A stretch of DNA of 57,805 bases from Dicyema japonicum (lineage: Eukaryota > Animalia > Dicyemida): contig RDEW01000049.1 of assembly GCA_011109175.1 (NCBI GenBank), forward strand, positions 341,887-399,691. Direction: 5' to 3'. The notes below the pieces were generated by a model. The model was not told the DNA's origin and ran no database searches. It worked only from the letters and a program-made list of their open reading frames with translations. Positions 1-57,805 of this stretch are shown here, in pieces. How positions within the stretch are numbered: the first letter of the stretch is position 1; each line of letters opens with the position of its first letter. The position numbers and the translations under genes were made by a program.

Positions 1-871
1 CTTAAGAAAGATATACGCATAGTCTTGGAATTCTAAGATGAGTTCTTTATTGCTGACGATGGCTTTCGATTTGTTTTATGTTTATCTAACGTCAAATGTT
101 CAAAAAAAATTCAGTTGATTCTCATGTTCTTTAAAACATCAGAACAATTTGCGTATAAAATTGTTAATACAGTCCGACTTCAATTTAAAACGGAGCTCGT
201 GGCGGGAACACCTCAGATTTTGGAACACTTTGTAAGTTCTCTCCCAAAAATATTGAAAACTTCGATGTGGAACTGAATTTATTACTATTTTTATGTCTAG
301 TCATTAATAAAAAATTAAATATTTTTAAATAAAAATCTTCCACATAAATCATTACGAGTCTTGGTTACGAAAAAAAGTTGAAATTGCTCGACAACTCATG
401 GAAAATCATTCAACAAAGTACTTGTTCGGAAATATGAAACGAGTATTGCCGCAATAGCTGGAATAAAAAAACGATGATGTTGCAGATAACCCGTGGGAAT
501 ATTATTTCAAATTTTTGAACTCAAACAAAAACTGATGATTTTTTTAAAACTTTGGATAGTAAAATTCTCGACACATTTCAACATTTACGACTTCAAAATA
601 CTCCAGTTTCTGGTCCTCTTATTAAAAATTGGTAATTTTGTTTTTTATACATCTTAAGCTATGAAAATTGCAACTAAATTGAGCTTTACAAGCTTTAAAG
701 CATCTAATGGATTTTATGTCGCAATGTTGAAGTTTATGTATTTCATTTGCCAATCATTGATAATAGTATCGAAAGTTTGGTAAAATGTTTTTGTGAAATA
801 ATTAAAAATTGCTAGGATAATACCTTAGGAATGAAATACCTGTTGTGTTTGATAATCTGACGGATGATGTT

Positions 872-3800
872 TTTTTACATTTAGAAGTTTATTTTATTAA
901 ACAATAGAAGTCAGGTAGATGCCGCCCTCACTGTGTGGCTGTTCCCTCTCAAAATTGCGAGCGAAATTCGCTCAAATAGCCAGCGGCGTTCACGGAGATC
1001 TCCAGTGCATGAAGTGATCCGGTTTCCAAGATGTCCGAAAAACTCGAGTGTAGAGGGGAGTAGGATCCGGAAGTCTCCATAGCAAGGGGAACAAATTTGA
1101 CATCATCAGGAAGGTCGACGTATTTAACGAGTTTGGCCTTTTCCGCCTTTACGGATGCTGAACAGGCCCTTGTAGCACTCTCGTGAAGATTTTTCTGGGC
1201 GAACGTGTCTGTACATGTCACATCCCAAACCAATGTTACTCGAAAAGTCATCGTCTAATTGCTCTGCCTGCAACATGAGCAATTTGAGAAAGTTTGGAAT
1301 TTCTTGTTCTGCCTGTGGAGTCTTCTTTCACTTCGGGTGTTTGAAGCTCTCTCATGCCTCTATCCGTGCTCTTGGGGTATGGCACTGCCGCTCGTGCCTT
1401 GGAATTGGTTAGGGGTTTCTTAATGGTCACGCGAGTGCATGTACTTCCGGGGAAGACCTTTCCCATTTGGACTCAGATTCGCTGCTCAAAATTATCAATA
1501 AACGCCGGTCATCGAGGAGTATCCCGGTGAAGATCCCTAAAGCAGCCCGCCCCCTAGCTGCTGAAGCCTTAACCAAAGCAATCGACGATGCACTCCACTC
1601 CGACTCTATAAACGACTGGATACGTTTGTTTAATTTTGCTCCTTTCGCTCTTGGCTCTTCCAGAGATCGCAATGGGAAAGAGTCTCTCTCGATTGAGATG
1701 AAGAACAACATCCGCGCATTTATGGATGGAACTCACTTTACGGACCTCACGTCTTTCTGCATCCGATCAACTGAGACTCGGAGTTCAACTCGGGAAACGG
1801 AGATTTTCGCCTAAGAAGGACCGTACGATCGAAGTTGCTTGAAGGAGGTACCCGATCCGCATTGAAGGCCCTCTCACTTTCAGATGGACCACGCAATCCA
1901 ACCATTGATACGTACAAGACTCTATTAGGGAAACATCCACCCTCTCCGAATGACCTACACCATTGCTCGCCCCCATCAGAATTGACCCTTTTGACCACGT
2001 CGCCTGAGGATGTCATCACGGCGTTATGGAACTTTGCACCAAGTAGCTGTGGAGGTCTCGATGGCTCAAGGCCCGTTCATCTTAAAGACCTTATTTCACC
2101 GACTATTGGAGACCAAGCAAGTCGTCTTTCATACTCACTCATTTTCTTATGAACAGGATATTATCTGGACATTTGCCTGATTTGATACGTCATATCTTGT
2201 TTTCGGCTAGTCTGATTGCCGTCGACAAGAAGGGAGGTGGAATCCGCCCGATCGCGGTCGGATTCACTTTCAGAAGACTAGCAGCCAAGATTGCTTCCAG
2301 ATCTTGTCAAAATCCTTACTTCCCAGTCAAGTTGGAGTCGGAGTTCGTCTTGGATGTGAGGCAGCCGTTCACTCCGTCAGAAGATTCAGGAACAGCAGCA
2401 TTCAAGACTTTAAAAGGCTCATTATGGTAAAACGGGACATCAAGAACGCTTTTAACAGCTTAAGAAGAGACTGCATTCTGGAGGCCTGCAAGGAAAGATG
2501 TCCGTACATATTTGAACTGATCAATTATTCATACGGAAAACCTTCATAACTATTGCACAGGGATTTCATAGTTCCATCGTCCTCAGGTGTTCAACAGGGC
2601 GACCCCCTCGGACCACTGCTGTTCTCCCTCGGCATTGAGAGGATCACGAAGCTCTCTAGATGCCCACTCAACATCTGGTACCTCGATGACGCTGTCTTAG
2701 GAGGTCCCCCGGAAACGGTCTTCCAGGACTTAGAAGTACTCATCCCCGCGCTGTCCGAGGTGGGTCTTCAGTTGAATATAACGAAATGTGAAATAACAAA
2801 CTGTGGTCTTGCTGACGATGACTTCTCTTCAATTGTTCAAAAATTTTACTCCTTGTATCCCGGTGGGATTTCGACCCCTGAAAATGAATTGATTTTTCTT
2901 GGATCCCCGATCACTAGTAATGCGATGAAGCATGTCCTCCTTGACAAAAAACGACTCCTATGCGATTCGCTGGAAAGATTACAGCTGCTGGACTTGCACA
3001 CAGCACTATTCCTATTGAAAAGAAGTCTCAACATCCAGAGAATCTCCTATCTACTAAGGACAGCTCCATATTATTCTCAACTGGAGCTGCTCGAGAATTT
3101 TGATTTGTCTCTCCTCAGCTCGACGGAGCAAATATTTAATGTCCGATTCGACGATGATACATGGATGCAGGCTACACTCCCAGTTAGATTCGGGGGTCTT
3201 GGAATCCGTCGAACTTTGGACGTCTCACTTCCCGCTCATTTATCATCACTCACGGCCTGCGAACCTTTGGTCAGGAGGATTCTACACTCCCCACCCGAAT
3301 TCTCAACTGACCAAGAGATAATCCACGCACGAGAAGCCTGGAATGCCACCAACCTCCCCCTGCCTCCTTCCCAAGATCGCCAGCGAAACCTGGACAACTT
3401 ATTATGCTGGAAATCATTTGGACTCTTACAGGAATCTGCCAATCAGCACTGACGCGCTTGTTTGCTTTCGGGGCTTCCCCTGAGAGCGGAGCTTGGCTAA
3501 ACGCCATCCCCAATGGAGCTTTGGGCACTTTTCTGGATGATGAATGCGTTAGAACTGGTATCTCTCTGCGGCTGGGACTAAAAGTATGTGTACCTCACCC
3601 GTGCCGATGTGGCACCCTGATAGACTGCTATGTCCTGCACCCTCTCGCCTGCAGGAGAAGCGCTGGCAGATCCCAAAGGCACAAGGCTCTGAATGAAATT
3701 GTCAGGCGAGCTATGGATGCTGCTGGATACTCGGCCATTCTTGAACCGGTCGGGTTATGCAGAAGTGACGGGAAACGACCGGACGGGATGACCATATTTC

Positions 3801-3908
3801 CATTTGAGGCCGGGAAACCACTGGTTTGGGATGTGACATGTACAGACACGTTCGCCCAGAAAAATCTTCACGACAGTGCTACAAGGGCCTGTTCAGTATC
3901 CGTAAAGG
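872..3908. mobile_element. CRE-clade non-LTR retrotransposon CRE-A with twin-priming inversion (3' piece 872-1232 on -, inverted 5' piece 1233-3912 on +)
   Basis: PHD finger, RT (QQGDPLGPLLF, WYLDD), LPVRFGGLGI, HPLACRRSAGR..RH, RLE motifs KRPDG and LVWDVTC, terminal RGNSH. TSD CGGATGATGTT at 861-871 and 3909-3919. AATAAA and short A-tail on - strand. Several frameshifts. Confidence 0.92.
1233..1412 (+). pseudogene. N-terminal C4HC3 PHD finger of CRE-A ORF
   Basis: CSAC-x10-CSAC-x4-H-x2-C...WHCRSC. Confidence 0.8.
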
Positions 3909-4380
3909 CGGATGATGTTATAGAACAAATTGTTGACGAAGAATTAGAAAGTACGGAAGGCAGCAATAATGAATAAATTTTTTATAACGGTATGCAAAAT
4001 AAAAAGACGACGATCAAAGAAGTAGTATAAAAATTAATGAATTAACAGAATTAGTTCTAAATATTGATCCAAGTACGTAATAGGATTTTTACTGCTTCAA
4101 ACAAAATTTTTCAGTAGTTTAAAGAAAAACAATGGATGTGGAAATATAATTGATGATTAATTTTCAATAAATAATGACTTTATAAGACTTTCTTGCATTA
4201 ATTAAATTATTAAATTTAAATTGGTTTTAATTTTTTGACAGAACCTCGGTTTTTGGAACATGCTCAGTTTTTGGAACACTTGTGTTGTAAATTTAAGTTC
4301 AACTGTACAATTCTAGGTCATTCGTGTAATTCAGTTCAAGCAATATTAACTGAATCAATCAAAGTCGATTAGGTAATAAA

Positions 4381-4830
4381 AAGATAACGGAAGCTTTTGT
4401 AAAAGCAAACATCCCGCTATACAAATTAAATAATGATTCGATCAAAAAAAGTGTTTATAACAATTAAAATTAACATTCCGTCCGTATTTCCATGCAGAAC
4501 TGCGGTTAAGTTTTTTGCAGAAAAAAAGATAAATGAGTTGACAAATTATTAACGTATTAAAATTTATTTTTAACTTTCAGAAACGAAAATATTTTTAAAA
4601 TAATTGATGAAACAGATATACGAAGGAAAAGTTTTGTAGTGATTCTAAATGGAAGCATTCGTTTTCCAACAAAATCCTATTTGGTTGAATGCAAACCACT
4701 GGAAAATAATACTACTGCTGTTATCATCTGCTAGTTAATAGATGACGTCATTAGAGAAATGAAGATTATTCGTAACAATCATTATCTATTAATATCTGAT
4801 GCTTACATAAAAAATCTTTATCAAAATTAC
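4381..4830 (+). mobile_element. Degenerate hAT-type (CGGBP1-related) transposase remnant
   Basis: Fragments KITEAFVKANIPLYKLNND, IIDETD and LLISDAY across broken frames. Confidence 0.45.
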
Positions 4831-7041
4831 TACGGATAAGTAATGTAGACAAAATAGGCAGATGAGATCTCCCATGGTTTGGATAAGAGTAATTTGATAA
4901 CAAGACACAGGGGTTTCCAACCGAGTAATTCATGTTGTTTAAGGCTGGATAAAGGCTATAGTTTTAGCAGTTGACGACAATAAGTCAAAAAATAATCAAA
5001 TGTCTCTGAAATATAAGTTTTTGACAAAGGAATTATCAAGAATTTTTTATTGCCGTACCACAAATTCACTTTGAACTCATGTATTGGTTGTTCTTGATAT
5101 TTGTAAGGGTTCCAAGTATTCATCTTTTATATACGACAAATTTCTTGGAATATATCTATCCCTTTTTTTAAGTGGTGAAGTGATCATAACGAAAGAAATT
5201 CTTCATAAATTTTAAAATCCTGCATTACTTCCTTTACAAACACAATGTAGAGCAGTCATTAGCCAATGGATAGTAAACAATTTTTTGCCAGCACTAAAAA
5301 TATTTATTTCATAAAGATTCCTCAACAAGCAATTCAATGAATACTATATAGATTCAATTCTTCAAATAACTGTATCATTGCTGACAGGATTCTCGAAGCC
5401 ATTCAAGTAGGACTTTTAAAGTTATAAAGGACTTCTGGAAATTTCCCTGGATTTCCTATTCCACATAAACTGAGGAGGAAACCCATGAGACTACGAGGAT
5501 TCATTTAAAAGACAAACATGATTGTGTGAGCTCGAGATAAACAGAGCTCTCTGTTGGAACGTGTACAGTATCACGTGGTTGTTAGTTAGTTGTTACTGTG
5601 GTCTCTAGAATTTTTCATTTATTCATGAAATTGTTGCTCTCATAATAAAGAGAATAAGATAACAAAATCATGAGAAACATGTAATATTGAATAACTTTTT
5701 CTAAAAATTATTAATTATAATTATTCCAATTCTTCATTTGCACTAAAAACAGAATGACATGTAGCCTGACGAAATCCGTAACATTTCTATTAACTTTGGA
5801 CAGAAAATGTCCTAAAAGTCAATTGAAATAGAGGTGGATGGGAAAACACATCATTTATGAGTGGAAAATAATTCTGGAAGTAATTTTAATACATCTATGT
5901 GTTTTCCGTGTAACATGAGAAATGTGATAATCTAATTAAAAAACAAATCAAACTACAGAAATTCTTAACAACGTTGGGAAATAAGAATAATGCCGTGCTG
6001 AAAAAAATTTTATTCGCAATGTATTTAGTCAAACACTTCCTATGCAATTATCTTAATAGTTTTATTATTCCGACAAATGCTCAGAAAGTCGTGGCTATAA
6101 AAAAGTCTTTTGAGTCAGAAAAAAAAGTATAATTTAAAAGACAGGATGCTAACCGTCCTAGATATTATAATCCGAATAAATAAATGACTTAGAGTTAACA
6201 TTATGCAACCCGATCCAAAGGAGATTGTGTAGGATATAGGATTCGCCGGATTACTTATTTTGTTTTAATGAATTTATAAAATGTTTAATTAAACAAAAAA
6301 TTATAATTTCATTTGCGGTTTTACTAATTAACATGTATTTCAATATATCAGAATGTTAAAATGATAAATATTCATATTTCACGAATTTCTTATAATTTTC
6401 TAAAACTTATAGAAAAATATTCGATTGTGTTTCCGCACAATTATTACTTTCTGTGTTACATAATTGTACGAAAAATTCTAAAACATAAAGTAAAATCCAA
6501 AATATTAAACATTCATACTTAACAAAATTACTTCTCCATTTTTCAAATGGTAAACATGTAGAAATATATCGTTTGTTTCCCCACAATTATTATTTTCTGA
6601 GTTAGATAATTAAAAAAATAAATTTTTGGTTACTGACTCATCATGATGCTATCTTAATTTAAATCCAATTCTTTTTCAATTTCTTCTAACAATCCTTTGC
6701 TTGGCTTTAAATTTAATCTTGTTTCTTTATCTTTAATATGGTCAAGAAAATAGATTTTGTCGATTGAGTACGTTTTGAGAATCTTCTTGTGCACCTAGAG
6801 TACCAGTTTGCACAGCTGCACAAATCATAGGTGTGGACGATTAAAAAGACATGTGAATTAATTATATTGTCTTGATAGTTCTCCTTTAATAATAAAAGTT
6901 TTAGTGTTTTTTTTTAATTCAAAAATCAAAAAAAATATGAATGAAACAAAATTCCCCAAGTCATGTTACACACTTCAATAATAATTGGTGAATAATTTGC
7001 ATATAAATGAGTTTTTAAACGATTTCTGAAATTTCAAAAAA

Positions 7042-7915
7042 ATGAATTTCCTGTTTTACACATTATTCTGTACTTTCGTTGGTAATTAATTTTGAAACAT
7101 TTTTAGATAACAGACACTTAACCCGAAGATTCGATATCGCTGTTGTTCTTGATATCAAATTTGTTTTAATTTAATATTTTACATATATAGCAAAAAGGTT
7201 TTGACTATAATGAAGGCCGAATGAGACAGTATATAAATAAGTTGTTCGACTTGTCACAAAAAGTATATAATTGGTAACAATTCAGTATTTTGGCGCAATC
7301 AAAATACAATTAAACTCGCAAAAATTTACTTCACTAACGACACTGCACCAAGTGATCTTGACGATGCCGGTCAGTACGCTTATAAAAATAAATATTTAAA
7401 TGGGGTAGAAACAGCAGTATTCTTTGAGTAATTATTCAATTTAATTCTTAGAGGTACTGCTTTCAAAGATCAATCGGGTCAATCTAAATCGGGAGTCGCA
7501 TATATAGGAAGTGTTTGCATAGCTAAATCAGTAGCAATTCTTTTCCAAAAAAGCACCGATCAAGAGACTTCAGATACTATGTCTCATGAGTTATTTCACG
7601 TGCTTGGGTTTTGGCACGTCTTATCGACGGAAAGTAATTGCAATAAGAATTGTTTAATGAATAAAGATGTATATAAGAATGTGTATAAATTTTTCTAATT
7701 TTTAGACACGTGTCGAAATATACAATCGACAAAGCGTCTTCACTGGAAAAAAAATGGGGATGCCTTGCATCGAGTAATTACATGTTTAAATTTTAGTTAA
7801 TGTTAATAATGATGTCGCCGATGATGCTGGGACCAAGTCTAATTATGAGTTAAATGGAGCAAATTTCTGGATTTACGGATTCATTCTCTTCCCGATACAA
7901 TATTTACTCAATTAA
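7042..7915 (+). pseudogene. M12B/reprolysin-type zinc metalloprotease paralog 1 (one homopolymer frameshift near 7310; may be an assembly error)
   Basis: Signal peptide MNFLFYTLFCTFV; six 23-28 nt GT-AG introns; HELFHVLGFWH; Met-turn CLMN; hydrophobic C-terminal tail. Confidence 0.85.
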
Positions 7916-8029
7916 ATTCTCTAACTATTACTAATTATCTAATAACAATCTTTATTTAAAATCCACATATTATTCCAGTATGACCTTGGTTAGGGAATTA
8001 ATTTATAAAAAGTATACAAAAACAGGCGA

Positions 8030-8290
8030 ATTGCCTTGAGACGGGTTGGAAAACCACGATATTTGCTTAAGGACCAAATGCAGACTGGTTAATACAATCG
8101 TGTTCCCGGTTTTTCTATACGACGCAAAATCATGGATACTGAAAAAAGCGGAAAACGAAAAAATGATGTTTTTGAACTTTGGTGCTCGATGGGTTTACTA
8201 AGAATCCCTTGGACTTCCAAAATAACAAACACCGATGTACTCAAACGGGTGGAGACGGACATTTCGCTAGAAGGAAGAATCGTAAACATA
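8030..8290 (+). mobile_element. RTE-clade LINE 3' fragment
   Basis: TKCRLVNTIVFPVFLY...FELWC..LLRIPWTSKITNTDVLKR. Confidence 0.7.
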
Positions 8291-8399
8291 TTCTATGGCG
8301 TTCCATGCTTTTAAGATAAGATTAAAGTTATAGAGAAAAAATCGACATTTGAATCGAACAGAAATTTCGTATCAACAACAAAATGTTCTAATTGAATAG

Positions 8400-11140
8400 A
8401 TGTCCTTCTATAGGAAGTCAGGACAAAATATTATTAATGCCTCAGTTGATAATTAAAAATGCGCAGATTTTTGGGAAGAATTATGGAAAAGGAGGAATCT
8501 AAATTATTAAAGTTTTAATATCGGAAAGAGAATAACTGGTGTTGAAAATGTGTCTGTTGAATTCTTGATAAATGTTTTTGAACACACGATTCAATATTTG
8601 CTGAATTGGAAGCCCCAGGTTGTGATGGATCTACAATTTCTTCCTTAAGAAATTTACCTCGCTACATAAATTTATCTATACCAAAATGCTTAGGATTGTA
8701 GACGAAGAGTGCGTCTCTGGAAACTGGTTTTTTACTGGAATTCCGTACTTGTTACCAAAATGCGAAGCGCCAGAGTCGCCAAAGGACTTGCGCCCTATTA
8801 CATGCATGTCGTCACTCTATAAACTTATGACAAAGTATATAAATGAAGCTAACGGATTATGTGGAAGCGTTTTGTTTTCTTTCTGAATACCAGATGGGAA
8901 AAAATTCAGAACTGTACAAAAGATGTGGCTTAAGGCCATTAAGAGGCTAGATTGAGACTTTTTGGTCACATCTACGAATGATATGTTGACTCCACCAAAC
9001 ATTGCAATGGAGAACTATTTCGCACAACTGAATGGATCATTCCGTGGCAGGCCTAGAGTGACGTTGCCTTCAGTACTAAATGATGACTAATCCGAATAAA
9101 CAAAACTCTACGAAATGGTCAAGATCTTGACTCACTACGAGCAATGGCCCGGAACAGGGGAACATGGAAGAGGATGTGTGGGAGGATACTGGACGTGGCA
9201 CAAGGGGAACTTAATTAATCTAATTAATTTTTGATTTCCCGGGAGTGCTTAAAAAAAGATGGGAACAAGGAAGAGATGTCAGAATGCTAAGAACAGGCAC
9301 TAGTCAATAAATCACTTAATAAAATAAATGGAGGTGGAATAAAGGCTGCATGGATTGACGTCAAAAAAACATTTGACTCGGGTGACCACAACTTTTTAAT
9401 GGAAGTCCTTGAAAAATCCGGAATCCCCGAATGGATTATTAAAGTTGTGAGATTACTGATTATGCATTGGAGAGAATCTAATGTTGAATAATAAAAATAT
9501 TCGTGATATTCAGATTGAAAAAAGAATTTTGCCGGGGGAGGGGGATAGTCTATCTCCGTTTACAGATGATCTGTCTGTCTCGTCATTCTCAATTAATCAT
9601 CTTTTATTTATTGACGATTTAAAACTTATTTCGATAGTAAGATGTTATTGTCAAGATGATGGAAGATGTTAATTTGTACTTCAGTGCTCTGGGGTTGGAA
9701 AGGAATCTAGAAAAGTAGGCTACAAATGTCTTGTTATCAGATGAAGCCAAGTTGTTAGAGGAATGGATGTATATAAATACCTCGGTGTATTGGAAGGTAC
9801 TTCCGGACAAATTCAAAAGTTATAAATGTTAAAAATATTTTTTTCGCAAGTAAACCAAAGAATTGAGAAATGGTGAATACCAAACTAAATGCAGTGAATT
9901 TGTTTAAGAGTATTAACGAACATGCTCTGTCTTTATATAACTATTATATTGGACTCATTAATGTGGAACCCTGTGAATACGATTTAATTGACTCAGCTAT
10001 CCTCACCATATTGATTAAACATCGAGTCCATCTTAAACCTGCATCTAAGCAGAGGCTTTATTTAACGAGGAATTACCTTGGGAAAGAGCTACGCTCAATC
10101 TCTTTTAAGTGAAAAGATGTTATATAGATTTTTTCATGATTTGAAACTCAGAATTACAGTTTGCAATAGAAGTCCCGCAATTCTTCAAGCCGAAATTTAA
10201 GAAAAATTACATTTGGCATTAATTGAAGAATTTCTAAGGCAAAAATGTTCTGTTTACGACACTTTTGAGTCGGATAGAAAATTGATTTCGAACATGCAAA
10301 AAGAAGGTTTAATGAATCAAATAAGATTGTAGAGTTTTCATTCCGTTATTTATAAGAATTTGTTGGAGGATTATGTGAATATAGAGCATTCCTCTCATTG
10401 GTTTCTAAAAGGGGATAACTTGCCAAGGTCGGAAGCCTTATCTGCCTTATTCAAGATAGGAATCTGTTCTTTGGAGAACAAAATGCAATGTGCACCCATT
10501 GTAAAAAATGGAAGAAGATCGTGGATCCTTGTGCCACAAGGTGTGAAAAGATATTACATGGGGATTATGTAAGAAGACATAACGAAGTCGTGAGGTGTCT
10601 ACATTTCCACATTTGCAGAGAGTTTGGTCTCAAAAACAAGAAGAAACTGAAGACTCATTCAGTGCAATCCATTGTAATAAATGACTCAGTTGAAATCAGA
10701 GTTGACACTTTATCAAAACGGACATAATTATTGAGCATAACAAGCCAGACTGTTCGTTTTTGATAAAAGGAGAAACAAAATTACCTTGGTCGAAGTAGGA
10801 ATAACATCTTCCCAAAATCTACAGCAGGTGGAATGCGAAAAGCTGAGGAAGTATGACTTCTTTCCAAGGAGCTGGAGTTGATACACCACGCAGAGGACAA
10901 GATTGTCCCGATTGTACTCACTTGGGATAGCCTAGTGACTTTACATTCGTGAAAGTATGCCAGATCTTTGAATATAAGTGAAAGAATGTGTGCGTATGTT
11001 CAATCGCTGGTAATCAAAAAAACTTTGGAGAGTATGATTGTATCATATAGGAACGAAGTCGACGTTTCGCAGCGTTATGATAAACTTAATAAGGATAAAA
11101 TATTTACTCTAGGTCTGATTATGAAGAAATTCGAAGAATA
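8400..11140 (+). mobile_element. Degenerate R4/Dong-like RLE non-LTR retrotransposon
   Basis: GIPYLLPK..DLRPITCMSSLYKL; GDSLSP; NHLLFIDDLKL; LKPASKQRLYL; degenerate CCHC followed by YVRRHNEVVRCLH; KPD..EVGITS..EKLRKYD endonuclease region; many stops. Confidence 0.8.
8880..9220 (+). mobile_element. RTE-like LINE 3' end nested in the R4-like element
   Basis: RLRLFGH..GRPRVTLPSVL..DLDSLRAMA..W, homologous to the ORFs at 18509-18893. Confidence 0.6.
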
Positions 11141-12188
11141 GTGTGAGCGAACTGATAACAATATATATTGAGGAAAAGGAAAAGGACTGTGACAATTGGG
11201 TTTACTCCCATAGTTGCTCGAAGAGGAAACGAATTGGATAGAGAACATTTTTATTAGAATGAACCTTTTAAGATAGTAAAATAATAATTTAAAAAAACAT
11301 CAATTTTAAAGCGCCAATCATAAATTTTTGTACATTTCCAAATTTGGAAAAATTAGAAAAAATATGGATGCCACGTCATTCATGGATTAACATGTACATT
11401 GGAACAATGTCAGAGCATAAAGAATAACATTGAAATTGCAACAAAGTACGCAAAACGTAATAACATGGACATTTTGTAACATTATTTACAATAGTTGGTT
11501 ATAATACATGTACATTCATCTTATTTGACCTTGTAACTGGTTATACTTTATATACAGGGTTTTTCATATTTAACAATATATACTTAAGGTTAGATTAATT
11601 AAATATTTAGTATTTATTCGATTCTTATCAGATGTGGCATACAGTATGGTCAGGTTCGATTTTTGTAAGGCACAAAATTAGTTGAAGTTTGAAATGTCGA
11701 CTGAGTAGAACTATCGAATTACTAGTTAGATAACTCACGAACATTCTTGCAAATAAATCATTTTACCAGTTGATCTCTACGACAATATGTGATGATAATC
11801 AGCGACTAGAACTCAATGCTCTTGTCGGTTACATATTTAAAACAATTTGATATGAAGAGAGTAAAAATTTGATGATACACAATGACAAAATAGAGGACAT
11901 TGAGTAACGCACACATAGTAAAAATATTTTTAAAAATTGGACAGCCACCAGAAGTAGTTGTCAAAGACAGAGTAGATGGCGACAGAATTCTTGTGAACAA
12001 AGAAGCATTTATAAGTTATCGTAGACACAAGAATATGTACTATGGTCCTCACCGCATGAGCTAATTACTTGACCATTTTCAACTTAATTCTAAAACAGAA
12101 CGTGAATATTATTTCGCGGAGGAAACATTATTAAACTTTTTACTATTTTTTTAATTTGTTAATAATTAGAATTAGTTAAGGAAATAAT

Positions 12189-13074
12189 CTAATTAAATAA
12201 TCCAAGTCCCTAAAATATCCTCATATATTGTACCAGGACGACGAAGAAGGCGTAAATCCCTAAATTAGCTCCATTTGACTCATGATTTGGTTGTGGCTTC
12301 TTTGTCATCATCAACATAACCTACAAGTAAAGCGAGTCAATACTCGGCAAATCGTAAAGGCACCCCCAGTTAGCTTTAGTGTTTTCGCTCGGTCGATAGT
12401 TAATTTTGACACGTGTCTGAAAATTACGAAAATTTATACTCATTGGGATAAATATAAGAATTCATTAAACAATTTTTATTGCAATTGCTTTCAGTCGCTT
12501 GCACGTGATGAAATCCAAGTACGTGGAATAACTCATGAGACATAATTTCTGCAGTTTTCTCTTGAGTCGATGGTTTCAAAACGAGTGCCACAGATCCAAT
12601 GTCACAAATCCATCCCACCATTGCGACTCCCAGTTCATTTTCATTCTGATCTTTGACAATAACATTTCTGAGAATAAGTTTGAATAAATACTTAAAGAAT
12701 ACAACTGCGTCTGCATCACGAAGGAGGTTTTTTATCCTTTGCGTATAAGGAACCTCCGTAGGGATTATTTGATGTAGTTTCGTTGGTAAAGTAAAATTTT
12801 TTAAGTTTTAATTCTATTTGGATCGCCTCAAAATACTGAATTATGCTCAATACATACTTTTTGAGACAATTCGAACAGTCTTTTGATGTACTGTCTCATT
12901 TGGTCTTCATTGTGGTTGTAACCTCTTTGCTATATGTAAATATTAATGAAAACAAAAGTTTCATCAAGAACAGTGGTGATCTCAAATCTTTTGGATAGAT
13001 GCGTGTTATCTAAATTTTTTGGAAATAAATTACCAATAACAGCACAAAATAATGTGTAAAACAGAAAAACTCAT
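12189..13074 (-). pseudogene. M12B metalloprotease paralog 2 (at least two frameshifts)
   Basis: Same exon-intron layout as paralogs 1 and 3; HELFHVLGFHH; CLMN; extra T after the start codon and a frameshift in exon 6. Confidence 0.85.
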
Positions 13075-13899
13075 TTTCTCAAATTGGAGAACTTCAAAAT
13101 TAGTTTATAAAGTGAAATTTTGAGCAATTATTGTTGAAGCGCGAAATTTGAATTTTAGCTTATTAATTTAACACACCAAATCAACTATATTCAATTTTAT
13201 GCCTTCAAAATGTTCTTGATTATTAAAATAAACTGATTCAGTTAAATGAATTAATCTGGGTTTTCAAGACCAAGTGAGAAGTGCGTAACTTCGATCCGAG
13301 AAATTTTAACATCGAGGCCATAATTAATTAAATTTACTCGCCATGTGACTACCACACATTTATCGCTTAATTTGTGTTGCTAATGTCAGAGAATTTCACA
13401 AATGAAAATATACAAGTTATTTTCAGTATGTACAACAATTGTTTTCAAACAAATTTTAAAAATTTGATGTTCGACAAAAAAGTCTATCGGATCATAGCGG
13501 AATTCCAAAAATACGGGAAAAAAATATCAAACAACCAAAGGAAGTGCAAAAATATGCGATATTTTTTGTTCGAGAATTTCTAATGAAATATTCATATAAA
13601 TATAAAAAATATCGGGTACGGCTATTTTATTACCACCTAAATGATTCAATCATGCTTTTAGAAAATCAAAATATTATTTGGAACATTAAAATTAATTCAT
13701 TAATTTTTTCTTAAAATTATGGTTTTTTGTCGTTTTTTTAATTTCTTGGATTGATGTGACGGATTCTCGCAGTGATGTAAATGTGTTCTCATATCTGTGT
13801 TTTCCTTGCAAATTAGAATTTGCCAATCTATAAATTATTTATTAAAATTCAGAAAGCAAGAAATTCCCTGGTTTCCGGTCAATTTGAAAATTACTGTAG

Positions 13900-16080
13900 A
13901 AAGTCACTCGCAATTAACCAGCTAACCTGCAATAATGGATGACTCGTTAAACTAATTAAATATTCATTTTCATTTCTTCTTTATTGATAATCCCATATGT
14001 TAATTCAAATGTGGACACTTGGATCCTCAGAGACCTCGTTGATCCAATGCGTTATTTCTCGGAAAGGGTTCCCTACAATTGTGAGAACTGGATTTTGATT
14101 TTTGATTGAAGTGAGCCAGAAAAACTTGTCATCCATAGAAACTGGATGCGCTTAATTAGTTGTTAACTAATAAATTTAATATGACTCCAACATGCTCCTA
14201 TTTGAGTTAATATGGAATCCAACCAATGTCCATCAATTGAGTGATAAATAATCTGAGGTTTAGTTGTTTATAGTCATTAACCACAAAAAACAAGAGAGGT
14301 AAGAAGATTTCGTCCATTGATCTTTGCTCATATTTTGAGAGGACTACAGGTGGATCTGAAATAATAGGAAATCCTATGGGTCTATTTTGGGAGTTAAAGA
14401 TGAATCTATCACTTTTTTCTGTGTAGATAACGAGATGATTCTCTGTTAGACCAATTCAAGTTGACTTCTTTTCCGGCAGTTATAATCGTTGCAAGCTAAT
14501 TTTCTGGTGATTTCTTTATGGTTTATGTCGCCTCCTCAGATCTTCTGTTTCTTCCACAAAAGAATACCGTTTGGGTGTCTACAGTGGGAACGTCGTAATG
14601 ATAAATCGAAGAATAGTGAGGAAAAACATAGATTTTCATGTGACTCCGTTTTAGTGGTACCGAATTTTCTCTTTGGTTATTTTAAAATTCCCTGTCGTCG
14701 GTGATTACTGATAAAGCTTTCAGAAAGATTGCTCAAAAGAGAGTAACAGCCGGTTCGACGATCACTTAGTCCCAAGATTCGCAAAGTTCGCAGTTTTGTC
14801 TGAGCCTTATGTGTGCAACTACTATGGCACCCAATGATCAAGTCATCAGAGTGTTTCGACAGCAATCAATTGTTTCACTAAGGATACTTCATATCATGAG
14901 AAATAAATTAAAAAATGAAGAGAGCAGAGATCCAAGGGATACATTGGGGGAAATAAGATCCAGATCTCATAGGGCCGGTGTGCATTCGTCCTCTGCGTCC
15001 ATTAAACAAATTGGCAATTCATAACTTCATTAAAGGTTAATTTCTGTGTAGAATAACTTGCTAGTATATTTCTGGAAACGGAGGCTTTCTGAATGTTCAA
15101 CGTAAGTGACAAAGTTGGAAAGACTGGGTGTGTAAAATTCTCAGGACTTTAAAAAGTAAAATTCGTTGTAGTTGACCAATCCGCTTTGAAGCCATGTTGA
15201 AACCTGCGGAATAAGAGGACAGGAAGCTGTTGAACCTCCTGCTATACCGGGGTTCGGATAGAGTTCTTCCACCTGTTCGAATCCGGCATTGTTTATGGGC
15301 ATATTGCTAATGGGGGATATAGCGTCAATGACAATATTGCCAATATGTTTCAAATGAATTGGGGAAACACCGCCACGGCCTCCAATAGCATTTCTAACAG
15401 TTTTAAGTGGAAAGACCAGATCAGACCAGGGGTGGGCTTAGGCCTGTATCGTGGCAGACTGAATGCATATGGCATCGAGAAGGCATTGTGGCTGACCGCT
15501 GGGTAGTGGGACATTAAGGAACATTATTATTAAAGCAACATACGTAAACCCATAATACAGTCAGACCCCGAAATGGGGCAAAAATTCCCCAATATTGAGG
15601 TTTTCCCCAAAATGTGGTTCTTTTTAAAAGTTAAATAAAAAATATGGAAAATTAATTTTATAATAAGAATTAATATAATATGTATTTAAAAAGATAAAGA
15701 GGAGAGGTCTACTTCGACCCATTTATCTGCATTGACTAACTTTATACGATATGGTTTTTCCCACATGCCGGACACATAAAGACTGTACTTTGCTCCATTG
15801 ACGTCCACAAAGCTTTTGACTCGTGTCAAAAAATTTTCTGAAAAGCTTAAACTCTGGTTTGCTAGCTTCCTTAGTGGTCGGGGGAACATGTTCGCATTGG
15901 CCAGGTTTTGCTTGACTAATGGCTATCGCCTAACTAAGCCTGTCACAACCTTATTTACATCAGACAAGAGACTGGGAAGACGGACGGTAGATCTGAAGGC
16001 AAACAGTGGAGTTATCCCTTTTAGAAAATCTTAAAGGATCTTTGGGATAACTTTTGACATGCAAATGTTATTCTCGGCTT
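13900..16080. mobile_element. Scrambled APE/RT LINE remnants (CR1/L2/jockey-like)
   Basis: ENFLTRVKSFVDVNG...SG on -; DLGITFD on +; otherwise highly decayed. Confidence 0.4.
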
Positions 16081-16519
16081 ACCTCTAGAATCCATGATAC
16101 ATATGAACCATGGAACGCGCCGTTGTGACTACGAAGATTCAGTCATTCAACCGATACGTGATTGTGTGGGGTCAAGGGAGAAGCATCAGGCCAAGATGAG
16201 GTCTCTGCTAGACAGTGGTGGGATCACGTGATTAGTTAGTTTTTGTAACCTTGGTCTCCGGTGTTATTATTATCGGTAGATTTTTATTTTTTGATTTATA
16301 AATCTGTCATTTCATGTTTTGCTTTTTTTCCGTAGTGAATGCATAATATCTGCTTTAATTCTGTATAGTTTAAAAGCATTTTCAAATTTGTAATAAATAA
16401 AAATATAGTAAAATTTCACTGTGATAGAGTCGAAATGTAGTTTATAGATAGATAAGGGCATTTCTTGTTTTTTGCTCATGATCATATGGAAAAATAGTTC
16501 TAAAACATTTGACTAAAAT

Positions 16520-16760
16520 ATAGAACAAACCCAAACCAAAATTTAGGTTTTAAGATGGCGACACTTTTCCCCTCCCCCCTCTATGCGGCCTTCGGACTGA
16601 CTTTTATTAAAGTGTTTGATACTGACTTTTATTAAAAACACAGATCAAATCCTAACCAAAATTTAGGCTTTAAGATGGTAACACTCCCCCCTCTATGCGA
16701 CTTTGGTGGCATAGTGCTTGATACTGATTTATTAAAAATGTAGAACAAATCTTAAACAAA
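16520..16760. repeat. ~120 bp imperfect tandem duplication
   Basis: AACCAAAATTTAGG(T/C)TTTAAGATGG..ACACT..CCCCCTCTATGCG...TTGATACTGA..TTTATTAAAAA occurs twice. Confidence 0.7.
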
Positions 16761-16845
16761 ACTCCTTCCTTTAATTTTTGTTTTACCTTGAATATTTTAA
16801 AAATAATTTATTTAAACAAAAAAATTAAGTGTCTATTATTTTGAG

Positions 16846-17777
16846 CAGAGCTTTTCAAAAAATAATTCTCGCGGCACACTAATCGTAAAAAAATAATCCA
16901 CGGCACACATTAAAAAATAAAAAAATTAATTTTTTAAGATGTGTAAAACTAAGTACAAAAATTGGTAATTTAATGCCCAAATTTTTATTAATAAAAAATG
17001 AATTCTTAATTATTATTGTTTTTGCATATATCATCAATATCAGGTCGAATGGTTAACAAAGCACTCGCATTTCAGCACAAATCCGACGAGAAAAATTATT
17101 ATCTGACAAAGGTATCTTATTATTTTTTGTTCATATTTATGACCAAACATAGTCCGAGCAATAATACGACAAGCAGGGATTATCAAGTTTTCGCCAATAT
17201 TGTGAGGTTTTAGTTGTTTTGCTATCACTTCTGAGATCAGGTATGAACATTTCAATGATTCCTTTGTGTTTAAAAAAGTTTCACTGAACTTCATTTGACT
17301 AGATCTACGATTCATAGTAAAAACCAAATAATACTTAAGTTGTTTTTTCAAATGGATAAAATAATCCACAGATTTTTCGGAATAGTCCGGATGCTTGGAA
17401 GTAAAATGTCTCTTTAGTTTGCTAGGAACCATAGCATCACTTGCCAAAAATCCATGCAAATTAGACATTGAGGTAGTTTATTTTTATCTTTGATACAAAT
17501 CCAAATGACAAATAAGAATTTTATAAGAACGACGAACTGATTTACCCATAAGCACGTTGATGCGCACGTTATTAAAAAATTAATAAATAATGGTTAACCA
17601 ATGCAAATGTCATTTGATGTATAATAAAAAAATGATTATTTTAATTTTAGTAATTATTTTAATTCGTTTATTTTTTTAAATTAATTAGGTCAAAAATGTA
17701 TATAAATTTATTCAAAATTGTATTTGGCAGGCGGCACACTAGAAATTGTCTTGCGGCACACCGTTTGACAACCTCTG
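16846..17777 (-). mobile_element. Internally deleted hAT (Buster/Charlie, ZBED5-like) transposon
   Basis: TIRs CAGAGCTTTTCAAA / TTTGACAACCTCTG; 8 bp TSD ATTTTGAG/ATTTTGAA; GCGGCACAC subterminal repeats; ORF 17040-17468 LASDAMVPSKLKRHFTSKH...AKQLKPHNIGENLIIPA. Confidence 0.9.
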
Positions 17778-17779
17778 AT

Positions 17780-18118
17780 TTTGAATCTCGAGATATGTAT
17801 GACTTTAAGTTCTGTCCCATATTCAGATCGGATTTTGCATACTTCGATTATGGTTTCAATGACCAAATATTTCTTAGCCAAAATTTGGTCATATAGTGCA
17901 TATCGTCTATTTTTTGGATTTGCATCTTCATCTTGCCTCAGGAGTATATAGTCCCCCACGTTAATAATTTCTTCATCGAACTTCAATTTGCGACGTTTTT
18001 GCATTTTAAGCCTGCACATTGTAGCATGACATAGGCTTCTTTGCGTGCTTCTAGTTTTCGTCAAAATTATATCCGAGCATAAATTGTAAATGTCATCGGG
18101 CGATTGATTAACACACAT
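17780..18118 (-). mobile_element. Possible DDE integrase C-terminal fragment (Ginger/Gypsy-like)
   Basis: INVGDYILLRQD...YLVIE...HISRFK resembles an integrase SH3-like tail. Confidence 0.3.
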
Positions 18119-18499
18119 GAAAAGATAAAATGGTGCTGCTTTCGTGATTTGAGAATGAGTCGATCACAACAAGAATCTGTAAATAAAAAACAATCATTCA
18201 GTTACCGAGAAATTATTTTTTTTTTTCAGCATCTCGAGGTTTTCTGGCAAGGATAGGTGTAATAGCGGGCTTAGTAGCCATTAGCTTCTCGGCTGACAGT
18301 GGACATACTTCTTAACAACTTTGCCGACCTCAAGTCTCGAAATTCCGTAAATTTTACTTCTTATGAGACTGTATAGTCGATCGAGTCCGAAATGGATAAT
18401 TGATGTTCATCATACTATCATGAAAAATACTACCTAGGCCATTTTCAGTTCTCTCTCATGAATCGTAAAAAATCGGAGTTTTACATTATCTGAGATGAA

Positions 18500-19480
18500 A
18501 TAACAATTTTAAATCTCTAACACTTTCACGAGAGCCACAATATTTATAGCCACGCATGTGAGCAAAAAATATAGAGAAAGAGTTAGCTTGTTCCAGGCTT
18601 TTCTGTTCTTAGCCAGATCCCTCAGTGTGTCTAGATCGTTACCAGATGCCAATGTTTTCTTTACGGCATTCAGATCGATTTGTAAAACGACCGAAGAGGT
18701 TGTTCTCGGTCTTCCACGAAAGCGTTTTACATGCCAGGAGTAGTAATCTTCCATTGCGATATTCGAGATGTCGGTCCAATCTCAGGACGTGTCCAAAAAG
18801 TCTCCAACGAGAGCTAGTGATCTCGAGACTTATTGGTGTACAATCACACTTTTTGTACAGTCCTTTCTGCAAGATCTGGGTCGACCAGGACATTCCGGTT
18901 ATGTTTTTAGATGATTCCTGTGAAACGAGTCTAGTCTCTCAAATCCCTCTTTTGGGGTGCCCCAGCTCCCAGAGTTGTATTAAGTTCTTGTGTTGTCAGT
19001 TTATACAATCTATAAGAATGTGATTATTTTTCAAAATAGAATATTTTTTCATGTGATTAATTATTTTTCAAAATAGAATATTTTTTAGTTTTTTTATAAT
19101 AAATCTAATAAATTTCCCATATGTATTTATTTTTATGTAATTATTTTTGGAAATAAGCTATACTGAGCGATTCCACCTTCCGCGGTCATACGCAACCTCC
19201 CTCAGGTAGTTTATTTTCATTTTCCTTTTGCATAGTTGAAGATTAGTATCGAATACTCCAGGTAGTGTGATTCGCGGCCATCCACAGAGCCGTGATCCAG
19301 CTTCAAGGAAATACTCCCCATTGACATATTAGCTGAGCTATCCATTACCAATCTAAGTATATGTCCTAATAGCCTCCATCTCAAATCAGTGATCAATTGA
19401 TCAATGGCGGAAACATTATATAAAGACTTGTTTTCCTTTGCCAATTCAAACCGAACATGTCCTCAGCTGCCTTCGATGTA
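18500..19480 (-). mobile_element. Two RTE-like LINE 3' fragments (about 18500-19020 and 19190-19480)
   Basis: RWRLFGHVLRL..GRPRTT..DLDTLRDLAKNRKAW; LRWRLLGHILRL. Confidence 0.7.
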
Positions 19481-20900
19481 AGTAGTCTGTCCCTTGGAGA
19501 TCCAAACTTATTGGTCTTTCTCCATTGTTCATCCGATCTTTTTTCCATTCTTCTGATGTCCACTATTTCCGTTATGCGACTTCATGGTTAGGTGCCATTA
19601 TTTGACTTCATTGGGAGCTACCTCCAAAAGACGAAAAAGAATGATCTATCTCAATATGAAGTCGACGTCTTCAGCATAAATGGATTTTTCTATGTTAATT
19701 TCATAAGATCTTCCAAGATCACGTAGCACCGTTTCCAAGAATATGACCACTAGCAAAGGTGAGAGGAAGTCCCTTAGAGAAGAACTCTTAAGTTCGTGTT
19801 TGATAGGAGAACTCTTCTCATTTTCACAGATTCCAGAAATCCTTCCAGTATCTTCAGTAATAGACCTCGACGCATCGGTTGAAGGCCCTCGAAAAGTCTA
19901 CTCCAGGATTGTAGTTGCGTTTTAGCATCTTTGATTTACAGCGGAGCACCACTTGTGACTCCATACTATATCCGTGGTTGATCTCCCTGTCCTGATTCCA
20001 CAATGACTTGGTGCGAGATAGTCATCCACTCGATCTTTGACGTTGTATCGTGTAACAATGCCAAGTATTGAGCATGATTATCGAGCGTAGGTTTCGACTG
20101 GACCGATCCAAGCGATGGGTATTCCTTTCTGGCAAACAGAATTGAGAAGTGTAGTAAATTTATCAATTAGCACAGAGGATCCATATTTTAGGAACTCTGA
20201 GTTGATGTTATCTGGTCCGGGGGAACGACTATTTTTCATTTGTCGATTGCCCTTACATCTTCCTCAATGGTAATTAATTCTTCTAATTGTGCGGAGTGTC
20301 CATGTACGTAATCTTCCGTGAGCATTTAGGAGATTGTTGAGTTTCTTTATTCTGTTCTGAAAAAACGCCTGTTTCGACTTGATTAGTCTGGCACTCTCCT
20401 TAAACAGTGTGTTTTCCTGTAGTAGCCTCAACTTTTTTTGTTCTTTTATAAGTTTTGGTAGATCGGGGCAAGTTTTTTCTTTGTGTAGTCCTGGACTCAT
20501 ACATCTAAGCGAGAAGAACTATCTTGTGGTCAAGTTCTTCCAGATTCCTCATAACACGGCCACTGTGTGGGGCGTATTAAGTCAACTCAGCTCTTTATTG
20601 AGATCCATTTTTGATTGCAATACACAGATCCTGTCGTTAACCTTCCCGTATCTGTACAAATATAAGACAATGTCCTTATGTATAGCAAATCCTTGACCGA
20701 AGGAAACAATATTAGCACATAGTTTCCAAGCTCCTCGTACTATCCGTCTGCCATCTTAGTTTCCTGCAGGCAGCATACCTATCTGCCATATTTTTGAATG
20801 TCCGACACAAAGTGAGTCTCTTCCTCAAATCATTAAGTCCTTTGATGTTGAAGGTAAGAAAGGTTAGTTCATTTTTAAGTCTCAAACGCTTTTTAGACAT
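19480..20900 (-). mobile_element. Degenerate L1/Tx1-like LINE ORF2 (APE start plus linker)
   Basis: LTFLTFNIKGLNDLRKR (APE N-terminus); LQENTLFKESARLIKSK linker. Confidence 0.55.
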
Positions 20901-21026
20901 TTTTGCAATTGAGGCACGTCACCAACGCTGTTCATTTATTAATTAATTTTCTTAATTGTTTATTAATTAATTAATGTTTTATTATTATAATCAAAATTTT
21001 AAATTAATTACTAGTTGTTCGTTTGA

Positions 21027-21551
21027 ATGTCGAATGCTGATGTATACCTGAGATACTACATTGGACATCGTGGACAATATGGACACGAGTTTCTTGAGTT
21101 TACATTCAATCCCAATGGTTAAATTGATTTTGTTAATCAAAATAGGCCAATTTCAGTACATCAACAACAGCAACTATAAAAACGACATTATGATCAGGAA
21201 AGACGTACTAATGATTATAAATATATAGTCATTCGTGTCTCCTGCTGTTCTGTCCGAACTGGCCAGGATTGTGGATGACTCTGAAATCCTCTGTGAGTCG
21301 GACTCTCAATGGCCGGAACCCAACTCAGATGGTAAGCAGGAACTGGAAATAGTGCTTGGAGACAAGCACGTGTCATTTGTGACGTCAAAGATTGGTTCTA
21401 TAGTTGAAATGGAGAAGACATTGGGGTTTGCTTGTTGTGAATTGTCAGTCCTGAGATTGAAGGGTTCAGGAACTTTTATGATTTGGTGCAGAACCTGAAG
21501 ACTTTTGTGTTCACGTTGGTGAGGTTCCATTTCAAAATCAATCCTATCTGA
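21027..21551 (+). CDS. mago: Mago nashi (exon junction complex core), 149 aa; exons 21027-21117, 21146-21204, 21229-21425, 21449-21551
   Basis: [65 protein letters not shown]; three GT-AG introns of 28, 24 and 23 nt restore the frame. Confidence 0.97.
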
Positions 21552-23211
21552 TTCTGCTTACTGTTTTTTGTTTCATAAATTTGGTTTTTATGTACTCAAA
21601 ATCAAATTTGCAACTGATGGGGGATCTTCCATGGTTGGTTGCTATTGTAGTTTTATTCCGTATTTGACCGACACGTGCATTATGTTATTGCTATTCAGTG
21701 TGTGATTTTGGCAGCTAAATGTACAAATGGTAGCCTAGATGACTGTCTCGCTACAGTTACTTCGACTGTTATCAAAGTCAAATCCAAATCTTTGAATTCT
21801 TTTCTTTTTCGATAGCTAGTACGGCTGTTAATGCACACTGAAGTGAGTGGTTATCAAAGAGGATCATACGATGGGCTATTTACCCTTCCCATGATGCAGC
21901 AGTGTTGACCTAGACGGCCTTAACCAATTTTATGAAAATTCTCGCTGATCACATTTACCACGCTGAAATTACCAACTATTCCAGCAACTCTCTGTCCTTT
22001 CAACCAACATCATCGGTAGCGTGCTAAAGGCACTTTCGGCCATAAAGCTAAAGGAAATAGGTCTTGAGTACTTTTCGACCGATGTACATTCGCGATTTCT
22101 ATCGAGACAACCAGAGCGATAAACAAACAACTGATCTTCCTCAATAAACTATGACATATTTAGTTAATTAATTTCTAAAAAACTACATAATATGAGCTTA
22201 TGAGAAATTTATTGTATTTTTTGTTTTTTTTGGGTATATTTCAATTCCATCTCATCATTTGACTATTTTAAAAATTAATAATTTAAAATAAAAACTAAGT
22301 AAATAAAGTATGGCGTGCTGTGAGGTCTACTGTTGTCAAATTAATGAAAGGAAATAATTCGAAATTATTGCATTCGTATTCAATTCCTTTGTACCTTAGA
22401 CGGTCGAATTCCTTGTCTACGGAATCGGATTTCTACTTGCACTTTAAATCTCCGTGACCGCTGTTGTTATTTAAGCGAATCTCGCTCGCCACCTGGGAGT
22501 GAATAGCCACGTATTCAGACGTATGACCCTCAAATTGATTGTTTCTTAATGTAATAAATTCTTATTTTTAAGGAAGATGTGGATAGATCAACCAAATAAA
22601 ATATAATCGATTAGGCGAATTATTAATATTTGAGATAGAAAGATTATCCCATGGTTGACATAATTCCTTTACTGTACAGACTTTTTAACGTATGGGGAAG
22701 AACTGAAAAGAAAACTGTCATACATTGAGATTTCTTAAATTATTAATTTCATATACAACAGAGATTCGTTCTGTTGACAGGAGATTCGGAAGATAATCAA
22801 TAATTTGTAGATGGCACTGACACGCTAAACACATGGGAGGCTATTTCGATATGATTTAGTTAAAATAATGCTTTTTTATGGCAAACGAAAAGAGCTACGT
22901 CAGAAAACAAATCAAATGCAAAAAAGAGATTTCAGTTATTAGACCGGTTCCGCAACGTAGGGGATAGGGATTCCAACTAGGGACCTTAAGACCTTTTACA
23001 AATAAGTTAAAAAATTTGTAACAATAAGCAGAGAAAATCAAATAATGGAGAATAATCAATGTTATAGATTACCAAAATACAGGGACTAAAATGAAATAAA
23101 TCAAGTGTGTGGTTGTGGTCTAATAAGGAGGAGAGGGAATCTGCTGAATTGTCTAAGCTTAGTAACAGGACTGAAATACTATACCAACAACAAAATTCTG
23201 ATCTCCTGCTA

Positions 23212-24284
23212 CAGTAGGACCCCGCTCTGGGACCCCAAAATCTGGGGTAAAAATAATTTGCTTAATGTCAAAATTAATAATGAATAAACAAGTTTTTATT
23301 AACAATAATCCGTTATTTTTTTCGTACATTCTTTGTTTTTTTAATATCTTTAGATAAAATCTTACGTAACTCGAAATATTTTGTTAGAGTTTGTGGCATA
23401 AATTTATGAATACCTTTTTTGTGTTTGAATGTTTCCGACTCATAATCATCATTTCCGTCATAAAACGTTTTGTTGTCTGTCTCTTCTTCTTGAATCACGT
23501 TGTGGACAATATTTTCGATGTGATTTTCTTCAATTGAATGAGCATTGTCGTGTTTTTGTATTCTATGTTTATTCATTTTCCGCCAACAATTTTCAATCAC
23601 ATCTAAAGAAATACTTGTCCACGTAATTCCAACAACCGTTATTACATGTCTCAGATTGATTTCATTTAGTTTTGGAAAAAGTAAGTTCTTCGTCTTCGGA
23701 CACGAGAGTAAAAAATATCAAATTGTCAAAATATCTTGATTTAAATGCCTTTATTATTCCCATGCTTAATGGCTGTAGATTTATACTTCCTATTAGCAAC
23801 GGTTTTAACCTCTCCTCAAGAGTACTGCAGCAAAGAATGCTGACTCTTTCTTTATTATTTTTTATTCCATTACAGTCATCATTTATTGCAATAAAATTCC
23901 ACTTGTTTTGAAAAAAAATAGTTGAGCCGGCAATGAGTCTATTAGTCTAAATAATGACGCAGTTAACAAAAAATGAAAACAAGCATGAGCAAAAATCTCT
24001 TACTATTCCATCTGATGTTAGCCGTTAAGAAATTGAAAATTTGTGAGAAATTTAAATTATTAAAATTACAAATCATTATAAAGATAGGAATTAATTTATT
24101 TTTTCATTAAAAAAATATTGATTTCTAACGGCTTGTTTAACGGCTCGAATTCAACCCGAGTTCGTATTCAACCGGTCACAATTAATACTTAAAGATGCAT
24201 AACTCACAAAGTGCCCCAAAAAGCAGGGGTGCCGAAAAAAAGCAAATCCGAAGGTGGGGTTTGGCTTGGTGTGGGGTCTGACTG
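23212..24284 (-). mobile_element. Degenerate pogo/Tigger transposon
   Basis: TA|CAGTAGGACCCC ... GGGGTCTGACTG|TA; LQPLSMGIIKAFKSRY and TWTSISLDVIENCWRK motifs. Confidence 0.8.
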
Positions 24285-26109
24285 TATTGATAATCTAGTT
24301 GTTCGATACACCTCCCTTACTACGCAGAAAAAGGGAATTGTGACACTAAATTGCGATCCATACATATCAATTTCCTGTTTCTTAGTTTTAATAAAAAAAT
24401 TATCAAGAAATTTAAAAAATCTGGTGATTTTATTTAACAAGGAAAAACTTCTTCATACCAAAATAGTCAGAGGAAATGCATTCTCAAATATCCGAGCATC
24501 CAGCAGTTGTTGACTGTTAGTTTTTTTTTTTAATTTTCCATCATCAATTTCAGATATAATGTTCTATATTCTTGGTATAATAATTTGCCACATCCAGCCA
24601 ACTTCCTCATCTTGATACATCAGGAGGCAATCCAATCTCTTCAAGTAAGTCTGGCGAGATTTATTTTTCAACGTCTTTATAGATGATATTGAATAATCCA
24701 CATCAGAATAATGTGAACGAATTTTCAAAACAGTTATGTTATAAATAAACCAAAGTTATTTCTTTTATATATTATAGAACAAAGTTATTAACCTCATAGC
24801 TAGGTTTTCGGAAGATGTGAAGAAAAGGTCATGACAAGACTCGCCTCCTCCGGATAACAGTTTTGGAAGGTAATGGCTGATAGAAATAGTATCATCGATT
24901 GCCTGGGATATTGTAATTGTATCACACCGTTCAATGCGCACAGTACTAATCAATATGTTATCATAGGATTTTCAACAGTTCCAACTATGATATTTACAAA
25001 ATACTTTTTTTGAAATTTGGGTCTCATTCACAACAAAAAGATACATTTTTTTTACTAATAGTATCTTTAATTGTCTTAATTTGATTGAAATAAGTAAAGG
25101 TACCAAATTTCGACAGTAAATTTCAGAGAATTTCATATCCCATGTACTGTTGTGTTGCTTGGCGTGGTTAATTAGTAGAAGTTATCTGCTTCTTGTTTTT
25201 TCCTCCTCGTTCTTCCTATTAGAGTGGCGTCATGTTATCCACCTGTCTAGGTAGCGCCCAGTTCCTGGCTAGCACGAAAAATGATAATTTGCTCTCCCTC
25301 ACTCTACTGGAGGGGTTTTCACAACTACATATATGGACGTCTTTTCCTTTTATGGTGATTCCTGATGGACTCTGTGTCTGCAGAAGTGGAAACTGAATGC
25401 ACTCAATTAGTTGTCTACTTTAACTTCTTTCTCGGTGTATCCGGGGTTAATAAATAAATTAATTAGATCATTTAAATCAATAAAATTTTTGAAAAAGTCA
25501 ATTAAACACGAATGATTGAAAATCGTTAAATGATTTTTAAAATTAATTTTTTGATTAATTAACTTTATTTTTTAAGTATTCGGAATATGTTCTCCACACT
25601 AGTCGTATACAGAATTACTATTGATATGCTGAAGTCTCCAATTGAATCAGTAATAGATCCTCTATTTAAAGAAGCAACAGTCCGTAGATATTAAGGATAA
25701 TGCATCTTTGCAATGTCTATATTATGTATGTGAAAGTATATCATTACTAAATTACTCAGAAAATATGAGGATAGTGAAAGTGGATATAATCCATCCATAT
25801 ATAAAAACTCAGTCCAAAAGAACTCATGCGAGTTTTTCGCTTGACTCTGTCATAAGAATCTTTTTGTGTGCCCATAGTAGAACAAGATAATAGTAACGTC
25901 CATTATATTTGGGCCAAAAGTTAGATAATCTGCATAGTTTAAATATTAGCGTGATTTTAAACGATCTGCAAAGTAAACTAGAATTTAAAATTAATCAAAA
26001 ATTGCGAATGAAACCAAATTCCCAAAAGTCATATTACTCGCTTCAGAAATAATTGCCTGTAATTTTTGCTTATAACGAATTTTTTACCGACTTTTTGCAA
26101 TTTGAGAGA

Positions 26110-26988
26110 ATGAATTTTCTGTTTTTTGCATTATTTTGTGCCTTTGTCTGTAATTTATGTTGAATCAATTTTAGATAACAGGCATTTAACCAAAAGATTT
26201 GACATCGCCGTTGTCGTTGATGACTCATTTGTTTTCATAATATTTACATATAGCAAAGAAGTTTCAAATATAATCAAACCGAAATTAGAGAGTACATTAA
26301 TAAGATGTTCACTTTGTCACAAAAAGTATACAATTACTCATATTTAGTATTTTGGCGTCATCAAAATACAATTAAAACTCACAAAATTTTACTTTGATTA
26401 TGAAATTACACCAACTGACCCATTCTATGCTGCAAAATACGCACAAAAGAAAAAGTATTTTAATGGGGTAGACGCAATTTTATTCTTTGAGTAATTATCC
26501 AAACTAATTCTCAGAGATCAATATGTCAAAGATGAACGTGGTGCGACTATAAGGGGATTGGGATCATTAGGATATATTTGTACAAATCGATCCGTGGCTA
26601 CTATCTTGAAAAAAACTACTGACGAAAAGACTTCGGTGATTATATCTCATGAACTATTCCACATACTTGGGTTTGAACACGTCAAAGATACTGCAAGTAA
26701 TAGAAATTGTTTAATGAATCCTCATGTCGGAAACAATCAGTATTATTTTTTATAATTTTTAGATTTGTTTCAAAATTAACAATCGACACTGTGCCTGCAC
26801 TCGAAAACAAATGGAAATGCCTTGCACCAAGTAATGATTTGTTGTAATTTTTGTAAATGTTCATAATGATGTCCCCAATAATGAAGGGGCCGTCAACAAT
26901 AATAAGTCAAATGGAGCTAATTTCTGGATTTACGCCTTTCTTCTTTTCCTGGTAAAATATTTTCATTATATTTTAGGGTCTTAATTAG
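26110..26988 (+). CDS. M12B metalloprotease paralog 3, apparently intact (~237 aa if all 7 introns are spliced)
   Basis: Exons 26110-149, 26175-230, 26254-325, 26348-490, 26515-739, 26763-830, 26854-951, 26977-988 join into one open frame; signal peptide; HELFHILGFEH; CLMNP; SNGA plus hydrophobic tail. Intron 6 ends in TG. Confidence 0.85.
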
Positions 26989-27041
26989 ATTATTAACAAT
27001 TACTAACTTTATAATAATAATTTTTAGATAATTTAACTCAT

Positions 27042-27257
27042 CTGGTGCAGCCGGGATAATTACAGCCTCTTTCCTAAAGGAAATCGGGGGGAAATTGGCC
27101 TACCGCAAGAAAGACGGGCGGGAAGCGGTCTGGCTGAGGCAACAAATTGGTATCGCAGTTGTCCGCGGAAACGCTTACTCCGTGAGGTCAACAACCGCTT
27201 TCCCCCATAGTTAATAAATAACATTTTATTGTTAATAAATTTCTCACTTAAAAAAAT
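27042..27257 (+). mobile_element. 5'-truncated CRE insertion (216 bp)
   Basis: FLKEIGGKLA..WLRQQIGIAVVRGNA; AATAAA; A-run; TSD TTTAACTCAT at 27032-41 and 27258-67. Confidence 0.88.
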
Positions 27258-27369
27258 TTTAACTCATTAATAAAAAATGAACCTTTCATAAATATGGAAT
27301 TAATGGCAAAGATTTTCCTACTGAAGACATTATATCGTTTTTTTTACCCCAAGATCACCGGATAGGAAA

Positions 27370-27760
27370 AAGTTAAAAGTAAACTACTAACTAAGTGATC
27401 CCAGTTTTCCGGGTTCTGGCTCTCGTTCGGGGTCCTCGAAGATCCAACAGAATTGGTAGAAACGGGGACGGTCTCATTCTCCATAGATTCTCCGCTTTTT
27501 CTAGATAGTCAGATATAGAGAGTGAAAGCGGACAGCCGGTTTTAGGTGTTCTTTAACATTCAATACGTTATCCACGATTTTCTTATTTATTATTTTCAAG
27601 GCAGTAAGTTGTGCGGCTTCTAATTTTTGAGACTACGATTCAGAAATCATCGAGCTCCAGGAAGGACATGCGTATTCGATTCCTGGCAGTATGTATTGTC
27701 TGTAAATTTTCTGTAGTAAGAAGGTGTTGCGCCCGATTGGTGATCGAGATAAAATTTTCA
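27370..27760 (-). mobile_element. CR1/L2/jockey-like LINE RT C-terminal fragment
   Basis: IYRQYILPGIEYACPSWS..KLEAAQ. Confidence 0.55.
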
Positions 27761-28352
27761 ATATAGAACCACTAACAGTTAGTCACATAAACAAATCCAT
27801 AGAATTAATCTTACAAATGTACTTCAATTTCAAATGAAGTATGCTATATTGGCACAAAAAAGAATTTCAATGGAGCAGATAGAGCTTTATCTTTTACTAA
27901 TTACTAATTTCCACAGAGTATTCGGGACAGGTGAAATTGGATAAAAATATCCACCCGTATATTTTAGCAAATAGTCAAGAGAACACATGGAGTGTATCCA
28001 ATACTCACATCATGTGAATTCATTTCTGTCTATAGAGCAAGGAGATAATAGTAACGACTATTACAAAATCGTCACAAGGGCGATAGCAAAGACTAATTAA
28101 AAAAAACTATTTTGCCAGGATTGTTAGCTTTTAGAGTTTTGTTTAAATACAAAATTTTTATGTATAATAAATTTAAAAAGTTTTAAATACGAGTGTGATA
28201 TTAAGGCATTACAATAAAACAAAACTTTACAATTTATCAAAAATTTTAATTAAGCCAAATTCCCCAAATTAATATTACACGCATCAAAAATAATTGTTGA
28301 ATAACTTATGCTTATAAGCGAATTTGTAAACGATTTTTTGCAATTTGAAATA

Positions 28353-29268
28353 ATGAGTTTTTTGTTTTTTGCATTATTTTGTGCTTTTGTCGGTAATTTA
28401 AATTAAAAAGTTTTAGATAACAGGCTATTAACTAAAAGATTCGATGTCGCCACTGTTGTTGACTACAACTTTGTTTCATTTATTATTTTATATATAGCAA
28501 AAAGAATTCCGATTTAATAAGGCCAATATAAAACAGTACATAATAAAGTTGTTCAAGTTGTCTCGAAAAGTAAAAAATTACTTATATTTCAGTATTTTGG
28601 GACAATCAAAGTAAAAATAAAATTTAAAAAAATATATTACGCTGACGAAATTACGCCGTATTTATCATACAAGGCAGCTTCATATGCGCAGAAAAATAAT
28701 TATTTTAATGGGGTTGACGCAGTTTTATTTTTTGAGTAATTATTCAAACTAATTCTCAGAATTGCTAATTTAAAAGCTAATTCTGCAATGATTTATTGGG
28801 AATTGCATTGACAGGAACTATTTGCACACAAAGCGGTGGGAATTGTTATGAAAAAACACACCGATGAAGAGACTTCATCGATTATGTCACATGAATTATT
28901 CCACGTGCTTGGGTTTAAACACGTCGGCTTTACTGACAGTAATTGCAATACAAATTGTTTAATGAATCCTATTATTTATAAAGATTTGTATAAGTTTTTT
29001 ATAATTTTTTCAGACATGTGTCCAAATTAACAATCGGCACAAGGCCAAAACTGGAAAAGAAATGGCGGTGCCTTAAATCGAGTAATGACTTATTTTAATT
29101 TTTGTCATTGTTTATAATGATGTCCCTGATGATGAGGGGACCACTTCTAATAAGTCAAATGGAGCTAATTTCCGGATTTACTATTTGTTTTTTTTCACGC
29201 TCCAACTAGTCAGTAGCGTTTTTCTTTCACTGTAAAATAAGTTAATTATAATTTAGGGTCTAAATTAG
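28353..29268 (+). pseudogene. M12B metalloprotease paralog 4 (compensating 1 and 2 nt deletions with a TGA in exon 5)
   Basis: Same introns as paralog 3 including the GT-TG intron; HELFHVLGFKH; CLMNP. Confidence 0.85.
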
Positions 29269-29339
29269 ATTACTTCTCAGACTAATTATTTAATATTAAT
29301 AATAATTACTTTTAGCTAATTTTCACATAAAATTATGTC

Positions 29340-29620
29340 TGCGTAAATGAGAGCCTAGAATGACACGATAGTTCTTCGGCCTTTGCAGACCTGACGTAGA
29401 CGACCGGGTGAGATTACCCTCTTCCCTTTTGAATCGGTTATAAAAGGAAACTGTCGGAGAGAATTAAATTTGCTAAATTACCCTATGGAATGCAGTTTAT
29501 TCAAATCGCTGTGGAGAGGACAATCGACAATGTAATTTATAATTGATTTTGGTGTCAGATTTCTTACGTTTAGACGACCTCCAGTTGCTATTGTACAAGG
29601 GAATAGCCATGCAGTTGTTG
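29340..29620 (+). mobile_element. Old CRE 3' (RLE) relic
   Basis: GLCRPD..RP..ITLFPF; FIQIAVE; VAIVQGNS. Confidence 0.6.
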
Positions 29621-30358
29621 TTTCCAAATACTAATAAAAATTAGTCAAAATATTTTTTTATAAATTTGTTAAATAATTTGTTACGTAACAAAACAATCGG
29701 GGAAATCAGGTTGAGATAATTAAGTGCCTGTTTCCCCTGACAACAGAGAAATTATTTGTCACAGCCACTCAGTTTTCCCGACGTTCGCTTCTCATTTAAA
29801 TTCATTATTTTTGATTTATTTATTATTTTTATGCATGTGAATCTCAGTTGTAATGGAATATTGATTTTTCAGTGCAACAAAGAAATGGAAAAATTTCTGT
29901 ATTTAAATTTTTTTGTTTTTATTACGCTCCAAGTAGTCAATGAGTAAACTAATTATTCATTTTCATTTACTTGATTAATTTCCGATTAGATTGCCAAGTA
30001 GCAATGTCCGAATTTCAAAAAAGCATTTATTACAAATCAAACGCGAATACTACGGGAACATCAGATGGTAAAAAATATAGAAAGCTTTCGAAACATTTAA
30101 TATTCCAATCAGCTCAATTAGAAATATTTTTTGAGATATAATCGATTTGGTACCAACATTATTCCTTTTTTGTTGATAAGTTACCAAAAAGTCTCCGATA
30201 ACAAAAAAAATTATATTATATTTAAAAAATGTCAGTCACGATTGTATCTTGCGAACAATAACAAACATATTGCTTAAAGAAGGGCTAAATTTTTTTAATT
30301 TAAATTGTGATGCTATCGAACTTGCCATAACTACCAGTAGTAATCTTAAACGTGTTTA

Positions 30359-32625
30359 TTTTATGGTTTTATTATAAGGAAAAAGAATAGTTAATTTTAA
30401 TTATTCAGCTGTTGGGAGATGCATAAGCTATTCCCACGGACAACAGCCGACGAGAGCCTCTCCTTGAGCCATCTCGTCTCACGAAGATCACCAGTTTTGT
30501 CGGATAGTAGTTTTCCAAGATGATTCAGGAACTTCAGCGTTTTAGGGCCAAAGTTCCCCGAAGTTTCAATCAAGACCGGTGCGAAAATGTACCTGTCGCT
30601 GATATCCGAATATTAGCATTTTTCTTCCTCTGCTTGAGAAGAAGGTCTGCCCGGTGAATTATTTTTTTTGCTTGGGGCGAAAGAGCAGACACAGGTCACA
30701 TCCCATACAAGGTTTCGCCCTCGCTCAAAGGAAAGGAGGTCATGCCGTCAGGGCGTCTTCCGTTGTCAAATAGACCAGTCGGTTCGATCCGGCAACGGAA
30801 TCCAGCCGATTCTAATGCCCTCTTAATGATGCCGTTCATTGCCGAATGTCGAGAAGATCTGCCAATTCCGCTCCGGCATGAGAGGAGGTGGAGACCCAGT
30901 TCGTCCGATAGACAGCCACATTTGCACTTCGATTTGGTGCAAACAGGCAATCCGAGGTGTAGACATACAGCTGTACGAAGGAGTCATCATCCAACAATCC
31001 ACCAACTTCTTGACATGGGTAAACCCCAAGCCAAGATCCATCAACCGCCTCCCTCGAATTTTGGAAACAGTCCAGGCGATGTCCAGAGAGCCGGCTGACT
31101 AGGTTGGATGCCAGAGCATTCCATCTATGGATCATCCAAGACGATTGTTGGTCTGGATTACGCGGCTCGCTAAGCCCTTCACTCCGCCACACGTCCATGT
31201 ATTCAACCAAGTCATTGGACAGTTTCCGAGATGGAAGCTTTGAAAGAATTGAGTCCACTTGGTTTTTGCATGAAAGTTTTGAGGCAAAATACGCCGGGCC
31301 AGCAATTTGGCAGGGAGTAGTAAGACCGATTCCACCCAATGATATCGGTAATTGAGTCTGTATCCATCCAGGGGTGTCAAGGAAACGTTAAGTACGAATT
31401 CAGTACATCTTTTGAGGCAATTATTAAAAAGGGAATCACACTTATAACATGGTGCAGTCCTTAGTAAATAGTTTAATCTTGGAATGGACAAGCAGTTTCT
31501 CAATAGGAAGAGGGCAATATGGTTGTCAACATGCCGCAAACGGGTCTCAAAAGTACCGAGCTCTATTGTCCTTTCTTTAAACACGTCCACAATTCGGTCT
31601 TCGAATATAGGAGAACCAAGGAACAGAGACTCCCCAACTGGAACCGATGCATAATTTTCGAGAGTGTATTTAAACTGGTCATTGTAGAAAGTAGTCAGAT
31701 CGGGACTCAAATTGATCTTGATTAATTCACATTTGGCCTTGTTGACAGAAAGGCCAATCGCTTCGAATTCAGATATCAAACGACGCACGTCCTCCAAAAC
31801 TGTATCTGGATGTCCACCAATGATTCCGTCATCCAAATACCATAAATTTAAAGGTGATTTTAAGCATGCGGCTACTCCATGGATCCCCAAAGCAAAGAGA
31901 AGAGGTCCAAGTGGGTCGCCTTGTTGAACACCAGTTCGTGATTTAATGATGGCATCGTGGAAAACCAATGATGATGGATTAGAATATGAAAGGCGAACAA
32001 TCTCCCAAATATGTGGTAAATTTTTTTGGCATAACTCCAATAAATGATCTCTCCTTATGGAATTAAATGCGTTCTTAAGATCTACTTTGCAGACAACAAC
32101 GTCCTCTTTGCATTGGACGACGACGTGAAAAAACTCCTCACTGCGTGGACACAAGCCTCTGCACCGCCACGAACTCCAACGCCCATCTGTATAGGACTGA
32201 AACTAGGAAGTAATCTTTGAACCCCAGAAAAGCAAGCGACTTTAGCTGCAAGTCTCCTAAACACGTTTCCAATAGCAATCGGTCTGACACCGCCGTCAGG
32301 CTTTCGGAGAGCAACAAGATTAGCAGAAAATAACATATCTCGACCGAAAGGAGACAAACATCCAGAAAGAATTTTGTTGATCAGTTCGCAAATAGCGTTC
32401 GAAAGATCCTTTCCGACAGATCCCATCATTGGAGCTGTGAGATCACGTAGGTGACCGGGTCTCAAGCCATCGATACCACCTCCACTACTAGGACGAAATG
32501 AACGCAGGGAGGTGATTATATCTTCGTTAGAGGCGAGCAATTGTTCCTCGTGGAAAGGTTTTATAGTTCTCAAGTCTTCGGGGGATCCGGGGTGTTTTTC
32601 TCGTAAAGACATGAGCGTTTCAGGG
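30359..32625 (-). mobile_element. CRE-B, 5'-truncated
   Basis: GGGIDGLRPGHL; GGVRPIAIG; QQGDPLGPLLF; WYLDD; HLLSCRSG; RRPDG; TSD AACGTGTTTA at 30349-58 and 32626-35. Confidence 0.92.
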
Positions 32626-32731
32626 AACGTGTTTAATATTTTATTTTTAATAAAATGATTAATTTTTTGGTTCTTGTCAAATAATTATCGCCACTTTCCT
32701 GTAACAAATTCAATATTTAATTTTTTTAGTT

Positions 32732-35700
32732 TTTTTAACAATTTTTTTAAATTTTTTTTTCGTTGTTGTCGTCGTCGTTAATATATACAGTTCTCTCTCT
32801 TATTATCTATTCATGTCTGTTTTTTATGATGTACTACACGAAGACACCTCATGCAAAGGGTGCAGAGTATCTAATTCTCGCAAGTTGCGGGATTCGTTGT
32901 TCTGTATGTGTTGGTTACTACCACATAGGTTGTGAAAAATTATCCAAGAAAATTGCTCGATCACTTCCCTCGTGGTCGTGCCGGTCATGCCGACTGGAAC
33001 TCACTAAAATTGAACCTCATGATCATTTTGTGTCATCATCATCTGTATCAGATCTTCTGGAAGCCATGTCTCCGGAGGATTTTCTGGTTTTATTATCAAA
33101 CACGCGACAAAAAAAGATTATCCCTGTCAAGATCCCCAAGGCTTCCCGGATCTCAATTGCTTCTGCCCTTTCTTCTTGCATTGAGAAAACTGTGTCCAAT
33201 GGCTCGAAAAAGGATTGGATGGTTCTTTTCTCTTTCCCTGTCCTGGCTATGGGGTTAGAGCGTAAACCTGCCCATCTTCTCGGAAACCCTCTCTATCCCA
33301 TGTCCTGAAGAAGCGCGTGATTGCCTTTATGGATTCATGGGAGTCCCTGGCTGAAGAATTATTTGTTTCACCAGTTGATTACTTCCCAAAGTCCAATTCC
33401 ACACATCCAGTATGGCTCCTGAGAGGCTTCGCTCTCGTGTCAGGAGGAAATTGATGGAGGGCGATCTTACTGCTGCAGTTCGAACTGTTTGTACGGATTC
33501 TGACCCGGTGAAAGCCACTCAGGAGACACTCTGTATATTGGGACAGAAACATCCTCCTGAACCAGAAGACTTTTGTAAACCTGTTCGTCCAGAACAATCT
33601 ATGCATGATATTTCCACTTCAGCCATTTACAACGCTCTTTGTTCTTTCCGAAGAAGTAGCAGTGGAGGAGTTGACGGTCTCAAACCTGGCCATCTGTCAG
33701 ACTTGGTGTCCCATTCTGTCGGCAGGCCTGGATCGCTACTCTTGGAGCGAACCCGGGATCTCGTAGCTCGCATGCTTTCCGGAAACGTTTCCGATTTTGG
33801 TCGGAATCTCCTCTTTTCGGCGAATCTAACGGGCCTTGGAAAGAAAGATGGTGGTATTCGCCCCATTGCAATTGGAAACGTATTTCGACGTTTATCCGCA
33901 AAAATGGCTTGTCGTTTTGTTATCTCCCGAATTTCAGCCGAATTTTGTCCTTCGCAGCTTGGTGTCGGAATCAATGGCGGCTGTGAAGCTGGGATCCACG
34001 CAGTGAGAGAATTTGCGTCACAATCAGCTGAATTGAATGTTGAGGACAGAGTTTTATTCAAATTGGACCTCCGGAATGCCTTCAATTCAGTCAGAAGGGA
34101 CACCGTTCCTTGATACCTGTAGGAGGAGGATTCCTCAGATTTATCCCTTTGTATATCTCGCGTATTCGGATCCATCCCCTCTTGTTTTTGGCAGTGGAAT
34201 TATTTCGTCCGGATCCGGAGTTCAACAGGGGGACCCACTCGGTCCTCTTCTATTTTCCTTGTCTATCGACCATATTGCCCAGGACCGTTGCACTCCACTG
34301 AACGTCTGGTATCTGGACAATTGTATTCTCGGTGGAAGTCCCGATGATATTCTCTCCAAAGTTGCATCGATCAGACGTTTGTGTGGAAAAATCGGTCTGG
34401 AATTTAACAATGAAAAGTTCGAAGCAATTAATCTGAATTTGAGTTCCGATTCATTCTACCTTTTTCATAGAAAACTCTGCGAATCATCCCAGGGGTTAGG
34501 GAGACTCATATTGATTCTCTCGACTTCCTTGGGTGTGGGATTTTGGTAAACCGGGTGAGGGAGTTATTGGAAGGCAAGAGGACTAATTTACGTCATATGC
34601 CGACAGGATGAGTTTTTTGGACCGTCATGTCGCCTTTTTTATGCTGAAGAATTGTCTCCTTCTCCAAAACTCCTTTTTATTCTACGGGGATCCCCATGCT
34701 ACGCCGAAAAAGATCTTCTATCGTTAATTGATGTGGATATCCGGTCAACGATGGGGTCCATTCTTAATGTTTGTTTTGATGATTTCGGATGGTTACAGGC
34801 CTCACTCCCTGTAGCATACGGTGGTTTGGGTCTTTCTCTTTCTTCGGACGTTGCTTTGGATGCCTATTTATCTTCATTCGGCTCGTCAAGGCGTTTAGTA
34901 GATACGGTCCTTCACTCTACTTCCGGACTAAACGTACCGTTGACGCCGTCGGGAGCCTGGGATGAATGGATGAATTTGTACCTGAATGCTCCGGCCAATT
35001 GTGATAAGCAAAAGTCCTATTTGTTTTGTCTCTTCGAAAAGAAAAAAAGACTCCTTTGAAAAGACGGAATATGTAAGAAGGCTTGCCTGCCTCAAAACAG
35101 CCAGTTGTCACTCGACGGGGGCCTGGATGAACGCTTATCCATCTGCCGAAATTGGAAACCTGTTTGATAATGAGTTTGTGAGAATAGCTACCTCTCTTCG
35201 TCTTGGTCTTAAATTGTGTACCGAAAGAAAATGCCGCTGTGGACGTTGGATCGATCCTTTTGGTTATCATCTTTTGTCATGCAAGGTGAGTGCGGGTCGT
35301 TTCTCCAGGCACTCCTGTCTTAACATGACATTAAAGAATTCCCTTGCCTCTGCTGGACACCATTGCCTGTTAGAACCTGCTGGTCTTTCCCGAAACGATG
35401 GAAAACGCCCTGATGGGATGACGACTTTTCAATTCGCCAACGGACGAAACCTGATCTGGGACGCGACGTGTGTTGATACTTATTTCCCGTCTAATTTGGT
35501 TGCTTCTGCTTCGGACCCAGGACATGCTTCAAAGCAGGCCGAGGAACGAAAGAGGAGGAAGTACCAGAGAATTTCGGAGGAGTATCTTTTTGTTTCCATT
35601 CGCGGTTTTAACAATTAAACAAATGTCAGTTGAGGAAGCCTGCTGCGTGGATTGCGAACGAGTTCCCTCGGAGTATGGGTATTCCAATCTTTTGTCTTAG

Positions 35701-35810
35701 CCATAACCCTTCTCGTTAATCCCTTTTCTTTCTGGCAAGCAATCCTCCGAGTTCTCGCAAGAACTCAGCCGTCATTGGACCAACGGCTCCCGATGATTCA
35801 GTTTAAAAAA
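32732..35810 (+). mobile_element. CRE-C, full-length (~3.08 kb) but frameshifted; PHD-RT-CCHC-RLE
   Basis: CKGC..CSVC..YYHIGC..WSCRSC PHD; all RT and RLE motifs; A-tail; TSD AATTTTTTTAGTT at 32719-31 and 35811-23 (11-13 bp given A ambiguity). Confidence 0.9.
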
Positions 35811-38124
35811 AATTTTTTTAGTTAAATATAATTTATTCGCTTGAGAATATAATTTTATTGTTTTTCATTTATTTTTCATTTTTTTATCTACGAATATACA
35901 TTATGTGAGTATTACTAATGGGAAAACAATTACTCTCTTTAATCCACCTCAAATTAAAGAATCTATTAATTTTTACAAGAAGAGAATTTTTACCATGAAA
36001 ATTATTGTAAAAAAAGGACATTCTATAGAAGTTAGAACCGCATAGTCGTATGTTCGAAGAGAACGTGTACGATAAATATTAGGATACGATCTGGTATTAT
36101 TTGTGGTTAAATGTGTTAGTTACAAGGTTGAGAAATTATGAGTGAATATTGAAAATGCTATTAGTTTTTTATGTGGAGTTCTAAGATTGTGACTAGGAGA
36201 ATTATATAAAAAATGTTTGATGGTATTCGACGAGACCATGTGGTCGTCGATGATCCAGAGATTCCTAGTCGTGGAGTAACTGCTTACGACTGTAACTAAC
36301 AGGCACAACTTCTCTCCCTTATCGAGACAAATTGATCCCCCAATTACTGTTTTCTTAGTTATCATTTTTTATTATTTATTTATTCATTTACCCCCAATCC
36401 ATTCAAGTGACGGAAACCGATGGAAAATGGTCAACTAACGACTAAAAAGTAACGTCCCTAAGATCTGTCAGGTATACCTGGAGTAGTCCAGAATCGAAGC
36501 GGAACTGGAGAAGTGGCAGATCTAAATTACCCCGTATAGACCGAGAAATAAGTTAGCAGTAAACAACTATTTGAGTGTATCCGGTTCCACTGTTCTAAGA
36601 TTATATGTTCACTCTCCTACCTTTATTTGGGGAGCACCTCCGAGGTGAGGCGACTCTATTATTAGGGAAAACTCTGTTTTTGGGTCGCTCGTAAATTTTC
36701 TACCAAAAGTAAGAAAAATCAATTAAATTTAGCACCTCAATTTTGGACATTAATTTTTTATTATATAAAATTAATTATTTTAAAAGTCAGGTTTCATTTC
36801 AAAATTTTTGTGTTGATTATAATGCATCTGAATCTTGAAACAAAATTGAAGATTGTAAAAAGTAACATTTTGAAAAAGATTTTATACTCTGTCCAAAAAT
36901 CCGTTGATGACTCTTCTTGATGGCGGCCAGGCATTGGGAATCTCCTAAGTAAGGTGGATCCATTGACGGCTTCAAAGGGAGGTAAATAATTTATGACCAA
37001 CTAGCCACATTGCACCACATGGATCCAGGAAAAAAAATAAATATGCTGAGAAAATAACTGATTACTTTAAAAAAATAATGTTTTTTTTTATTTATAGAGC
37101 TATATAGAAAACCTCTGATTTTGAGGCATTACAGGCCCCAATTAGAGTTCCGACAGTATTTGAAACAGATATACAAACATATCCCACGGGGGACATCGAG
37201 AACATCATTGTAGTAAAGATCCAAAGGGAATAGTGTGATGGAAGAATTTTTAATGACAGACAGTCCACTCAGTAGTATAAAATTCAGCTTACGATGCAGT
37301 AGGATTGTACAACTATAACCGCCACGTAGGAGTAACTATCAGATATAAGTCATAGAGTTCACATTATTCACACTTTTTTATGATTTTTCACCATGAACAA
37401 GCTTTCTTGTGTGTATTGATTTCCATTTTTTTGATCCCACAAATGAAGCGAATACAATCCAGCAGACTGAAAATAGCCACATGCAAAACCTCAGAGAATC
37501 AGAATATAATGCCATGAGATAGTGTTTGAGTGTGGGTGAAGAAGCAACACGTTGAAAACGCTCAATCGGATTCTGAGAATTTTGAAGCTGTGCTGTCATC
37601 CAAAAGAGCATTAAAAATCCAGTGAAAATAGGAATCTAAGATGATGTTGATAATCAGGATGCAAATTTGATGAAAAAAGGGATTCCAGATGACGATTATT
37701 TTACTTATCATGCTGCTTCCACTTTGAACGATCACGGTGAAAGCAACAACAAAGTTGAATTTTTTAATTATTTCGGACCTACGACTTTGGGCGTTTAAGG
37801 AAACTGACTTGGTAAATGTCGACACTTTTGCAGAGTTACAATGGTTGCACTTTTCTCCAGCACTGTAACACCAATTTAGTTGAGATACATTAAAGCGAGT
37901 TCTTTACACTTTCAAATGGGGAATTTTATGATTGTGGCCAAATTTGTTTTCTTTGATTTTATCCGCGTAGAATCCTTCTTTTAACAATAATTCGACTTAT
38001 TCTCCAGCTCTCGGAAGAGTCGCAATAGCATCCGTTCACTTTATTGGTAGTAGATACCATTCCTCTTCCAAGCTATCTCTTGGCAGATAGACTCTTCCTC
38101 TCCAGGGTTCAAATAAATCCGATT

Positions 38125-38451
38125 AAAAAATAGTAAGCACTACCGCGTTGCCATAAGCACGTAAGATGCCTAGGGTTTCGCTCGTGCAGAACACACACTT
38201 TATTTATGTAAAGAAAGTTATTATAACTAATCGTAGAGGGAGAACCAAGGAATGATCTTCACTTCTTTGTTTTTTCTTCTTGTGTGTGGGTCCTTTCTAG
38301 ACAATCCAGTTCCGCAGTGAGTATCCAATGATGAGGGCGTCACTCGTCAAGCTCTTTCCGCATCGAACCTTTTACCAGGTAAACAGCAGCGAGAATCGAA
38401 CCCGTGACCTAAGCCACTTTAGCCCGACACCTAACCACTACGCCACCCGGC
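38125..38451 (-). mobile_element. tRNA-derived SINE, copy 1
   Basis: A box GTGGCGTAGTGG; B box GGTTCGATTC; clear homology to 46608-46880; 11 bp TSD TAAATCCGATT at 38114-24 and 38452-62. Confidence 0.85.
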
Positions 38452-38539
38452 TAAATCCGATTCTCACATGAATTGTGTTCTGGTTGAATGACCCTAATGT
38501 ATTAAATATACAACGATAACGCGTTTGATTCATGTATTT

Positions 38540-39350
38540 GAACTGGTTGCCCTGGTTTAATCTTGTTTTGCCAGACTCTGATCTTTTAAACCCCATCAAA
38601 CATCAACTTTTACACTTCGTTTTAAAAAGGTTGGTTTTTCTCCTCTGACACACCAAGGTATCTACTTCCATTTATTCCGTCGAGCAGTTAGCTTAAGATG
38701 CCATGGTGAGCACATTAGTAGCAGATTTCTTTAAGTCCAGCGGCTTCAAAGAATGAATTAACATCTTCATCATCGTAATGCTTTTTTCTCGAGAGAATAT
38801 TTTTTAGGTCATCCATAAACAGAAGGTGGTTTGTTGGATCATTGGTCGTGGTTGTAATAACCACTTTGGTGTATTCCATTTATCTCCTTCCTCAGAAGGT
38901 CCATTACAAGCACAAAGATCTGCAATGACAAAGTGTCACCCTCCAGTGTCCCTCTCTTTATCTTGATTTCTCCAGTTTCTTTGTGGTTAAACTTCAACTT
39001 AATATTCCACTTTGTGATCTATTTTCAACGAAATCTACAATTCATTAAGAGACTCAAGAGTTATCGAATTGCATCCACTGAATCGAAAGCTTTCTTACGT
39101 CTATCCACATGGCGGCCAAATTATTCCTGTTCTGCTGGTTAATGCACTGGTTTATCTCTATCCCCTTACACATTCTTCGTGTTCCTAAATGATTGCCACT
39201 GGTTGTATCTTCAATACAGTCGAATAATATTCTAGTCAAACAATTTGTATCCAAATAGCATAAATTGGGCATACACGTATTGGTATTATGTCCTTTGGGA
39301 ATGGCCACGTCTTTCTTAGGGACAAGATATAATGTAGAACAAGTCATATG
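38540..39350 (-). mobile_element. R4-like RT fragment
   Basis: LYLVPKK..; KAFDSV; GDT..; broken NHLL-xxDDL region. Confidence 0.5.
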
Positions 39351-39781
39351 GAGCATGATTTTATGAATTAACTTGAAACCTCTTCACAGAGGTGGTCATT
39401 TTTTAAAGAATTTTTACATACCATAACATCCACCAGTTCGGAAGTCATAAATCGTTGTCTGTCTTTTATTCTTTTGAATTAACACTTTTTTATTGTATTT
39501 AAATTTTTCAAAATTCCAAATTCTATCATTTCTGAAAATTCATTGAATTTTGTTCTGTCTTTTACATAGTTAAATCCATTTAATAATTTGTATTGTCGAA
39601 AATTCTCCATTTCCAGTATCAATAGTTTCCTCGTCGACATTATAATCTTCACAAAGAATGATGATTTCGATCTCGTCGAGCATTTTTGTCTTTATTAACA
39701 AGTTCTTCCAGTTTTTGGGTACTTATTCAGAACAGGACATTTTTATTAGCAAATGAATCAAGACAATTTATTGTCCCTGTC

Positions 39782-41930
39782 TTTTTTTTAAATAAACCAA
39801 ATTTAATAATGAAAATTAGGCAATAATTAGGACGACAGAATGGCGAAGGCGTTACCTCTGATAATCGCCATTTCGAGCCTCTGCCTCAACCAGAGTCCCT
39901 CCCGTGGCTCGTACCTTTTTGAGGCGAGTTTGCTTCCAATGCTGTGGAGAAAGGCTTCCGTCTTCGCGCCTACAGTTCCAGTTGTCTCCACAGCAATGGG
40001 GACGAAATGGTAATGATCTCCAAAGAATTCGTACTTATGGATCTTCTTGACCTCCGCCTGGTCGGCTGCGTCTCCAGGAGAGTACGTCGCCGTCAGCAAT
40101 CTGGCTCCTGAGAAGGTGTCCACACACGTTGCGTCCCAGACAAGTGATTTTCCGTGGGACTATGGGAATAACGTCATTCCATCCGGCCTCTTCCCGTCGC
40201 CTCTGTCTAAGCCCAATGGTTCCAATTGGGCCGGAAATCCCGCAGCCTCAGGGCTCGAAAGATGATGTCATTGAGGGCTGCGTGGCGCGGGGCTCGACCA
40301 GCACTCCGTCGGCAAGAGAGTGGATGTAATCCTTTCGTATCAACGTCCCCGCCGCAACGGCATTTGTGTCTCTGGCATATGTCCAGTCCTAGGCGCAGTG
40401 CCACCCCGATCCTCAAGCTGTTTTCGTCAAGGAGGGACCCCAGATGTGGGCAAGGTAAGGCCTCGAGCCAGACTCCATTTCCGCGATGTGCGGCTGACTT
40501 AATGCTTGCTAGTCGGTGTTGATTGGCGCTTTTCTTCGCGGCCTCTAAAGTGCTCATACATGCGATTGAGTCCCAACTCTTCTGGCAAGCAAAGTTCGAC
40601 GGGAATTCCAAGTCCAAACTTTGTCAAGCTCCGAGTCCAAGGTATGTCCGGTTGCGTTAAGTAGGACTGCTTGGGCCAAGTGACTGCAGCTTGCAAGGGA
40701 TGAAAAGTAGGCAGGCAGGGCGGCTTCAAGGGGGATCTTAACCCAATGCCCCCATTTCTCGCAGGTTGTTTGCACATAGTCCAGCCCAGAGCATCAAATT
40801 TGACATTTAGTATTGACTCTGCCGATCGTCTCAGAGTCCCATCAGCCGACAATAGTGTATTCCGGTGTTCAAAAAATGGTGAACATCTCAAAATGTACAT
40901 CATCTTCGACACGGAAGTCCATTTCTTGAGCAAACAGAAAGACACATGTGGATCCAAAGATGATACTCTCTTTGTAAAGGCTTCAACTTCATTGTTCTTA
41001 CTGGTGAGGAATTTTTCCAGCTCGTCGTTCCGAGAGGGCAGCCAAGGAAGTGTACCTTGTCCAAGGAGGATTTGCTGAAACCTGGAAGTAGGGATCTGAA
41101 TTCTTGGCAGTAGAAAAGTTTGGAAATGAGCAGGAAATATTGATCAGTTCCGATTTCATAAAGTTGACACTTAAACCCAATTCGTTTAGAGTTGGAATGG
41201 TTGAAGGAATATCCTGATATACGTTCTCCCATGGGCCGGCTATTGTAGCGTCGTCCAAGTACCACAGGTTGAGTTCACAGTTTATGCTTCGTGCCACTGT
41301 GTCAATTGTCATTGCAAAAAGCAAAGGCCCTAGAGGGTCTCCCTGCTGAACGCCTGTGCGTGAATAAACAATATCGTTTCCGTAAACTAAGGCTGAGTCC
41401 GTCCCATACGATAAGTGTACAAGTCGGCCAATCTCCGGAGCTCTCTTCCAACAGGTTTCCAAAATACATTCTCTCCTCAGCGTGTTGAGGGCATTTGATA
41501 TATCAATCTTCCGGCCTAGCCTTTGGGTCTGAGAATTATTGTTGTTGAAGTAACTCCTCGCGGCGTGGACTATTGCCTCGCAACCGCCGGTCACTCCTAC
41601 CCCAAGTTGAGTCGGAATCAGCTCTTCAGCAACATTGTGGGAGACTCTCCTGGCAACGATTTTAGCAGCAAGCCTTCAAAGTATGTACCGATCGCAATTG
41701 GGCGGACACTTCCATCTCCTTTTCGGAATGCCAATAGATGTCCACAAAAAAAAGGTCTCTAGCAAATTTTGGAATATCACCATTAACTATTCGAGTGAGC
41801 AGCAAGGTGATAGACGTAACAAGGCACGGCCGGTTTCAGCAGTAGCTTCAGAAATTAAATCCTTTATATGGCTTGGGCGCAGTCCGTCCAGGCCTCCGCA
41901 GCTACTGGGTGCAAGAGTCTCTTCGGTCTT
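39782..41930 (-). mobile_element. CRE-D, 5'-truncated
   Basis: QQGDPLGPLLF; WYLDD; HPLSCRRSAGR; FVPIAVETTG; RGNAFAIL; A8 tail; no TSD found. Confidence 0.9.
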
Positions 41931-41939
41931 ACATTTAAA

Positions 41940-42780
41940 TGTGAGATAATTTCATTTTGGGCCAAATTGTTTAATTTCTCTCCATATTTTTTTCTTAAAT
42001 GGAAGGAAAGATACTAGTTTGTCCCATTTTTTGGTTTCAGTTTTTCTAATCTTATTTGATATTTCGTCATTGAGAGTTTTTGTTTGATTTTTTTTGTTCG
42101 TGAAAGGAAAGTACGACATGAGAATAATTTTGTTCAAAAAGTCAATAGCATCATCTATTGAGGAGAATAAACTCATGTCAAAGTTTAGTAGAGCTTGATC
42201 GATGTATTTTGAATAGTCACTTTTTATAGTTGAAAAATGAAACAGTCTCTTTTCTGTGGTCAAGAACTTTATTGATTCGAATAATGATTGGATTGTGGTC
42301 GGAAGATAATCCATAATGCATTGTCCTAGAAGTATCCGGTGCTAGGTTTGGGGACAGAAGGTAATGTTTGAGGACGTTGATGCTTCGTTTTCCTTGTAAG
42401 GAGTCCTAGTGTGCTTCCTGGGCTTGTTGAGGATTGTCAGAGAGGTGAGTTGGATGATGGATTAAGTATGCTTTCTTGAAGTAAAATCAGGTCAATGTTC
42501 TGTTCTTTAAAGAAATACCGTAGTTTGAGAATTTTGCTTTTGATTCCGTTGATGTTGCAGAATTGAGAGTGGAGGGCCAGGATTAAGTTCAATGTCACCG
42601 GCGAAAATTATCAGAAACCCATTTAGCCGAGGGAGATTAAAAAAGGGCTGAGGCCGTCGTCCGAAAAGTCTTTCTTCGGATGGGAAGTAGTTAATGGTCC
42701 TTTTCCGCGGCGCATTAAGAGCACCCTGAGCGCCTCCAGAACTTTCATAACTGGTAGACCACATGACGCCACGTTTTAAT
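41940..42780 (-). mobile_element. APE-type LINE 5' portion with a 2A-like motif upstream of the endonuclease
   Basis: GFLIIFAGDIELNPGP (GDIELNPGP at 42573-42599), then NINGI and IDLILLQES APE motifs in shifted frames. Confidence 0.7.
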
Positions 42781-42983
42781 TCGTTTATTATAAAAATGGC
42801 CTGGGAAGATGTATCTCCTAAAACGATCAAAAATTGCTTTCAAATTCTGAAGAATGTTGATAAGAAATTTAATCGATGAATAACTATTTTAAAATTATTG
42901 ATTAAATTCTAAAATTTTTCAATTCCCAAATTTGCTGCAAAAAATGCTGGAACCAAAAAAGGCAAATTTGGTAGAGTTTACTG
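42781..42983 (+). mobile_element. pogo/Tigger 3' end
   Basis: AWEDVSPKTIKNCF; ends AGAGTTTACTG|TA. Confidence 0.65.
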
Positions 42984-43392
42984 TAGTTGTAGTGGAATAT
43001 CCCTAAAAAAGAAAAGTCTTTGCTTTTTACTAACCTCTGGGAGTCTTTTCTCAAAAAGGGACACAAGGCTGTAATCAGTGGTTTTGGTACAAAGTGGTTG
43101 GTTGGTGGGGAGATTGAGGCTAGGCGTACCTCTACTACGCAAAATATCTACTTAGCTTCATGGTGGATGAAGGACTTGTATTCTCGTGAGCACGTAAGAA
43201 GTGACAGACTTAGGAGACATCAGAAACCAAGGAAGTGTCGGGTGCACAACCCCACATTCTAATCTCACCCAAATATAGCTCAGAGGAGCATCTATCCACA
43301 TCTGCAAGTGATAGTTAATATAAGTAGCCAGTATTAAGCTTATCAGTTAAATTAGAGTATCTTTATTCCCCAAAAAACAATTATCCAACTTA

Positions 43393-44894
43393 TTAGAACC
43401 CCAAAGCTTTCTCGCAGATCGCTTTTCGTTCCAAAACCGTAGATCTGATAATCGTTGGATTTCCATTACGTAGCATATGTGTTCCTTCTTTTTGCTCCGT
43501 AGTTACCAATGTAGTATTCGTTTATCCAATCGGATTCCTTTATATATGTTTTACACATGATTTAGATTAACTGTAGTTCATGCGTATCTTCGATATTCGC
43601 TAGTTTCCCATCATGTTTTTCACACTCTCCTCTTTGATCTTTGGCTCTTCTCTTTGTTGCCAAAATGAAAAAACACTTTGATCCAATACAATTAGAATGA
43701 TCTACTTTATAGTGACTCTTACCTATTGGATTCCAAATCGTTCTAAAATAACCTCAAAAATACCTTGGGGGTAGATTCTGGATGTAGTCAGGAGGGTGAG
43801 GATCATCTCTACTCTGGGATTCTATCATTCAATATTATGAATACTCTGACAGATGGGGTAACATTCAGTAAGGCAATCATTTGTTGTTGTACTCCCATTT
43901 CTAATATATGCACATTCACCAGTGTGAAGGTGGTAACATTTTCCAGATTCGAAAAAATCTGAATGACTAATTTTACTGGTTGCTTGTCTCAAGAAAGTGG
44001 CAGGAAAGACCTGCGAATCTCCACCCAGGGATTCTTGAACAGATTGTGTTCGCTTTTCCGTGAATAACCGAGATGTTGAAAATGGCATAGCAATACCCAT
44101 TACTGCATCTATGGGGACCTAATTTTAGTCAGAAGACAAACGATCATTTTCCACGTATAAACAGTGCCAGCTTTCTCTGTCGAATTGAACGGTTTTTTCT
44201 ATCGTTTCTATTGAATAACTGTTATTGTCAAGTCCAGGACTTTATATAAGCACCCACGTTACCCGATAGAATTAAAGACCGGGGACATTATGCATTTTTC
44301 GCAACCGGTAACGTGTCCGAGGCCAAGCAGGTGGAGCAGTTCGTGGACTAGAACAATTGCAGTCTCTTGCAACTCGAGGTTTGACTAAAATAAGGTTGAT
44401 TTGTCACTTCATATGGCGTATATATGACAACTGTCCCATGCGGTGTGCAAACTGCCTTCATAGACGCGTATCCGAGAATCTTAAATCCTGACTCATTCAA
44501 AACAAGTTGAGATCTACGGATTAGAAAACTACAGTCTACGTGAAAAACACGTATGCGTCATAATTCTTGTGTTTCTCATGTTTGTCGACATAAGCTTGTC
44601 GACTGCTAAAAGAGTCGAAGTCTACTCCTTGTTTGTAATCGACTAGGACAATTTCTTTAATAACGACGTTTATTCCGAACGGTTCAAAATACTTTTAGTT
44701 GACTATAAGACTACTTGGTTGGTTTCATTCACTAAGTCAAATGTCCGCATGACCAATTTTTCGTAGTCATCGAAGTATTTTAACTATATGATAAGACATG
44801 ATTATACCAGATGGGGGCTAATATAGGCTCCCAATTCTAAGGTTTTATTTCGACAGCTTATAAGTGTCAACAAGCAGATGAGGAGAGAGTTCAT
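43393..44894 (-). CDS. Secreted M12B metalloprotease fused to two C-type-lectin-like domains (in-frame TAA in CTL2; one CTL1 junction unresolved; possibly a recent pseudogene)
   Basis: MNSLLICLLTLISC signal; ~21-26 nt introns; HELLHLLGLGH; CIMSP; CSNGYCY..C..GW..CYPICQ; CIGSKCF..C..GKLANIED..YYIG..ICEK. Confidence 0.75.
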
Positions 44895-45361
44895 TAATTT
44901 TCTCAGAATATTTTATTGAAATTTATTGTCAGTTTCTGGTTTTTTAATTAATAATAAAATTAACTAAAAAATTTCTAATTTTCTAGAAAATCATAAAATT
45001 TCCAATAAACAGAAAAAATCTATGAATTATTAGATTTTTGTCAATAAAGTCAAAAATTTATGTGTTTTTTAAAATAGTCTAAAACTATAAAAATGTGATT
45101 TTTAATCAAAAATATTATATAAATCAAAAGTTATAAAGTTAAAAGTCCACATTTTGTGGAATGTCAAAAAAGGTCAAAATTTAATTTTTTTAGGTCAGTA
45201 AAGTCAAAGTTTTTTTGATTTTTAGAGTTTTTTTGAATAAAATACTAGCGTGTCAACTGTTATGCCGCATTCAAATCAGGAAAGTCGTTGAAAAGATTAA
45301 GACTGTAATTAGAAAATATCCTTGTGGATTTTTCGAATTTTCACAACAACATCTTTTTTAT

Positions 45362-45570
45362 TGAGTCTTTTGTCTAAGAAACATTTCAAACCAACAATTT
45401 ATCATTTTTATTAGCATTTCACAGGTGTTATGTAAAAATATTTGATTTTCTCATTCTATTCGCTGACTCTACGATCAATGAGGTCACTAATGCTTAGTCG
45501 AATTTGATTTTCCTTGCAATTAGTTGAACAGTAAATTTCACAAAACTTGTTTGAGGGTATTAGGATATCG
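45362..45570. repeat. ~200 bp dispersed duplication (second copy about 47603-47815)
   Basis: TAAGAAACATTTCAAAC..TTTATCATTTTTATTA..ATCAATGAGGTCACT..ACAAAACTTGTTTGA shared. Confidence 0.75.
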
Positions 45571-46607
45571 TCTTACTTACTTCTATGTAAAAATATACTA
45601 TTTAAAAATATTCTATGTAAAAAATTTATGCAAAAGTAACTTACCGAAGCTATTTGAGTTTTTTAAATGCATTTATTATAGATTTAGAAAAGATGGTTTG
45701 ATTTAAGGAATCCATATATATTTGAATACACTAATAAATTTCTTGCATATTTTTATTAAAAAACACTCCCGAGAAAACATAAAATTAGTTTATTCCTAAT
45801 CATCCTCTACGTCAGCCTAGATCATGATTTTCTGTTGCGTGCTAGTTCTCTTAGGTAATCTAGGTCATCCGCCATTTCCATTATAATGTCAGATCCTCCC
45901 TACACTCTTGTAACACAGTGGATCAGGTCCTGATGGAATGCAAATCCGAGACCATAATGTCGGCAGGCCGATGAGAGGGTAAAAATGCAAGTTTCTAAAC
46001 AATTCTGTAATTGTAAAGTTTATATGGGGGTTAACGGGGATGGCAAACAATATCCGGGTTAGGATTTTCCTTAACACAGAGCTTTTGTAAATCGATTTGG
46101 GCGTATATAGAACAGTTTCCAGATAGTTGGAATTGTATTCATATTTATTGAATAGTTGAAAATCACTGTAATTGAATTATTTCAAGTGTTTTAGTAAAAT
46201 ACCAGGAATAGATTCAGGCTCACATGAAAGGGAAGAATTCATCCTCTTCAAACCCTCACTGACATCTGAATGTGCTTCGGTGGTCTAATGCCTGTCTGAG
46301 TTTCGGTGGTCCGGGGAATGGGCTTCAAACCCATGGCTTGCTGGAGTCATAGTGGAAATTGGCCATCCTCCCAAAATAATTCTGCTCAGAAGGGGATATT
46401 GTCTTGAAATTGTTGAATTTTATTGAGGTAAAAAATAACTATAATTTTGATGGAAATGGAATTTTAATATAAATATGCTTGGAAGTAATCAACTAAAATA
46501 AAATATGGAGCAATTTATATGTCCATATTGGTTTATAAATTGATAAAGATGACAATAAAAATTTACTTCACAGAAAAGACGCAAAAAGACGCAGCAAAAA
46601 TTTACTT

Positions 46608-46880
46608 AGCCGAGTGGCATAGTGGTTAGGTGTCGGGCTTAAGTGGCTTAGGCTACGGGTTAGAATCTCGCTGTTGTTCAACTGGTGGAAGGTTCCACGC
46701 ATCTACGATGCAGAAAGGGTTTGACGAGTGACGCCGTCATCAGTGGATACTCATTGCAGAACTGGATTGTCTAGAAAGGACACTCACACAAGAAAAAGAA
46801 AAAAAGAAGTGAAGATCATTCCTTGGTTCTACGATTAGTTAAAATTAACTGTTATTTACTTAAATAAAGTGTGTGTCCTG
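46608..46880 (+). mobile_element. tRNA-derived SINE, copy 2
   Basis: GCCGAGTGGCATAGTGGTTAGGTGTCGGGC...; colinear with 38125-38451. Confidence 0.85.
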
Positions 46881-48038
46881 CCTATGCGGAGCTATAAAAT
46901 ACTATGGCTCTCGTGAAAAAGCTTTAAAAAAAGATGCAGCTAGCATATTAAAAAAGAGATAAAAGTACCTCTAAACAGAATTGAATACGACTTGGCTAAA
47001 AGCAGTCGAGGGTTGGTATGAGTTTTCTCATACTTGCCTCGAGAGCATGGAATCTCCTGTTCATCTAGCGATGGATACTTAATAAGGCCCGGAAAACCCG
47101 CTGTTATAATGAACGCTGGGTTGAGTTCATGGATAAAAATGTTGCCAGCCATGTTGTTGAGTGACATAAACAATTCGCCTGTTCAGTGAAAGAAAAAGTA
47201 CAAATGGTCGTGGGTTTGGGGGTATTTTGTAGGAGTGGGGACTTTTGGGCAATGAAATACCTCCCAAAGTTCAAATGGACGTACCTCACTGAACAAATGC
47301 CTACCAGAAAGCGAAAATTGACGATATCATGAAAATAGACATGTCTAAGGTCAAACGATAGGCGGCTGACTTTTTTGATAATTTTGGGATGAGCAAAATT
47401 CTGAGAAATCTGCAAGGATCTGATTTTCTGAGGTTTCCCTCAAACAGAGACTCACTGAAGATGAAATTGTCTCATCAAAAAAAGCTAGGAGGAAAGCTCC
47501 TGTTATTATGTCTCTCTTTACTGGAGGATGTTTATAATTTTATTTTTTATTTATTTATTATTAGAAAATATCCTGGTGAATATTATTCAACAGCTTTGTA
47601 TTGAATCTTTCGTTAAGAAACATTTCAAACTACCAGGTTTATCATTTTTATTACTATTTAACACATGACACTGTACAAATATCTGATTTTCTCATTAAAA
47701 ATATCACTACCACTCTAAAAATCAATGAGGTCACTGATGCTTACTCAAATATGATCTTCCTTGCATAAGTTAAACAGTAAAGTTTACAAAACTTGTTTGA
47801 AGGTATTCGATATTATCCTACCGTATTTGCTGGTGTATAAGTAGAATTTTTTCGATCAAAAATCGACCTAAAAATGACCTCGACTTATACACCGAGTCAT
47901 GAAATTCAACTATGTATTCATCGCTTCAAATGTGATCGTAATTACTACACTCTTCACAAAAATTTCTTGCAAAGATCAATTCAATTATAGAAGTGAATGA
48001 AATAAAGTGATAACCTCGTAAACCCATGTATAAACAAT

Positions 48039-48955
48039 CTGGCTTGCCCTGCTTATCTATCCTCTTTGGACTCCAGCCGACTGCTGATCAGGATGATTCT
48101 CCACCTCCCAACTGAATCATCTGAAATCACAGACATGGAATATTCGAAGGGGATGATGCCTGAGCAGAAAGATCGTTACAGGACCTTCTGCGAGGATAAA
48201 TATGAGAGGCTTCTGAACCAATCAAACCAACACAGACGTGCCTGTCTAGTGACTGGAAGATGCGAATCGAGTGGAGCTTGGATCAACGCACTTCCAGTTG
48301 GTAGTGTCGGAACCCACCTTGACGACGATACTGTCCGCATCGGCATCAGCACAAGACTTGGACTGGAGATTTGCCGGACCCACAAATGCTGGTGTGGCGC
48401 CACCGTCGATTGCTATGGACACCATGCCCTCTCCTGTAGAAGAAGTGCAGGACGATTCCCAAGAACAAGGCGATCAACGGAATTGTCAAGCGAGCCCTGG
48501 AGTCTGCGAGATACCCAGCCATACTAGAATTTGTTGGTCTGGACAGAGGAGACGAAAACGTTCCGACGGGATCACAATTTTCCCATTCGAAGAGGGGAAA
48601 CCTTTGGTCTTGGACGCTACTTGTGTCGACACGCTTTGCCCGTCCAACATTGACGGGAGCGTGGTAGACACACTGTATTTCGCGGAAAAAACGATGAGAG
48701 CAAAAGAAGAAATACGAAGCGATACGCGACCGATTCGCGTTTTATCCGATAGTGGTCGAGACAACTGGTGGAATAATTGGAAAATCGCTTCGCTTCCTAA
48801 AGAAACTTGGACGCTTAGCTACAATAAAAAGCCACGACGCACGTGAGACCCGGTGGCTACTCCAGTTGATCTCTGTTGCAATCGTGAGAGGAAACGCAAC
48901 GTCGATAATGTTGGCGGGGTCCACTTTGGATGGCAGTTTTAAATATGATTTACTG
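48039..48955 (+). mobile_element. CRE-E, 5'-truncated
   Basis: SGAWINALP; HALSCRRSAGR; LVLDATCVDT; ISVAIVRGNA. Confidence 0.9.
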
Positions 48956-49010
48956 TAAATATGGTTTTCTGATTTAACTAATAAATTTGTTCAATAATTT
49001 GCACCTTTGC

Positions 49011-49122
49011 GGGTTTAAGGGTTAGGGTTAATATTTAGGGTTTTTAATTAGGGTTTGTGTTTATGGATTTTGGTTAGGATTTAAGGGTTTTTGGGTAGAG
49101 TTAGTGTTTAGAGTTAAAGTTT
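49011..49122 (+). repeat. Degenerate TTAGGG-like tract
   Basis: GGGTTTAAGGGTTAGGGTTA..TTTAGGG..TTAGGG..TTAGG..TTAAGGG..TAGAGTTAG. Confidence 0.55.
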
Positions 49123-49479
49123 CATGTATATGGATAAAGAACAAGGCTTAAATTAAATATTTTGGTTAAATATATGCTTTTGTTATTTTAGTTGTTATTT
49201 AAATAATTAGATTTTATCTATTTTATATTTTTTCAAACAAATTAATTTTTTCTTAGACAAGGATTAAAATTTTTTTTGATTAGTGACATTTGGTGGTTTA
49301 TTTTTTTAAGTGGATCTCTCAATTTTTGCGTTCTACAGATTTTTTAATATCAGAGATGAACTTATTAGGTATAATTAAGTTGATTCTGCTATAGAAAACT
49401 TTGTAGTTTTATTAGCCTTGACCATGTTGGCCGAGGCGACGTACGGCATTAAAAAATTATTAAATTTAAAAATTCAAGT

Positions 49480-49750
49480 TCATTTCCAGCATTTCATTTT
49501 TCAACACAATCTACTTTCTAAAGACGAATCACTCAAAGCTGACGGACGAACATGCTTGAACTAAAATCTGAGAATTCTGGACTTTGTTGATTAATCAATT
49601 CAAAGACTCAAAGTTTATCGGATATTTCAATTTTACTTTATTTAGGTATAGATTTGATTCTGACGTGATTCGTCAAGAATTTTTGTGCATTGGATGTTTT
49701 TTTAGTCATACACGCGTTTTAGATGCTCGAAGGTTTATAATCTTATTACA
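49480..49750 (+). mobile_element. hAT (Buster-like) transposase fragment
   Basis: LFRYRFDSDVIRQEFLC resembles the Buster VRY..EEFL block. Confidence 0.45.
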
Positions 49751-49760
49751 TTTTAGTGAT

Positions 49761-49887
49761 CTGTTGCAATCGTGAGAGGCAACGCAACGTCGATAATGTC
49801 GGCGGGGTCCACTTTGGATGGCAGTTTTAAATATGATTTACTGGGGATAAATTAACTGATTATTTTTCTAAAATTGATTTTTGATGT
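49761..49887 (+). mobile_element. Minimal CRE insertion of the CRE-E family (127 bp)
   Basis: 49760-49843 matches 48872-48955 at 82/84; TSD TTTTAGTGAT at 49751-60 and 49888-97. Confidence 0.8.
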
Positions 49888-50018
49888 TTTTAGTGATTGA
49901 AAAATTAAATACAATTTACAAATCAAGTCTACAATGAAACTTACAGAATATAGCAGATATTAAAAAATAGAAATTAAAACAATTTTAATTTATAAAAATT
50001 ACTCAAATTTCAAAATGT

Positions 50019-50088
50019 TCCTTGTATTATAGTGGTAAATATGCCACGTTGTAATCCGAGTGACCTGGTTCGATTCCCAAAAAGGGAG
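50019..50088 (+). pseudogene. tRNA-Asp-like pseudogene or tRNA-derived relic
   Basis: TCCTTGT..TATAGTGGT..GACCTGGTTCGATTCCC..GGGAG follows the eukaryotic tRNA-Asp pattern; anticodon arm broken (GTA). Confidence 0.6.
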
Positions 50089-52281
50089 ATCATTTTTCTT
50101 AACTATTATTATTTTAGCGATGGGGATTATTTATATATATTGAGAATGGATATTGCTGGTCCTCCAATTGACATCATGCTTTCTAAGTACCGGTCCATTT
50201 AGGGGATTAAGAAAAGAAGGCAATCATTGAGATGAGATGGTTTATATAGTCCCTTACATATGAATGTGAGGGCTTGTTTTTTTCTTATAATATTGATCGC
50301 ATCATCTCGGTCATGGAGGTCAACAACGGAGCAATTAAGTTTATTACCAGAAGAGGCTGGATAGGGTTTTGAATGAAGAAAAGAGCCTTGAGAATTATCC
50401 AGTACAAGTTGTTGAAAGTTAACTCAGATTTTCGACTAATGTGTACGACTACAAGAGGAGTATTAAAGAGTAACGAGAATGTTTTCTAGAGTTCATTCAC
50501 AAGGTTAGACGTAAGAAATAAAAGTAGTGTGTATCATGTCCCGTCATATTTAACAGTCTCATAAATTCTATTTATCTTACATAACCATAATCAATATTTG
50601 ATGTTTATAGTTAAATATAAAATGGTCAACTGGCCTAATGGTCGGTTGATCGCAAAAACCCCAGGTTCTAAAGTCAAATCAAAGTTAGGTCCATAAAAGG
50701 AAAAAGGACCGTTTTTTTCAGTGTGAATAATGGTTATTTTATACCTTGTCTTACGTTTGGTTCATCAATGAAGAAGAATTTATCAAACATCACATGAACA
50801 TTCGCCAGAGTTCATATCCTATACCACAATAATTTTTTTGAATAAAAAAAATTTTAATGCAAAAACTATCAACTACTGGCTTCTATCATAATTGAGAACG
50901 CATTTCCTCTCAAGATTTGCAAGGAAATACACTCAATGAGCAAACTCTTTTCTCTCCTATCATTTTTGTTTTGATGAGCGATCCGATTCTGCTTAGCAAG
51001 ATTAGTGATTTGCTTCCTATGATACCTGACGTTTGCGACNGAAGTGGGTTATTGTATTACCACCCATATCACACCTGTTAAAACATGCATGGTTCATGTT
51101 TTGGAATTTATGTTTCTTAAATTTCTTCAAATTTATTTTTTTCTTTCCATAATACATGTACGATGTCTAGGAATTAATAAAATATAAAATACATCTTCTG
51201 GGTTATTGTAACTACAAGCCCGATACAAATCATAATCGTCAACCAATACGAAGAGGAAGCATTTATTTATTTATAATTAATTTTTTAATAAATATATAAT
51301 TTTAATTATTAACTAAATTATAAAGAATTAGTAATTAATTCTTCATATCAATATTTTAAAACATCAAAGACTCGAATTTTTTAAAATCCTTTTGGAAGCA
51401 CATTGTGCAGCATATAGAATATCGGTAATTAGATATAGCGGATTATCTTTTGTAATATGATAGAATAGCGCAGTGGTTCCCAACCTGGGTCCCGATTTTC
51501 TGGAGTTGTACCAAGGATAAAGCAAATGACTCCAAATTATAGTAGTAATCATTGCATTCTTCATTGCTATGCTCTTGTGTCGAACGAATATTTCATTAGG
51601 TCAAGTTTTGGAAGATGCTACCAAACTCATTAATTATGTTAAAAAAAGACCTCTCCAATCTCTAATAACTTTAAAAATTAATTAATAGATATTTAATTGT
51701 TATTTCTTTAAACGAGACATCAACACCGATTTTTTTCACCATCTGAAAATTCGACCTATACATAAATTTCTACCTATACCTCTACGCGTGAATTTGACAA
51801 AATTGTGACTATCTCGCAAGTATCGGAATACTTGGATTCGAATTTATCCAACATTAAAGATGGATTCGTTCCGTAATCTTTCGCAATCCGAACCTTAATA
51901 AGGTTAAAAGTTAATTTACAACTTTATCCCCTATGGCATAACTGTATTTACTGCAATGCACGCCCATTTTTCTATTCATCCTTTTGTAGTATTGATAAAA
52001 TAGGGACTCGAGATTTTTTGAAACCTCGACTCCTGACTTCAAGTGGAAGAGAAAACTTGCAGACATCGCACTGTGAAATTACTTTCCTTATGACTCACTT
52101 TTCACGATAAAGTAATGACGACGACAGAGAAATTCAATTTTGTTGACGCCTCCGTGAGACATCAAATGTAAAGAACGAGCATGGGTCTCCATCTCTGCCA
52201 GACAGTCAGAAGGAATTACAATTGTCATGGATACACGTAAATGGACAGGCTGCCCATAGCGACATGGTTGCCCATGTCACA

Positions 52282-52500
52282 TAATATGATAGAATAACAG
52301 ATTATCCTTTGAAAAATGATAGAATTGCGGATTATCCTTGGTAAATGATAGACTTGCGGATTATCCTTGGTAAAATGATAGAATTGCGGATTATCCTTGG
52401 TAATATGATAGAATTGCGGATTATCCTTGGCAAAATGATAGAATAGCGGATTATCCTTGGTAAAATGATAGAATTTAGGATTATCCTTGGTAATATGATA
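52282..52500. repeat. 30 bp minisatellite, ~7 units (TAAAATGATAGAATTGCGGATTATCCTTGG); related unit(s) at about 51425-51468
   Basis: Direct inspection; one unit is 29 bp; no spacers. Confidence 0.95.
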
Positions 52501-53176
52501 AACTGCTTGATTTAATCCAACCAGGATATCAGTTTTTATATCCTGCGCTGCACTTTTAAGGGTGCCTTTCGAGAGTATCTCTGAATAAACTGGACAAAAC
52601 TGGACTTTCCCAATTTGAGATCTTCTCAACTTTTACGTCCTCTTTTTGATCTACTCTCAATTATCCATTGCAGGTACTCCCTTATCCCAAGATCTAGCAA
52701 ACGCCATTTAATGTGAGTTGAGAGTTCCGCTTTCCACTTTATTGCCCTTGTCACGTCCTTCTTTGATCATTGACATCAATGTGCTGCATTCATTTTCAAC
52801 CCATCCATTTCTGTACTCAACCTGAATGGTTTCTAGCGTCTTTATCATTGCATTGCATCATTGTATTCCTCGTCCCCTACATTAAAATTGCTATGGACGA
52901 TTTCACACTGGTAGGCCTATATTTTTACTCTTTAGTTAAAACTGGATGCGGATTAAAAAGGATTGTGTCAAATCAGCTGTAAATATCATTTATCCTATTA
53001 ATTCAAATGTCTTTTTTATGGTCACAACTGGATGTTTGGACACTACTACATAGATATGTTTAACCTTCAAAGTGATCATTTGGTGGTTATTTGACCGAAT
53101 AATCATCTTTGATAACAAAAAGCATATTGGCGTTAAAATTGACTATATAAGAAAACACCCGGGATAACAGTTCATT

Positions 53177-53900
53177 ATGCCGACGACTATCATGGCTTCC
53201 ATTTATAATGGTACTCTCCTAATTGGTGCGGACAAGCGCAATGACCTATCTGCCATTAATATTGGAATGTAGTTCTCTATTATAGTGTAGACTATGGATA
53301 CATCTACAATAACAAACTCTCAGAAGTCGAAAATGTGATCGTTGGACAATCGGGCGACTGTATACATGTAGCGCCATGGTTTATCACATGGAAAAATATA
53401 TAACGTACAATTTCTTATATTGTTTTAGGAATTATCAATCAATGCATTATGTCGACCCAGCGGTCAAACAAATTGTGGAAAATTTGTCGAAAGAGCAAAA
53501 TTTCTGGACGAGATCTTTCTCTGTAAATTAGATTTTATCATTTTAGAAACTTGTTGTGGGGATATACCAAAGAAAATCAAAGTTACGAAACTTTTTGAAA
53601 TATCGAGCGATTGATATTTCAAAAGCGTAACGTTTTCCGCAATTGGGTCAAGAGCAATTGTGATCCGCGACGACTTTGAGAACGAGTATTTAATTAATAT
53701 AATTTTACAGACTTGCTCTAAAAGAAACTCGAAAAAGCCGAACTTTTTCAATAATGTTCAAGTTTTTGTGCCGTGCATCCAATTACGATGTTCATACTGG
53801 GGGTTTGGGCCGAGTTAATTAATTTGGTTGATTGATAGTTATTTACGCAACAGAGGAGGAAAAATCCGAAAAAAGAATGCTCACTCGAAATGATTTTTAA
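53177..53900 (+). pseudogene. Divergent proteasome beta-subunit-like pseudogene with introns
   Basis: MPTTIMASIYNGTLLIGADKR (Ntn N-terminus); GQSGDC; FSAIGS; RASNYDVHTGG; micro-introns retained; several frameshifts and a TGA. Confidence 0.6.
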
Positions 53901-54319
53901 CTCTAATTTTTTTAATACAATTTTCATTTTCCTTCCTTTTTAAATTACCAAAGATAATTCGCTATTCTATATCAGATTACCGATATTCTATGTCACGGGT
54001 TGGATAATCCTTCTTAAAAATTTATTAAAATCAGATGGGAATATCCCACTAATGGAATTAAGTCGAGTTATTCTATTTTTTTATCAATATTTTGATTGAA
54101 TAAATTTTAACAAAACTCGGCAAAATTCACATCACCAATCTTTCCCAATTAATAACGTATTCTATTACATTCTACACTTTTTTGGATAATATCCGCTCAA
54201 CGTTATTTAAAAAAAACATAATATTTTTCCAGACTAATTTTCATTGGATCTTTTGATTCTCTTAATTATTTAGTAATTTATTAAAGTTTTTTTCGAATTA
54301 ATTTGCAGATTTGTTTTGG

Positions 54320-55355
54320 TTTTTTAATTTGAATTTTATTAATTAATAACCAAAAAGTAAGGAACAAAAGGCAATCAGCTACTAGCCGCCGAGAGAATTG
54401 AGAAACTGTTCCCCCTAAGTACGGCTATTGAGACGCGCTCAAAAAGCCGACTGAGCTCGCGGGGGTCGTTTCTAATTTTCCCGAGATGGCGGACTCTCTC
54501 GGTGAAGAAACCTAGTGCGCCTGAGGTTTCGACTGACACAGCTTTGAAGAAGAATCTGTCCAAAAGGGATCCGTATTTGTTGGTTTTGCGAATCTCCGCT
54601 TTGGTCGCCGCTTTCCAGGCCTCGGTCGCAGACGCGAGAGACATGTTGACGCAAAATGTCAGAGCATATCGCGTCCCAGACGATCGATTTACCCCACTTG
54701 AACTGGAAAAGCGAGACGCCGTCTGGCCTCTTACCATTTTTCGTGTTAAGACCAGGGCTCCAGGTGGCACGGATGCCATTTGCCTCCAGCAGACGTTTTA
54801 CGATGCTGTTAAGCTCTACGTACCTGGACATCTTCCCAGAGATTTTACGGCAAGAAAGCGGGTGTAGGCCCCGCAGCGGCATTTGTGAGGCTGGCAAAGT
54901 CCAAGCCGAGTCGAAGAGATATTCCGATTGTTAAGCACTCTGAGTCCAGCCAGGTTCCGGCTGCCGGGGGAGGATACGCGTTAATCCAAGCGCCGGTCCG
55001 TGGAAAAGCTCCAGACAATAGGCAAGCACGCCGGTGTTGATCACCGTGAGACAGTAAGTTGCCGGAAAAACTGAGAGCTGCTCGCCTCCGTCCACTCGCG
55101 CATTTGGCATAGGTCTTGGGGAGTTTCTAGTCCGCTAGCTGTCCACAACGATGTGCCGTATGAAAGCTCTTCGTCCGTAAGCGATCCAGAGGGAGGAGGA
55201 AGGATCTGGACTACGAGAGGCCTGCATCGGTGAGAGGAGGAAAGAAAGCATGGCAAGGAGAGTGCAGAGGAGGCCTGAAATCCGAGACCGCCGTACCTAA
55301 TAGGCAGGATAGCTTGTTTCCAGCCCATGTCGTCAAAATGAACGTTAGAAACCCG
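54320..55355 (-). mobile_element. CRE-F, 5'-truncated
   Basis: LPIRYGGLG; HPLSCRKISG; KRPDG; VSIAVLRGNS; A-run. Confidence 0.88.
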
Positions 55356-55359
55356 AACG

Positions 55360-55620
55360 AAGGTGCTTCGGTTCAATCTTTTTCAGGAATACTTGGTGTT
55401 CTTTTGAAAACTTGTTGTAGGATATAGATGTGTAATATTTTATTAGTATGTCTGGTTTTAATGTAGACTTCGACTTTTCTCTCTGGGGAAGGTCTTTTGA
55501 TGTTTTTGATCCACTTCCACACTCTTTGCATTGGGGGGTTTTTGTAGAGAGCTTTCGATAGTCTCGTCCATCTATTTGCATTTTCTGTCTTTATGTTGTT
55601 GTCGATCTCTTTGTTCAATT
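55360..55620 (-). mobile_element. LINE APE-RT linker fragment between CRE-F and CRE-G
   Basis: NRWTRLSKAL..RVWKWIKNIK. Confidence 0.4.
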
Positions 55621-55624
55621 CTCG

Positions 55625-56260
55625 AAACAAGGAAGAAAGAACACGGTCAAAAGACACATCCTGCTGCACGCTTGATGGAGTGTGCATTGCTGCGAACGAC
55701 AGCTATTCCGATTTGTTGGAACAACCAAACCACTTCCCGAGGCACCCCACGACGCATAGCGACTTTACCTCCGACTTCTTTGATGAAAGAAGTCGTTAGA
55801 GAGGCCGGTTTCCCCAGATGTCTCAACAGCGATAGGAATAAAGCGATATCGTTGTCCGATATTCGCATATTAGCAATTTTTCTTTGTTTTGCAGAATCTG
55901 CAGCAGAACCCGGAGAAACAGCAGAAGAGACCATGTTAGTTTTGGAATGGGTGTCAACACACGTTAAATCCCCAGCCAACGATTTCCCACAGAAGTATGG
56001 AAAGGTGGGGTCTTTTCCCATCTCCACGATCTAGGCCACAGGCACTAGCACCGAGGGAAGCCCGCTGACTCAAGAGCTCGTAAGATAACATTGTTAACAG
56101 AGGAGTGCCGAGGAGCTCGCCCAGTACTTCGTTTGGAAGAGAGTGGATGGATACCTTCTACGTCAACTATTTTTCCACATCTGCAACAATGTTGTTCGCA
56201 GATGTCAAGTCCAAATCTCAGTGCAGTACCGATTCGCATGCAGTCATCCTAATAATGTTC
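55625..56260 (-). mobile_element. CRE-G, 5'-truncated RLE region
   Basis: MRIGTALRFGL; HPLS..GRAPRH; GDLTCVDT; QIGIAVVRSNA. Confidence 0.88.
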
Positions 56261-56559
56261 CGAGGCCTGACTGTCTGACACGCTAGAAAACTGACTGTCT
56301 GACACGCTGAATAGCGTGGCCCGTTCAATAAAACAACTCATTGGCAGTTTCCAACTGTTTAACGCTTAATAAATAGCACTAAATGTATAAAATAGTGCTG
56401 ATTCTCGCATCTCTACTGGGCGTGGACTTTTAATTGCATTATAATTAAACAAGCAAAAGCTCACTGCGATTGGTGGAGTGTATTGTCGTCATCTTTTCGA
56501 CGTACTACTGTCATTCGAAGAGGGACTAATGAATAATGAGGAGACAGAGAAAAGTGGAA

Positions 56560-57805
56560 TACAAAAATATATTATTGTGCGTCTCTCCTCATGCGGGAAT
56601 AAAGAATGCTGGTGACAAACTCGTGGTTAACACCGTACTTGTCCAAGTCACTATCCAATGGGAGAGCTAGGAAGTAAGCGGACATTGGCATACTGTGGTC
56701 GGTGGTGGTGTCAGTAGGACTGGACTGTCCCCTCAAATAGGCGAGCACTGTGAATAGAAAGAGAGGACAAACTGCCGCGCGTGTGTTGTTGGATGAATGT
56801 GCGAGTGTGTTGAGGGGGAGTCCACTCGGGGTTGTTCTCTGGAATATGAGAGTGAGGGGACGGAGAAGGCGAGGAGTGATATTTCGAGCTTATCGTGGGA
56901 GTAGTGTGGTCGGGGGGATATGGAGGAGGGCGTAGTCGAGGACATCCCCGGCAGTGTGTGTGCGGACAGTGTGATCACAGACAAAGTGTACAAGACGGGG
57001 GATTTGATGTCTGAAGGAGAAGAGGAGGAAGAAGGGGGCAGTGAAGGGGGCGGCGACTTGTTGTATCAAGTACATCTAGTAGTTGTAAGAGTGAGGAGAA
57101 CGAGCTGTGATTGGAAGAGGAGTGTGAACTGTCGTAAGTGTGTAGTGGTTGTTGGTGGTCGGGGGTGAAGTGATATAGGTGGGCGACAATGTGGTGGAGG
57201 GTGTGTTGTGGATTGGTGGATGTGTCGGACTAGGGTGGGGAGGGGGCCAACCTGTCGACTACTGGCGAATGCATAGACGGCAGCTGTAATGTGAGTGTGA
57301 GGACAGACTGGTGATGGCAATGGCGGTGACAATTCGGGGGACTTGGAGAATGGTGTCGTGGACGAGTGTGAGTACAAAGAACAAGAGAAGGACTGCCCCC
57401 GCGAAGTAAGTGGCGTGTCTAGGGGGAGTGGGGTTGAATATATTCAGTCCACCTTGCCAACACACCGAGGAGGGGGGAACGAAAGCACTGAATATATTCA
57501 TTGGCGAAGGGGTAGGCCGAGGCGAGTCGTTCCTCCAATTCGTGGTCCAATTCGGAGTAGTTGCGGAGGGAGTAGTAGGCAATGCGCGTCCTGTGAGTGA
57601 GTGGTGAGGACAGACCAGCGGTGTCGGAATATACTGGGAAGGAGCCCGGCGAATCATCTAGACTAGTCAGGCAGACACACCTCGGCATATTCGAAGCACA
57701 CGTACAACAGTTGGACGACAAAGAGCAAGGGGACAGCAGCAGGCCGACCAAGCACATGACACCAGCCGTGTTCTAATTCTGGCATATTGGGGAGGGGTAC
57801 GTTCT
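56560..57805 (-). mobile_element. GC-richer, highly degenerate segment, possibly a LINE endonuclease region
   Basis: Abrupt composition shift; THTAGDVLDYAL resembles the APE C-terminal motif; runs off the window edge. Confidence 0.3.

Follow-up and report, generated by a model that had tools for sequence, protein, structure and literature searches.

The stretch analysed here, hereafter the window, comprises 57,805 nucleotides of the Dicyema japonicum genome (contig RDEW01000049.1, positions 341,887 to 399,691 of the forward strand), and coordinates below are window positions unless another copy is named. Near its left end it carries a single insertion of 3,037 bp (872–3908), which is bounded by an 11-bp duplication, CGGATGATGTT, present in identical form at 861–871 and 3909–3919. 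The insert is built from a 361-nt 3′ piece with a poly(A) tail on the minus strand (872–1232), joined head-to-head to a 2,680-nt 5′ piece on the plus strand (1233–3912); in other words, the front 2.7 kb of a ~3-kb element copy is flipped. The GC content is ~50% in the insert versus ~27% in the flanks. A search for inverted repeats returned 1142–1235 and 3819–3912 (94 nt, 97%), of which the last 3 nt are junction sequence, and the inverted duplication proper measures 91 nt (1142–1232 and 3822–3912) with two mismatches. These measurements reproduced the geometry of the first-pass annotation, which had listed the 11-bp duplication around the insert, the minus-strand 3′ piece of 361 nt with AATAAA and A-tail, the inverted 5′ part of ~2.68 kb, and the 91-nt inverted duplication with two mismatches, the limits of the last being exact.

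At the left boundary, the TT end of the left duplication (861–871) directly adjoins TTTTT at 872–876, forming a run of seven T, and the earlier remark that this end is complementary to the A-tail agrees with the TT abutting T5. The 3′ piece (872–1232, minus strand) consists of the A5 tail (872–876), a copy-specific A/T-rich tail segment with AATAAA (889–894), the conserved 3′ terminus ...CTTCTATTGTTTAA, the 3′ UTR and the final ORF codons. It is 96% identical to reference positions 3000–3336 of L003, a natural copy that served as the coordinate reference in place of a consensus. The left arm of the inverted duplication (1142–1232, minus strand) has the usual bases of the family at both mismatch sites, and the right arm (3822–3912, plus strand) has two private substitutions, C at 3874 and T at 3897, where the family has G and C. 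At the inversion junction (1232/1233), the 3′ piece and the flipped piece are joined by their 5′ ends, with a homology of only 1 nt, A1232 fitting both sides; canonical copies read ...GGAATG|TTACTCG at these sites and, on the other strand, ...CCAAACCAGTGG.

The 5′ piece (1233–3912, plus strand) is 97–98% identical to more than 15 long copies and starts at the ATG of the ORF (1233–1235), so that the tandem-repeat 5′ UTR is absent from the window copy. It encodes a PHD finger (1260–1397, plus strand; PF00628, E 2.8e-7), also found in copy L004, a reverse-transcriptase domain (RVT_1; approximate limits 2235–2850, plus strand) whose frame is broken, and the N-terminal two thirds of a restriction-like endonuclease (RLE; 3584–3912, plus strand) with the motifs CCHC, RH..N, EP, RPDG and WDVT. 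The remainder of the endonuclease domain is encoded in the separated 3′ piece. The ORF is disrupted by several stops and frameshifts, and the 5′ piece ends with CGGA inside the nuclease domain. The right boundary (3900–3919) reads ...GTAAAGGCGGA|TGATGTT, where canonical copies instead go on with AAAGG, and the 3′ piece of the window copy, read in reverse complement at 1130–1154, has ...GTAAAGGCGGA|AAAGGCC. Because the same GTAAAGGCGGA stands at both places before the two diverge, CGGA is common to the element and to the first 4 nt of the right duplication (3909–3912), as the first-pass annotation had pointed out for the place where the inverted piece stops, and it constitutes the microhomology at the presumed second priming site. 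The locus therefore displays the complete twin-priming-type geometry that had been proposed for it, with one duplication pair, an A-tail at one end, and a flipped 5′ part with 4-nt microhomology at the other.

The insertion interrupts a dispersed host repeat of ~1.1 kb whose copies are 80–90% identical, with its left part at 168–860 and its right part at 3920–4313. At least five paralogs of this repeat (L052/L058, L054, L059, L060 and L062, the last with substitutions) contain the uninterrupted site ...GATAATCTGACGGATGATGTTATAGAACAAATTG... with a single 11-mer, and the same 11-bp overlap followed from alignment coordinates in nine paralogs. The empty site is thus recoverable in other copies of the host repeat, since these carry the 11-mer once and not twice. 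Because a single 11-bp duplication encloses both pieces and the paralogs hold one 11-mer at the uninterrupted site, the composite represents a single event. The flanks had also been described as a pogo element whose reading frame is restored when they are rejoined. This identification was not borne out, as a Pfam search of nine short ORF pieces from the flanks gave no hit of any kind at E up to 1, and hence neither HTH_Tnp_Tc5 nor DDE_1, and the reading frame stays open for only ~35 codons where the flanks are rejoined. The flank, a degenerate ~1.1-kb repeat, may be a decayed pogo. With respect to read support, the left junction (871/872) is spanned by Logan contigs (stretch 600–917) from three short-read runs of one sample, and no spanning piece for 1232/1233 or 3908/3909 was among the Logan contigs listed for the short-read runs. 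A Logan joint between opposite strands (1180 to 3873, with 52 ambiguous letters) was rejected as support for the locus, because colinear copies elsewhere produce the same joint.

In canonical copies from other places in the genome, the two pieces run on without a break in one orientation; L003, for example, has the 5′ piece at 1501–4190 and the 3′ piece at 4097–4436. It is this colinearity of the canonical copies that places the two pieces of the window copy in a 91-nt overlap in element coordinates. The genome-wide distribution of the family, derived from strand and position tables of five markers, includes ~150 3′ ends of 96–99% identity on many contigs and in unrelated flanks, together with many full-length copies that have a precise 5′ end. 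The family and its sister subfamilies amount to some 150–170 copies, and two pairs of 3′ ends that face outward lie on C79 and C334. Normal insertions of the family have A-tails and target duplications of 8–15 bp (17 of 18 starting with A), and the 11-bp stagger in the window is therefore typical of the family. No intact copy was present among the 30 loci examined.

The family encodes a LINE-type reverse transcriptase (RVT_1, E 3e-15 to 8e-15), and the profile search with this domain gave R2 proteins as the best PDB matches (E 1e-21). In the nuclease domain, the invariant columns were C47 C49 H59 C63, R72 H73, E94 P95, R105 P106 D107, D123 T125 and K153, and these RLE catalytic motifs did not vary among 30 homologs belonging to several groups of animals. 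The nuclease aligned to R2Bm 932–996 (E 0.022), the alignment ending at the R2Bm PD. The AlphaFold2 model of the nuclease reached a pLDDT of 91.4, and its top seven Foldseek PDB matches were all R2 proteins (E 2e-6 to 3e-5); on this predicted structure, the C-terminal nuclease is a CCHC + PD-(D/E)XK domain of the R2-type restriction-like fold. Pfam detected only PHD and RVT_1 in the 745-aa N-terminal ORF of L004, plus weak sub-threshold matches to C1-type zinc fingers over the PHD region, and RVT_1 alone in the 815-aa ORF of L020, with no match to an APE (Exo_endo_phos) domain in either ORF. These findings indicate that the element is a young, dispersed, poly(A)-tailed RLE-type non-LTR retrotransposon with a PHD finger, a reverse transcriptase and a C-terminal nuclease. 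Of the earlier designation "RLE-type (CRE)", the first half is borne out by the motifs, the R2 alignment and the fold, and the second is not, given the N-terminal PHD finger and a dispersed distribution in place of spliced-leader-gene targeting (~150 dispersed 3′ ends with varied duplications). One homolog, from a barnacle and 43% identical, was automatically named "Retrotransposable element SLACS protein", and the literature on "Ambal", "Hero" and "CRE" offered no usable clade assignment for the family.

The flipped topology recurs in three more copies (L019/C168, L030/C327 and L004/C312). The first of these has a 12-bp duplication (GATGACTAAGTT), T12, a 5-nt microhomology (GATGA) and a 66-nt overlap; its flipped piece extends to the true 5′ end, and its inversion junction contains an A8 filler. 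L030/C327 shows a duplication of ~5 bp, a 2-nt microhomology and a 4-nt overlap. In L004/C312, a 12-bp duplication (AATTATTACACT) is accompanied by a 2-nt microhomology and an 84-nt overlap, the flipped piece again extends to the true 5′ end, and two extra T are found at the inversion junction. With the window copy included, flipped copies accounted for 4 of 40 long loci, and none was found among 20 sampled 3′ ends (L031–L050), 15 of which belong to copies shorter than 1 kb. The joint chance of microhomologies of 4, 5, 2 and 2 nt was calculated as ~1.5e-8 at 0.25 per base. All four lie within the 2–5 bp range reported for L1, in which such microhomology is present in ~70% of 5′-inverted insertions (PMC2912911).

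We consider it probable that 872–3908 is the product of a single retrotransposition event of the RLE-type element, completed through twin priming. A pair of nicks, 11 bp apart, would open the target and leave 3′ overhangs. The overhang ending in GTT-3′ would pair with the A-tail and prime a first cDNA of ~361 nt, and the overhang ending in TCCG-3′ would pair with CGGA inside the RNA and prime a second cDNA, which would run 2.68 kb toward the 5′ end and halt at the start codon. Joining of the cDNA ends through 1 nt of homology, followed by the filling of gaps, would leave the 5′ part flipped and create both the inverted duplication of 91 nt and the target duplication of 11 bp. We infer that reverse transcription extended both ends and that it used one RNA molecule twice, and likewise the order of the nicks and the acting enzyme. 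The two changes between the duplicated arms are private to one arm, which fits one template sequence and later mutation. The 91-nt overlap would mean that both cDNAs copied the same stretch of RNA, which requires either strand displacement or two RNAs. More tentatively, it is possible, as the first-pass annotation had proposed, that the RLE ribonucleoprotein of the family itself cuts both strands 8–15 bp apart before the first strand is finished, and primes from both 3′ ends.

The same geometry would also result if the polyadenylated RNA had been inserted in trans by the machinery of an APE-type LINE, as for processed pseudogenes, in which case twin priming would be uninformative about RLE enzymes. 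Poly(A) tails, duplications of 8–15 bp starting with A, 5′ truncation and 5′ inversion are L1-like hallmarks, the genome contains at least 150 scored PF14529 matches among 1,271 candidates, some in open frames of more than 1,000 aa, and the 30 loci examined lacked an intact family copy. The abundance and homogeneity of the 3′ ends, together with the many full-length copies, are nevertheless far above what passive retrocopying would be expected to yield, and every copy examined bears identical hallmarks, so that a second mode of insertion, attributable to the RLE itself, is not seen. The conservation of the catalytic motifs across the 30 homologs likewise speaks against such a passive role, and RLE LINEs with duplications of 9 and 13 bp (R8 and R4) are known (PMC6895275). 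Action in trans therefore appears unlikely to us.

End joining, too, leaves microhomology such as that at the two joints (4 nt and 1 nt), and priming on RNA and microhomology-mediated capture of a separately made cDNA would look alike in sequence. Under such capture, target-primed synthesis would have aborted after ~361 nt, and host microhomology-mediated end joining would have taken in a separate 5′ copy in reverse. R2 proteins in human cells do yield aberrant antisense 5′ junctions, termed "snap-back" (PMC11371274), and these transgene insertions (PRINT), driven by an RLE-type protein, resemble the window copy in that their upstream junction is to antisense element sequence. A snap-back, however, re-copies only the content of the first cDNA and leaves an inverted duplicate of sequence already present, whereas the 361-nt sense piece lacks 2,589 nt that the flipped piece contains; a cDNA snap-back origin was rejected on this ground. 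Capture of an independent copy is also set against the position of the flipped piece, which begins within 4–91 nt of the sense-piece stop in all four copies, as expected from one RNA at one site and not from random capture, and which runs exactly to the RNA 5′ end in two of them. We accordingly regard capture as improbable.

Separate insertion of the two pieces, inversion by recombination at a later time, or misassembly might be entertained for a family repeated more than 150 times in an assembly with gaps (an N run in L024) whose inversion and right junctions are uncovered by the listed read-derived contigs, but all of these are very improbable, as the 2.68-kb piece lacks a separate 3′ end, tail or duplication, the whole composite fits into exactly one empty site, which has one 11-mer, and contigs of three runs contain the left junction. 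A simple inversion after insertion was rejected, since it leaves the 91-nt duplication unexplained and since, at four loci, a breakpoint falls right on the insertion boundary.

Twin priming was reportedly described by Ostertag and Kazazian in 2001 for 5′-inverted insertions of LINE-1, and to our knowledge it has been documented almost only for mammalian L1. The first-pass annotation knew of no such event for CRE elements, and in the literature searched we found no report of twin priming by any RLE element. Reports of 5′ inversions are almost all of L1 in human cells, and such inversions have been argued to depend on the LINE species and the host (PMC4245944). The Dicyema copies resemble mammalian L1 insertions in having one duplication pair (10–17 bp in L1), an A-tail at one end and a flipped 5′ part with 2–5 bp of microhomology at the other, as well as pieces that are adjacent or overlapping in element coordinates. 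The inversion junction, which has short homology in L1, shows 1 nt in the window copy, an A8 filler in L019 and two extra T in L004. They differ in that the nuclease of L1 is of the APE type, whereas that of the Dicyema element is an R2-type restriction-like nuclease with no APE domain found. Furthermore, ~10% of long copies are flipped here versus ~31% of human and chimpanzee L1 insertions (PMC2912911), and three of the four overlaps here measure 66–91 nt.

Among RLE elements, R2 (R2Bm and R2Tg), the best studied of them, shares with the Dicyema element a single ORF with a reverse transcriptase followed by a CCHC + PD-(D/E)XK nuclease, and it provides the best PDB matches in both sequence and fold. 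R2 is specific for 28S rDNA and makes blunt or 2-bp staggered cuts (PMC6895275), whereas the Dicyema family is dispersed and A-tailed, with 8–15-bp duplications and an N-terminal PHD finger. In the current model for R2, second-strand cleavage comes after first-strand synthesis and a template jump (PMC6895275). R4 and R8 come closer in the form of the cut, being RLE elements that make staggered nicks with ~10-nt 3′ overhangs and duplications of 13 and 9 bp, respectively (PMC6895275). Both are site-specific, however, and the literature searched contained no report of 5′ inversions for either. Members of the CRE clade (CRE1, SLACS and CZAR) are likewise RLE-type elements, but the classical ones reside in spliced-leader genes, whereas the Dicyema family is dispersed and has a PHD finger.

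[quoted passage not shown] Repeated, cleanly bounded 5′ inversions with L1-like microhomology are now seen in a family that has an R2-type nuclease, and this suggests that an exposed 3′ overhang of ~10 nt, and not the type of nuclease, permits twin priming. If the ribonucleoprotein of the family does cut both strands before first-strand synthesis ends, RLE LINEs would not have to finish the first cDNA before cleaving the second strand, unlike in the R2 model, and the recurrent overlaps of 66–91 nt would be a record of strand-displacement synthesis by the first reverse transcriptase past the second priming site. With more than 150 young copies in a genome of 67.5 Mb, the family provides a natural data set for integration models of RLE elements.

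The insertion at window positions 872-3908 is bounded by an 11-bp target duplication, CGGATGATGTT, both copies of which were read directly in the sequence (861-871 and 3909-3919), in agreement with the first-pass annotation. A run of five T adjoins the left copy on its inner side, or seven counting the TT of the repeat, consistent with the proposed pairing of this end with an A-tail. Next come, as reverse complement, an A/T-rich tail with AATAAA and, further inward, the conserved element 3′ end ...CTTCTATTGTTTAA. A repeat search returned an inverted repeat of 94 nt (97%) at 1142-1235 and 3819-3912; since its terminal 3 nt are the junction, the duplicated arms measure 91 nt with two mismatches, exactly as described. 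These mismatches (3874 C and 3897 T) were found on the right arm alone, with G and C in 31-36 other copies, and such private changes would fit one template sequence that was mutated later. A1232 at the inversion junction is compatible with both sides (1 base), and at the flipped end the element and the target duplication share the described 4 nt, CGGA. GC content is ~50% in the insert (3,037 bp) versus ~27% in the flanks.

The flanks belong to a dispersed ~1.1-kb repeat with 35-40 matches at 80-90% identity. In nine paralogs, the left-flank and right-flank matches overlap by exactly the 11-mer, and the fetched paralogs read ...GATAATCTGACGGATGATGTTATAGAACAAATTG..., containing it once. The empty site was thus recovered uninterrupted in other copies of the host repeat, showing that 872-3908 came in as a single unit and duplicated 11 bp of target. 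The pogo label given to this repeat was not confirmed, as nine ORF pieces of it gave no Pfam match and the rejoined site is open for only ~35 codons. Copies of the host repeat (window 168-871 and 3920-4313) show internal deletions and no recognisable protein domain, and one on contig C24 (locus L052) carries ~760 bp extra between the matching parts, including RT-like ORF fragments. Further RT ORF fragments at window 31132-34113 and 40998-41594 (RVT_1, E = 1.7e-12 and 3.5e-10) have no DNA-level kinship with the family studied here.

Across the assembly (67.5 Mb, 377 contigs), we detected more than 50 long matches to the element at 96-99% identity; its 3′-end 22-mer gave 151 matches at a tolerance of 3 mismatches, including 116 exact ones, against 0 for a control pattern. 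With element coordinates taken from a natural copy (L003) and not from a consensus, plus-strand 1233-3912 and 872-1232 (reverse complement) run on as a single sequence in canonical copies, with 91 nt in common. Canonical copies share the 5′ terminus CGTGTTGTCG... and reach beyond window 1233 into an upstream 5′ UTR of ~38-nt tandem repeats; therefore, the window 5′ piece is truncated exactly at the ATG of the ORF. The repeat unit is TTTTCGCCTATTGAGAYTATTCYCCTATTCTTGA-like, and its number differs among copies (L002-L025, upstream of the ORF start). No intact ORF was found among 30 loci of the family; one copy (L024, contig C246) contains an N-run gap (34 X in translation), the assembly being scaffolded in places.

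Family copies terminate in A-runs, each preceded by a variable A/T-rich segment. Clear target duplications of 8-15 bp were found in 18 copies, 17 of which start with A, pointing to 3′ overhangs of ~10 nt and a T-ended first primer able to pair with the A-tail. The window duplication (11 bp, TT end) is typical of the family. The A/T-rich segments (for example ATTAACCTTAAAAA...) that separate the conserved ...TTGTTTAA from the A-run differ, each being common to a subset of copies; they were seen in L005, L027, L039, L041, and window 877-897, and may be source-lineage tags or 3′ read-through.

The same flipped topology occurs at three further loci, for a total of 4 of 40 distinct long loci. The window copy (contig C322) combines its 11-bp duplication and 4-nt microhomology with a 91-nt overlap and a flipped piece starting at the ATG. 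L019 (C168) has a 12-bp duplication, GATGACTAAGTT, a 5-nt microhomology (GATGA), a 66-nt overlap, and T12, and L004 (C312) a 12-bp duplication, AATTATTACACT, a 2-nt microhomology (CT), an 84-nt overlap, and a sense piece of ~140 nt. The flipped piece extends to the true 5′ end in both, comprising nearly the entire element in L004, and extra bases occupy their inversion junctions (A8, L019:1358-1365; TT, L004:4339-4340). L030 (C327) shows a duplication of ~5 bp (ATATT), a 2-nt microhomology, and a 4-nt overlap. By our own calculation, assuming 0.25 per base, the joint chance of microhomologies of 4, 5, 2, and 2 nt is ~1.5e-8, and their lengths lie inside the 2-5-bp range of ~70% of 5′-inverted L1 (PMC2912911). 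Among 20 3′ ends taken in contig order, 15 of them from copies <1 kb, none was flipped, and strand tables of four internal markers gave no further case among the listed matches. Two outward-facing pairs of exact 3′-end motifs (G000:C79:196106-196892, 765 bp apart; G000:C334:1716693-1717231, 517 bp apart) resemble head-to-head short copies, as if A-tails had been primed by both target ends.

The left junction is covered (about 600-917) by Logan contigs from three runs of a single sample, and no listed piece spans the inversion or right junction. An assembly error at the locus is unlikely because the insertion fits a single empty site exactly and three other loci parallel it.

We then considered the element class. 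Natural ORF fragments of other copies encode an N-terminal PHD finger and RVT_1, and a domain search of them found no APE domain. In the C-terminal 226 residues, the CCHC, RH..N, EP, RPDG, WD.T, and K motifs are invariant across 30 homologs, and this region aligns with R2Bm 932-996, ending at the R2Bm PD motif (E = 0.022). For an AlphaFold2 model of this domain (pLDDT 91.4), R2 proteins take the first seven places among PDB matches (E = 2e-6 to 3e-5), with Prp8 and PD-(D/E)XK nucleases ranking next. Motifs, alignment, and fold matches together support the RLE-type assignment. The narrower CRE label was not established: the family is dispersed and has a PHD finger, and the sole link is the automatic name "SLACS" of a barnacle homolog. 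Homologs (40-47% identity) come from barnacle, Lepidoptera, and octopus records; in five (P0008, P0009, P0022, P0037, and P0042), the RT is preceded by a ubiquitin-hydrolase domain (PF00443), and others have PHD or zf-C4 domains. The N-terminal modules differ within this RLE lineage.

The anatomy of the window insertion is that predicted by twin priming. One target overhang would prime on the A-tail of the element RNA, the other would prime inside the RNA and copy toward its 5′ end, and the ends of both cDNAs would be joined afterwards; overlaps of 66-91 nt would require strand displacement or two RNAs. We consider it probable that this RLE-type element underwent a twin-priming-type inversion. 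A real rival is mobilisation of the family's polyadenylated RNA in trans by APE-type LINEs, since many with long open frames are present in the D. japonicum genome. Its probability is low given the high copy number, precise full-length 5′ ends, and conserved RLE motifs of the family, in which a second insertion mode was not seen; moreover, there is precedent for RLE LINEs that produce duplications of 9-13 bp (PMC6895275). End joining that captured a separate cDNA, an outcome that sequence alone cannot tell from second priming, is quite improbable: the pieces nearly abut in all four copies and two flipped pieces terminate exactly at the RNA 5′ end, and both observations favour a single RNA at a single site. 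First-cDNA snap-back, a behaviour described with R2 proteins in human cells (PMC11371274), was rejected because 2,589 nt of the flipped part are missing from the sense piece, and a later inversion would neither create the 91-nt duplication nor break at the edge of the insertion in all four loci.

In the literature searched, "twin priming" co-occurs with "restriction-like endonuclease" or "RLE" in PMC6895275 alone, which merely speculates that L1 twin priming is possibly tied to second-strand synthesis. The 5′ inversions reported in PMC4245944 were confined to L1 in human cells and one Nimb-2_DR insert, and were tied to 10-20-bp duplications. We found no earlier report of twin priming or of naturally occurring 5′ inversions in RLE elements, a weak absence as most subscription journals lay outside the search. 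Half-flipped insertions bear on when the second strand is cleaved in RLE LINEs, and the finding is therefore of real interest for transposon specialists.
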